This document shows, one piece after another, positions 1 through 64,000 of a DNA stretch of 64,000 bases; the first letter of the stretch is position 1, and each line of letters begins with the position of its first letter. Source of the DNA: Amphiscolops sp. MND2022 (taxonomy: Eukaryota); contig OZ076409.1 of NCBI GenBank assembly GCA_964187785.1, positions 59,336,001 through 59,400,000 of the forward strand, given 5' to 3'. Under the pieces are notes generated by a model that was given only the letters and a program-made list of their open reading frames with translations, did no database searches and had not been told where the DNA came from. Made by a program: the position numbers and the translations under genes.

Positions 1-853
1 CAAGTCCTGGAAGCCATCTTTGAAACGAAAACAAAACCCGGCAGACCAAAATGTTGGTAAAAAGGAAGAGAAAATACTGACTACGTTATTCATGAACCAT
101 TCAAAGAAGTCTTTAACGGAACTTTTACGACATCTTAAGCCAGAAAACATTTGTTACACTAACCCAGTGCTAAAAATACGGCTGAAAAATAGCCTTTAAG
201 CAAGAGTAGCGTTTAGGAAACTGTTTTTGACCCGACGGCATCGACTTCTTTGGAAAAAATTGGCATCGGATATCGTCCTAAAACCGACAACTTCTTGGAA
301 AACATCAATTTTTCAGTTGAAACATCTAATGGCAGAAAAGGACTGGCAAAAGTGTCGAAAACATTAGTGCCCTCTGTTACTTTTTTCTTACAAGGTGTTT
401 TTCTTCCCAACATCTTCCTTGGCAAAATATTCCAACAAGACGATGCTCCTGCCCATACAGCCACGTTAACAAAAACAATGATGTTCGAAATTGATGTAGA
501 AAATTGGGCGGCTGTGTCTTCAGACCGCAATATTATTGAGCATTTATGGAGTTTTATGAAACAAAAAATCTCTAAAACGAAGCCGAGTACTGTGGACGTA
601 CTTTGGTGCTCTTGCAAAGAAAAATTTCGGGAACTTCTGCAAGATTTCATTGAAATTCTTCATGGGTCTATTCCCAGAAGACTAAATTAAGTATTACGCA
701 GAAAAGGTAAGAACAATGAATAATTGACGACTTCTTGATGTTATATTTGTAACATGTTGTGGTTTTGTTAGTTGTTGATTACATATTTCAAAAGTTTTCT
801 GTCTTTCCAAATTTTTTCCTAACTAGGAGTTCTATTCTTCTATCACAGGACTG
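1..853 (+). mobile_element. Decayed Tc1-like DNA transposon, 3' part (left end outside window)
   Basis: ORF 250-690 contains Tc1 catalytic-region motifs FQQDDAPAH, NW..SSDRNIIEHLW and C-terminal SIPRRL; ends in ...ATCACAGGACTG followed by TA (854-855), as expected for a CAGT-starting TIR and TA target site. Confidence 0.8.
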
Positions 854-2289
854 TATAGAACAGTCAAAACAAACTAAATACCAGCGAAAACGACCGGAAT
901 GTAAAACCCGCCTCATGTTTCCAAAGTTATCAGAGAAAATATACCGGTGCTCAGCAACCGTCTAATTCTGATGTCTTATGTATAGAATACAAGAAAATTG
1001 AGATGATAAAAAAGTACAGTGCGTAACCAGTACAATTAAACAAAAACGTCTTGGGTAAACGCATGCATAAAATGTCAAGAAAATAGTCTACGGTTTTTTA
1101 CCATCATTCATCTCTCAAGAACTCTTTAACTCTTTTTAACATCGTTTATGAACCTGTGCAAAAGTTTGAACTTTTAAGTGACACTTTTCCAAAATAGGTC
1201 AATTTGGCGCCACAAACGATCAAAAATTGGTTTTTCTAGTCGATGAAAGAATAAAAACTGAGATTGAATCATAGAAGAGCATTACTGCTAATTGGAACTA
1301 GATAGTAATTATCGTTTTAAATGGTAGTTCTGTCTTGAGAACTGTTCGATTGAAAACCATTGAAATCACCAGTTTGAACTCTAGCATTTTCGTCGCCAGA
1401 ACTACCGTCATTGGTATTTACCTTCTTATAAAGTTTGTTGCACTCAGCTTACCTATTAAAAGTCGTAGTTGAAATCTTTGAAACGGTTCAGGTAGAATTT
1501 TCCATATTTGACAACGTAAAGTTTCACGTTGTCGCTTTCAGGAAAAACATCTGTTTCGAAGACATCAGACAGATTTGGCCGAAGTGGCAATTTGAACTTC
1601 AATCAATAAATTGTCATACAAATTCCAAGTTGTTCAGCAAAAGCAGCTTGAAAAGTGTTGCGCACTTTTTGAATGACGGCTCATTTCAGACTCACACTTC
1701 GTTTTGTTACGCAATTTGATGTTTTGTTCACTTATGTTTGGTTCTTGAGAAAGTAAATTGAAACTTGTTTTTAAAATAAATAATTATATAATCCAAAAAA
1801 TAAATAATTAGTAAAACGTAATTTTTAAAATAATGTTTATTTGGATAATCAATACGGTAAACTTTAGTAAATGTAGTTTATTTTGTTAGATTTTCAATAA
1901 ATACGACTATCTTTTTGGGATGTGGTAATACGACGAAATTTCTCACGGCGAAAATTCGTTCGACAAAATTAACGCCCTCCATCAATTTCCACCTTTCAAT
2001 CATACATAGAAAATGCAAAGTTACTTTCGCAGCCAGCGTTTACCACGTATGTAAATGTTACGGACTTCACTAAGGGGTAATACTATTAGGTGTTTCTATT
2101 ATTTCCCTTTTAACTCCCACTAGTTCCTGATTTTAGAACTTGGATTAACGCTTTTTATTATTAGGAAGGATCCAATTCCAATTCCATTTAATTATTAAAA
2201 AATAATTATTTAGATCTCATTGGTTATTATTGTATTATCAGAAGGCTTTCAAGCTTTTCGTTTTTATTTGAGTCATATTATTCTTCTAT

Positions 2290-4186
2290 TGTTGTAACGG
2301 CAAGCTGTTATCGGTCGCTTAACACGTTAACAGAGTTGGAGGAACCTGCAGAAATGGTAAACCGCTCGGGACAGGCGCCCATAGCCACAGATCCTTTTTG
2401 TCTCCAGGGTGCTTTGACGAAAACTGTCCAACCGGTCCTAGTCTTTGATTGCTAATAGTAACGGGCATCTTCCTGACTCTCTAAAGACTACCGCTTAACT
2501 AGCACATAAAAACAATGCTAAGAATAAGGTAAATTTCCAATTCCAGGGTGACATGGGGAATAAGTTCTAAAATGGGTAATAGGGTCTAAAACTGTCAAAA
2601 CTAGGGCTCCAGCTAGCTAAAACCAGTGAAAATACTTCAGAACAGGTACGAATATGGCAAACCACACAGCTAAAACCTGGGGCGCCGGGACTCCAAGCAC
2701 CAAATAAGGAGAATTAAGCTACAAGACTTATTTTGCTGGTTTCCGCTACATAAGGTAGCATAATGCTAAACTTTAATGAAAACCAGGGGGGTTAGCACCT
2801 GAAAAAGAGTCTTTTTCTAGAGTTTTTCTAAGTCCTCAAGCTGTTTCATTCTCGGTGTTCTCGCTCCGTCTTGATCGGTCCTCGTTTTCCATTGGAAATG
2901 GCAAAAACAGCGAAAAGGGCAATCACATGGTCAGTGCCACGTCACACATCGAATTAGAATTTTTGACAACATTTCTGAACATGTCGAAGTTGCAAAATTG
3001 CTGTACCAGAGGGTTCCGTTGCATCACTCCCCGAGCTTTAGACATGACGTCCCTGTCAAGCGGAGAAGCTGGAAACGTCTCCATATCAGCATTGCAATCC
3101 ACTGGGAGTTCCAACTGAAGTTGCAAGGCTACAGTGGCACTGTCAACTTTAGCTGATTGGGCAACCTTGAGGTCTTGCTTCATACCATCCACAGAGCCTG
3201 CATCGTTCACAAACTGTTGAAACAGAGCTAGCCCTTGAGCTAGAAAACAAGTTCTCAAAAATGCACCTTGAAATTGGTCAAATCCCAAATTTTCATACAT
3301 CAATCTAGGAGCACCAATTTGTTAGCACGAGTTTTCTGCACCAAATTTGCACAGGATCTTTCTAGCACAATGGTTTTTTGGACGTCTAAAATTTTTTTGA
3401 CGGAGCCCTCAAGCTTCGAAGCGCACGTGGTTCTCAGCAAAAAAGTCATCCATTGAATTATCTGTTTGCTGCAAAGTTTAAAGATGTTCTTGATAAAACT
3501 TCTTTTCAGCGGAAAAACCACTGTTTAAAAGGTAGACAAGCTGCTTCTTTTCATACTTTCTTGTTCAGAGTTCAGCTTGATTTGGACAACACGCGCTGAT
3601 GTGCAGCTTCATACCTGACTAGAGTTCAGTAGCATCTGTTAAAGAGCGCATAAGAAAACGAACTGCCCGTGAGAGGTAGCACTGGTGTATGGAAGGCAAA
3701 ATTTGACAAAATCCTGCAATTTAGATACCTGGAGCCCGCGAGCTTCATATTTTGTTGAATATCACGTTGAAACCTGGAAGAAAACACTGTAAAACTTACG
3801 CAAAAACTTACGCGGAACTTTACGCAAAAGCGAAAATAGCACCTTTCGGGCGAAGCGATAAATGTAGAGTTTTTGGGTTAAATATGCAGCGTTTACATGA
3901 CTGAAAATATCTGCTTTGAAAACAATAAGTGCTTTGAAACAATCACTGCTTGAAAAGAGCCTCTGGCTGCCAAGTGTCCATTACCACACGTAGCGATATT
4001 CTCTGGAAGTTGCTCATTCGAGTGGTGGAGTTGAGGGGTGTTTTTATCTTCAACTGGGGCTCCCCGGGCCTTATTCGACACCCCGGGCTTTAGTCATCGA
4101 GCACCCTCTTTGATATGAGGATAGCAATGACCATCTGAAGATACAAGAGGAAGAATTGGGCGTTGGCGACATGGGCGTTGACGACA
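2290..4186 (-). mobile_element. Candidate ~1.9-kb 3' LTR of a truncated LTR retrotransposon
   Basis: On the minus strand a purine tract AAGGGGGAGGGGG is followed after 1 nt by TGTCGTCAACG; the far end reads CGTTACAACA, giving TG...CA termini with an imperfect inverted repeat (TGTCGTCAACG / TGTTGTAACG). The block is GC-richer than its flanks. No partner LTR in the window. Confidence 0.6.
2923..3612 (-). pseudogene. Decayed reading frame of unknown family inside the candidate LTR
   Basis: ORF 3303-2923 extends upstream in the same frame to an ATG at 3612 through four stop codons (MKLHISACC...KKQLVYLLNSGFSAEKKFYQEHL*TLQQTDNSMDDFFAENHVRFEA*...*QIGAPRLMYENLGFDQFQGAFLRTCFL...). No recognised domain. 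Confidence 0.45.
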
Positions 4187-4187
4187 A

Positions 4188-4200
4188 CCCCCTCCCCCTT
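4188..4200 (-). other. Polypurine tract (plus-strand primer site) of the truncated LTR element
   Basis: AAGGGGGAGGGGG on the minus strand directly upstream of TGT at 4186. Confidence 0.6.
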
Positions 4201-4333
4201 GAAAAGATGTGGAGTGTGGTTTGGAATGTGTAGGCGGTATCATCCGGTAGCAACGCGTGCTACCAAAAGGACGTATCAAGCAAGAAAATCAGGAACTGAA
4301 ATTGAAAATAAACAAAAGGATAGAACTCTAAAA

Positions 4334-4693
4334 TTAGGCGATGCCAGGAAACTGTCCAATGCTGGCAGTAGAGACATAGACGCGATCATGCAGAACAACA
4401 GTGAAGCCAGTTGCTGTGATAACGTCCATGACACTATGATAGAAATTGTCCAAGCTGCGAAGTTGGCACTCAGTGTCCACTATAGGGAAGTGAATATCAG
4501 GGGTTCCATTGGACAACAATGAAGCTTTCAAATGTTCCAAGCAGAGGAAGAAATCATCGGTAATTTGGGGTGCACGCTGGGAGGGGCGTGTTATCAGCGG
4601 GTGAGCAATCTGGTTATCTATGAAAGATGAGGCACAGAATATATTGCTCGCAATGATTTGGCAGGGAATGCCATTCAAACAACGATCTTGCAA
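4334..4693 (-). pseudogene. Divergent macrodomain-like (TARG1/OARD1-type) ORF remnant in retroelement 3' region
   Basis: HPLITRPSQRAPQITDDFFLCLEHLKASLLSNGTPDIHFPIV...VMDVITATGFTVVLH aligns by eye without gaps to the recalled C-terminal half of human OARD1 ([42 protein letters not shown]...IEEVFEATDIKITVY). The 5' part is interrupted by a stop. Confidence 0.55.
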
Positions 4694-5318
4694 AGTTCTT
4701 CCGAAGAGTCACAAAAAATAGTTAACTGTATATCATAGAGGCGGCAGTGTATGAATATATAAATGATATTAATAGAGTGTATATGAAGGAATAATTGCGT
4801 TTTTAGATAATTTTCCTGGTTTGTGGCCTGGGCATTGACTAAAGAAGACTTCCACCAAAGTTGTTTTCCGCCGCGAATATTTCAGTCTCCATGAGCGTGG
4901 CTGATTAACAGCAAAAACTGTACAACGAAGAAAAGAAAAAGAAAAAATTTTCCGTGAAAAGTGAAAGAAAAGTCAAACACGGGAGTCTGTCCCTCTGAGA
5001 TGTTTCTCCGAAGTAATATCTTTCAGAAAATTTCAACAACGAACCCTTGGAAGAATTTTTCGAAAAGACGTTTCTGAACAAAAGAAAAATTCCTGGTGAT
5101 CGATTTTGCTTTAAAATGATGAGAAAAATATACTGTATTTAAGAGTCCTTCGAATGGAGATTCCCTCGTGAGCAAACACCGACTATAAGAGTGGCTGGTT
5201 TAAAGACCGTCGCACTGGCGCACTTCTACAGGTGTTAAAAATGTTAACTAATTTTTCAACTTGCTGCCGTTTTTTGGACTAGTAGTAAATGAGGACTCCG
5301 AACTTTCCATTTACTCGC

Positions 5319-6090
5319 TTTTAGTCGGTGCTCTCGGGGAAAATGCAGACAATAGTAATAGCTTCTCTTTTTTAGTTCGCTCTTCTTGAAAAAGATCAGA
5401 CTCTTACAGTGGCAAATTTTTTCTTCAGTCACCCTGTAACGTCCACTTTCATGACTTTTATAAATTTGCTCCCACCTGTTGGCTTAGTGATTAACGCAGA
5501 TTACCGGGTGTGGTGACGATGCCTGAGCAGCAGGAATTCGAGGGTTCGAGTCATTCACTAAGCGAAACGTTTTTGCCAGCAAAGGTTCAGGAAAGACCAA
5601 AGAGTCATCCTTTTGCCCTTTTTTCAGCACTGTGTGGCTTTTTTTCTGAATTGTCCATCGAAGCCCCTAATTGTTTTAGAAACAACATGTTTCGCGAGAA
5701 TGAAGGCCCTTAAAAATCTTTCTGCACTATACAACTTACGGAAAAATGTTCCAACCCAATTTTTAGTTTTTTGGGTGAGAAAAATTGTTTTCGGAATGTT
5801 AAGGGTGGCCTCTTTGATGTTTTCGGTCCTGTGTTACTGATGAGTTTTTTCCATGATTGTAGAGAAGACATATAATTTTTTCGGAACTGTGTAACTCTTT
5901 TTCAAAAATTAAGTTTCTGATTTTTCGAAATCAGGAAAAAGCGGTTTTGGAGTCTTACATGCTTTTTTTTGGTTTTGTCCATTAGAGTTTTTTAAAAAAA
6001 ACTTTCAGAATATTGTGTCCCTTTGCATAGTTATCGCACTTTACTCTCTCTGAACCATTAGCGAGGCTCCGACTTGGGTAGTTCCTTGTT
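5319..6090 (+). mobile_element. Helentron-associated non-autonomous element (HINE/DINE-1-like), diverged copy
   Basis: Starts TTTTAGTCGGTGC and ends ...CTCCGACTTGGGTAGTTCCTTGTT, matching the family termini; carries a tRNA-like module at 5480-5563. Confidence 0.55.
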
Positions 6091-6263
6091 TTCTCGTTAA
6101 TTATAACTTCATGTAAAGGAAACCATTTTTTTCAAATTTTTCGTTTTGGTTGTTGGTTTTTGAAGTGCATGAAAATAATCACAATTTCTACCCAATTTAC
6201 GTAAAACGGTTCAACACGTGAATAGTTGTAATGGGTACAATTGGAAACTTATAGATTTGAACG

Positions 6264-6782
6264 TTTTTTAGTCGGCGCTTTTCGAAGAAAAACGCAGACT
6301 ATAGTAGTGACTTCTTTTTTTTTAAGACCAACGAACTGACAGATTTTATAAATTTTATAAGTTGGCACTAAACCGGCACTAACACTAAACTGTGTCACAC
6401 TACTTCACTGCCACTTGGCCACTACGGCTTTTTCGAGGTCTGACAAGCAGAATGACATGGGTTCGAGTCCCGCCATGACCAAAATTTTTTGTGCAAATTT
6501 TTTTCGGTTTTGTGAGACTTTTTTTGCAAATATCTCCAAAAGGTCCACCCTTCATTTTTTTTGTCTATTTTGCAAAAGAATGGATGTTAAAAAACTTCCA
6601 AAGGGCCCCATTTTACTTGTTTCGGCACTATGCGACTTACGGGAGACCAAAAAAAATTAAAAAATTTAAAAAAAATCGGATTTTTTTTCAATTTTTCCTC
6701 AAACGGGTACTGTAGAAGAAAATACTTGACACTTTGAAGTTCTTTTGTTATTTTTGAGCCGTAGATATGGCGCCGACTTGTT
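6264..6782 (+). mobile_element. HINE/DINE-1-like element
   Basis: 5' TTTTTAGTCGGCGC; 3' TTTTGAGCCGTAGATATGGCGCCGACTTGTT (subTIR present, terminal hairpin deleted). Confidence 0.7.
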
Positions 6783-6926
6783 TCAGTAAGTAGTTGTTTT
6801 GTGTTCGAACTTTCTCGATCTTTATACACACAAAAAAAATTTACACCGGAGTTGACAAGCATTCCGGAAGTAGTTTTCTTCAAAAAATTTTGACAAAATG
6901 TAAAGTTTTAAATAACCATTTGACCA

Positions 6927-7467
6927 TTTTTAGTCTGCGTTTTCGTCAAAGAAAATGCACGACTCTTACAGTGGCTAGTTTTTTCGTCAGTCCACTTTTT
7001 TGTTCATTTGTTCAACATCATCAACTTGAGCAACGGACGTCCAAAACATACTCGAAACCCCAGAACCTCCTACAAAACGAAAACATCGACGTCCAGAACC
7101 TCGAAAACATAGGATCCACCTTTGGTGTTTTTCACTCGGATTTTTTTCGGCACTATGCGACTTTTTTGAATTTTTTTTTATTCCACCAAAGGGTCTCCCC
7201 TTCGTTTGTTTTTCGTTGGTTTCGATATTTTGCAACACAATGGATGTCAAAAAAATCCCAAAGGGCCCCCTTTTACATTTTTCGGCACTGTGACACTGTT
7301 CAAAAACCTCATTTCAAAATATTTTTAAATTTTTTAAAAGCTCCCAAGGATCCCCCTTTCATTTTTTTCATATTTTGCAACCAACTGGAGTTTCACAAAG
7401 CCCCAAGGGTCCCCTTGTACAATTTTGAGCATGAGATATAAAGCCGTCTTTGGCCGTCCGGCTTGTT
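6927..7467 (+). mobile_element. HINE/DINE-1-like element
   Basis: Colinear with the 44507-45055 copy along its length; ends TTTGGCCGTCCGGCTTGTT. Confidence 0.75.
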
Positions 7468-8401
7468 CGAGTTTATGTTTGTAAAACTATCAGCATCCAT
7501 GTGTCTCTGAAGAATCCTATTATTGTTGTTACTAAAGCAAAAACATTGAGAAGTGGCTGTAAAACGTTTCCGGGAAACTTTTACAAAAGATTGGCTGACA
7601 AAACCGACGAAATCAAACGGCACAAAAATTTGTACCCATTTTTGAAAAATTGAATTGAGTTTTAACTAAATTGCGGTTGAGACAACTAGCAACACGTGAA
7701 AACAAGCAACATGTCGTAATACTATGGTGCTACGATTGCGGTACGATCACGATTCATATTACGATTGTCTGATGTCGTAGTAACATCTTATTACGAAATG
7801 TGTGAAAGAGTTCGAACACAGTCTCCGTGACGCACGTCAGAAACTCAAAAGGATCACGTCAACTTCAAGCTCTTTTTAGACCAGTATGTGTCATTTATTC
7901 AACTTACTGCGATTTGTAGTAGAAGATCCTTGATAGATAGCATCTTGCTACAGTTTTACTGCAATATTCGTGATAGAGCCTTGAGGGTCAATCTGGGATC
8001 ACCCGAAACTTTGTTTTTTTTATTTAACTGCTTATTCGACTTCCACGTTGCAGAATTGGGGAAAAGAACTTTTTTCTTCCTCTATTGTAAATAAAGTATC
8101 TCCAGGACGACGACCAAGCACTTGGATATTTTTCGTCCTATTTCTTATTATTACCAATGTCACAGGCTAGAGCCTGTGTTGGGTCCGTGTTGCAGCGATG
8201 AGGGCAAATGTCTCTCGCATCTTCAAAGAGACTATTCAAAAACTTATTATCCCATGAGACTCATTTGTTGAAAACTTATACATACCTTTTGTATACCAGC
8301 AATATTCAGATTAATTTGCCACTACTGCTAACTACACTTGCTAAACAATGTTCACTCATAAATAATTCACTAAGTGTTGCTTGGCGCTAGCATATTTAAC
8401 A

Positions 8402-9659
8402 TGTAATAGCACTTTGTGTGAATTTTTGAGAAATGAATAAATTATGCGAGAATCCTGATAACTCCTAAAGCATTCGGACTTAAACATTCGTACCAGATGC
8501 CGTACAACACTTGCAGCATACTACAGTATAATTTTACTCTTCATGTATTTTTTGAATAAAATATTTGGCAGTATGACTCATCATATTGATCTCATTGAGT
8601 GTGCAGTGCTATGTTGAAATCATCATTTGTATTAGTAATGATTCATGCTACAAGTTGCTGTTAACTTCATAGATGATGAATACGTTGGTACAGTTAAAAT
8701 GCTGTGTTTGGCGGCCAATCAAAGCGAAGTAAAATTAGTCATGCAAGCATCTATTTATAAAAATAACGTAATGTGCAACCCTATTTTATATTAAATCGAG
8801 TACTATTTTTAGTAATTAGATAATAATGATGTTAGCTTGACACTCCAAAAATTGGTTGTCATGTTGCTAAATTTAGCCCAAATAAAAAGCAGAAAAAAGA
8901 GCTCATAAAAGAATCATTCAACGAAAAACTTTCAGACCGATCAGACCTTCTTTCCATTCCCTCAATCTTTGTTCTAACTTCAATAACCTAACATTATGTG
9001 CATTTTTCTTCAACTTTATTTCAACTCCGTTCTACTTTGAGATCATCATCCTAATGGAAAGTCTTCTCTCCAAAACAGCATTTTAACCTGACTAAAAAGG
9101 GTAACAAGAGAAATAAAAGATCTAGACGGGGACAATCACCCTCGCTTGAGAGAGAGTTGAGCACATCCGAAATAGAAACATCAGAAGTAATGAAACTGTT
9201 ATCGAAACTTTAACTAACTTTGAAAATGTTAGTTCAGTTAGGAACGATGGAGCAGTATTAGATAGCGGAACGCAGAATGAAAAAGAAATGCAAATCTGGA
9301 CCCAAAGAATATATGATAAGACAAATAAAGAAGTAGCAAACTTAAGGAAAGAAATGGATGAGAAACTAGAGAAAGTGCTGAAAGAGATGAAAAATAGCAG
9401 AAGAACACAATCCGTACCAAGCAGGAGATATCAAGAGCGAAACACCCCAGAGCGGGAACCTCAAAATACATAGATAACGAAGGCGGTGAAGAAAACGCAT
9501 CTGAGCCGGAAAATCAGGAAAGTGAAATACAGGATAATCCTTTCAGGCTATCTAACATGAATGAACTTGGAACGCCAATACAACCTCCGAGTATGCAAAG
9601 CATTGATTTAAATGACTCTGTGGTCATAAATGAGGACCGCACAGGAGAGGATTATCACA
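8402..9659 (+). mobile_element. Solo LTR (~1.26 kb) of an LTR retrotransposon
   Basis: Termini TGTAATAG...TTATCACA (imperfect inverted repeat) flanked by a 4-bp direct repeat AACA (8398-8401, 9660-9663); TATA-like TATTTATAAAA near 8752. Confidence 0.65.
9088..9659 (+). pseudogene. Gag-N-terminus-like coiled-coil reading frame within the solo LTR, two frameshifts
   Basis: Reconstructs as (M)TKKGNKRNKRSRRGQSPSLERE...EMQIWTQRIYDKTNKEVANLRKEMDEKLEKVLKEMKNSRR...IQDNPFRLSNMNELGTP...NEDRTGEDYH, open up to the terminal CA; frameshifts near 9187 and 9449. Confidence 0.55.
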
Positions 9660-12600
9660 AACAATATTTTCCAAAGCTCCATCGTTGCTGGAAAGGTTTT
9701 ACCCTACTCTCAAATGCCAAATTTTGAATCAAAACGACAGATGAATGCACCTACTTTTAGGCATTTTCAGGTTACTAAATTTATTGATAATGAAAAACGT
9801 TATGCTTGGGATAACTTGAAAAACTTTTGCAGAATGGAGAGCGCATTTAAAAAATCAGCAAAATGAACAACATGTTCGTCAAATATCTTGGAACTGAGGT
9901 CATTCATCGAAAAAGTTTTCTAGCACCCCTTGTCAGTTTTAGTGTTCCTGGAAACATTTGAGGAACAAGGTTCTCTAAGCTGTAGTGGTTCGCAACTATT
10001 TGACGAAACCGAAGAATAGCCACTATGTCCTACCTCAAAACATGCGACAAAGGAGAAAACTAAGTTTTTCTCTAGTTCTTTTTTCGAGATGATTCTTCAC
10101 TCGCATTTCTTGTTTCATCAAAATGTTATGATATCATTTCATTAGAACGTTCATCAAAATATAGCAATTTTGTAGAAATTTATCCAATACGAAATTTTCG
10201 TAGTTTCACGATACCCAAAAAAAGGAGTTTTTGAAACATTTTGGAAGTTTATTCCATATTCAGGCAATGCATGTATAAGCAATTTTTCAAAATCAACGTA
10301 TGTGCATCATTTTGAAGCATTTCTACTTATTCAGCCAGAGACAGAGTTTTTGTCGGTAAGTGTACATTCTTGGTTTATTTGAGCGCTTCACAAGCATTAG
10401 ATTTTTCCATTCAAAAATTAGCTGAAGAGCTAAATGTTTCGTTTTTAATTCTCTGGCCATTCATATCGATAAAGGTTATAAATTGTACAAAACTATCATT
10501 AAAATACCGAAACATGATAGTCAATTTGACAATTTACATCTTTTGCCTTTTTGTTTAAAAAATTTTTACAGAAACATTCACAACTTTTCCTCAAATATAT
10601 AAGCTACGAACTTTCGTTTTTCGTCATTGATTTTTATTGAAGAACATGAACTTCTGAGTAGAAAACTGGACCATGGCAAAACTTGGAGATGATTTTTTGT
10701 TCCCATTTGGAAATTCGGTGGAAAAACTCGAATCCCGGAGGTAGATCTTTTCTTTTATAAAAGAAGTTTATAGTTTAAAAAAGACTATATAAAAAACTAT
10801 AGCTTATAAAAGACTATAGTTTCAAGTCTTTGCGGTCCTCACGTATCTGAAATATGCACAAAGATTATATATACTGCATCACCTTTTAATTTTCAACAAG
10901 TTTTGTTCCAAAAGAGGTCATTTTGCGCCACAAATAATCCGAAGTTAGTTTTCTAGCCAATAAAAGATTGGAAAATTGAGATTTATTCATAAAAGAAAAA
11001 TACTGCTAATTAAACGCGGCTGCTAATTGTCGTTCTAATTGGCAGTTCTGTCTTGATAACTGATCGATTTACAACAAACGTACGTCACCATTAAAATCTC
11101 TTTCCGTCACTATTTCATACATGGAAAACAAAAATTAACTTCTCAGTACTAAGTTTTTTCATACTAAATTAGCTCAACTTTTCATTGGAGATATTTTTCC
11201 ATAGGAACAATTTAAAAATTTAAAAAGAGGTGCTTGGCATATGCCTCTCAGAAGTTAAGTTTTTTTTGGAAAAAGTGCCAAGAATGGAAAGTTCCGAAAT
11301 AAGCTTGAAAGCTTCAAAATTTGTCCAAATTTCAAAGGTTTTCAGTGGTTCAAATTTATTGTCCACAGTCGAGCCATAAAAATGTCTGTTGTTAAGATGA
11401 ATTAAGGCGAAATCCCAACGCTTTGATTTGCTTCCATTTGCTTAAACAAGACAGTTTTTTCATCATCTGTACATTTTTGTCTCGTTTAAACGTGACTGAC
11501 GAATGCATACAATAGTTAAAGTCTGATGGAATTATAATACATTTTTTACGGGTTTAGGTTAGGTTGGGAAGTTTGCAGTTTTCCATCTTGCCAAACGCTT
11601 CCGAAAGGTATATATATATCCTCTGTTCATTTGTATTGGTGGTAATGTAATATGGGAAGAAAACGGTGTTTTCATTCAGCAAAATTGAAAGTTCGTTTTT
11701 ATTAAATGAAACTTGGTAATTCCGTAAGTTGTTTAGAAAACGATGCATTAATGTCTTCATAAATTTATGAAGGCTTGAATTGTTGCGAAGTTATTTACTG
11801 TGAGAAAAATTGCATAGAAGTTCGATAATACATGTAAGTTTAACAAAGTTACTCCCTATTCGCACCTCGAGATAATCATTAAAATGCAAATTTCAATGCA
11901 TTCAGTCGAAAATAATTATTCGTTTAATTTGATGTAAATCGGTTGAAATTCAAACTGTTCAAGATACTTCGTACAATATAATGCCAATGTTTTAGAATTG
12001 TATCTTGAAAACATGTAAAAATGTTAAATTCTGTGCTATTAGTTCCAAAGCGGAACATTCGCGCACGGAATTGGAAATGTGAATTTTTAAAATTTATTAT
12101 TCCTCTACAGTTTTTTCCCAGAAAAATCTAACTCGCTTCATAGCAATCGTTGATGGCAATGTTAATATATAGGTGTTTCTTTTCGTGTAACATACCCTCC
12201 ACATTTGTAAATTTTAAAGCCTTTTTTCTAGGAACCTTCTCATCACAGACGATGCATGTTACTGCTAAATGTTTTTCCAAAAAATGTTTAATTAGTTAGC
12301 TTCGAAAACGAAAATTTTCAGGGTGTTCCCCATTTTTGCTTTAATTTCATTACCAGAAAAACTTTAAACTGACTCAAAGTAAATACTATCCGACGAGACA
12401 GCCCGTTTTGCGTATATTACTGGCGTATATTTTTGTTATTATGCTATTTTTTTCACTGGGAAATAGACGATCAAAAATCGGAATTTCAACTTTTTTCGGA
12501 AATAGTTTTCCAAGCTAATAAAACCGCACAGATTAGAAATGTTTCCAAATTTTCTATCCAAAACATAACACTCACGCGGCAAGTTGTTTTGCGTACATTT

Positions 12601-13907
12601 ATAAAACTTTGCTTTTATAAAATAGTCGATCGAAAGTCGCGAAAAATTTTTTAAAACTTTCGGAAATTTCGTGTCAGGTGCCCAATTTTCAAACTTATGA
12701 GGCAATCTTCTCCAAACCGAAAATCGATACGGATGCCATGTTTTCGTTTCGTTGAAAGTTGCGCAAAAGCCTAGGCTATCTTTTTGTCGAACAAAATTTT
12801 CAAAAAATTTCTTCATAGGTTTTTTTCGAAGAAAAAATAAAAAGAAGGAATTATTGAGTGTTTCCTATCTTTGATCTCCTACATCTCAGACCCGAGACCA
12901 AATCCAAATGCGGAATCCATGGTGTCGTAAATTGTACCAGCGTTTCGTTGTCCACATTTTAGCCTAAAGCTGACGTCAAAATTGTCTGAAGCTTGTCTGA
13001 ATTTTTTTCCGATTTGTAGCTCATATTTCGCAGGACTAAAATAGATACGGAAACCAATCTCACCCAGAAAGTGCAGCAAAGGTATAGGCTAAAAGAAGTT
13101 TATCTGATTTCAGACCAAAAAAGTTTTTAATGGTTTTAACCCGAAATCAGCGGGTCTTCGAACACGTTCTGTGCCCTTTCATTTCCGTTTTGTTCTTTGG
13201 CAAAAGCCCTTTTAAGCACGAAGGGTGTTTTTGGGCCCTGTAAGACTTTTGGAATTTCTACAAAAAAGTTTTTCCCAGCTGAAAGATCAAAGCTGTTTTA
13301 ATTCAAGCTCGGCTCAAAATTATTTCTAAAGGCCCTGCTGAAGGTTCGTTCAAAATAGTAAAGTTTTTAAAATTTGCAATATTGTTGAACTTTCATCAAT
13401 TTCACAGACCCAAAAGACACGAAGCGGTACGCAAAAGACTCGAAAATCACTTTTTCCCCAACAGGAAACAGCAGAAAAATCATCTTGGTTAATCGAAAAC
13501 CTCTCAAAAGTCAAAAAATTGAGAAAAAGTTTTCAATTTTTTTTCAGAATATGTCTCCAGTAAGTCGCACATTCCCGAAACCCCCAAGGAGTCTTCTATG
13601 CTCTCAAAACTGTTGGTTCCTATAAAAATTGAGCGGGGCTTCGATAAAAACAAACTATAAAAGTCACATTGTACCGAAAAAACTCCGGTCTTGAAAAAAT
13701 GCGGATTGCATTGAAAAGTATGTCAGTGGATGTTTTGATATCAGACGAAGAATTTTGAAAGTCTTATAATGCTGAAAAATGTAGAAGGGCCATTTTGACC
13801 TTTTTTAACATCCTTCCTGTTGCAAAAAATCAAAATATTGAAGAGGGAACCTTTTAGAGACATTAAAAAATTTTCGAGAAAAAGTCTCACCAAGTCGAAA
13901 AAAAAAC

Positions 13908-16900
13908 AGTAGAAAGTTTCATAGTCCCGAAAAAAGTTTGAAAAAGGAGACCCTTCTGCTTCGGAATAGTTTTGTATTTCTTGTTAGAGGCTTTGGATGC
14001 GTTCAAAATCAAATTGGTAAAAAGTGCACAATGCACAAAAAATGGACCAATTGCGTTGAACTGACAAAAAAACAGACACTGTAAGAGTCGTGCTTTTTTT
14101 TTTCAAAAACGCCAATTTTTTAAAACAGGTTGCAGAACCTCCATTTTAGGAATATTTCTGAAGTTGAATTTTTCATTTTCGATTGAACAAAAACTTTTCA
14201 GGATGAAACTGCTACCAATACGTGTATTTCCTCAAAAGAAATATTATTTTTTCTATTAAAACTACTTTGACTTATCAATAATCGAAATTTTTTTAAATAT
14301 TTTCATCGGAACAGTGTAGGTTTGAGAGATCATTCAATAAAATCCAAACGGGAGAGCCAAACAGAAGATTTCATCAAAAGTTTTGACACCGAAAATGACA
14401 AAAACTCGAAATTTTTCGTTTTTCCCAGTTTTTACGCAATTGTTTTTGTCAAACTTTTGACCAACTTCGTGGATTGGAATGCTGAGAAACGTCAACAAGG
14501 AAAGAATTTTATTCCAGTAGGACTTTTTGAAGAGTTTTTTGCAGTTTTCTAATTTAAAAATACGTCAAATCAGCAACAAAATTGACAAAAAATATTCAAA
14601 GTTTTCCAATTTTTAAAGTTTTTATACAATTTCTGTCAAAATTCCGAAAGACTTCGAGAATTGAAATATTGATGAAAACGTTCATCAAGGCAGCAACTCG
14701 TTGTCCAGTAGTCTTGAAAGATGAGATAAAGTCAGTTTTTCATTCGAAAAAAGTCTAAATTTGAAACCGAAGTTGACAAAACTCCCCAAAATTTTCAATT
14801 TTCAAAGATTTTATGCAGTTTTTTTCCGAATTTTCGACAGACTCCGGAAATTGGAATATTGGATCGAGTCCGTAAGAAGTGAATTGGATATCCAGTATGC
14901 TTAGTGGAGAGATAAATGCAGTTTTGTAAAAACAGATTGTCTAGAATTATACATCGAAAAAGACAAAAGTTCAAAAATTTTTCTATATTCACCATTTCTG
15001 TTCAATTTTTGTCAAACTATCGATAGACTTCGTAGACTAGAATGGTAAACCCCTAAACAATGGGGAACTTGTTGTTTTTGTAAGCTTTCGTCAAGAGATA
15101 AGTTCAATTTCTAAAAGAGTAGAAAGTTTCATAGTCCCGAAAAAGTTTGAAAAAGGAGGGAGACCCTTCTGCTTCGGAATAGTTTTGTATTTCTTGTTAG
15201 AGGCTTTGGATGCGTTCAAAATTAAATCGGTAAAATGTGCACAATGCACAAAAAATGGACCAATTGCGTTGAACTGACAAAAAAAACAGGCACTGTAAGA
15301 GTCGTGCTCTTTTTTCAAAAACGCCAATTTTTTAAAACAGGTTGCAGAACCTCCACTTAAGGAATATTTCTGAAGTTGAATTTTTCATTTTCGATTGAAC
15401 AAAAACCTTTCATGATGAAACTGCTACCAATACGTGTATTTCCTCAAAAGAATTATTATTTTTTCTCTATCTATTTCGATATTCTCTAACTATTTCGACT
15501 TATCAATAATCGAAATTGACTTCCCAGAACGAAATATTTTAAAAAAATTTTTGATCTGAACAGTGTAGGTTTGAGAGATCATTCAATAAAATCCAAACGG
15601 GAGAGCCAAACGAAGATTTCATCAAAAGTTTTGAATTCAGGTGGTCACCTTATTGATCCCTGGATAAAATTTTTCTTCTTGGTTTTTTATTTTCCGCCCA
15701 TCTTTCATTTTTTAAACGAAATTTGCCAAGAATTAATTTCACTGAAACTAAATTTAAATTTATGGATGTTACCCATAGAATTCTACCCACAAAAATTTAG
15801 CTTGGTGCGATATGTATTTGTGGAGAATTCTGGACTTTTTTAGTTGACCCCAAGGACCCCAGAATGACCCAAAAATGAGAAAATTTGCAAAAATTTCCAA
15901 TTTTTCTACGTTTCAATGCAATTTTTTGATAAATATCGTGAATTAGAATTTTGAAAACGTTCAACAAGGCACGAAATCGTTGTCCAGAAGTCTTCTGTAG
16001 TGAGATAATTGCTGTTTTCCAAATGAAAAAGATCTCGAATAGACACCAAAAATGACAAAAAAAACCAAACATTTCCCATTTTAAACGTTTTTATGCATTT
16101 TTTGTCACATTTGCGACAGATTCGTCGTGGATTAGAATGTTAAAAACGCTCAAAATGGCACAAATAGGTTGTCCATTAGGCTCTTCCGGAAAGATAACTG
16201 CCTTTTATCTAATGAAAATGTCTCAAATTGACACCGAAAATGACAAAAACTCGAAATTTTTCTCTTTTGAAAGTTTTTACGCAATCTTTTTGTCAAACTT
16301 CTGACCAACTTCGTGGATTGGAATGCTGAGAAACGTCAGCAAGGAAAGAAGTTTATTCCAGTAGGCCTTTTTGAAGAGTTTTTTACAGTTTTCGAATTTA
16401 AAAATACGTCAAATTAGCAACAAAAATGACAAAAATATTCAAAGTTTTCCAATTTTTAAAGTTTTTATACAATTTCTGTCAAAATTCCGACAGACTTCGA
16501 GAATTGAAATTTTGATGAAAACGTTCATCAAAGCAGCAACTCGTTGTCCAGTAGTCTTTAAAGATGAGATAAAGTCAGTTTTATATTCGAAAAATCTAAG
16601 TTTGAAACCGAAGTTGACAAAAACCCCCAAAATTTTCAATTTTCAAAGATTTTATGAAGTTTTTTTCCGAATTTTCGACAGACTCCGGAAGTTGGAATAT
16701 TGGATCGAGTCCGTAAGGAGTGAATTGGATATCCAGTATGCTTAGTGGAGAGATAAATGCAGTTTTGTAAAAAAAAAAGATTGTCTAGAATTGACATCGA
16801 AAAAGACAAAAGTTCAAAAATTTTTCTATATTCACCATTTCTGTTCAATTTTTGTCAAACTATCGATAGACTTCGTAGACTACGATGGTAAACCCCTAAA

Positions 16901-16960
16901 CAATGGGGAAATTGTTGTTTCTATAAGCTTTCGTCAAGAGATAAGTTCAATTTCTAAAAG
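13908..16960. repeat. Recent local tandem duplication, arrangement A-B-A'-X-B'
   Basis: 13908-14385 matches 15118-15634 and 14382-15117 matches 16228-16960 with few differences; X (about 15635-16227) is missing from the first copy. Confidence 0.9.
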
Positions 16961-18300
16961 AAATGCTTCAAATTGATCCTGAAACTGTCGAAAAATTTGA
17001 ATTTTTTGTCGTTTTTGATGCAATTTCTGTTGAATTTCCAAGATTTTCCGTCAAAAGTTCAAACACAATCAACAACGGAAGAACGAGCTATGCATTACAT
17101 TTTTTGAAGAGAAGGTTTCAGCGTTTTGCATCAAAAACACTTCAGAATGACTCCAACTAGTTCAAAATAATTCAACATCTTCGTTTTTATACAACCTATG
17201 TCTACATTTTGAATCGTTTTGGAATCAGAATGATAGTAAAGATTCAGCAAAGACTGAACTCATACTTCTGTCAGCTTTTAAAGAAATATTTGCAAACTTC
17301 GATTGAAAAAAGAGGCCGCAAACAGTTGAAAGTGTCAAAATGTTTATCGATTCCTGGCAATTTCAGTTGATTTTAATTTGAGATTGGAACATTTTGGTAA
17401 GATAGAAGCTTCAAAGAGCTCCAGATGATGAAACTAGATCCACAGCACAGCACGTTTACAAGAACAATTTACATGTTTTATGGCAGTGAGTTTCTTCAGA
17501 ATGACCCAAAAATTGCAAAAATTGAGAATTTCCAAGTTTTTTTTAATTTTTGGCCGTTTTTTGTACAATTTCTGAGCTACTACCTTGCATTAAAAGGTTT
17601 AAAGGCTCAACAAGGACCAATCTTGGTATCCAATAGGCAGTTTTAAGAATATCATTGCAATTTCTTGATGGAATTGGCCTCAGAGCACCCAAAATCTATT
17701 GAACAAAAAGGCACGTTTTTTGACAAAGTATTCCCAATTTCTGTTCAAACCACAAATTTGCTCGTAAATAGAGAACTTGACCCGAGCGAAACAATAGGGC
17801 ATTCAAAACGCAAGTTCGGAAAAAAAAGTAGGCAGAAGTTTGTCGAGTTTACAACAAAGGTGTCAAAAGTTCTGATTTTCCTCCATTTCTATCAATATAG
17901 TCCCACTTTTTGACACTTTGCGAAAATTTACTTCAATCAGAAAACCCATAGGCTCAAGGTTGAAACGTGTAGCTACAGGTAGTGTTTCGAAAAGATATCA
18001 GACAAGTTTATTTGCACAACAAAAACGTTAGTTGAAATTGTAAATTTCGACCTTATTTGTCAAACATTCAATATTCAATAAGCTCCAAGCAAAATCACTA
18101 GATACCGAGTACACCTTCCAAAGGAAATTGTTTCGAGCTAGTAGAGTGGGTTAGATTGGTCTAAGCATTCAACAACAACTAAAATTGGTGTCCAGTAGGC
18201 TTATTTGTGTAGATTCATGTATGACAAGTTCCTCAAATTGATCATATAGTTTTCGAAAATCTTTCCAAGTTTTGACACTTCTGGTGAAACTATGTGCAAT
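14382..18300. repeat. Diverged ~185-bp tandem repeat array (interrupted by block A')
   Basis: TGAC(A/C)CNAAAA-like unit starts recur near 15864, 16042, 16228, 16415, 16602, 16791, 16973, 17147, with recurring TTTTGTCAAA and TGTCCAGTAG submotifs; right boundary approximate. Confidence 0.7.
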
Positions 18301-18979
18301 ATTACAACAAACTGGGACCGTTCAAGTTTCCTAAACTTGCAAATGACCTAGTGTCAAGAGTATACCATTTTCTCAGTGCCAAAAATTACCCCAAGAAATA
18401 CGCGAGACTCGGAGACCATTCTTTCCCCAACAGGATTCTCAAAAAGCCAATTTTTTTTCGGTAAAGACCTTTGATGGAGAAACGAGTTTCAGCTCACAAA
18501 CAACCTTTCTCTTGCTGAAATCAGCTATGAAATCAAGGAGGTACCCTTCGACCATTCGAAAATTTCGGAAAAACGCACAGAGAGGAAAAAATTGAAATGA
18601 GGTATTTTCCACAATCAACCTCATCAGTTCCACATGATCAAAAGTAACAAAGAGGTCATCCTAAAAACTCGGGAAACCTAAATCCTTTACAGAAAACCTC
18701 AAATCTAAAAAATGCGAAAATTTTTTTCGAAAATTGTTTCCAAAAAATGAAAAATTTCTTTTACTCAGTAAGTTGCATAGTGCCGAAAAAACGAAAACTG
18801 GCCAGATATTGCAGAAGTAATAAAATAGGAGTTTCCTTTAAAGAATTGCAAAGATGAATCAAAACTGTTTTTCGTCGAACTTCTCAGCATTTTTATAGAG
18901 CATTGGCTATTGTCAAACTTATGTAGTTCTTGGACAACTATTGGATGTTTGCGTTGGTGTGAATATCCAGATGATTTAA

Positions 18980-19547
18980 AACAAGCCGAGAACGGCCATA
19001 GTGAAAGGGGCCATATACCCCTATATCTAAGGCTCAAAATTGTGAAAGGGGGGACCCTTCGGGCTTTGTGAAACTCCAGCTGGTTGCCAAATATGAAAAA
19101 AATTGAAGGGGGTACCCTTTGGTGACTTTAAAAAATTTCCCAAAAAATTTTTGAAAAAAGTGATTTTTGAAAAGTGTCACAGTGCCGAAAAATGTAAAAG
19201 GGGGGACCCTTTGCGATTTTTTTGACATCCATTGTGTTGCAAAACATCAAAAAAAATTGAAGGGGGGACCCTTTGGGGAAAAAATTTTAATCCAAAAAGT
19301 TTCAAAAAGTCGCACAGTTCCGAAAAAAAGTGGGGATTCTTAGTGTGATTTCGAGGTTGTGGACGTCTGTTTTGTTTTTTCTTTTCGTTTTGGACGCTTC
19401 TGAGGTTGGAGTTGTTGAGGTTTGAAGTTGTGGAGGTTGTTGAACAAATGAACAAAAAGTGGACCTTTCGTGTCTAAAAAAAAAACAAAAAAAAACTACC
19501 CACTGTAATAGTCGGGCACATTTTCTACTAAAATGCGCCGACTAAAA
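18980..19547 (-). mobile_element. HINE/DINE-1-like element, variant with replaced 3' subTIR
   Basis: Plus strand AACAAGCCGAGAACGGCC...AGTCGGGCACATTTTCTACTAAAATGCGCCGACTAAAA; the AAGTCGGCGC motif is replaced by TAGTGAAAGGGGCCATATACCCC. Confidence 0.85.
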
Positions 19548-20815
19548 ATTAGCACCTCTACTCATGAATAATTAAGAATCATAATTGCTCGATGATCTTA
19601 TTTAGTTAAAACTAAGATCCCTTCTAAGACGTTTATTATTGGGTACATCAATATAAAACAACTTTACATTCAATTCAAAAAATTACTTTTTTAAACAAAA
19701 TAGGGGTTTTCATCTAGATATAGCCACAAAATAAATTTGAAATTATTATTGTATGTTTGTATGTATAATTTAAACGCTGAGGATAAGTTATACAAAGCTC
19801 TTCGACATTCTGAACCGACATGTCATCAAACATGAACCGACATGATGCATCAAAACACAGTTCTATGAACTTTAATGGCATTTGCTATACAAATAACTTC
19901 CAATATTTCTCTCTATGAAAGGTAACATGTCTTATCTTCATAACTTCCTTCAGATATTTTCAGGAATCAATTTTTTGTCACTAAAAAATCTTTTTTTTTC
20001 CATTTATTTCAGTGAAAGTTTATTCTCTTCCGGACCATCTACATTTTATCTACAAAACGTGTCAAATGAGTAGGACCATTTACGACCTTTTAATTTTAGG
20101 AGCCTTTAAATTTTAGGAACCTTTAAATTTTAATATAGTGACGGTTTTTCTCAGAAGTGAAAAATATTGTGAAAGGTTCGAGCCAACAAAAATACCATAG
20201 CAGAAACTTTGGAAGCTTGAAGTCTTCATGTTCATGAGCTTGAGAGTGACATATTTCCTTAGATAGTTGGAAAAATGCTTCACTCTTGTAAAAATCCAAA
20301 TAGACTTTTTAGTGAAGGTTAATTGTCGATTGAACCAGACGGGACCGTTGTTGATCAGTTTTTTGGAATCAAGTTATCAAAAGTGACCCTTTTTGCGGAT
20401 ATAAGGCAAATCTTTCTATTTATTTCCTCAACATTCCAAGCCTAGTTTGATGCCAATATAACCCGAAAGGTACTAAATATTCAACATAATTTTAGATTCA
20501 CATAAAATGCGTGCACGAATACATGTTAATATTGAAAATTTTTTGTAAGTATTTTAAAAAGTGATCGTGAAAGCACCATTAACACGAGTTTCACTATATT
20601 CACAAAAATTAACTGCTCGATACTGTTCTAGAGACCGTATTTCAGCATCTGGAATCTTATTTGAAATGGAATAATATCCCAACTTGAGTTAACCGTGTGG
20701 TAAAATGATATGATCAATTGCCATTTAATGATCTTCAAATGAAGAGCTAATTATCGCAGTAAACATTTCATAGTCAATAACGAATACAGTTGCAAAATTT
20801 GCACCATGATCTAAG

Positions 20816-21536
20816 CGGCATAGCGACAACCCATATCAGGCGACAGTTCATCAAGCGACATCTGATATCAGGTTCACCGATAGGGGACAAATACCTACAT
20901 TACACTTCAAGAACTAGTAATCAACTGCATTTAGAAATTCCAAAAATTATTTGGCCGCGGTCTGAAAAAATATGTTTAAATTTGATTGATTTGATATTAA
21001 ACTATTCATCAAAATGAAACAAAGATTCATGTTCGTAGATTTCAGTACCAAGTTTAGTTCCAACAGGGTTGTATTTTATGTGTAAACAGAATCGTATTTT
21101 CAGGATACCTCTAGGCTGTTATAGTTTCTGCTCCGTTTCAACTTATCAGTTGAGTTTGCAATAGCAATTCTCACACATTCCAGTTAACACGCGGTTGAAT
21201 ATAAAGAATCATTGATTACGAACCAAATAGCAAAATAGCAAGTAACATAAGAATGACTCTTCAGTTGAAATAACATACTGTAGGTGCGCGCGGTATTTTT
21301 ATCGCAAGGGGACTGAAAACGGACAGGATCGGATCTTTTAGTTGTGGTATAGCTAGAGACAATCAAAAATACCTAGGCCATATGGGGCTTGCATATGCGG
21401 CTTGAATTTCCTAAAAATGCTATCTGCGGTTTTGTTGATTTAGAGTGCGGATTGCGGTGGCCAACCCATGATATGAATTATCACTTGATATGAGATGTCG
21501 CTTTTCCAAGTTGATATGAGTTGTCACCGTGCATGG
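20816..21536. mobile_element. Old MITE-like element with subrepeat-containing inverted ends
   Basis: GCGACAACCCATATCA / GCGACATCTGATATCA repeats at left; reverse complements TGATATGAGATGTCGC / TGATATGAGTTGTCAC at right. Ends approximate, no clear TSD. Confidence 0.45.
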
Positions 21537-21604
21537 ATTTAAGCTTCATGACTAGGTATAAGCAGTTCACCATTTATAGGCTGAAATTTGATTAAAAAAT
21601 AATT

Positions 21605-21797
21605 AGGGATCTTTTTGTCAATGACCCCCCCCCCCCCCCCCCACAGTAAGCGCGGAAAATTTATTTCCCCCAGTTCACGCAATCGATTTGAGTTGCAGTT
21701 AGTTCAATGATAATTTCACTTCACGGCCTAAAATGGCGGGGGCCTAAAATGGCGGGGCGGTATTAAATTGGTGGGGGGATCAAGAGAAAAGAACCCT
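21605..21797. mobile_element. Short MITE
   Basis: TIR AGGGATCTTTT..TGACCCCCC versus GGGGGGATCAAGAGAAAAGAACCCT, flanked by AATT on both sides; internal duplicated GGCCTAAAATGGCGGGG. Superfamily unresolved. Confidence 0.6.
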
Positions 21798-23918
21798 AAT
21801 TATATTCATCGTAAGCTTTTATAACAAAAAAATAAAGAAAGCTTATAGAGAAGAAAATCCCAATGAAATACGCTGAGCGTCTTGAAATAGAGCATGACAT
21901 GACTTTAGGAACTAAAACAGATTATGACTTTTAGTCAATTGGACCCAATTTTTCCATGGAATGGTTTTTTCTACCGGATATGAAAAAATTAAAATAATCC
22001 TTTCAACTGATCTTTTTAACGCATGCTCTATGATTGGTATTTTGCAGCCAACATTAGAGTAAATAAAGGTCTGTCGTTTTATGATGTTCTATTGAGATAG
22101 GAAGGTGTGATTGACGATGAAAGGAGTCATTTCCTGATTAAAGTGGCAAATTTGATCCGTTGATGACGGTCAATTGGTACATTGACTGTCACACGAAAAT
22201 TATTGTTTGACATTTGAGGGATTTAAAAGCACAAGGGTTTCACAAGGTCTGATAGGACACAAATTGAGTTTAATCATGATTCGAAAGTGCAAGTAAAAGT
22301 ATAGCGAATTATTTCAGGTACAACAATTTTTTCAAGGATAAACTTTAAAAGCAAAGACAAAATTTGTAGAATAGTAGAAACTCAATAGACTGTTGGTAAA
22401 CAACATTATATCTCCGTTGCTATTTTTAGTTTAATTACTAACAACTACTTAGCCTATACTCTAAAAGTTTACATCATAACAGTAACCTTACGACTAGAGT
22501 AAACATTGATTCTTATCTCTTTTCTCGAGCTTATCCTAGAAATACTTCAAAATTAAAAACAAATTTCTATTTGGGAAATGCACCTTGTTTAGATTTTTTT
22601 CTGAATCCTCAAACCTTGAAAACTCGTCGATATTCGAATGAAAAGCAACACTTTTACGCGAGTTGTTTTTCAAGGGCAGAAACTTGCCCGGTTGAAGATA
22701 AGAAAAGAATTTGGGGAAGTTCAGCTGAGGTTATGAATAGCACTGCTTTGGCATTAGTAGTTAAGCGTGTCAAGTAATGGTCATATCGTTCCGAGATATC
22801 CGAAAATTCTTTCAAAAAATTACCTCACAATAACTTGATAGTGTACATGTACGCAACAAAGACACGATAAGGAAGATAAAGTTTACTTTTCATTTTGTCG
22901 GAAGCCTGTATTCACTAAAGATCTTAAGTTTGAAGCTCGAAACATGCTTTAATAGCCATTTTTGAAACACTTAATAAATATTCTTGTCAACGATCATCTT
23001 TTTTGGCTACAAATCATCCATCTTAGACATTTTTGCACTTTTTTGTTTTCTCTGAATGCTATAAACTAATCTCGGTGTTTTTGTTGCAATCAAAAGCAAT
23101 AACATTTCTATGGAACGATTGACCGACACCGAATTAAAACTTCAAAGTAGTAGAAATTGATTTAATGAGTACAACCTAAGCTAAAACCAAATTATAAGCT
23201 GGGAAAATGACACTGAAAAAGCACGTCTAATTTCCTCTGAAACTATGAAATGCATATTATGAATGAAATAGTGTTAATTTGTGGATCGAAATACGAAGCT
23301 TAATCAATCAAAACCATGAATGGTTTGGCTAAAGTACTTTTAACTTTCTAATTACTTTCTCTGTAAATCGATCCAAGTATTTTGCTTGCCGGAATAGTTG
23401 AATTAATTTTCGGAAATTGTGTTTTGTTGAGGAAAAACTAAAACAGCTACACTTGCTAAGAAAAAACCTAATAATTATAGTCAAGTTAGTGCATATTTAT
23501 GACGTCACAGAAATACATTGAGAGCTATGGAATATGCTTTGTGGATATGATAACACAAATATGCGAAAATAAATAAGAAATTGGGTTTACTGCTTCTCAT
23601 ACACTTCTAGTGGTAAAGTAGTGTGGTCATTTCACATGACATGGGTTGGTGAGAAATTTCATATGAGCTCAAAAGGTCAAATTATACTTCAAAGAGTTCG
23701 CATTTACAAAAAGTTGTCCGGAGGTCAAAAGCCGAAGGGCCAGATGAAGAGGTCATAAATCATCTTGATATATGAATGTCTGCAGGTCAGGGGATTATGA
23801 TGAAAAATTAAGATTCAAAAGGTCACGGCAAAAGTTGTTGACCTTTGACAGGCTCAGAACAGTAAATTTCAGTGTTTTGAGTTGCTGCTTTCAGGGACGT
23901 GACCTTGACCTTCTGGTC

Positions 23919-24201
23919 CTACTTACACTTGAAGCAAGCGAACAATGGCATCTGATTGACCTCGTTTCTGAAGTAGGCGTTCATTGTGTAGTATATGAGG
24001 GGGTTGATCATGAAGTTGATACAGAACAAGGTCTGGCACATCGAGTGTAGAGTCTGGAACTTGTTGGCCCAGTCACGTGACTCAACGTGGAAAAAATCGA
24101 TGGCCTGCAAGATGATGTCAGGGATGGTTAGCAGCATGAAAGCACAGCTCACACTCACGAATAGCACTTTCAACTTCCTCTCATAATCAAGTTCGCGTAA
24201 C
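23919..24201 (-). CDS. Class A (rhodopsin-like) GPCR, exon encoding TM6, TM7 and helix 8
   Basis: ERKLKVLFVSVSCAFMLLTIPDII (TM6), TLFCINFMINPLIYYTMNAYFRNE (NPxxY plus helix-8 FR); acceptor TTTAACAG at 24202; phase 2 fits the upstream exon (TG+G = Trp). Confidence 0.9.
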
Positions 24202-24654
24202 CTGTTAAACAAACATACATGTATTTCGGATAAAAATATAAATCTGAAAAAATTATTTGCCCTAGTGATGTAGAGTTGAAAAGTAATATAAATGAAAATG
24301 ATTATTTAAATGCCCATTTGAATGGTCGCTTGAACTCTGCAACATTTAAAAACGCAGCCGATTGAAGAATCGGATTTATGAATGAATAATTACATTTGGT
24401 ATAAAATGGAAAAGTTTAGAACATTGGGCATTAAAAACGAATCGAATTGGTGTTACATTGGAAATCATTCAGTCATTAATATTAATGCCTAATTATTTTA
24501 ATCTCGAAATGAAACCTTTTTGATTTAAAAAAACTTATATGACGATGATATGCAAGGCAATTAGAAGGGATATATAAATGGTTTCTAAAAGCGTTTTGCA
24601 TCGGAAAAGAGGAAGTTTTAAAATGTTTTCAGAAAATGTCCAAATCACTTCGAC

Positions 24655-24952
24655 AAAAGGTTGAGTCTCGATTCTCTCCGTGGGTGTAGTATAGTGCCCA
24701 TTCACCAGTGCTATCCAACTACCACTCCGTGCGGAGACTTTTGCCTGCTGAGTTTCCCCCCTGGGCCGAGTCGCCTCTCATTATCCGACCTGCACATACC
24801 ACTTGCACACTACACCCATGTCGACATAGAGCTTAGTGTGGACACCAGGTCAACATGGGTCACCAAGCTACACTTGCCCACTGAGAGAATCGATCCTACA
24901 ACCTATGTCTCCCAAGCAGCTGGGATTACAGAATTGCGCCACCAATCCCGAC
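24655..24952 (-). ncRNA. 7SL: Signal recognition particle RNA (7SL), full length ~298 nt
   Basis: Minus strand: Alu domain GTCGGGATTGGTGGCGCAATTCTGTAATCCCAGCTGCTTGGGAG; GGTGTCCACACTAAG; helix-8 motif GGCCCAGG-GGG-GAAA-CTC-AGCAGG; GTGAAT near 3' end; long-range pairings TCGATTCTCTC/GAGAGAATCGA and ACCCATGTTGAC/GTCGACATGGGT; ends in TTTT (Pol III terminator). Confidence 0.93.
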
Positions 24953-27518
24953 ACACGTGGTGATATATCTCCAAGGAACAATACGTTACATGAAAATCAG
25001 ACATATCTTTTTGCAAATGTCACTAAATTGAAATTCACAACTCTCAGTTCTAGGTGACCTGCAAAAAACTCGACATGTCAAATTTCGTCAGTTTGAAAAC
25101 GTAAACATTTGTCAAAAACATGTTACGAGCACTTTGAATTTCAATTTGTCGCGTGGCAATCATTCAGAACAACATTATCTGTTTCAGGACAAAATCAGAC
25201 AGATTTGGCTGGTAAATTGAACCAAAATCAAGAACTCGCAATAAGAAACGCACTTTTTTGATCACAGGCAGTTTGAAAACGCCTTTTGCATTTTTTGATT
25301 GACAGCCCAGTTCAGTACCACATACGCTTTGTGATGTTTGGTCTACCTATATCTGGTCTTTCAATTCGAGCAAAAATTAATTAGTGTACGGTTTTTTTTC
25401 GGGTCATCATGCAGTATGTGTTCCCGAAAAAGCGCTACGCGTAAAAAAGTTTTGGTCTCAAAATCTCGTTGTCTGTCAAGCAACTGAAAGACGGAGAGCA
25501 ACTGAAAAACAATCCCGACAATTTGCAACGTTGAGATTCAAAGTGCATACCATCGAAAAGTGCTAAACATTAGTTTATTGTGAGTCCGCATTCGCTAGAT
25601 TTTTGAATGTCAGACAAATATATCGTTTTCAAGAGAAAAGGACAATAAACATAGAATTAGATATTTGAAACGGCCTATAAGTATAAACTTAAAACAGTGA
25701 GTGACATTTGTTGACAAAACTTTATACTTTTGTGAGCTTGCAAGTCTAAACATAGATCCAACATTTTCAAGTTGGCGGATATTTCGAGTCAACGTAAACA
25801 TCAACTAGAAGTTTCATACTTGAGATCATTAGTTAGAAGCTCTTTTTGTAAACACGAAAGCGGAGTGACTGTCAAGTCGAAATTCAGCCCGTCACCAGGG
25901 GATATTTTCGAACATACATGCGTCACACAATATTGAATGCAGGATTTGAAAATAATTTTCACCTTTTCTGTTCATTGAACCTATTTTTACAAGCGTTCAT
26001 TGAACTTTGACAGCTGCAACTTCAAGTTTAAGACCTCCTAACGTAGCGCTTGTAAAATTAGAAATTTTCATTAATGCAAAATTTGATCGCATGGTGTACT
26101 TATAAGTATTGAACTTCCGCTAGAATATTCAGCTAGAATCTTTCCGCAAGTAAGCTATGTAAACTCTATTCTCATTAATCAGAGTAGTCTTCCAAATTCT
26201 TCTCACATATTCGTCTCTTGAAAAAGTTTTAAAACTAATAAACCGTTGTCTGTAGTATTCAATTGAATACTGCCGATTCCTAAATATTGTTGGAATCAAA
26301 GGTCGCGATAGCGTTCTTCGCAGTTACGCGCAATTTTCCGCAACTCTTTTCTGATTCAATGAGAAGAGCTTTTCAATTGAATCCCAGCCTTTGGAAATAA
26401 TATTATAATTATATCATATATTATAATTATAATAAAGCCTTTGGAAAAAATATATCATCGATTAAAACTTGGCCGTAAGGAAATAAATTGCCGTTCGAAA
26501 GCTTCGTATAAAAGCCGTCTAGACGACGAGGAAGCTTAAGCACGTGACTAGTAAACGTGAGGAAATCCACATGCAACTAGTAAAATTAAAAAAGAAACAG
26601 TTATCAGTCCTATGAAGTTCCTCTTGAAGTTAACTTTTAACCCCACTTGAGTGCTATATAACCCCATTTAATGCTACATTTATTGGAATAAAAACGAAAT
26701 TACCAAATTGTATAAGAGCACGTATCATGGAAACGAGATGAGATAAGTATCATTTATCAAACTCAATCATTTTTCACAGCAAAACACATTGTATGAAACG
26801 ACCGTCCTTATCTCCCTTCCAGATGGGCTTTCTTCGAACAAGCAGCTGAAAAAGTAGACGGCGAAGATTTTCATGATCGTGGCCAAAAACGTTTTAAGAA
26901 TTGTTGCGTTTTTTACACCCTAAGGTGATCGACATACATCATGGATAGGGTTGCGTAATCAGTTTTGTTAATTGTGAGGAAAATGGAAATTTTAATTTGG
27001 TGAAGTTTTTAATGTCATTTGCTTTCATGCTATCCGGCAATCAACATTTTTAAGCGAAAGAGAAGAAAACAAGTGAAAACCTATTGCCATCTTGATTTTA
27101 CTTTTTGTAGCTGGAAACCCTGTATGTCAGAACTGAGGATAGTTACGTTTAAAGATCTTTGTCAACACTTTACTTTGTTTTCCGCAAAATTATTTGAAAG
27201 TTTTGTTATGCGGGTTTTGAGAGAAATGGGAAAAAACTGTTTTTTGTCATCCAACTTTGTCAGCCTAATAATATCTTTGAACTGGAGGCAGTTCCAGTAA
27301 CACACAAGCTCCGGATGCCAGAAAATTAGGCTTCTTTTCAGCCAAAAACCTTATATTTCTGAGCTGAGTGTCGACACGTTGGAAATTGTTTGTTCTGGTG
27401 AAATTAAACTTAACCGTTTTTAAAAGCAAGATTTAAAATATTGAAAATGTTTTGTTTCCTTAAACAAAATGCTCCAAAAATTCTGTTTTTTTTTCAATTT
27501 TTTGGCTGGTTAATACAG

Positions 27519-27821
27519 AACGAGCCGGGAACGGCCCAAGTCGGCGTCATATCTAAGGCTCAAAAATAGCAAAAGGACTTCAAAGTGTCAAGTATTCTCT
27601 TCTACAGTACCCGCATGAGAAAATTTCTGAAATTTTTCTCAATTTTTTTTGGTCTCCGGTAAGTCACATAGTGCCGAAAAATGTAAAAGGGGACCTCAAA
27701 AAGCCTAATTATCCTCTTTCTCAAGTGCCAATAGAAGTAGTAAGTAAAATCTGTCACTTCGTTGGTCTCAAAAAAAAGAAAAGTCACTGCTATAGTCTGC
27801 GTTTTCTACGATAAGCTAAAA
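27519..27821 (-). mobile_element. HINE/DINE-1-like element, internally deleted
   Basis: AACGAGCCGGGAACGGCCCAAGTCGGCGTCATATCTAAGGCTCAAAA terminus; interior matches 6264-6782 in reverse complement. Confidence 0.7.
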
Positions 27822-28169
27822 ATTCGGATTGGTAAGTTTATTCAAAAGAGCCAAAACTGTTGGAAAACTGGTGTTTTCTGAGAAAGAGCTTGTATTTTGA
27901 TGTTAAAAGTTCCGCTAAAAGTAATCTGTTTGATCACGTATTGTATGAGGCCAGAGGTTCACTGCTTCCATATTTTGTTCCAGAAAAAAAACTCAAGTCT
28001 AAGTTTTGGTGATATTTTCAGTTGAGAAGATTTTTTTAAATATTGAAAGTCCCCCTTCAAAATGACCTGATGTAATAGTGTACGAAAATGCTGGCAAAGC
28101 CACTTGTTCACTTGAAGCTTCAGAAAGATCACGTGTGTATACAAGTGACATTTTGTATAGTGAATAAAC

Positions 28170-28720
28170 ACAGGGTGACAAATGAAAGAGACGTTTTCTA
28201 AAACGTTTCCGTACTTAGGAAATTATAACAGGTTCAAATTTCGGGTTTTTCACATGAGAATGACAATTGATCACTTATTATTTTCCGACCCCACATTTTA
28301 TAAATGGGGGAGGAAAATCATGATCTATGACGCGTTTTTTTCCAAATTTTGCCAAAACTCCACTTGCCTGACTATCAAGTAAGTAAAATAGCTAGCTTAG
28401 AGAGGGAATAATATTTAAAGACAAAAAAAGGAATAAGATCTAAAGGGAATAAGATCTAAAATTTCAGGACCTTATAAACCCAGACACCAGACACTCCGAT
28501 TACTTTTGTTTGAATGGGTTGAATTGTAACTGTTTTCATTTTGATTGTTAGGTTCATGGTCCAACAAACTTGTTTTCATCCGAGAATGAGAGAATTGGTA
28601 ACAATGTATTTGGTTGATTTGGGAACCATAAGCAAAAATCATGTCGCTTTTTGAGCATTTTTATCAGAGGTTTTTATACTCTTTAGTTGATACCTAAGAT
28701 GAAAACAGCTTGAAACAGCC
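28170..28720 (-). mobile_element. Possible decayed Tc1/mariner remnant
   Basis: CAGGGTG terminus at 28170 and minus-strand traces FSDENKF and NNQN resembling the first-Asp region of mariner/maT transposases; heavily decayed, right boundary uncertain. Confidence 0.35.
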
Positions 28721-29699
28721 ATGGCAAACTTGAGTTTAAGAACTAAAAATTTCAAGTCACCGTGAAGAAACTAGAGGCAAAAAAACTGTGGAAGAATTGG
28801 TTCATCATACTCATTCGTTATATGGCGAGCTTCGATTAAGCTTCATTCGAAAGGAAACTGACTGGAATATTAAGAAACGGCTCTTTAAATTCCGATCAAA
28901 TTTCTCTCCTAGAAACACTGTCATAGGATTCGGCTCAACCTGGATCTAAAGGTAGTTAACTTCAGGAGACCATTAAGAAAGAAATTGAGTTGAAACTATT
29001 TGGTGAGAGATTCTTTTGGAACTCTACAATCATGCATTATTTGCCACTTTTGCCGATCATTTCTCAATAACAGTCATTCTCGAACGGCATTTTGATGAAG
29101 AAAAAATAGTAGAAATTTTCCCAGTTTTGGAGCTAAAGTTTACTTTGCTTTTCTTCATATTCTTTGCTTAATTCTGAAATCTCTCTTCGAGAATGATTTT
29201 GAGAATGATGTCCGCTAGGGCCGTTATCCGCTTTGATTAGTCCTCTCCGGTTGAAAACTTTCCAGTGCACCTCTGGTAATAGCTTTTTTGTATCACTCAG
29301 TTACTGTTTGACGAGTTCAAATAGCAAAAAATTCACGAAGCATACGTCTGAAAGCATCGACATAATAAATTCACTTCCCATGTCGAAATTTTGCGTGTGT
29401 TCGAAGACGGTGTACGTCTCATCGGAATGATTTTGCAATATGTATAAATGCATTATACTGTGGTGTTCGTTGATCGTTACGTGGAGGTGTTTTACTAACA
29501 AGTTGGCACATGTCATTCTTTAATTTTCTGTCCATATTTCATATGGGGAAAGAATATTTGAATCAGCCGCAAACTTTGAACAAAACTTGTCAAACAAACA
29601 AATTTTCAAACAAAACTTGTCATGTTCCAAATTTATATCCAAATTGAAGGGTGTCTGATATGTATGAAGGGTATTGGTATGTATGATATGTATTTGCAG

Positions 29700-31050
29700 A
29701 GATTACAACAAAAAAACAAAAATTGCAAGTTTGTGGCATTTTTACCGTTTTTATGCAGTTTTTGATACACTTGATGCCTTAAAATGTTGCAACGTTCAAT
29801 AATAAGGTGTTATATTGGAAGAATGTCTTAAATTACCACGACATTGACCAAAAAAATCTAAAAAAACTCCATGTTTTTACGTTTTTATGCAATTTTTGCC
29901 AAATTTTCATAAGACTTTGTGACTTGGAAGGTTAAAACTTCAACAAAGAAAGAATTCGTTGTACAGGAGGCCTTACGGAAGAGATGAATGAGGTTATTCA
30001 AAAAAGTAGGCCATTACAAAGTTCTCAGTTTTTGTACAAATTCAATTGTTAGAAGAATGAAAACATTCAATGGCAAACAAACGCGTTATAGAGTAGGCTT
30101 CTTGGAAGTCAATTGCAGTATCATGTTGGAAAAGAGTTTCGAAATGACACCAAAAGCGGCAAAGTCCAATTCTTTTTTCAATTTTTCAAAATTTGAAGCA
30201 CTTTTTGTGAACTTTAGAAACATTTCGTGGCTTAGAACTTGGAAATTTTTCAATACCAGTTGAAATGAATGTCAAGTAAGTGTTTTGAAAAAATAAATAC
30301 GCGTGAAATTGAATATGCCTCAATTTGACTTCTAAAATTGACCTCAATTTGTCACTTTCAAGCTGTTTATGTAGTTTTGATGATTATTGTGTTCTACATT
30401 GTTCGAAAACTTTCACGTCGAACAAGCAAGTTATGCAGTATTCTTTTTGAAGGAAAGTTGCAGTTAATTGCATCAAAGACTCTTCAGAATAAACCCAATG
30501 TGTCGGAAGATAGAAAATTTCAAGATTTTCTCTAATTTTATGCAACCTTCGTAAAGTTTATGAAACATTTCGAAGGTTACAATGTTCAAATGTTCTGCAA
30601 TGATTGCAACTGATATCGATTCGGCTTTTTTGAAGAGATGATTTTAATTTTTTTGTTTGGAAAAAGCATCAAATTGACCCAAAAATAGTTGAACCTTTTA
30701 AAAGTTTCTAACTTCGGACAATTGCAATAACTGTTTGTGGAATCTTTAGTGCGATTGACGGTTCCAAAAGCTGCCTACGATTCGTGAAGCTATGCATCGA
30801 GCCCTCAAAGGAAAACTTTGTAGTTTTCTTGGTGAAATAATATCTCAAAGGACCCAAAAATGTCAAAAACCAACAAATTTGCGGAATATAAAATTTTTCA
30901 TGGGAATTTTTTAAAGTTTCGGAGAATTTCGTTTTTCCGAAGAATCAAGTCTTATAACAGCAAACAAACACGTTCACAGTCGGCTTTTTGAAAGGCAATT
31001 GCTAATTCACTTTGATAAAAGCCTCAAAATGAAAAAAAATCACCGGAAAA
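29700..31050. repeat. Second, more diverged ~180-bp tandem array related to 14382-18300
   Basis: TGACNCNAAAA-like starts near 29844, 30143, 30325, 30489, 30674, 30850, 31028 with the same submotifs; boundaries approximate. Confidence 0.55.
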
Positions 31051-31957
31051 AACAATATTTCCATATTTGCTATCCTGCTTGTCAATGGGCGTCTTGTTTT
31101 ATAATTCCAAAGAAAACAAAAATGGTTAGACATGAAACCTAACAGAAAAGAAAACATGAAGCCAAACGTGGATTTCGTTTTGGCTGCATAAACTCAAAAC
31201 TTGTCTTAGAGCACTAAGGAACTGAAATATCTTCCGAGAACCAATAGCTACCAACTAATAGGCGTTGAAGTCAAATTTGCGCTTTTTCAGCAAAGCTGCA
31301 TTGATTTGTTTGCATGATCACTGAAATATTCCAGGTTTTTAATTAAAATCTTGGAAATGTTTGGAAAAGCATATATGTTCAATTTAAAAAGACTCAATCC
31401 GTTTTTGCAGGAGGTGATGCATAAAATTAACGTGAGCGTTTTAAGAGTTCAAATTAGCGAAAAGTCATTATTTCAAAAGACAAAACGAACAAGACCGCAA
31501 AATTTACAGCTTAGAAATTCCTTGCTAATTATTTCCGGTATTTGGGAATACATTTCTCTCCTCTGAAAAGAAATACAGATTTGATTAGAGAACTTACTTT
31601 GTCCTGAATGAGACAAGGTTTCCAACAAGCAAAAATTTGATGTAATTTCAGGATTAGCTTGCATTAGGAAGGAATTTTCGATAAAATTAGAAGGAAAAAA
31701 AGAAAAACTAAGCATCGAATTGTGGATGAAAAAGATGAAGTCCGTAGTTGAAAAATGCTTCTGCAGATGATTCAACTAATCAAATGTTTATCAACTAATT
31801 TGAATAGAACAAAAATTATTTCTATTAAACGCTACAGAACATTTTTTATCTAATCTTCCGTTTGAGATGTGAATTTGCAACAGTGAATGTCGAATTAGAT
31901 TGGCATTCTAGACTCGAGATTTCATGCCATCGGATATATGGCATATGAAATAGACCG

Positions 31958-32365
31958 ATAACGGCATATGTTGGGCCCGCTTAAGGCTCAAAACGGGCAA
32001 AAGTACTTTAAAGCATCAATGAATCGTTTTTGAAAAATTGTCTCACAGTGTCGAAAAAATCCCAAAGATCCCAAAGATAATTGGGCTTGAAAGGCCTTTT
32101 TCATACTGAAAGTGTCACAAAACTACTTTGAAAACCTTTTTGTGAAATGAAGTTCCCTTAAAAAGTAGCATATAGCCCTCAAATCTCTTCAAATAACTTC
32201 AACAGAATAGTCAAAATATGAAAAGGAGGACATTTCCGACCAATTTGCCAATATTTTAACCTTTTGTGGAATTTTGTGGAACGTTTGCGAAACTGGACAG
32301 TTCGACCAGATTGGAAAAAACACGACAAAAATCCACTATAAGTTTTTGGAAGGGCCGACTAAAAA
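31958..32365 (-). mobile_element. Diverged HINE/DINE-1-like element
   Basis: TAAGGCTCAAAA motif near the left end and GGCCGACTAAAAA at the right end. Confidence 0.5.
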
Positions 32366-33537
32366 GAGTTAAAACTATGTTTTTTTTATCACATAGAGAT
32401 GCGCAGAGGAGCGCAAACCGATAGTATTGAAGCTTTGTTTCCTGTTATTTGAAAACTCCTCACTCTCAATTCTTTAACATAGAAAAAGAGGGAGCAAAAG
32501 AAATGAGACGGGAATTTAAATTGGTGCCCATATTAAGACTGAAAACGCTGAACATCTTTTTAATATGCTGAAGAGCCGTTATTATGAAAGTTCTGAAAAA
32601 TCACTCAGCTCCAAAAATATTCATTTGGATTTACAAAAAGGATTGCTTTCAACCTGAATCAAAAATACCAGCCCCTTTTAGTGAATTTTTTAAAAATGTT
32701 AAATTTAAATCAGACGGGGCCAAAAATTCAGAGGGGGACCTTTTGGGCTTCTAAGCTTTGTCAATCAAAGGGGTTATCTGCACACTTTAGAAAGCTGTCT
32801 GATTTATTGTAAAATCTCAGTTCCCGAGGTCGACACCACAATTACAGTTCTTCACATATTTTTAGAAAAAAAGGTTCCTCCAAACAGACGTCATATACAC
32901 TAGGGTACCACAAAACTAGAAACACTCGATTTCGCTCGCAAATAAACGTCTAATCGCAATAAGATTTCAATATTCAATTGACAGAAAATCCCAGAAGCAA
33001 AAGTTTCTCACGTTTTAATACGAAATTAAGGGGTAATTTTTGTTTCTGAAAGAAATCACACGAAAGTTACAAAATTTTTCAAGCTTTTTTACTTTTGTCA
33101 TTTTCTTAAATGTATCATGCAATATCTCGAAAACCGTTAATATTATCGAAAAGCCCAAAAACTAGCTAAAGTTCCAAAAAAGGTCCTTTTAGGTTAGTTC
33201 TACTTTCTTTTGCATATTTTGCTTATGCTTCCGCATTTTTTGGAGTGATTATCAAAACAAAAATTTTGACTTCTTAGTATACTGACGTGGGGAAAACTTT
33301 TCGTTTTGTTTAAATAAAAGAATTACGTAAAATAAATCAGAAGCTTCCAAAATTTTCAATTTTCTCACAATGAATACCCACAAAAATGAAACATGACATG
33401 TTTGTATTTTAAACATCTTTTCGGACAATGAAATAATAAGCTTTTTTGAACCAAAATAACAACTTTTCGAGTCTTTTCATGATGTTCTTGGACAACTATT
33501 GGATGTTTGCGTTGGTGTGAATATCCAGATGATTTAA

Positions 33538-34086
33538 AACAAGTCGAGAACGGCCATAGTGAAAGGGGCCATATACCCCTATATCTAAGGCTCAAAATTG
33601 TGAAAGGGGGGACCCTTCGGGCTTTGTGAAACTCCAGCTGGTTGCCAAATATGAAAAAAATTGAAGGGGGTACCCTTTGGTGACTTTAAAAAATTTCCCA
33701 AAAAATTTTTGAAAAAAGTGATTTTTGAACATTGTCACAGTGCCTAAAAATGTAAAAGGGGGGACCCTTTGGGATTTTTTGACATCCATTGTGTAGCAAA
33801 ATACCGAAACAAATGAAGGGGGGACCCTTTGGTGCAATCCAAAAAAAGCCGCATAGTATCGAAAAAAAGTGGGGCTAAGGTGGGATCCTTAGTGTGTTTT
33901 CGAGGTTCTGGACGTGTTTTGTTTTTTTTTCTTTTCGTTTTGGACGCGCTTTTGAGGTTCGAGTGTTTTGAACCTCCATAGTTCAAGTTGTTGAACAAAT
34001 GAACAAAAAAGTGGACCTTACGCGTCTAAAAAAACTACCCACTGTAAGAGTCGGGCACATTTTCTACTAAAATGCGCCGGCTAAAA
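33538..34086 (-). mobile_element. HINE/DINE-1-like element, same variant as 18980-19547
   Basis: Same TAGTGAAAGGGGCCATATACCCC replacement; ends AAATGCGCCGGCTAAAA. Confidence 0.85.
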
Positions 34087-36916
34087 ACTATAAACGACTC
34101 AAGCTAATAAGCAAAATTTCATAATGTTCCAAAAAGTTTCAATTTTTGGGAATCTTGATGTAATGGTTGAGACATTAGACTTGTTTGACTAAATTTCTAA
34201 TACCGTCAACTCACTACTGTTGGGCTTTGGGCACTTTTTTCCTCGTAATTCAGTGGAATTTACCACCTTTTACCACTTGTGTACTAGCTGTAATTAGTGT
34301 ACCCTATCTTGCTATGAGGAGCAAAGCTCTGTTTCAGAAAAACATATTTGCTTATTCGGCTTTTCAATTGAACTTTCATTAGCTTTGTTCTCAACTATCG
34401 ATTGTTTGACGCATTATCATACTTTTGTAAAAAAGAAAATGGAGTTTTTGTAGTTTTTTCATTTTTTTGTGAGAATGAGTTTCCACAATGTTCAACAACA
34501 AAAAGAATTCGTGTTTTTTGGATTGTCTGGTGAAGGTGTTGTTTTTCAAAAAAGGGAAAAGATGAACCAAAAATATAATTTTTTCTCATGATTTTTCTGT
34601 TTTTTTTTCTGATTACATCCGAGTCCTGAGAGTATGCCATAGCTGAAATAAATGTGTGCGGAAACTTTTTCGCTTCCCAGCGATCATCTCGTTGTATTTG
34701 TGGCGTTTTTACTGTAGAAAATTATTCTCGTGTGGTGCATTCTATTAAAAATGGCAAAACCAGTGCTTTGGTTTTATTCCATCTGATTTCCAGTGGGAGT
34801 CTGTCAATCAAACTGATAACGAGCGGTTCAGAAAAGGAAAGTGTTTTATTTCCAATTTTTGCAAAAAATTAATCGCGCATTTTTCCCGAAGTTGCTTTAA
34901 TGAAATTAGCACTGGATAATGACATTGCTTTGTACAGCATAGAGTGAATTATGTCTGTTTTCTGTTGAATTTTGATCTTTAATACTTTTTCACTGCTGGA
35001 ATTTTTGAAACAATTGTCAGATAACGACTGAAACACTTGTCTCAAGTCTCTTTTTGGAAGAAAAGCTTTTAACTTATCAAAAAGTGCAAATCAAATGAGA
35101 AGACACCACAAAAAACTTCCTAAAATAGACAAAAAACTATGAAAATGTAATTTGCTAAATTTAATAATTTTCCACTCCTAATCAGCTTTAAAAGCTTTTT
35201 TCTTTACACCTGTTGAATGCTTTTTGGCTGAAAATAGGTTTAAAATTCTAGCAAATCAGACTCGATAAATCATCATTAGACATTTTCCTCCTTGTTTACT
35301 AGTCAGCTTGGATGATTTTCGAACAAAACAGCGCGGTGAAAACGGATTCAGCTAAATACAAAAGCGATTAAGGCGTTCGTGAATTTTCGTACAGAATTAG
35401 AAAACGGAAAAAAAGGCAATATCAATAGAAAGGGACGCCAAAAAGCACTATTTCATCTTTTGCCGTCGGCTTTTTATCAGATAACAATAATATTGGGCTC
35501 TGTTTAGGGCATTGCTGATAGAAATCACGACAATTGTCCTGGAAATGAAACGCTTTCCTTTCTCGATGTTTGAAGAAAGCGTATAGCTATTGATAAGTTA
35601 CATTGAAACGAATTCCCATCCTGGTGAAAGAGAACTCACTTTCACTGAAGTATTAAAGAAAGCACCAATATTTTATAATGACAATTTCTTCCCGAAAATT
35701 AGATGCACGTTGCTAACGTAGGGAAAACTTCAAAAGTAACACACTTCAACAAAGAAAATTCCTCCCGAGAGCTTGAATTGATGGGTCCACTCTCCAGAAA
35801 ACTTATTCGAAAAAATAACGTTCCCTTTACTCCGGGGCTATTGGTGAAATAACTTTTTAATCTTACAAAATTTTCAGTAGTTATAGAAAATTGAAATCTA
35901 TGTTTTTTGGACATTGGTTCTTCATTTTATACCAATGGCGCGACAAATCGGGATAAAAAGTGAAAAGCAAAAAATGTGATCAGACTTGCAGTTTTGGGGT
36001 AAAAATTGGCTCTGTGGTTCACAAATACAGAGCGAATTCATCAAATTTCTGTGTTAGTTGACTACCTTAAGCTGGGTCTCAATCTGTTTTAGTGACTCAT
36101 GTTGTTCGAGGAAACCGTGAGCTATTTCACTGTAGAAATATTTTTCATCTCAGGTAAATTTTTCTACACCAGATGTCTTCGATAATTTTTCTTGAGCTAT
36201 GACTGGCTAAAAGATTATCAGGCAATTTTATTCCCGCTGTCTTTACTATGTAATTCATGTAGGTCTTAACATGTGAAATGACATGCTCATCAATCGATTC
36301 TGTCCAGAATCAGTGACTTTTGCTCTAATGCAAAGTGATATTTCACTGCTCAAGTCAACGTTCTTTAAAGAAATCTCGAACAGTTTGAATTCCTTCAATT
36401 TCACTCGCGAGCCGTTGCTCAAGAAGCTCCTAGTCTCACGTCAGAGGAGAATGTTCAAATGGGAACCCTTTGCTTCTTCAATGATTTTAAGATGGATGGC
36501 AATTAAATGGGAACAATTCGGATGTCTCGGAAAGGCAGCATTTACGCCTGCACTCTGCTGAGCAAATGAACCTAAAACGCATGAAATTTTGCCTGAAAAA
36601 TTCAGGTGGCAAGGGGTACCATGAGAAATTCCTGAAAAGGGAACAAATTTCCCTTTAAAAACGCAGTAAAAACCGTATGAGAAAAATCTTATGTTTTCCA
36701 GCAAAGAACACAACTTTTCGGAGACTGATTGCCTGAAGTAGATCAGCGATTGATGCGGGTGCAAGTTCGCCAGTGGTTATATTACCAATTAAAGTGACTT
36801 TTCAAAAGGTAGTAATATGCGTGACGTTGGGGCAGACCCACGAAGCAGATTCTGGAACCATTAGTAAATCAACCATCTTTTTAAAAAAACCAAAACCCTG
36901 AACCAGTTACTTTTTT

Positions 36917-37309
36917 GGTTACATGTCAAAATCTCCTAAGTTAAAATCTCGTAGACCTAAATCTCCTAGGTCAAAATCTCCTGAAATTAGAATAAAAGAA
37001 ACTCATCGAAAAACAACTTGCCAACTTAATTGAAGCGGAAAGCTGTTCGCGTAGGAACAAAGGCTAACCTCAATTTTCAACCAATTTCAAACTTAATTGC
37101 AAACCTTCACTCATTAGTCAATTATGTAATAATCTTTCAATGACTGTCTCAGCTTTTAATGCTTAATCAAAGTTACTTTCACACTATGAAATTCAATTTA
37201 GGAGATTATGACCTAGGAGATTTAGGTCTAGGAGATTTTAGCCAAGGAGATTTCGGTCTAGGAGATTTTAACTTAGGAGATTTTAACTTAGAAGATTTAT
37301 CCTGATACC
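36917..37309. mobile_element. Mutator/foldback-like MITE with 15-bp subrepeats
   Basis: GG...CC termini; AAATCTCCTA-core 15-mers at left and TAGGAGATTT-core 15-mers at right; 8-bp direct repeat ACTTTTTT on both flanks (36909-36916, 37310-37317). Confidence 0.75.
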
Positions 37310-38599
37310 ACTTTTTTTTTGCAAAAACCATTTTTAAGCAATGGAGCTTCATTTTGAATTACAGGTGCAATTGCGGAAAAATCTGGTTGAAAAGTTGGAA
37401 ATAAGCTATTGTACCAAGATTTCGAGGTATTATAAAAATGCTCTTTGATTGAGGACCCTGGTTAGAACTGCTTGAACTTTTTATAAGTTTTTGTATGTTG
37501 CCAAGCTACCTTTCCATGATTTTATAAAATTCTCAAAGAAACATCCCTGCATTGAAACTCACTGATTCAGTTTAATTTTATCCAGCTGCCTATGAGATGC
37601 ATCCTAAATTTGACGGCAATACTGCGCCGCAAAGTTTTGCAGGTTTCATTAAGACGCTGTTCTAATTTTGAAAGCAGCTGAGATCTTCATCAATTTTGCT
37701 GCGATATTATTGCAAAGTGGAATTGTTTTCAAATTTAATTCAAAAAGTGAAGGCTGCATTGTAATCCCGCAAAATGTTTTCATGCAGGCTCCCGGAACTT
37801 TCCATGTTTTGTAAAAAAAAATTAGTAAAAAATGTAAAAAAAAATTCAAGCAATCTCGACTAAGAGAATGCACAAGAGGTTCATCAATTGTCAGCCTTAG
37901 TTGTTAACTATGCTACTATGCTAATTCTTAGCACCTTTGAATGGCTTGCTGCTCAAAGAAACCGATGCTTTTTTTGCTGAAGGAAACTCAGGTACTTTTT
38001 GTACCCCAGATATCTTCGTTGATTTTGCAAACACAAGTTGTGGTTGCTCAAGGTATTATTAAACAATTTACCCCAGATGTTTTTAAAGTGTTTTTTCAAA
38101 ACTGAACGTTTCAGTGTCAACCTTTGTTTTCAAAGCGAAAACAAGGAAAAACAACATGCAGTTCGGTGCAAAAAGAATGTGGCGGTCCGAAAAAAACATG
38201 AGAACGTTTTCTGGAGAACAAGTTTTCGGATCTATGGAGTTTTCCTTTTAGTCCCCAATATTTGAAAAACAAAACGTGTAAACATTCAAACTCGAACATC
38301 ATGGACCGGTACTTTGTGATGTTTAAAATTTGCGACTTTCGCTTCGAACAAGGCTGTATTTTCCGCCCGAATCATAATCGTAGATCATCACTTCAAGTGA
38401 ACGAAAATACTTAAAACCTTACCAAAATGCTCAAAATTGAAAATCATTCAGAATTCGATTGATGGTATATTTTATTTTTTTGATAAAAATAGACCTACAA
38501 TATTGTTCAAACAAAACGCTCTGTGTGATCAACTGTCCTCTGTCTCGTGAAAAATGGGCGAAAAATTTTAAAAACAGTTTTCATGCAAAATAACCTAAC

Positions 38600-38783
38600 C
38601 ACTTCATGAAGGGGTTGAACACGTGGGTGACAGGGAAACAGCAGATGTTGTGGTTCTTCTGGCTTTCCTCTGGCTCCGAGTTGTTAGAATTGATCTCCGA
38701 GTCGATCACCGTCTTCGGCTCAAGGGGTGTGATCTCGTCCCCCTCACCCTCACGGTCTGCCCCATTGTGCTCCGTCGTCTCGT
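38600..38783 (-). CDS. GPCR exon, distal third intracellular loop
   Basis: Acceptor TTTTTGCTTAG, donor TG|GTTAGG; 184 nt, phase 1 to 2; GC-rich open frame ETTEHNGAD...VFNPFMKW joining in frame to LRELDYERKL. Confidence 0.8.
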
Positions 38784-38791
38784 CTAAGCAA

Positions 38792-38930
38792 AAACAAGCC
38801 GGCATCAGCGTAAGTCGGCGCCCCGCATAAGACTCAAAGAGAGCCGCGGCAAAAGTACTTCAAATCGTCCAGAAATCACTCAACTTCACAGTACCAAAAA
38901 GAACAAAAAAGGGGACCCTTTGGGCTTAAA
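38792..38930 (-). mobile_element. 3' terminal fragment of a HINE abutting the GPCR splice acceptor
   Basis: AACAAGCCGGCATCAGCGTAAGTCGGCGC...TAAGACTCAAA matches the family 3' terminus. Confidence 0.65.
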
Positions 38931-38935
38931 AGGAT

Positions 38936-39581
38936 TTTTTAGTCGTCACATTTTCCTCTAAAGGAAAAAGCCCGACTATTACAGTGACTAGTTTTTTTCG
39001 TCAGACAACAGAATGTATGTGTAGTGGACAATTTTTACCTACTAAGCTACTGGACCGGCAAGCGGAAATGCATCTAAGTTGGTGCAAAGGGTCCCCCTTT
39101 CATTTATTCCATCTTTAACGCAAGATAAAAAACCGGACGAGACTATAAAGTCCCCCTTTGAATTTTTTCAGCACTGTGCGACTTTTTTTGGAACGTTTTT
39201 TTTGTCTTCAAAGGGTCCCCTTCAAATTTTTGACTTTTCGCAGCAAACTGGGGTTTCAAAAAGCACAAAAGGTGTCCCTTTTTAAGTTTTTCGGTATTAT
39301 GAGACTGTTTCAAAATTCTCTTTTTTAGTCTGAAATTGGGGTTTCTCAATATATACCCACAAATATGTTTTTTCAATACAATCTGAAATTTTGACGTAAT
39401 ATCCGGAGTAAAGCGCTGTATCCAAATTTCTGACGTTATATCCGAACTTTATTGCGTATTACTAAGAAGGAGCCGGAAGTTCGAAAACAGGAGTTTTTCA
39501 TGGAAACGTCCAACGCATATTTTGAAAACTGCGCTTTTTTAGCCTTAGATTTAGCGCCGACTTTAAACGTTCTCATCTTGC
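38936..39581 (+). mobile_element. HINE/DINE-1-like element
   Basis: 5' TTTTTAGTCG...GCCCGACTATTACAGTG; 3' AGCCTTAGATTTAGCGCCGACTTTAAACGTTCTCATCTTG. Confidence 0.7.
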
Positions 39582-39831
39582 TGCTGTTTTCTTCTGACCA
39601 GAAACATCAAAAACCAAAGCGAGAACCTTTTTGTCAATTAAGTATATTTTCAAAAAAGCCGTGCAGTCCCCAAAATACCTTATTAGGTCTCGAAAAAACC
39701 TATTTGGTTCGAATAAATATGTGAAAGTAGAAATGAGAAAAGTCTTCCAATTAATTTCGCAATTTGCAGAATTTTTGTAGAATTCTGAATTTTGGCATTC
39801 GGCATGAAAATGGTCACTTCACTAAAAAAAT

Positions 39832-40050
39832 TTATTCTAAGCATTAAAACATCGATGATGTTTTCCAAACAGTGTTTACCAATCTTTTGTTTTAACAGTA
39901 ATGTTTCGCAAATAAAAATATAGTTAGGTGTACAAAATGTACCTTTTGTACATCTAACTATAATTTTGTTTGCGAAACATTACTATTAAAACAAAAGATT
40001 GGTAAACGCTGTTTGAAAACCATCACCATTGTTTTTAACGCTTAGAATAA
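39832..40050. repeat. Near-perfect palindrome (~106-bp arms, ~6-nt loop)
   Basis: TTATTCTAAG...TTTACCAATCTTTTGTTTTAA...TGTACAAAA, loop TGTACC, then TTTTGTACA...TTAAAACAAAAGATTGGTAAA...CTTAGAATAA. Confidence 0.9.
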
Positions 40051-40146
40051 TTTTTCATTATTAGTTTTTATAAAATCTACACACTTCTTGCAGATGAACA
40101 CTGCAACAAATTACAATCTTGCAAATGTTTTGTGTTCTTGATATAC

Positions 40147-40287
40147 CTTTATCTGCGTTGACGTCTATGTCGGCAGCTTGCGGGTCGGTGTCTTTGGGGA
40201 CGGTTTGTACATTAAGCATCTGAATCGAAGTTCGCCCGGACATGATTGACACTCCTTGGCTGCACGAGAAGTTGTCGACCGTTATTG
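40147..40287 (-). CDS. GPCR exon, third intracellular loop
   Basis: Acceptor TTTTTTCCAG, donor AAAG|GTATAT; 141 nt, phase 1-1; ITVDNFSCSQGVSIMSGRTSIQML...VNADK. Confidence 0.75.
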
Positions 40288-40753
40288 CTGGAAAAAAGCG
40301 TCAGTTGTAACAGGTACTGGATGTCAAAAATATCAGAAATTGAGTTTTAAAGTTTGGATTTTGGGATAGAGATTTTAAACAAAAACGTTCTCAGGTCATA
40401 AGATGGCAACGGGCCACGAACGACCGGCCGTTCACGAGAAATATACGAATCGTGGATGGTTAATCATAAAATGATATGTTGATAATACATTGATACACGG
40501 TGAACTGGTTATACAAGATTCCCTTTAATGATTTTATTTTCGAGCCAGTAATTTAGTAATTCTTTCCATTGTTGATTGAATAAGTGGAAGCTGCCTTGTA
40601 ATCCTTCAAAATTGTTGCACGCCTCTTCTCGGTTTTCCCTGCTTTTAAAAACTTAAGCCGTACATACACGAAAGCAGCATGGAAAATTTTCCAGCAGGTT
40701 CAACCAGGACAGTTCTTCCTTAAAAGATTGTAAGAAACGTTCTTTATACGCAC

Positions 40754-41048
40754 CGGGTACATTGCCTTGTATGAGCTTCCCCTGCTTATGTTTGTTCTTG
40801 CAATTGTTTGTGCTGTTTCCGTACTTCGTGCCCTCGTGACCTTTCTTTGACACCGAGACCCCACCCAAGGGTGACCCCATGCCAAGGATGCCGACCCTCT
40901 CTTGTTGCTTTGCATCTGGGTCCTCGCTGTGTGCACCTACTTGTTGAGTGACGTCTGGCCCCGCCAACCCGTCCTTAGTGGCCCGGAACATGACCCGGGG
41001 TCGCCGCTGGTTCTGGCCTTGGCATCGGGGGGCCATATTCGTTCTCAC
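40754..41048 (-). CDS. GPCR exon, proximal third intracellular loop
   Basis: Acceptor CTTTTCAG; only frame 0 is open (VRTNMAPRCQGQNQRRPRVMFR...QGNVP); phase-1 donor G|GTGCGT chosen because it fits the next exon, so the donor position is less certain. Confidence 0.7.
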
Positions 41049-41876
41049 CTGAAAAGCCTCCAAAATGAAACTTCCCACTTTACCCTTCAGCCCCAAACTT
41101 GATTCAAGAGTTTAGTGAATGTTTGACAGGTTTTTAAACTCTTCAGTTAAAACTGCCTAAACTTTCATTCTACAACTCCATTTGGTAAATTTTTAGTAAA
41201 AAGACCAATTGAAATGCATGTTTTCAACAAAAAAAAAAGAAATTTCAATAGTAAAGCATTCTTCAAAAAACGAATTAAAATTACCCTAATGGAAAAGTCA
41301 AAAAGATGTTACAGAAAATGTTTGGCTTATTCCGAAAGCTCATTGTTAGAATTATTGGAATTTTTCATGTTAGAAATTTCATGTCGTATCTCGGGATAAT
41401 TTGTGGAAGTTAAGGAAGTGAGCCCAGTTCGTTGAATTTTTTGATTTTTTTTTCGTTTCATGTAGAATTTTTTCTTACTGTTTACAAATTCGAACAATCG
41501 AGCAGCCTTCATTATTAAAATCATCTTAAAAACCCAAAAATTATGCTAAATACTGAAAACTTTTGCTGCAAGCATGTACAAACATGGCTGAAATGACCGT
41601 GTCATGAAATGATAATGTTTATTCAACCATGAACTCTAAACCATTTTTACTCGTTGAGTGGGGTGTGAATTTTACTGCGGGCAAAGCCTACATACGCCTC
41701 CTTACTTTAGAAACGTATACAAATCCGATATTTTGTTACTCTGTAGTGACGTAAATTTGGATGCGCATCTCTGGTATAATTCCTCAAGAAAAAGTATCAA
41801 TTAATGTAAGCAGGCTATATGATCATGTGGGGAAAATAGATGTTAAATATTGTTTAAAATTATGTTACATTATTTT

Positions 41877-42138
41877 CTTGAGCAAATTGGTTTCAAATAC
41901 AACAATTACTTGAAAGGAAATCACAGTCAGCTGTAAAGCTTATATTAGAACTAATTTTTTCCTGAAAACTAAGAAAATTTTTCTAAATCGTCACATGATT
42001 TTTTTAATAATAAGTGTTCCATATTCCTATATTTTCATGCGCTGATTTTCAAGCGAAAAAGTAGTTCTAATGTAAGCTTTACAGCTGAAAGTGATTTTCT
42101 TTCAAGAAATTGCTGTATTTGAATCCAATTTGCTCAAG
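41877..42138. mobile_element. MITE with ~80-bp terminal inverted repeats
   Basis: CTTGAGCAAATTGG...CAGCTGTAAAGCTTATATTAGAACTA versus TAGTTCTAATGTAAGCTTTACAGCTG...CCAATTTGCTCAAG, followed by TA. Confidence 0.75.
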
Positions 42139-44506
42139 TAAAACAAACTCATTAGATAGCAACTAAAATATGTTGAGAAAGAATCTAAATTAGCGTTGAA
42201 AATTTTGAACTGGCGCAGAACTGAAACTGCCTCATTTTTTAGATAGAAACTTCTAAGGCATACTTTATTTGCGGAGAAGGATATGCCAATACGGCATTTT
42301 TAGGCTTTATTGATTCAAAGACCAATTAGTAACTTTTTTCTATTGACGTCAAATTTAATCACAACTGAAAAATTTTACTTACATTTAAAGCTTTAAAATT
42401 AGTTCATTTTCGTGTTAATCTTTGTGGAAATAATTTTTTTAGACACAAAGAGCATTGAATTTTTTGAGACTTTGAATATGCTAAGAAACACTTTGTTCGA
42501 TATTTAGTTCAAGTGAAGAAATTTGGAAAATAATTCTATCTAAGTATTTCATAGAAGGTTGTTCTATAGCTCTTAATTAATTTTAAAAAAATATGATAGG
42601 AAAAACTGAAGAAAAATTGATGTTGAAGTAGCCACCTTTATGAAAAACATTGACTAAATGTATAATTAGCTTATAATAAACCATCTGTACTCTATTATTT
42701 GCCCAATTAAAACTGATGTTCCAACTTGAAAGCCACTGATCTTTGGCAGTTTTTGAATACTTTATGAAAAGAAGAAGCGATAAACGTCCTATCGGTTGAT
42801 AATACATGTATATCAAAATATGAGAGCCTCCAAAGGCTTTCTGATAGAATGGTTCTATGTATAATCCCAAGTACACTCAATATAGAATTATTGACTTTGG
42901 CGGATAAGTTTCACAAAGGATACAATTTTTCAAAAGTGAAATTTTCCAAGGTTTACTAGACGTGATGCTGCGATTTGCCATGTTTAAAACCATCCAATGG
43001 TCGTGGTAATCATGAATCATATATTCAATTTTCGATTATCACGACAATTGAATGGTTCCAAACATGGCAAAACCACATCACGACTTGTTTGGGGAAAAAT
43101 CTATGCAAAAAATTTGGTATCTTGATGTGAAGTATAATACAAAAAAATTCCGTACCGGAAGCATCAACGTATTTTTTTGCTAAAAGTTTTATAAACTGGT
43201 TCCACATAGCAATATGTTATTTTTAATTTTTCTCCTATTTGCCAGACACTAGCCATGCCGTCAAACTAGATTGTCTGAGAATTTTCATCTCAACTATCTG
43301 TCAAAAATATAGCAATGCATAAATTATGAAAACGTTTGGAAAACGTGGGTAAACTTCAAAAGTGATAAATTAATTCTGTCATGTCTGATGTCAAGCACTT
43401 AGATAGATATTGTTCTCTGGATAGACTCAATGGCTGAAGCAATAAACTTCGAATTAGTATCAAATTTTTCATTCTCCCGAAACGGTGGAAAAAATGCTTT
43501 CCATAAACACTCTTGAGACTTTTTCTCCAGCTAATTTATTCTCTCCAATTATTGCAGATATTCGAAGACTGTTTATTTCAATTGATATTTTCCCCTACTA
43601 TTAAACTGACAGGGCAATTTTAACAAAGAAGATTTTTGCCGATCACTTTTCTTGAAAATGTTTAAAGCGGTTAAATGTCAAGTTTGATGACGCAAGCTTG
43701 CTGAATCAATGTCCAAAGTGGCTCAATAATTATCTTAATTTCTCAAAAATCGGACATTTTTGTTGTAACAGAAGATACAGCGAGACATGAGCAAAAGCAT
43801 TAGTAAGTAAAATGATTTCTAAAAAGTTGAGCTGTAACAATTTTCACTGAAAGCAAGATAAATTTTCTAAATTAGGCTTTTTTAGGGAAACACTTTAGGC
43901 GAAAGATAAATTCAATGACTGCGTAACACTAGCCTTTTGTCTACTACACATAAAACCGTTGGTAATTCGGTGGTTCTTATCTCAAATAGGAATATATGAC
44001 GTGACTAACAAGTAAGAAAACTTGATACTTAGCTTCCCATAAATTTGTCTGATTTCTGGTTAAGTGACGTTCCTTCCGTCAATTCGATTTCTGTTTCGTC
44101 TGTTTCACAGAAACACAGCGCACTGTCGAATTATTCGACGTAAGACAGTAATTTTACTGGTTTTTTGAGTGAAATAATAGCCTTAAAGTAATGGTAAGGT
44201 CGTTTATCTGACAGAAAGCAACTCCAACTGACGTTTTGCAGGGCTATTTGGAAGAAGGCATTTTATTTTTTGTTTGCAAGACACGTACGTCAGATATTTT
44301 ATAGATGTAATAAGTTCAGAAATCTTCTGCTCTACCAATTCGGCAACTGTATAGTTTTCAAGCATCCAGAATCTTCAAGCGTCGAATAACGATAATAAAC
44401 CATTAGTGCAAGATACTCAATGCAAGAATTTTGAAAGAAAAAGGAATTACAACCAAAATAAGCTGAATGTGTTGAAAAAAACAACAAACACCTGCCGTAG
44501 GTTTCT

Positions 44507-45055
44507 TTTTAGTCGGCGCATTTTAGTAAAAAATGTGCCCGACTCTTACAATGGGTAGTTTTTTTCAGACGCGTAAGGTCCACTTTTTTGTTCATTTGTT
44601 CAACAACGTCAAACCTCAACAACTTCGAACCTCAACAAGTCGAACCTGAAAAGCGCGTCCAAAACGAAAAAAAGAAACAAAACAGACGTCCAGAACCTCG
44701 AAATCACACTAAAGATCCCCCATAGCCCCACTTTTTTTCGGCACTGTGCGACTTTTTTTGAAACTTTTTGGATTGCACCAAAGGGTCCCCCCTTCATTTG
44801 TTTCGACATTTTGCAACACAATGGATGTAGAAAAACCCAAAGGGTCCCCCTTTTACATTTTTCGGCACTGTGACACTGTTCAAAAATCTCATTTTAAAAA
44901 GTTTTTGGGAAATTTTTTCAAGTCCCCAAAGGGCTCGCCTTCAATTTTTTTTCATATTTTGCAACCAGCTGGAGTTTCACAAAGCCCGAAGGGTCCCCCC
45001 TTTTACAATTTTGAGCCTTAGATATAGCGCCGACTTTGGCCGTTCTCGGCTTGTT
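44507..45055 (+). mobile_element. HINE/DINE-1-like element, canonical copy
   Basis: T-tract insertion; 5' subTIR AGTCGGCGC with nearby inverted copy GTGCCCGACT; 3' subTIR GCGCCGACT followed by hairpin GCCG-TTCT-CGGC and TTGTT; no TSD. This is the architecture of Helentron-associated elements. Confidence 0.85.
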
Positions 45056-48000
45056 CTAGCTTTCTGTTTGTATATTTCCGCTATAATTTTTGATGAAATT
45101 TTGAAGATTCTCAAACTCTACCGCGTAAATCATATATTATTTGTCTTTTAAATTTGCTCATTACAAACGTACTATTTCAGGCTGAAATTAACCAAAATTA
45201 ACCAGGAAAATTTGAATAAACGGTAGTTTAACTTAATCACAGTTTTTGTACATTCATTTCAACCAAACTAAATTCACTTTGATTTGAATTTAAAACAAAC
45301 TCATCTCCTTTTAAATAAAGCAAGACTAAAGAAGACGCCCACCATGCACCGGGATATCTTCCGTCTTCAGTTGACTAACAATACACGCTTAATCGAAAGA
45401 TTACGTCCTTGGCAAAACGCAATTTACTTCGGATATAACGTCAAAATTCGAATAATGCGCAATATTTTCGAACCGACGCTTCCTCTTTAGTAAAACACAA
45501 TTCACTTCGGATATAACGTCAAAAGTTCGGTTATAGCATGCTGGTACAAATAGGAGTGCATTTTTTTGATCCTTCACCTCCTCCTTAATAAAATGCAATA
45601 TAGTTCGGATATAACGTAAAAAATTCGAAATAGAGCAATATTTTCGAATTTTTGCTTCCTCCTTAGTAAAACGCAATATACTTCGTATATAAAAACGCAA
45701 TTTACTTTGTGTATTAGTAAAACGCAATACAATTTCTTCGTATACAAGTGGATGTAAAATAATCAAGTGGATGTAAAATAGTCAAGTGGATGGAGATCGT
45801 CACGTTGGAGATTTTGCTGAATTTGGAAAAAACGCAGCACCGATTATGATTTTTCTCCCCCATTATATGTGGGCGGAAAATAATTGAACATGCCAAAAAA
45901 GTGTCAATTGAATGGCATAACGAATTCATTATGCCTACAGAGGAAATGAGTCAAGGAAAGACATTACAGGCTTATCGATTTGATGTTTTCGGGACATGGT
46001 GATATCAACTTCCAATGTCAAAACAAGATCAATATACAGTGCCTGGTACAACCATACCAGTACGTTTCTTCCGACATGCTTGGAGCCCAAAGAAAAAAGT
46101 TAATACTATAATTTCATTAGTCTGAGTGGTTTAACTTATTCTGAGTTTTCATGTCTGTTTTATAAAACGAGGTTTGTTTAAATTGATTGGAGTTTAAATT
46201 ATGTGATCTGAGTTTGTGTTTTCTGTTCAAACTTAAATTTATTTTGTTTACAAATTACAACTTAGTTTTGTTTCAATTCAGCTTGAAATGGTATATTATT
46301 ATTGGCATTCACCAAAAACTGTAAACGTTGTTCACTGGTGGTGAAACAAACAAGCAAACAAAGGAGAAACTTCTGAAAAAGTATTTCAATTTTTTTTTCA
46401 GATGATAGATACATGAAGTGCCAGGTGGTTGTTTGATATGCCTCAATTTCAAGCTATTTTTTGCTAATATCATTTTTTTCACAAATTAGCTGCTGCGTTT
46501 CTGAAATTTGGACACTGCAAATTGAATATCCTTAAAACGGTCACTGAGGTTACAAAATGTTCATGTTAGAATGGCGTCATTGTTCTGAGCTACATGGCCA
46601 AGAAGATATGTTCCAATTTCGAGAAGAGACTTCTATGAAAAATTGTCCGAAAATCGTGTCTAGTTGGTGCAAAAAAATTCTGGCCATTTGGAAGTTTTTC
46701 CCACTTTTTTTAAAAAAAAAACCTGGCGCATTTAGCTAAAGAACCCACACTAAAAATGACAAAAATATGTCAACATCGAGACAATATTTCAGGGCAAAGG
46801 TGAGTATACAAGCTTTTGTGAGATACTTTGTGGCTTCAAATTGGAAATTTTAGAATGAAAGTGAGTGAAAAAAAAATCGACTCAAAATGGGCGAAAAAAT
46901 TATCCGAATTCCATAATTGAAACCAGAATTTAAAAGGAACACATTTCTCTAACGGATTTCAAAAATGAAAATTTATATATAATTCCATTATTCAACTTTT
47001 TAAGTTACAATATACTACCACAGTCTGATATTGAGCAATGTTCCTGTGTAATACCAATTTATGAACTACCAACCGATATTTATGCTGGCAATTTTAATTT
47101 CCTAAAATCCGAAATGATCTTAGAAATTAACTAATTTCCATTTCCGTGAAGAAGGTTCATTCAGTTCTGCTGTTCTAGCCGAAGAAATCGCGATTTTTCC
47201 GGACAAAGTTATAGCGTCAATCAAATTTGACATCACAATTGGAAGCCTATTAATCGAATAGATTTACGATTTAAGTGAAATTGACACTTCGACCTATGTT
47301 GATTTTTGTGCCATCCTTCATTGGCGGAAAACAATCAAATCAAGTGTACGTTGACATTCAGTCATCTTGAGGAAAACTTGACTCCTCATTTTGAGGTCAA
47401 AAGGTTTATAAATGAAGTTTTTACTCTTGCTCGCCTAAAGAATTCGTTCTGAGGGCACATAGGTTTTCCAAACAAGAAGCCCGCTGAGCAGCAGGCTATT
47501 TTCCGCCCCGAACTAAATTAGCTTACACCTTAAGGCTCAGGCGTGAAAGTTTCAACATTTTCAATTCATTTCACGTCTTTCATGAAAAACGTTGAATGAC
47601 TTTTTCTCCAAATAAAGTATCTTTGGAAATCAAACTTTTTTTATTGAACTACATGGATATTCATAATTCCAAAATAGGCAGGGTTATCTAAAAAAGCATG
47701 AAACGTTCAAAAAGTGACGTTTTTGGCTCTTGATTAGCATTTTGTGTAATTTTGAAAATTAGTTTCAGTTTTCTCATTCCGCGAGAAAACTCAGAAGGCT
47801 AATATTATTTCTTCGAACACTGAATATTCATACTCACCAAAAAAGTTCAAAAAATTTACGAAAATTGAATATCACGATTGGAAATGAAGAAAAGTTAGTA
47901 AAAACTGCTGGATAATACTGTAATTTACCCAAATGTTTGAAACCTGTACAAATTTTGCTATTAAATTTTCAAAAATAAAAAACGTTCCGGATTTTTTCCT

Positions 48001-48269
48001 CTTTTTTAAAGTGTAATTTTGAGGCCTTTTAAACTGAGGGTCTATTCATACAGTATGCTACGAAGATACTTATTCCATTTCGGAACTCTGTGTGTAGTTA
48101 TACTCACCAAAATATCTAAAACATGAAAAATTGCATCGAAATCTTAAGAACCATTTACAAGCTTTTTTTTCGAAAGCATTTACAAGCATTTCGAGGGCTC
48201 AGTATGTCGAATGGGAACTCTCTTTGTTTTGAACTCTTGAAAACATTCAAAAGCTGAACAAAAGTGCCA

Positions 48270-49476
48270 CCCGTACTGAGATCCCATGGACTCCCATGCA
48301 TGGCCATGCATGGTCCACCCATGGGCCATCCATGGGTAAAGTTTGGATCCAAAAAAGCTTTCCCATGGACGGCCCATCGATGGGCCATTGATGGTCCATC
48401 GATGGGGGAGAAAAACTGACATGTCTGAAAAATTCGAATTGCGCCGGAAGCCATTTTGGTTGATTTTCTATAATCGTGTCTCTTTCATATTTTTTGGTTG
48501 TTTGGGTTGCCTTAATGACCCGGGTAGCATTAAGGACGCTTTTCGGCACCGCGTCTCCTGAAGCCGCTTGATAGGTAAGATTTTCAGGTATTTTTGGGGT
48601 AGCTGGATTCATTTACTGTCAGAAAAAGGATAAATTTAGGTCTAATTTTGGTAAATTCTAGATAATATTTAGGTTTTCTTAACATCTGTTTTTTCTCACA
48701 AGCAGATGGTTTTCCCAGCAATTAAAGCTCTATTCCGTCGTATTATGATGCGTATTTCTGCAGTTTTGCCAGTTTTTTTCAATTCTGCTGTGAAAAAACG
48801 CCGTATTTTTGATCAGATTTTTGTATTTTGAAGGTCAAATTTTTGCATATTTCAGATCTTTTATTTTCTTATAAGCAGATGGTTTTCCCAGAAATTAAAG
48901 CTCTATTCCGTCGTATTTTGATGCATATTTTTGCAATTTTACCAGGTTTTTTCAATTTTGCTGTGAAAAAAAAACGTATTTTTGATCAGATTGTTGTAAT
49001 TTGAAGGTCAAATTTTTGCATATTTCAGATCTTTTATTTTCTCACAAGCAGATGGTTTTCCCAGAAATTAATGCTCTATTCCGTCGTATTTTGATGCGTA
49101 TTTCTGCAGTTTTACCAGGTTTTTTCAATTCTGCTGTAAAAAATCTGCTGTTATGGATTGTATTTGGGAATCCGTCAGTCGATTCCTGATACATTTCTTA
49201 CATTCTGAGCATTCTCTTGAGCTTATACTGTAATGTAATTTACTTATTTCTAATGTTTTTTTTTCATAGAAGTCCCTTAGAAAGGTGTTTTTTATACCCT
49301 GGCAAAAATTGCGATAGCCCATCGATGGGAGCTCAGAATGGTCCCATCGATGGCCCATCGATGGGCCATCGATGGGCCATGGCAAAAAGGTCGGCGGACC
49401 ATCGATGGGTCATCGATGGGAATGCGATGGTCCATCGATGGCCCATGGATGGGCTGCCCTGGGATCCCAACTCGGG
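48270..49476. mobile_element. Non-autonomous CACTA/EnSpm(CMC)-like element with palindromic subterminal repeats
   Basis: Termini CCCGTACTGAGATCCC and GGGATCCCAACTCGGG (imperfect TIR), 2-bp flanking repeat CA, arrays of 11-bp units with CCATCGATGG palindromes at both ends. Confidence 0.6.
48690..49145. repeat. 173-bp tandem repeat, ~2.6 copies
   Basis: AGCAGATGGTTTTCCCAG at 48701, 48874 and 49047. Confidence 0.9.
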
Positions 49477-50218
49477 CACGCAGTGGCATAAAGTTGAATT
49501 TTTTGGGACATTCATAGTCTGTTTAATAATTGCCCTATTAAAGTCAAATGGGTTCGAGACACTTTCTGCACAAAATAGATTTCTATTCCAAAAGGCGTCC
49601 CGGGTGGCAGATTTTTTTGACTTGGGGATTTTTAGATAGTCTTTCTCACGAACATGTACGAAACACAAAAATGTACGAATTTTGCAAAAAAAATTGAAAT
49701 TTGAAAAGTTTGGGGTCATAACCAAAAACATTCAAAAATCTCTACGATTGGATGAATGACCCCAACAGGACCACCTAAAAAGCTGCAACGATAGAAGCAG
49801 CCCGAGGAATTCCAATGCGGCAGCTACCGAGAACTTAGTTCAAATTGCAATGTTAGAATGTTGGGTTATGCTGGGTTTTTGTTCGTTAAATCATCTCGTG
49901 ATGACAGTTTTTTTTACCACGATGATTATCCACTCTCTGATTAGAAACACTCTGATAAGTTCATTTTGCTTTGTTTACACCCACAAGATTCCTTGTAAGG
50001 AAACGTATAACAAGCCATGAGTTACATAAGTCAAAAGTTTTTGAAATGACTTCCTAGGTGATTTTGAGATTTCCTTGAGTAGAGTCAAAGTGCCAAAAAT
50101 GGTACCAAATACTTTGATTGGATTCAGGAAATTTGAAGGAAAAGTTTTTAAACCGACCACTGCAGTGGAAGTTGGAGAAAACCGTGTCACTGTATGAGTC
50201 TTTCAAAAGATTCAGACT

Positions 50219-50520
50219 AACAAGACGGGAACGTCTAAAGTCGGCGCTATATCTAAGGCTCAAAAAGTGCAGTTTTTAAAAAATGCGTAGGACGTTTTTA
50301 TGAAAAACTCCCGTTTTCGAACTTCCGCTTCATCCTTACTAAAACCCAATATAGTTCAAATATAACGTCAAAAGTTTGGACATAGTGCTTTACTTCGGAT
50401 ATTACGAGGGGGGGACTATAATGCAATCGAAGGGGGGATTCTTTGGAAACAAACAAATTGAAAAAAGTCTCACAGCGCCAAAACAAATTGATAGTGGGAC
50501 CTTTTACTCTCGTCCGGTTT
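50219..50520 (-). mobile_element. HINE/DINE-1-like element, 3' part
   Basis: AACAAGACGGGAACGTCTAAAGTCGGCGCTATATCTAAGGCTCAAAA; hairpin AGACG-GGAA-CGTCT conserves the structure with a different sequence. Right boundary approximate. Confidence 0.7.
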
Positions 50521-50739
50521 TGTATGTTACGTTTAAAAAGTAAAAAATGGACTTTTTAAACTAACTTAGATTCGTTCCCCGGGTATTCGTTTAGTTGAAC
50601 AAAATGAACAAACTGCCTACGCAATCATTTTTTCAGGTGATGGTTTTCGAGAAACAAAAAACTTTGAAAATCATGATGTTATTTTTTCTTAGTTATATAG
50701 GTGAACCACGGCGGCATATATGTTTGACAAAAAATGTTT

Positions 50740-51671
50740 GACTGCTACAGTGGATAGTTTTTTTTCTTTTTTTTTCGTCTGACCACAGAGTTTACTTTCT
50801 ATGTATCAGTTTTTGATGTAGAGTTTATTCGGTTTAGTGGGAACCCAGCGGTCCAGGATTCGAGTAATGGCTTCAACTATCATTTTTTTCTATTGTATTT
50901 CACTAAAGAGGAGGTGGAGATTCGAAAATATTGCGGTATTATCGAATTTTTGACTTTATTGATGAAGTAGATTGCTTTTAACTAAGGAGGAAGTGGAGGT
51001 TTGAAAAAAATGCGCTCTATTCGAATTTTGACGTTATCTCCGAAGTAAATTACATTCTACTGAGGGCGAGGCGGAGGTTGCGCTATATGAAAAAGTTTGC
51101 TCTATATCCGAATTTTGTTTTTAAAGACCTGAACTGGAACATTTCTATAGGCTTTACTATAATTTAACATAATACCATCTAACTGTCATTTGGCATACGG
51201 ATTAATTCCGATTTCTAGGCCTGCTGAGTCGGAGAGGCAGGAATTCGTGTAGTGGGTTCGAATCTCGGACTAAACCAACATTTTTTTAATGTTTGCAAAG
51301 GTAGAGTTTTGAAAGTTTTTTGCAACTGTTGGATTCTGAGTGTTTCTGTTGGAAATACGCTTTTCCGAATCCTAAGGGTAATCTCATTGAATATTTTTGG
51401 TCCTGTGGAACTGATGAGAGTTTTCTCAATAATTGTGAAAAAGACCTACCTTTTTCTACAGGGAAAAACTTGGAAGAAAAAGTTTTTTTCAAAAAGTCTT
51501 TTTGCTGTTTCCAGTTGTGGGAAAATGGTTTTCGAGTCTGATGCGTGTCTTTTCGGATATTTTTCGGCATTTTCATTTTGATAAAATTTTAACAATAGTG
51601 TTTTTCCATATTTAAAAACTTTACTCATTTGAACCTCGAGCGGGCGACGACTCGCGCCGTCCCCGGCTTGA
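50740..51671 (+). mobile_element. Diverged composite HINE-like element with tRNA-like module
   Basis: GACTGCTACAGTGGATAGTTTTTT near start; ends GCGACGACTCGCGCCGTCCCCGGCTTGATT; 51235-51435 is repeated at 54215-54405. Confidence 0.5.
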
Positions 51672-54600
51672 TTCTTCCCATTCTATTTTGTTTTCACTTT
51701 TCACGTGAAACTCATCGCACGATTTTACAAAATTGCTCATATTCTTGAAATTCCCGGTGAACATTCGGAAAAGGTTGTTTCTAAGGGTTCCAATAAGGCC
51801 CAAGATTATTTTGAATACTTTACACATTGGGCGGGCACTTGAAATTATTTGATTTCAGCTGATTTATATTCGCTCTGTAGCACTGCCTACGTTACGGCTT
51901 CGTGACAACCGGCGTTCAAAAATAGTTGTTCAATGCTACAGGGGTTCTTAACTAAACGTTTTCAATCGGAGCAAAGTTCACCTTTGGAAGCATGTGAAAA
52001 AACCAAGTGCAGTGTTTGAATCGTTTAAATTCGTGGAAGTACTGACAGCTGATTCGAAATTGCGTCCATCGATAGCAACTGGTGTTGCACCATTTGTTAC
52101 TCGTGGCTCGTGTTGAAGTCGAAATCTCCTATGTTATAATCCTAAATTGGAGAATCGTAATTTAGTTACTGACAGTGCCCTAAATGCAGAAGCGAATCGG
52201 AGCGATGTGCCACTACTGGCCCACTGGCTGGTTTTGACAAAGGCCGATCTGGAGGTGCGAAAGGAAGGCCGAGTCATACAATCAATTTCTGACTTCATTT
52301 TTCAAAGAAATTTCAACCTTGATGTTAATTTAGGAGAGTTTAACTTGGATTTTGACATGTAACCAAAATTGGACCTGAGTTTCCAAGTTGGTTCACGGAA
52401 TTGACTGATGACTAACATAACAATGACCCGAGACAGAAAAGGGCAAACAACTTTTATTTGACTTGAACAGCAATTTTTCAGCAAAATGTTTTCAACAAAA
52501 ACGAGTGTCAAAACAAGTTTAGAGACCGTCCGTTCAAATAAGTTAAATAGTATCTTGTTTTCTCACTAGTGCACCATGGTTAAATATTAATTTCACATGC
52601 GGTTTGACAATACATTATTTTCTGAAACCATGATTGCGATGGCGGATAAGAAAATACTTCATATAAAGATTCTTCACAAAAGCGACTATTGAAGCGAAAA
52701 CAGTTCACAGCAGAGTTGAATGCAGAAAATAGGACATCTTCTTGTAGCAGCTGCTTAGAAATTGATAAAAAAACACCGAAGAAAACAATCCAGGGCAAAA
52801 TTGTAAGAGTTCATCCAAGCGTGATGTGAAATTGCTTTAAAAATCTTCCTCATCTGGAATTTGACATCTATCAAAGATGTCAATCAATTGTACGGGCCAT
52901 TTTGTATGTAAACAAACAGATGTTCGAAACATATCGTATGCATTGAATTCTAAATTTGCGTAGAAATAGATAATTTCAACCAGTTTGAAGTCCTAGAAAA
53001 CGGTGAAATGATTCGACTGACTCATTAATGAAGCTTTTCAATTCACAGAATAGTTTACTGCAAGTTGAACAGATAAACTTTTAAAAAGTTTGCATTTTTT
53101 ATAAGGTACAGAAAACTTTATTATTTTAAGGCCAACACATGCACTTTTTCCAAATTTTGAGTATTCTAGCTGCAATATAGCTTAAAAGGAAACTCTTGAC
53201 ATTGAAAGCATTCTCGTTTCAATTATTGCAAGCTTTTCTATCTTTAAATATTTCAAATTTGGATAGAAATGCATAGATCATAGTGTTGCGAATTTGCCCA
53301 AGTTGTAAATCTTTTTCTGCAGAGAGCATTTACCTATTAAAAAACGCTGACAAGAATGATTGTGATATATTTTTTGACTGAGTAAACACAATTTTTATGG
53401 CTTTGAATGCTGACTCCGTTAAACTTGTAATCCGACTATGCGAGAAAACATGAGAAATTAATCATGAAAGTTTTTGCAAGTTCTTTGAAAATTCCCTCGA
53501 AATACGTCCGTAACTTGAAAAAAAATGGATGCAGCTTACATTCATACAAAGAAGATTTGCTAATTCACCAAAAAAGCCGAAAAATTGAATGTTTCTGAAA
53601 TACAGGAAAAGCGCAATAAGATTAAAGATGATACCAATCACAAAAACGATTTGTTAGATTACTTTTTTTCCTGCAAGTTTTTTGAAACCTTGATTGAAGT
53701 TGAGTTGATGCTGGAAAACACTATAATTTTGCTGATGGAAAGAGCATGAAATGAAGAATACAAAATTTTTATATTTTGAAAGAATTGGCTTTTTCATCAT
53801 TTGTATAATCATGTTAAGTTCATTTAGTGTTCATTCCGTTTTTGAACAGAATTGATTTGACTGACTGAATGCAGTCGACCTTAAATACCGACCAATGCTG
53901 ACTGAAGCATTGAAACCATCGATGCATTTCGATGGTAGCCTTACCGCTAACTGTAAAGACACTGTCAAAAGTATGAACGGTTGAGTAGTTTACTGTTTCA
54001 AACTTCTCTCAAAATACTGGCATGTTTTTTTATTACTAAAAAATATTTTTATATTTTTGTGTATGAAAAAAAACTGACGGAAAACAATTTTTTTTGAAAA
54101 CTAAAAAAACATCAAAGCAGTAAAAAATATGTAGTACAGTTCAGGCAGGTAAAATTTCATTCAGCGAAAAAATGTTTCCGTACTGGTAATGAAAATTACA
54201 AATGAGAATGCCGCGAGGCAGGAATTTGTGTAGTGGGTTCGAATCTCGGACGAAGCCAACATTTTTTATGTTTGAAAAGGTAGAGTTTTGAAACTGTTGG
54301 ATTTTGAGTGTTTCTGTTGGAAAAACGCTTTTCCGAATCCTAAGGGTAATCTCATTGATTATTTTTGGTCCTGTGGAACTGATGAGAGTTTTCTCAATAA
54401 TTGTAGAATAGATGTATTCGTTGAAGAAAACGTGTCTTTTTTGAGCCAACTCAGTTGCAGATTGATTTAGTTTGAAACTCGGGAGAAAATCGAAATTAAA
54501 TCACCTCAGTGGTTTCATCCAGACCTGCAACAACGCGAATTAGGAGCAGCTTTTTATTCAATTTTTGTAGGTTTTCTCATCGACTAGCATTCTATACATG

Positions 54601-55788
54601 TCTATCTATTCCAGTTCGGCCTTTGAAAAATGAATTAAAACACATTAACATGAATCTAGGCTCACGCCATTCATATTTTCCTAGTTTGAGCACGTTTCAC
54701 ATGCACGCTTTTCGAAATCGTTTGCTCGAGTAGCCTTCGAAATTTTGTTAGAATTGTCGATGATTTTCCCCCGTTTGAAGGCCAACCTTGGACTGATCTT
54801 CAAAGCAAAACATTCTTCAAGCTCTTTTTCAGATGTTCGTTGCTTTTTTTACTTGATTCGTTTTGTTTTTTAAACGTAGTGCTTTTCGTTCAGTTTTTGT
54901 GTAATAACATCAAATTTTCAAATTTGATGGCCAAGGTCTTCAAAAATTTCAAAGGCAAAAAGCGTATTAATGAAAAAAGACGGGAGCGCATTAATTTATT
55001 GTCCATTTGCTACTCATTTTGAGTGCCTTTTTTTCTTTTGAAGCAAAAGCAAATTTAATATGTAAGACTGATACCCTTGTTTCAAATAGAATACCGAGGT
55101 ATATTTCTCTGCAGCTCATCGATTGATCATTGATGCACAATTATGACAGAAAAACGTTTTCAGTGTGAGTGGAAATCACGTAAGTGAACTAGATGGGGAT
55201 GTTGGAAATGATTATGATCAGTATATTAGAGACGGCAAAACGCAAAGAAATCGGTGTTTAAAATCAAAAAGCGTCTACTGGTGAGTTCCCAGGATAACGA
55301 TCTATGAAAGTCATTGTACGACCGTATTGCGATTGCTTCAAGGTCACGATGCGTACTACCAATGACGTGATGTAGTAGTAAAATCGTATTTCGGACCGTG
55401 ATACCCGTAATCGTGGCACATTTCGTACTATGATTGTTGTGATGTCGTAAAAAAATCGTATTACGAAACCTATCATAGCGTTCGAGCACAGTTTCCGCAA
55501 CGCACGTCAGAAACTCAAAAGAATCACCTCAACTTCAAGCACAATTTAGATAACCACCTTGCAAAACAATAGTATGATTTGTAAAAATAAAAAAATCAAT
55601 TTGAAAAGGTGGTTTTCAGACAGAGAAGACAAACCCGCACGTCGAACCTATACGCACTGAAAAATTGGTCTACTCTGCTAATTCATTTCAAACAACAACG
55701 CCTTGCTCTCAAGTAGCAAAGTTTTGAGTCAAAACATAGGATTATTTTACTTCCTTTGAGAAATTTTAAGTACATGTAACTTCTGATT

Positions 55789-56661
55789 CAAAGTGATAAT
55801 ATTAAAAGCAACATAAGGAGTCTAATTTGCAAATCTTAAACTAGAATATCTCAAGATCTAGGGCTCGGAATGTCCTCGGGTTTTGCTTGTTTGTAGAGAA
55901 ATTCTGTCTCTATGAGTGGATCACAATTTCAATTGAGATGCCAAAAATCCGTCTGCAGAAGCGACGACAGGTTATTTACCTGTACAAACCAAAATGGAAT
56001 ATTTGCCGAATTTTCAAAGAGTTGTCAAAAATTTCATCAACAGTTCTTCGCATTATCAGAAAGTACTAGACTTTTGGAACAGTGGAAGATAGAAAAAGAC
56101 CCGGTTGAAATCGCAGAATAACCGAAAAAGTGAAAACAATTGTAAATGGTGAAAAAATGATTGTTCCAATAAAAAAAACAAAGTGGATGCCAGCTGTTAT
56201 ATTCAAATTCTGAGAGGTCATGCCCTAAATTTTTTTGGATTTGCATGAAATTTTCCAACAAGACAACGCCCCGGCCCACAGTGGCGAAAAAACGCGAAAT
56301 TTTTTTGGGGAAAGTTTTTTTGAGGAAAGCCCATCAAGAAAATTGGTCTCCATAGTAACCAGATCTGAACATTATTGAAAATTTGTGGTCAGAGCTGAAG
56401 CCGAGAATCTCGATGATCTTTTGTCTTTTTCTCAAGAAGCATTCGCCAAAATACCCAAAGAGTATGGGCAAAAACTTTATGACTCGATTCCCGACCGAAA
56501 TACTCTCGTATTACAAAACAATGGATATGCCACTAATTATTGAAATTCAAGCATTTTTTTGTATTTTACAGTTTTCATGTATCTCGTTTCTGTTTTGTGT
56601 TATTGCATTTTAAAATATATGAAGTCTTCTCTCTATGTTGCTTTTAATAATATCACTACTG
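55789..56661 (+). mobile_element. Internally deleted Tc1-like transposon with transposase pseudogene
   Basis: TIR AGTGATAATATTAAAAGCAACATA / TATGTTGCTTTTAATAATATCACTACTG plus TA; fragments MPKIRLQKRRQVIYL..TVLRIIRKY (HTH), FQQDNAPAH, PDLNIIENLW, LYDSIP..NGYATNY. Confidence 0.85.
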
Positions 56662-57176
56662 TATATTATCCTAATGTTATGCTCGTTGTCACAAAAAACG
56701 CCATAGCAAAATTAGGGAGCGCTTGTAAAACTTCAGCACAATGAGTAAATTATCAACTTACTACGAATTGTAGTAGCAGGTCCATGATTGATTGCATTTT
56801 ACTACAATTTTACTACAATAGGCGTGGTAGTGCCTTGAGGGCCTATCTGGGATAATTTAATTGTTTATTCGACGTCTAGCCTGTAGAATTTTCTTCTTAC
56901 TTTGTTATCAAAAAGATTACCAGTAATTTCGTCGTCGGAAATTTCGTCGTCAGAAAATTTGTCGCAAGAAATTTCGTCGTCGGAAATTTCGTCGTCAGAA
57001 ATTTCGTCGTCGGAAATTTCGTCGTCGGTGATTACGTTCTATTAAACGTCGCATTTTCTTTAATCTATTATGAATCGTCTTATTATTGAGTCTCAATAAT
57101 TATCGATAATTGTGCAATAATTACTATCATTGACTACTTTTTGTTATGGTTTTGAAAAAGTTTCGGACATAATAAC

Positions 57177-57423
57177 TGTTATACGGTGCAATACCGAACC
57201 GATTCCTTCGGTTGACAATGTCAATCAAACTTTGATCTTACATAGCCCTAAATGAGATTTATGTTTATATATATTTGTAAACATTGTGCTAGATCTTTCG
57301 TGCTAGAAATACATCATTTAGTTACCATTGAAACTAGAGAAAAGATCGTTTTGACATTGCTTTCTGTTCAAAGACATATTTTACAAAACATCGTTTTTTA
57401 CTACCTAACCAAGCGATAGAACA
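57177..57423 (+). repeat. 5' LTR
   Basis: TGTTATACGG...GATAGAACA; no difference from the 3' LTR found by eye. Confidence 0.97.
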
Positions 57424-57437
57424 TGGCGCAGTCAGCA
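57424..57437 (+). other. Primer binding site, probably tRNA-Ser
   Basis: TGGCGCAGTCAGCA directly after the LTR is complementary to ...UGCUGACUGCGCCA, a 3' end I recall from invertebrate tRNA-Ser. Confidence 0.75.
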
Positions 57438-57480
57438 ATCTAAATAAATAAACCAAGAAAACTGTATCGAAACAAAGAAA

Positions 57481-60400
57481 ATGACAGAAGACAACAAAAT
57501 CGAAGTACCGAATTTTGAAGCCACCTCAGACGGAAAGAGAATATTTACACCGAAGCAATGGCTTGAAAGATTTCGGCAATATACAAAGAGGAAACACAAG
57601 ATGGACATTACCGAACTGATACGGGGAGCCGAAATGACACAAACCGGTTGGTCCGGAAAAGAAACAGAAATCCAAGAAGACTTCATATGGGGAATCGGCC
57701 CCGAAGCATTATACCAAATGACACGGGCAGAATATAAAACCGAACCTGACAAAATAGCGGTAAAAGACTTGATCCGATTATTCAATGAATACTTCCTACC
57801 GAAACGAAACACCTATCATAACCGGGGAGAATTCTTCTGGACAAGACAAACCGAATCCGAGACACCAGAAGACTTTTGGCGGCGATTGATAGAAATAGAA
57901 AAAGAATGTGCATTTGAAGGAATAACAGCCTAAGATTTATTGATTTCAAAATTCATGACCGCAATTACGGACACGAAACTTCGGGATAAACTAATGAAAG
58001 AAAAGAAACTCGAACTGAAAAAGACAATCGAAATGATTAAACAGAACACATATGAAAGAAAGAATCGAAAAAACACAATACCGGAAGCCTTGATTTCACA
58101 TCGAGAAAAAGAAATAAAAGAAGAACCGATACAGAGAATGGAAAAATCTGATACAAGACCAAAGAACAAATTCACAAATGAGAAACCATGCAAATTCTGC
58201 AACGCACCGAACTGGAACCCCACTCACAAATGCCCGGCATTGGGAAAACTTTGCAACAACTGCGGAAAGAAGGGACACTTCGCACGGGTATGCAGACAAA
58301 GAGATAACTACAAACGCAAAGTACGCAATGTGACCGAAGAAGATTCGGAAATAATTGGAGGAGAAACCGACGAATCAGAAACAAGCATACACAGAATTGA
58401 AAGAATAAATAGAATTACCGACAGAAACAAATGCCTGACAGCCGTGGTGAAAGTAAACGGTATTGAAAAAGAATTCATAGTGGATACCGGATCACCAATT
58501 TCAATAATGCCCGTGGATGAGAAAATACTGAAACAAACCGAGATACAAAAAGTGAAACAACGGTACCAAGATGTAAATAAAAACGAAGTGAAATTCCGGG
58601 GGAAGATACCGGCAAATATCGAATATGAGAACAACAAACAAAAAATGCAAATTCTAATTACCGAAAGAAATGACATTACACCATTACTCGGAATGGATTG
58701 GATGAAAACGTTCAACCTGACAATCGGAAACATCCGAACGGAAGACACCAACCAATCGGAAAAGAGACGAGTGATCGAAAAGTTCCCAGACTTATTCAAG
58801 AACAACACCACAATAAAAGATACCGAAATAAATATTCAACTGAAACCGGGACACTATCCGGTGAAACAAAAAGCAAGACCGATTCCATTACATCTACAAG
58901 AGGAGGTCGGAAAAGAACTAGAAAAATTAATAAAATCCGGACACCTGGAAAAAGTAAAACACGTAGATGAAGATTGCTTTGTTTCACCGGTAGTAATCAC
59001 AGTAAAAAACGATAAATCGGTCAAAATAGCACTGGATTCAAGAAAACTAAATGACAGCTGTATAAAAATCCGGCCGCACATGCCGAACATGGAAGAATTA
59101 CTGAACCAAATTTCGGTGGAAATCACAAGAGACCGAACAAGTGAACTGAATATCTCGAAAATTGACCTCGATTACGCATACGGCCAAATGAAATTATCAA
59201 AAGAAACTAGCCGACAATGCGTATTCGCAATAACGGGAGGAAACTTCAGTGGATATTATAGATTTAAAAAAGGGTTTTACGGTCTTGCCGATATCCCCAC
59301 AATATTCCAAGAAAAAATTGACCGAACACTAGAATACTCCACACCGGCATGGCTGGACGACATCATAGTGGTAACCCGGGGTAGCCGAAAAGAACACGAG
59401 AAGAAATTATTCGATATACTGAAAAAACTGGAGAATGCAGGATACCGAGCAAGCGAAAGGAAATCCGAATTCTTCTTAAACAAAACAAAATGGCTGGGAC
59501 ATGAGATTGATGAAATGGGAATTAAACCGAATAAAGAAAAAGTGAAAGCAATACTGGAATTAAAACACCCGGAAAATCAGAAACAACTGAAATCATTTCT
59601 CGGTGCTATTCAATATCTCGCAAAATTTCTACCAAGATTATCGGAAAGAACGGAAAGACTCCGAAAACTTCTTAAGAAAGATTCTACGTGGAATTGGGGA
59701 GAACAACAAAATGAAGATTTTGACAACATAAAGAAAATGCTAACCGAGGAACCTTGCCTGGCACACTATGCAAAAGATCGAGAAAATATAGTGACAACCG
59801 ATGCAAGCAAAACCGGACTCGGAATTACATTATGGCAAAAACAGTCGGATGGAGAAATTAAACCGATAGCTTTCGGTAGCAGATATTTAAACGATAGTGA
59901 GAAGAATTACTCAATCGGAGAACTAGAATTACTTGCAGTTGTCTGGGGTTTAGAAAAGTTCCGATTTTATTTATACGGAAGGAAAGTCTTTCTTTACACA
60001 GACCACCAAGCGCTCGAACCTTTGATAAAAAGGAACCGATGTAATAGACAATACAGCGCAAGACTAACCAGATGGTTAGACCGGCTTGCGCACTTCGATA
60101 TAGCTATTCAACACATCGCAGGAAGTAATTTAAAGTTTACCGACTTCCTAAGTAGAAATCCGGTAGAAAACGCAACAACCGAGGACGTATACGATGAGCA
60201 ATACGTAATTAACATCCTTTCAGAACAAGCCGAGTTGAATAGAAAATACGGACAAATATTCGCCGACCAATCACAAAACGCGACGCAAAGAACAAAAACG
60301 ACCGAAATTAATTCTAACGACCAATCACAGCGGAATAGAACATTCGAGAAAAACCGAGACGTGAACAAAAAGCGCGAACAAACGAAACTCATTGTAAACA

Positions 60401-62529
60401 ATCGACGACAAAAAGTTCAAGCGGAAAGCCATACCCGAAAATCAAAATCAAATTTAAATTCAAATTCAAACTCCAAATCAAACCGAACTTTCTTACAAAA
60501 TTTACCTTTATTTAAGACCGAAATGGACCGGGACTACTTTCACTGGGGCGCGACAGCGGAAATAATGGAAATAATCCGGAAAAGGAGAAAGAGCCCAGAG
60601 ACACTCAGACTGGTAGAAAGACGTCTAGAGATTTCCCGACCCGGAACGATGAGAAGAAAATTCGACATGAATGCTCAAAGACAAATATGGGTCCCCTCAA
60701 GGCCAAACAAAAGAAGCAGGGAGGAAATTGCCACGATAGACGGCGAACTATTGTCACGGGCAAACCGATTTGGGGGAGGATACAGACCCTTAGAAGAAAG
60801 AACCGAAGAAGTAGAAGAACAAGAAACGCAACAACCGGAGATATTAGAAGATGCCGAACCCGAAAGCGAAGGTGAGAGCCAAGTAATCCGGGGCGATAAC
60901 TTCCCAATCGTCGACCTGAAGGCATACAACACCGAAGGGAAAGAAGCTCAATTCATACAGATCAACCAAGTGATCGATAAAATCACCGGAAACAAAAAAT
61001 CAACCGAAGAAACAATTAAAAAAGCCGAATTCAATTTCATGCTCGACCTCAAAACCCTGATAGCAAAGTCAACCACGGATGCGGAACTGAATAGAGTCAG
61101 AGACGCAATGAGACGAAATGAAAAGAACACGGCCCCAGAAGCATACCGAACAACATTTGAGAAACTGAGCAACAAGTGGGGACTAACCTTTAATGACGAC
61201 CGAATAATCGTGCCAACGGAGCTGAGAAGGAAGCTATTAGAAACACTGCACTTCGGTCACGCCGGATATACAAAGATGGCAGCGGAAGCCAAAATATTCT
61301 GGTGGCCAAATATGCAGAAAGAGATCGAGGAGAAAACAAAAAACTGCGTGGCATGCATGGCATCTGGTAAGAATTTAAAATACCAAATACCGAAACGCGA
61401 ATCCGGAAAGCTGAAAACACTAACGGAACCGGGACAAGAAATTCAAATAGACTTTTCCGGAAAATTAAACAACAAAAAATTAAACGGAGAACATCAAATT
61501 TTAATCGCGGTAGACAGATTCAGTAAATGGCCAACCGCGAAAATTTGTAAATCAGCGGAAACTAAAGAAGTCATAAACTTCCTGAAACAAAATTTTAACT
61601 TATACGGATTACCGGAGAAAATAAAAACGGACAAAGGCGGAGCGTTTATTTCAAAAGAATACAAAGAATTTTGCAAATCGAAAAACATTGAAATTGAATA
61701 TAGTACACCGAGACTTCATACCGGTACGGGAGCAATAGAACGCGCAATACAAACGTTGAAGAATTTAATTATTACCAACCTAGAAGAAAACATATGTCTA
61801 ACCGAATGTGTAAATAGAGCGCTAAACGTGATGCGCTTTACAATACATACGGGAATGAAAATCACGCCATTCGAATTACATCACGGTCGTAAACCGAGAA
61901 CCGAATTAACGAATGTAATTAAAGACGGAAGGTCGTTCCTCTCTAACTGGTCGGAATTACCTGTTTCAGCAAGCAACAGACCGAAGATTCCAATTTACAT
62001 TACCAGAAATGGTGATGGAGAAGTGTCAAACCATCTCGTTATGGCCCGAACCAAAAGTGAGGAAAAAGCGCTAACCGAAAAATCTCCGAAGAAGAAAAAT
62101 CCGAAAGAGAAGAGAGCAGCACCGAAAATCGGAGACAACATCACTCCAAAAAACCGCCATTGCCTCAGAGGAGTCGACGGCAAGTATATACAATGGAATG
62201 AAATCCTGCGAGACGTACTCAACGGAAAGCTAAAAATCATTCCGAACCCGAAGACCGGATCAGACTCGGAAAGCGAGGAAGGCGAGATAGATGAGGACGA
62301 GAGCGATTTCGAAAATCACGATACCTCCGAAAAAGACGGCCGCTACCAACCCATAACAACATCCCCCGAGGATGAATTGAACCTGCATACCGACGGCGAA
62401 CTAAACACCGGTGAGACAAAATTTAAAATTAATACAACCGAGAATGAAGGAATAAGACGGTCAAACCGTGAAAGTAAACAACCGAATAGATACGGGGGAG
62501 TCACATATACAAAACACTTTTGGACATAA
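57481..62529 (+). CDS. gag-pol: Gag-Pol polyprotein, one frame interrupted by a single TAA at 57931-57933
   Basis: ORFs 57481-57933 and 57940-62529 share a frame. Motifs: CKFC..H.C and CNNCGKKGHFARVC knuckles; protease VDTGS; RT KIDLDYAYGQ and WLDD; RNase H TDAS, ELELLA, YTDH; integrase HFGH..CVAC, IDF, KTDKG, IER. Confidence 0.93.
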
Positions 62530-62667
62530 ATTTAATATATAAATCTTTTACAGGCGAACAGTGGAACACCAGAAAAGAGCCCCCGAAACCATTGACGAAA
62601 CCAGCAGATTTCATCCGGGAGAAAACACCGACCCCGGGACCATCGAAACAGTAAGCAGAAGAAGCAT

Positions 62668-62680
62668 AGAGGAGAGGGAA
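62668..62680 (+). other. Polypurine tract
   Basis: AGAGGAGAGGGAA immediately before the 3' LTR. Confidence 0.9.
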
Positions 62681-62927
62681 TGTTATACGGTGCAATACCG
62701 AACCGATTCCTTCGGTTGACAATGTCAATCAAACTTTGATCTTACATAGCCCTAAATGAGATTTATGTTTATATATATTTGTAAACATTGTGCTAGATCT
62801 TTCGTGCTAGAAATACATCATTTAGTTACCATTGAAACTAGAGAAAAGATCGTTTTGACATTGCTTTCTGTTCAAAGACATATTTTACAAAACATCGTTT
62901 TTTACTACCTAACCAAGCGATAGAACA
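62681..62927 (+). repeat. 3' LTR
   Basis: Direct repeat of 57177-57423. Confidence 0.97.
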
Positions 62928-64000
62928 ATAACTCCCCATATACACCTTGTTTCTTATCCCCCCAACAAGTTGTTTCGACACTTAAAGCAAACATTTCCAT
63001 TACCAAAGGAGTTTTTGATAATTTTCTGACAAAAAAGCAAAAATTTCCACTGGAGCAAGCTTGAATTGTATTGTGAAGCCCCTGTAAGTAGTTCCACCGG
63101 TAGGACTGAAAATATACCATTGCTTAAAAAGCGTCTTGATGAGTTGATTGAATGCAATTAACTTTTTGACTCAATTTTGGTGTCAAAAGGAAACTTGTTT
63201 TTAAGATCTCATTTTTATAATTAAGTAATTGTATAATTCAAATGATATCTTTTGGTGAACGCTGTTATTTTAATCAATACGACGAAATTTCCGACGACGA
63301 ATTTTCTGACGACGAAATTTCTGGATTTGCTAATACGACGAAATTTCTTACGACGAAATTTCCGCCTCCCATCAAAAAGTATTTCCAAGGCGTCCGTCAA
63401 GGTACTTGGATGTTTTTAGTTTTCTTGTGTATTAATAAAACGGTTCTTCTAAAACTCAAGCGTAGCTAAACACGTTTCGCATTAAAGCGTTCAAATTTTG
63501 CGTTAAAATTTCATGAATAAAAATTGGCATTTTTGGCTTATGAGCACATTTTAAAAAATAAATTCAGGTTTCTTCCCTTCAAAAGTAACTTATTCAAAGG
63601 ATCGATGGATTTGTTGTTAAACGCTGTGGACATTCTAGCCGACAAAAACAATCAAAAGCTGTGCAGTTATGTCATTTTCATCATTTTTGAATTTTTCAAA
63701 TCAACTATCTAAAAAAATCATCACTAGTTTTGAAATTTACTGGTTTATATCTGTTAATTTATTGTTTTTCCGTAGAGTTTCACGGTTTACGGATATCTAA
63801 TGGAAACAGATGATGAAAAACAACAAATTCCTTCAATTATTGATCATTAGGAGGTTTGATTCTAGTACATTTGAGAAAGAAAGTGTAACGATAAGCGCTG
63901 GCGCTTGAACCGCAACGTAGAGTGGAGGAACTAGAACAGCGAATATAATCCGGGACTTAGATCTCCGCGGCCCTAGCTCATTTTCCCTCCGAAGGAGCCA

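Follow-up and report, generated by a model that had tools for sequence, protein, structure and literature searches.

When the minus-strand frame at 4334-4708 of the window (the whole stretch of 64,000 nucleotides analysed here) was compared with its relatives, it was found to carry the end of a Ty3/Gypsy gag-pol frame with a macro domain of the TARG1 class. We hold this identity and architecture with high confidence. Judged from its sequence, the locus is a 5'-truncated, decaying remnant of an LTR retrotransposon that retains the pol end, the 3' UTR, the polypurine tract (PPT) and LTR sequence. As for the copy in the window, it is dead. In its family the TARG1-class domain (domain B) closes a long tail behind the integrase, and a probable second macro-like domain (domain A), missed in the first-pass annotation of this DNA, lies upstream of it.

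The remnant in the window

The following features were identified.

4641-4708, minus strand: remainder of the stop-free frame, foreign to the family (no alignment to the upstream residues of relatives); the element is cut off here and the upper boundary is approximate
4337-4640, minus strand: last 100 or so codons of the Ty3/Gypsy gag-pol frame, decayed, comprising the C-terminal two thirds of TARG1-class macro domain B and a short tail (tblastn with relatives; HMMER against TARG1)
4586-4588, minus strand: Arg codon at the position of the TARG1 catalytic Lys84 (alignment to TARG1)
4463-4477, minus strand: loop DTECQ at TARG1 G121-D125, with the Glu of the G123 position at 4469-4471 (alignment to TARG1)
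4334-4336, minus strand: TAA stop codon closing the pol frame (same end point in most relatives of the subfamily)
4201-4333, minus strand: 3' untranslated stretch of 133 bp (matched by read-through translations of P0009 and P0028)
4188-4200, minus strand: polypurine tract AAGGGGGAGGGGG, 13 nt (from the sequence; P0028 reads through the same tract)
4021-4186, minus strand: start of the 3' LTR, TGT-initial, its first 15 bp near-duplicated in tandem, reaching at least 4021, with a candidate end ACA at 3975-3977 (from the sequence; the tails of P0027 and P0028 match)

The frame consists of 124 stop-free codons, with a TTG at 4693 and no ATG. Its length alone is unremarkable, as 28 frames of at least 110 codons were counted in the window. 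Since long frames are common here, the coding reality of 4334-4708 rests on homology. When relatives were searched against the window by tblastn, positions 4633/4642 to 4340 were aligned at about 80% identity. The frame is not a whole ORF: homology ends near 4640, and the 24 or so codons that open it are unrelated to the family.

The first-pass annotation had also placed the end of this ORF about 130 bp before a PPT and an LTR start, and this was confirmed. The stop lies 133 bp from the purine tract, which is followed on the minus strand by a T and then by TGT at 4186, giving the PPT adjoining a TG-starting LTR that is expected of Ty3/Gypsy elements. The PPT pattern had one match in the sequence and none in 100 shuffles, a comparison that is not independent because the pattern was derived from the same sequence. 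In three frameshifted relatives (P0009, P0027 and P0028) the tails match the 3' UTR, purine tract and LTR of the window down to 4021. The coding frame, PPT and LTR start thus travel together, and the linkage predicted for other copies was found. Neither a second copy of the LTR nor an RT, integrase or other coding sequence of the element was found elsewhere in the 64-kb window.

In the tree (36 rows, thinned from 150), the window copy groups with P0209 in a clade of 13 rows (support 99/98), where its terminal branch is long (0.40). Of the 78 columns that its subfamily conserves, 15 are changed in this copy; among 19 other members the changed share has a median of 1.4% and reaches 6.3% at most. 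The earlier description of a decayed copy was therefore sound.

A decayed coding-like stretch (2926-3650, minus strand) lies just past the LTR, and in the protein collection its 125-aa frame is a singleton. No protein-family match was obtained for it, and the frame at 2926-3300 did not match the Gag of P0161 or P0188. The candidate LTR end at 3975-3977 is followed by TGGCAGCC, a putative primer binding site (PBS) that might make 2926-3650 a tandem or internal region. No tRNA gene was found against which this PBS could be compared.

The macro fold and its place behind the integrase

In the first protein search, 30 of the 34 candidates were homologues at 70-90% identity (best E-value 9.7e-44, 81% identity). 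When 1.84 billion representatives were searched, 45 matches were obtained with identity down to about 31%, of which two (P0062 and P0078) were dropped as repeat-protein artefacts. The relatives form a multi-copy family. Its young clusters of 178 and 41 members keep the frame open through both domains, and the pocket motif is maintained in at least seven diverged lineages. Contigs of 566-19,571 bp carry the most diverged members and long contigs the close ones; the records suggest a family that spans more than one assembly. No related locus was found in the viral or metagenome contigs searched.

No meaningful match to the domain was obtained with Pfam, PHROGs or NCBIfam. In the ESM Atlas, weak feature matches were obtained for the window frame (0.78) and for the tail of P0113 (0.86-0.88), which are leads only; one cluster matched by the P0113 tail has Macro on 15% of its members. 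When an HMMER profile of 26 close relatives was searched against PDB, all five matches were TARG1/C6orf130, at weak E-values (0.026-0.037). Two broader profiles again placed TARG1 first in PDB, also weakly (E-value 0.14-0.29), and single-sequence PDB searches gave no match. The proposed check against macro profiles thus succeeded in part: TARG1 was found by the family profiles, but the Pfam Macro profile matches no family member searched. The gapless alignment to the C-terminal half of TARG1/OARD1, drawn by eye in the first-pass annotation, was recovered with HMMER, without gaps between the LIT strand and the last strand, and by the fold search.

The AlphaFold2 model of P0008, which shares 79% identity with the window over 96 residues, was built template-free from an alignment without TARG1 and has a block pLDDT of 60-92 over residues 51-190. 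In the structural check that had been suggested, its top Foldseek match was TARG1 (E-value 2.8e-10). With VIA, TARG1 also came first (Z 15.4, rmsd 2.6 over 133 residues), followed by DarG, the Bt protein 2afc and Poa1p. The model of P0110, from another subfamily, aligned to TARG1 (4j5r) over residues 540-682 (Z 17.9, rmsd 2.2 over 137 residues). As modelled in these two relatives, domain B has the minimal alpha/beta/alpha macro fold nearest to TARG1, DarG and Poa1p.

The domain had been described as a separate accessory ORF in the slot of env, and this is not the arrangement in the family. In each of the 24 matches from the search of longer proteins (677-1980 aa), the domain or the stretch directly preceding it lies close to the C-terminus, and five of these proteins have a Pfam integrase in the same chain, preceded by up to RT and RNase H. 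P0161 is a single frame of 3178 residues with Gag zinc knuckle, protease, RT, RNase H, integrase and tail. The order protease-RT-RNase H-integrase, which identifies the element as Ty3/Gypsy, is present in P0161, P0153, P0119 and P0112 (the window copy is truncated before these domains), and the best PDB match of P0112 is the Ty3-G Gag-Pol (E-value 1.4e-106). A retrotransposon origin, as first proposed, is thus upheld by relatives carrying the domain behind RT-RNase H-integrase. The integrase-end motif and the domain share one frame in 34 of the 225 collected proteins (motif search). P0209, of the same subfamily as the window copy and outside this motif count, opens with the integrase-end motif, from which 769 residues lead to domain B. 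The domain is in frame with the integrase in three subfamilies, as the C-terminal domain of gag-pol.

The post-integrase tail of about 750 residues consists of a linker, a knuckle, a spacer, domain A (about 120 residues), a linker of about 70 residues and domain B. The first linker has about 290-300 disordered residues with an AT-hook-like RGRP motif, which was seen in all 21 long proteins parsed (Pfam AT-hook matches were weak, E-value about 0.3). The four-cysteine knuckle CxxC...CxC was seen in 20 of these 21, and P0209 carries both. Between two subfamilies, identity was 65-68% in the integrase, 42-46% in domain A, 36-41% in domain B and 25-32% in the linkers. Domains A and B appear to be under constraint at the protein level.

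Two long stretches of P0161, at residues of about 1160-1460 (between protease and RT) and about 1820-2070 (between RNase H and integrase), are Pfam-blank spacers, and P0188 is similar. The first of these we take, by eye, to resemble a dUTPase.

When domain A was scored with the profile of domain B, an E-value of 3.3e-4 and a score of 28.6 were obtained. The best of 30 column shuffles reached 16.5, the reversed sequence 13.3 and three other regions 11.5-19.3. The order of strands and helices is that of domain B (model pLDDT 54-82, within a longer chain), and both show the same D-x-x-R loop pattern. In the structural alignment, domain A matched a leucine aminopeptidase in its macro-like domain (Z 6.2 over 108 residues), and the tandem PARP14 macro1-2 spans A and B. 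These sequences and models suggest that domain A is probably a degenerate macro domain, a duplicate of domain B; the hhalign probability of 38.5% for domain A speaks against it.

The rewired pocket and its possible role

The register of the pocket was read in P0110. The numbering of 4j5r ends at 152 (its chain has 146 residues), the structural match ends at 682-152, and without gaps R614 corresponds to K84, E653 to G123 and P655 to D125. The HMMER alignments of the close-relative profile and of the two broader profiles, which are gapless in this part, support the same register. Residues were then counted in 175 rows kept of 194 matches among 223 proteins, many of them near copies. The K84 position is Arg in 160/167 rows and Lys in none, the G121 position is Asp in 158/164, the G123 position is Glu in 153/163 and Gly in 3/163, and the D125 position is never Asp (0/162). 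With rows thinned to 70% identity, K84 is Arg in 23/27, G123 is Glu in 23/30 and Gly in 0/30, and D125 is Asp in 0/29. Subfamilies merely 30-45% alike share the new residues. The first loop of the family is almost without glycine, and the terminal Asp of the first strand, which we take to be the adenine-reading Asp of macrodomains, is kept in 50 of 53 rows. At the loop where the window copy has DTECQ, most relatives read DPERP. The first-pass annotation had the GCGLD loop replaced by DTECQ; the loop is indeed altered throughout the family, but DTECQ itself is private to the window copy and, by comparison with its relatives, a product of its decay.

In the available text of PMC9411070 and PMC7050489, K84 and D125 are the catalytic dyad of TARG1. 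This Lys84/Asp125 dyad is absent across the family, in line with the earlier suggestion of a pocket that would be non-catalytic. The small residue (Gly123) by which ADP-ribose binders are recognised in the diphosphate-binding loop is missing as well. According to excerpts of PMC5928194, ADP-ribose binding and activity were abolished in TARG1 by G43E, I44E and G123E, and TARG1-G123E was more stable with RNA binding intact. As both the catalytic and the binding-loop features are lacking, domain B is not a TARG1 enzyme despite its TARG1/ALC1-class fold. However, the ALC1-class hydrolase SCO6735 is active although it has no Lys/Asp dyad (PMC9411070, as excerpted), and with the first-strand Asp kept, residual or new activity is possible. 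From the residues, we consider it likely that the canonical ADP-ribose function has been lost in the family.

We propose that the lineage captured a macrodomain of the TARG1/ALC1 class and then duplicated it. The sequences show that the ADP-ribose pocket has been replaced, with K84 changed to Arg, the G121-C-G-L-D125 loop to D-x-E-R-P/S/G and the first-loop glycines lost, and that the domain forms the end of the Gag-Pol polyprotein, alongside motifs of DNA/chromatin type. Most likely ADP-ribose would be neither bound nor removed any longer. The macro tail may serve the integrase in cis as a protein/chromatin-binding tether, which would steer or stabilise the pre-integration complex from the slot held by the chromodomain in chromoviruses. 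Precedents for readers adjacent to the integrase are the chromovirus chromodomain and the MBD of CopiaMBD (available parts of PMC6673714 and bioRxiv 2021.11.30.470311). The whole account (a Gypsy remnant with a rewired pseudo-macrodomain pair acting as an integrase-linked chromatin/protein tether) is tentative and has slightly less than an even chance of being right, the tether being suggested by position and analogy. The macro domains lie about 500-750 residues from the integrase end, and protease may cleave them from the integrase. It is rather unlikely, but conceivable, that the rebuilt tandem pocket (Arg84, Asp121, Glu123 and Arg124) would direct integration by reading some ligand that is not ADP-ribose, for instance a mark or protein of chromatin. 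If true, this would be target-site selection based on a macrodomain, with the laboratory's 'dead' G123E fixed by nature.

The polar cleft residues are the best-conserved columns across subfamilies, and one could read the invariant Arg, Asp, Glu, Arg and His as a new active site or as a site for a different small ligand or for a modification (a nucleotide, the end of an RNA or a modified residue). The retained first-strand Asp and the D-x-x-R loop shared with domain A fit such a pocket, as does the fact that catalytic residues have been altered in the ALC1 class before (PMC9411070 and PMC7050489, in part). However, the same residues could plug the cleft by pairing with each other in internal salt bridges, Glu at 123 stabilised yet blocked TARG1 (PMC5928194, excerpts), and the context points to no substrate. 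We regard a neofunctionalised pocket as unlikely.

The tail might also bind element RNA or cDNA, or act as a particle scaffold, in the way that TARG1 binds RNA outside its pocket. The retention of RNA binding in TARG1-G123E (PMC5928194, same excerpts) speaks for this, together with the basic RGRP stretch and Cys knuckle of the tail. However, TARG1 probably does so through basic patches on its surface, and domain B is overall neutral to acidic: the net charge of the whole domain is -10 to +3 in 94 full rows and, within the subfamily of the window copy, -5 to -10 in six members. Nucleic-acid binding is quite unlikely as the role.

The first-pass annotation had favoured counter-defence, by an ADP-ribose-binding or decoy protein. 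In a form adapted to the polyprotein, a Pol cleavage product would bind or erase host ADP-ribose marks. The TARG1-class fold is consistent with this, many viruses carry macrodomains of similar fold, ADP-ribosylation aids L1 silencing in mammals (PMC4695847, available part), and macro domain ORFs occur in fish endogenous retroviruses (PMC4977317, available part). However, the family has Arg at 84, no Asp at 125 and a first loop that is not glycine-rich; its loop is acidic at the expected diphosphate site, and the domain is not a separate gene. The family Glu at G123 speaks in particular against the decoy, as TARG1-G123E neither binds nor hydrolyses (PMC5928194, excerpts). We consider counter-defence improbable.

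That the captured gene is a functionless passenger decaying at the pol end is very improbable, as its identity below that of the integrase (36-46% against 65-68%) and its lost catalytic residues stand against frames open through both domains in the young clusters, a motif persisting across the diverged lineages, and domains more conserved than their linkers.

Macro domains of retroelements have been seen elsewhere: Poa1p-like macro annotations occur in polyproteins of insect retrotransposons, and macro domains occur in some LINEs. With TARG1/OARD1/C6orf130 (of the ALC1-like class with DarG, Poa1p and SCO6735), domain B shares the minimal macro fold (Z 15.4-17.9) and the loop lengths of the C-terminal half. 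It differs in being 13-20% identical, with K84 replaced by Arg, G123 by Glu and D125 lost, and in sitting within a retrotransposon polyprotein, probably as one of a tandem pair. The domain order protease-RT-RNase H-integrase, the PPT and the TG-starting LTR are those of Ty3/Gypsy retrotransposons; the post-integrase tail of about 750 residues (with AT-hook-like motif, Cys knuckle and macro-like domains) and the single gag-pol frame of P0161 set the family apart. Chromoviruses and CopiaMBD elements likewise have a host-type domain in frame by the integrase, with the same proposed tethering logic, but here the domain is a macro fold that lies far from the integrase core and has no known mark. 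Macro domains are described as additional ORFs in epsilon-like endogenous retroviruses of fish (PMC4977317, in part, citing Basta et al. 2009). These LTR retroelements also captured a macro domain but are Retroviridae in which it forms additional ORFs, a comparison made through the citing description only.

In the literature searched, which included parts of PMC7217437 and PMC4695847 and left most subscription papers and Repbase reports outside its coverage, nothing was found that describes a tandem TARG1-class domain with a rewired pocket behind the integrase of a Gypsy pol. The domain is real and previously unannotated, a host-type domain fused behind a retrotransposon integrase; Supplementary Table 6 (transposon fusions) of bioRxiv 2021.11.30.470311 may bear on its novelty. 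The list of host-type domains behind retrotransposon integrases thereby gains a macro fold invisible to Pfam, and the family is a natural example of a long-conserved macrodomain that seems to have swapped ADP-ribose for another partner. Two questions become testable with small proteins, namely the ligands of macro folds with a plugged pocket and the part of readers other than chromodomains in Gypsy site choice.

Other elements of the window

A young Gypsy element of another family, with identical 247-bp LTRs, was found at 57177-62927 (plus strand). It has frames of 161 and 1531 codons with one in-frame stop between them, and encodes zinc knuckle, protease, RT, RNase H and integrase, with an unannotated stretch of about 370 residues between RNase H and integrase. 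This intact-looking element was considered as a member of the same family and rejected, as identity was 23-30% and it is without a macro domain.

A remnant of a DDE_3 (Tc1-like) transposase lies at 217-690 (plus strand; E-value 4e-4). Part of a 7TM GPCR, a host gene exon of an animal genome, lies at 23925-24305 (minus strand; Srw E-value 2.4e-6). Two overlapping frames of about 108 codons at 9150-9727 (plus strand) are of coiled-coil/low-complexity type, belong to no Pfam family and are possibly a retroelement remnant. Satellite-like repeats of about 187 bp and 15-bp tandem arrays were seen at 13900-17000, 36925-37304 and 56910-57052. At 48250-49470, three 173-bp repeats have arrays of 11-bp near-palindromic CCATCGATGG units on both sides. 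Many dispersed MITE-like repeats occur in the window, with fragments at 5369-5908, upstream of the macro-domain remnant.
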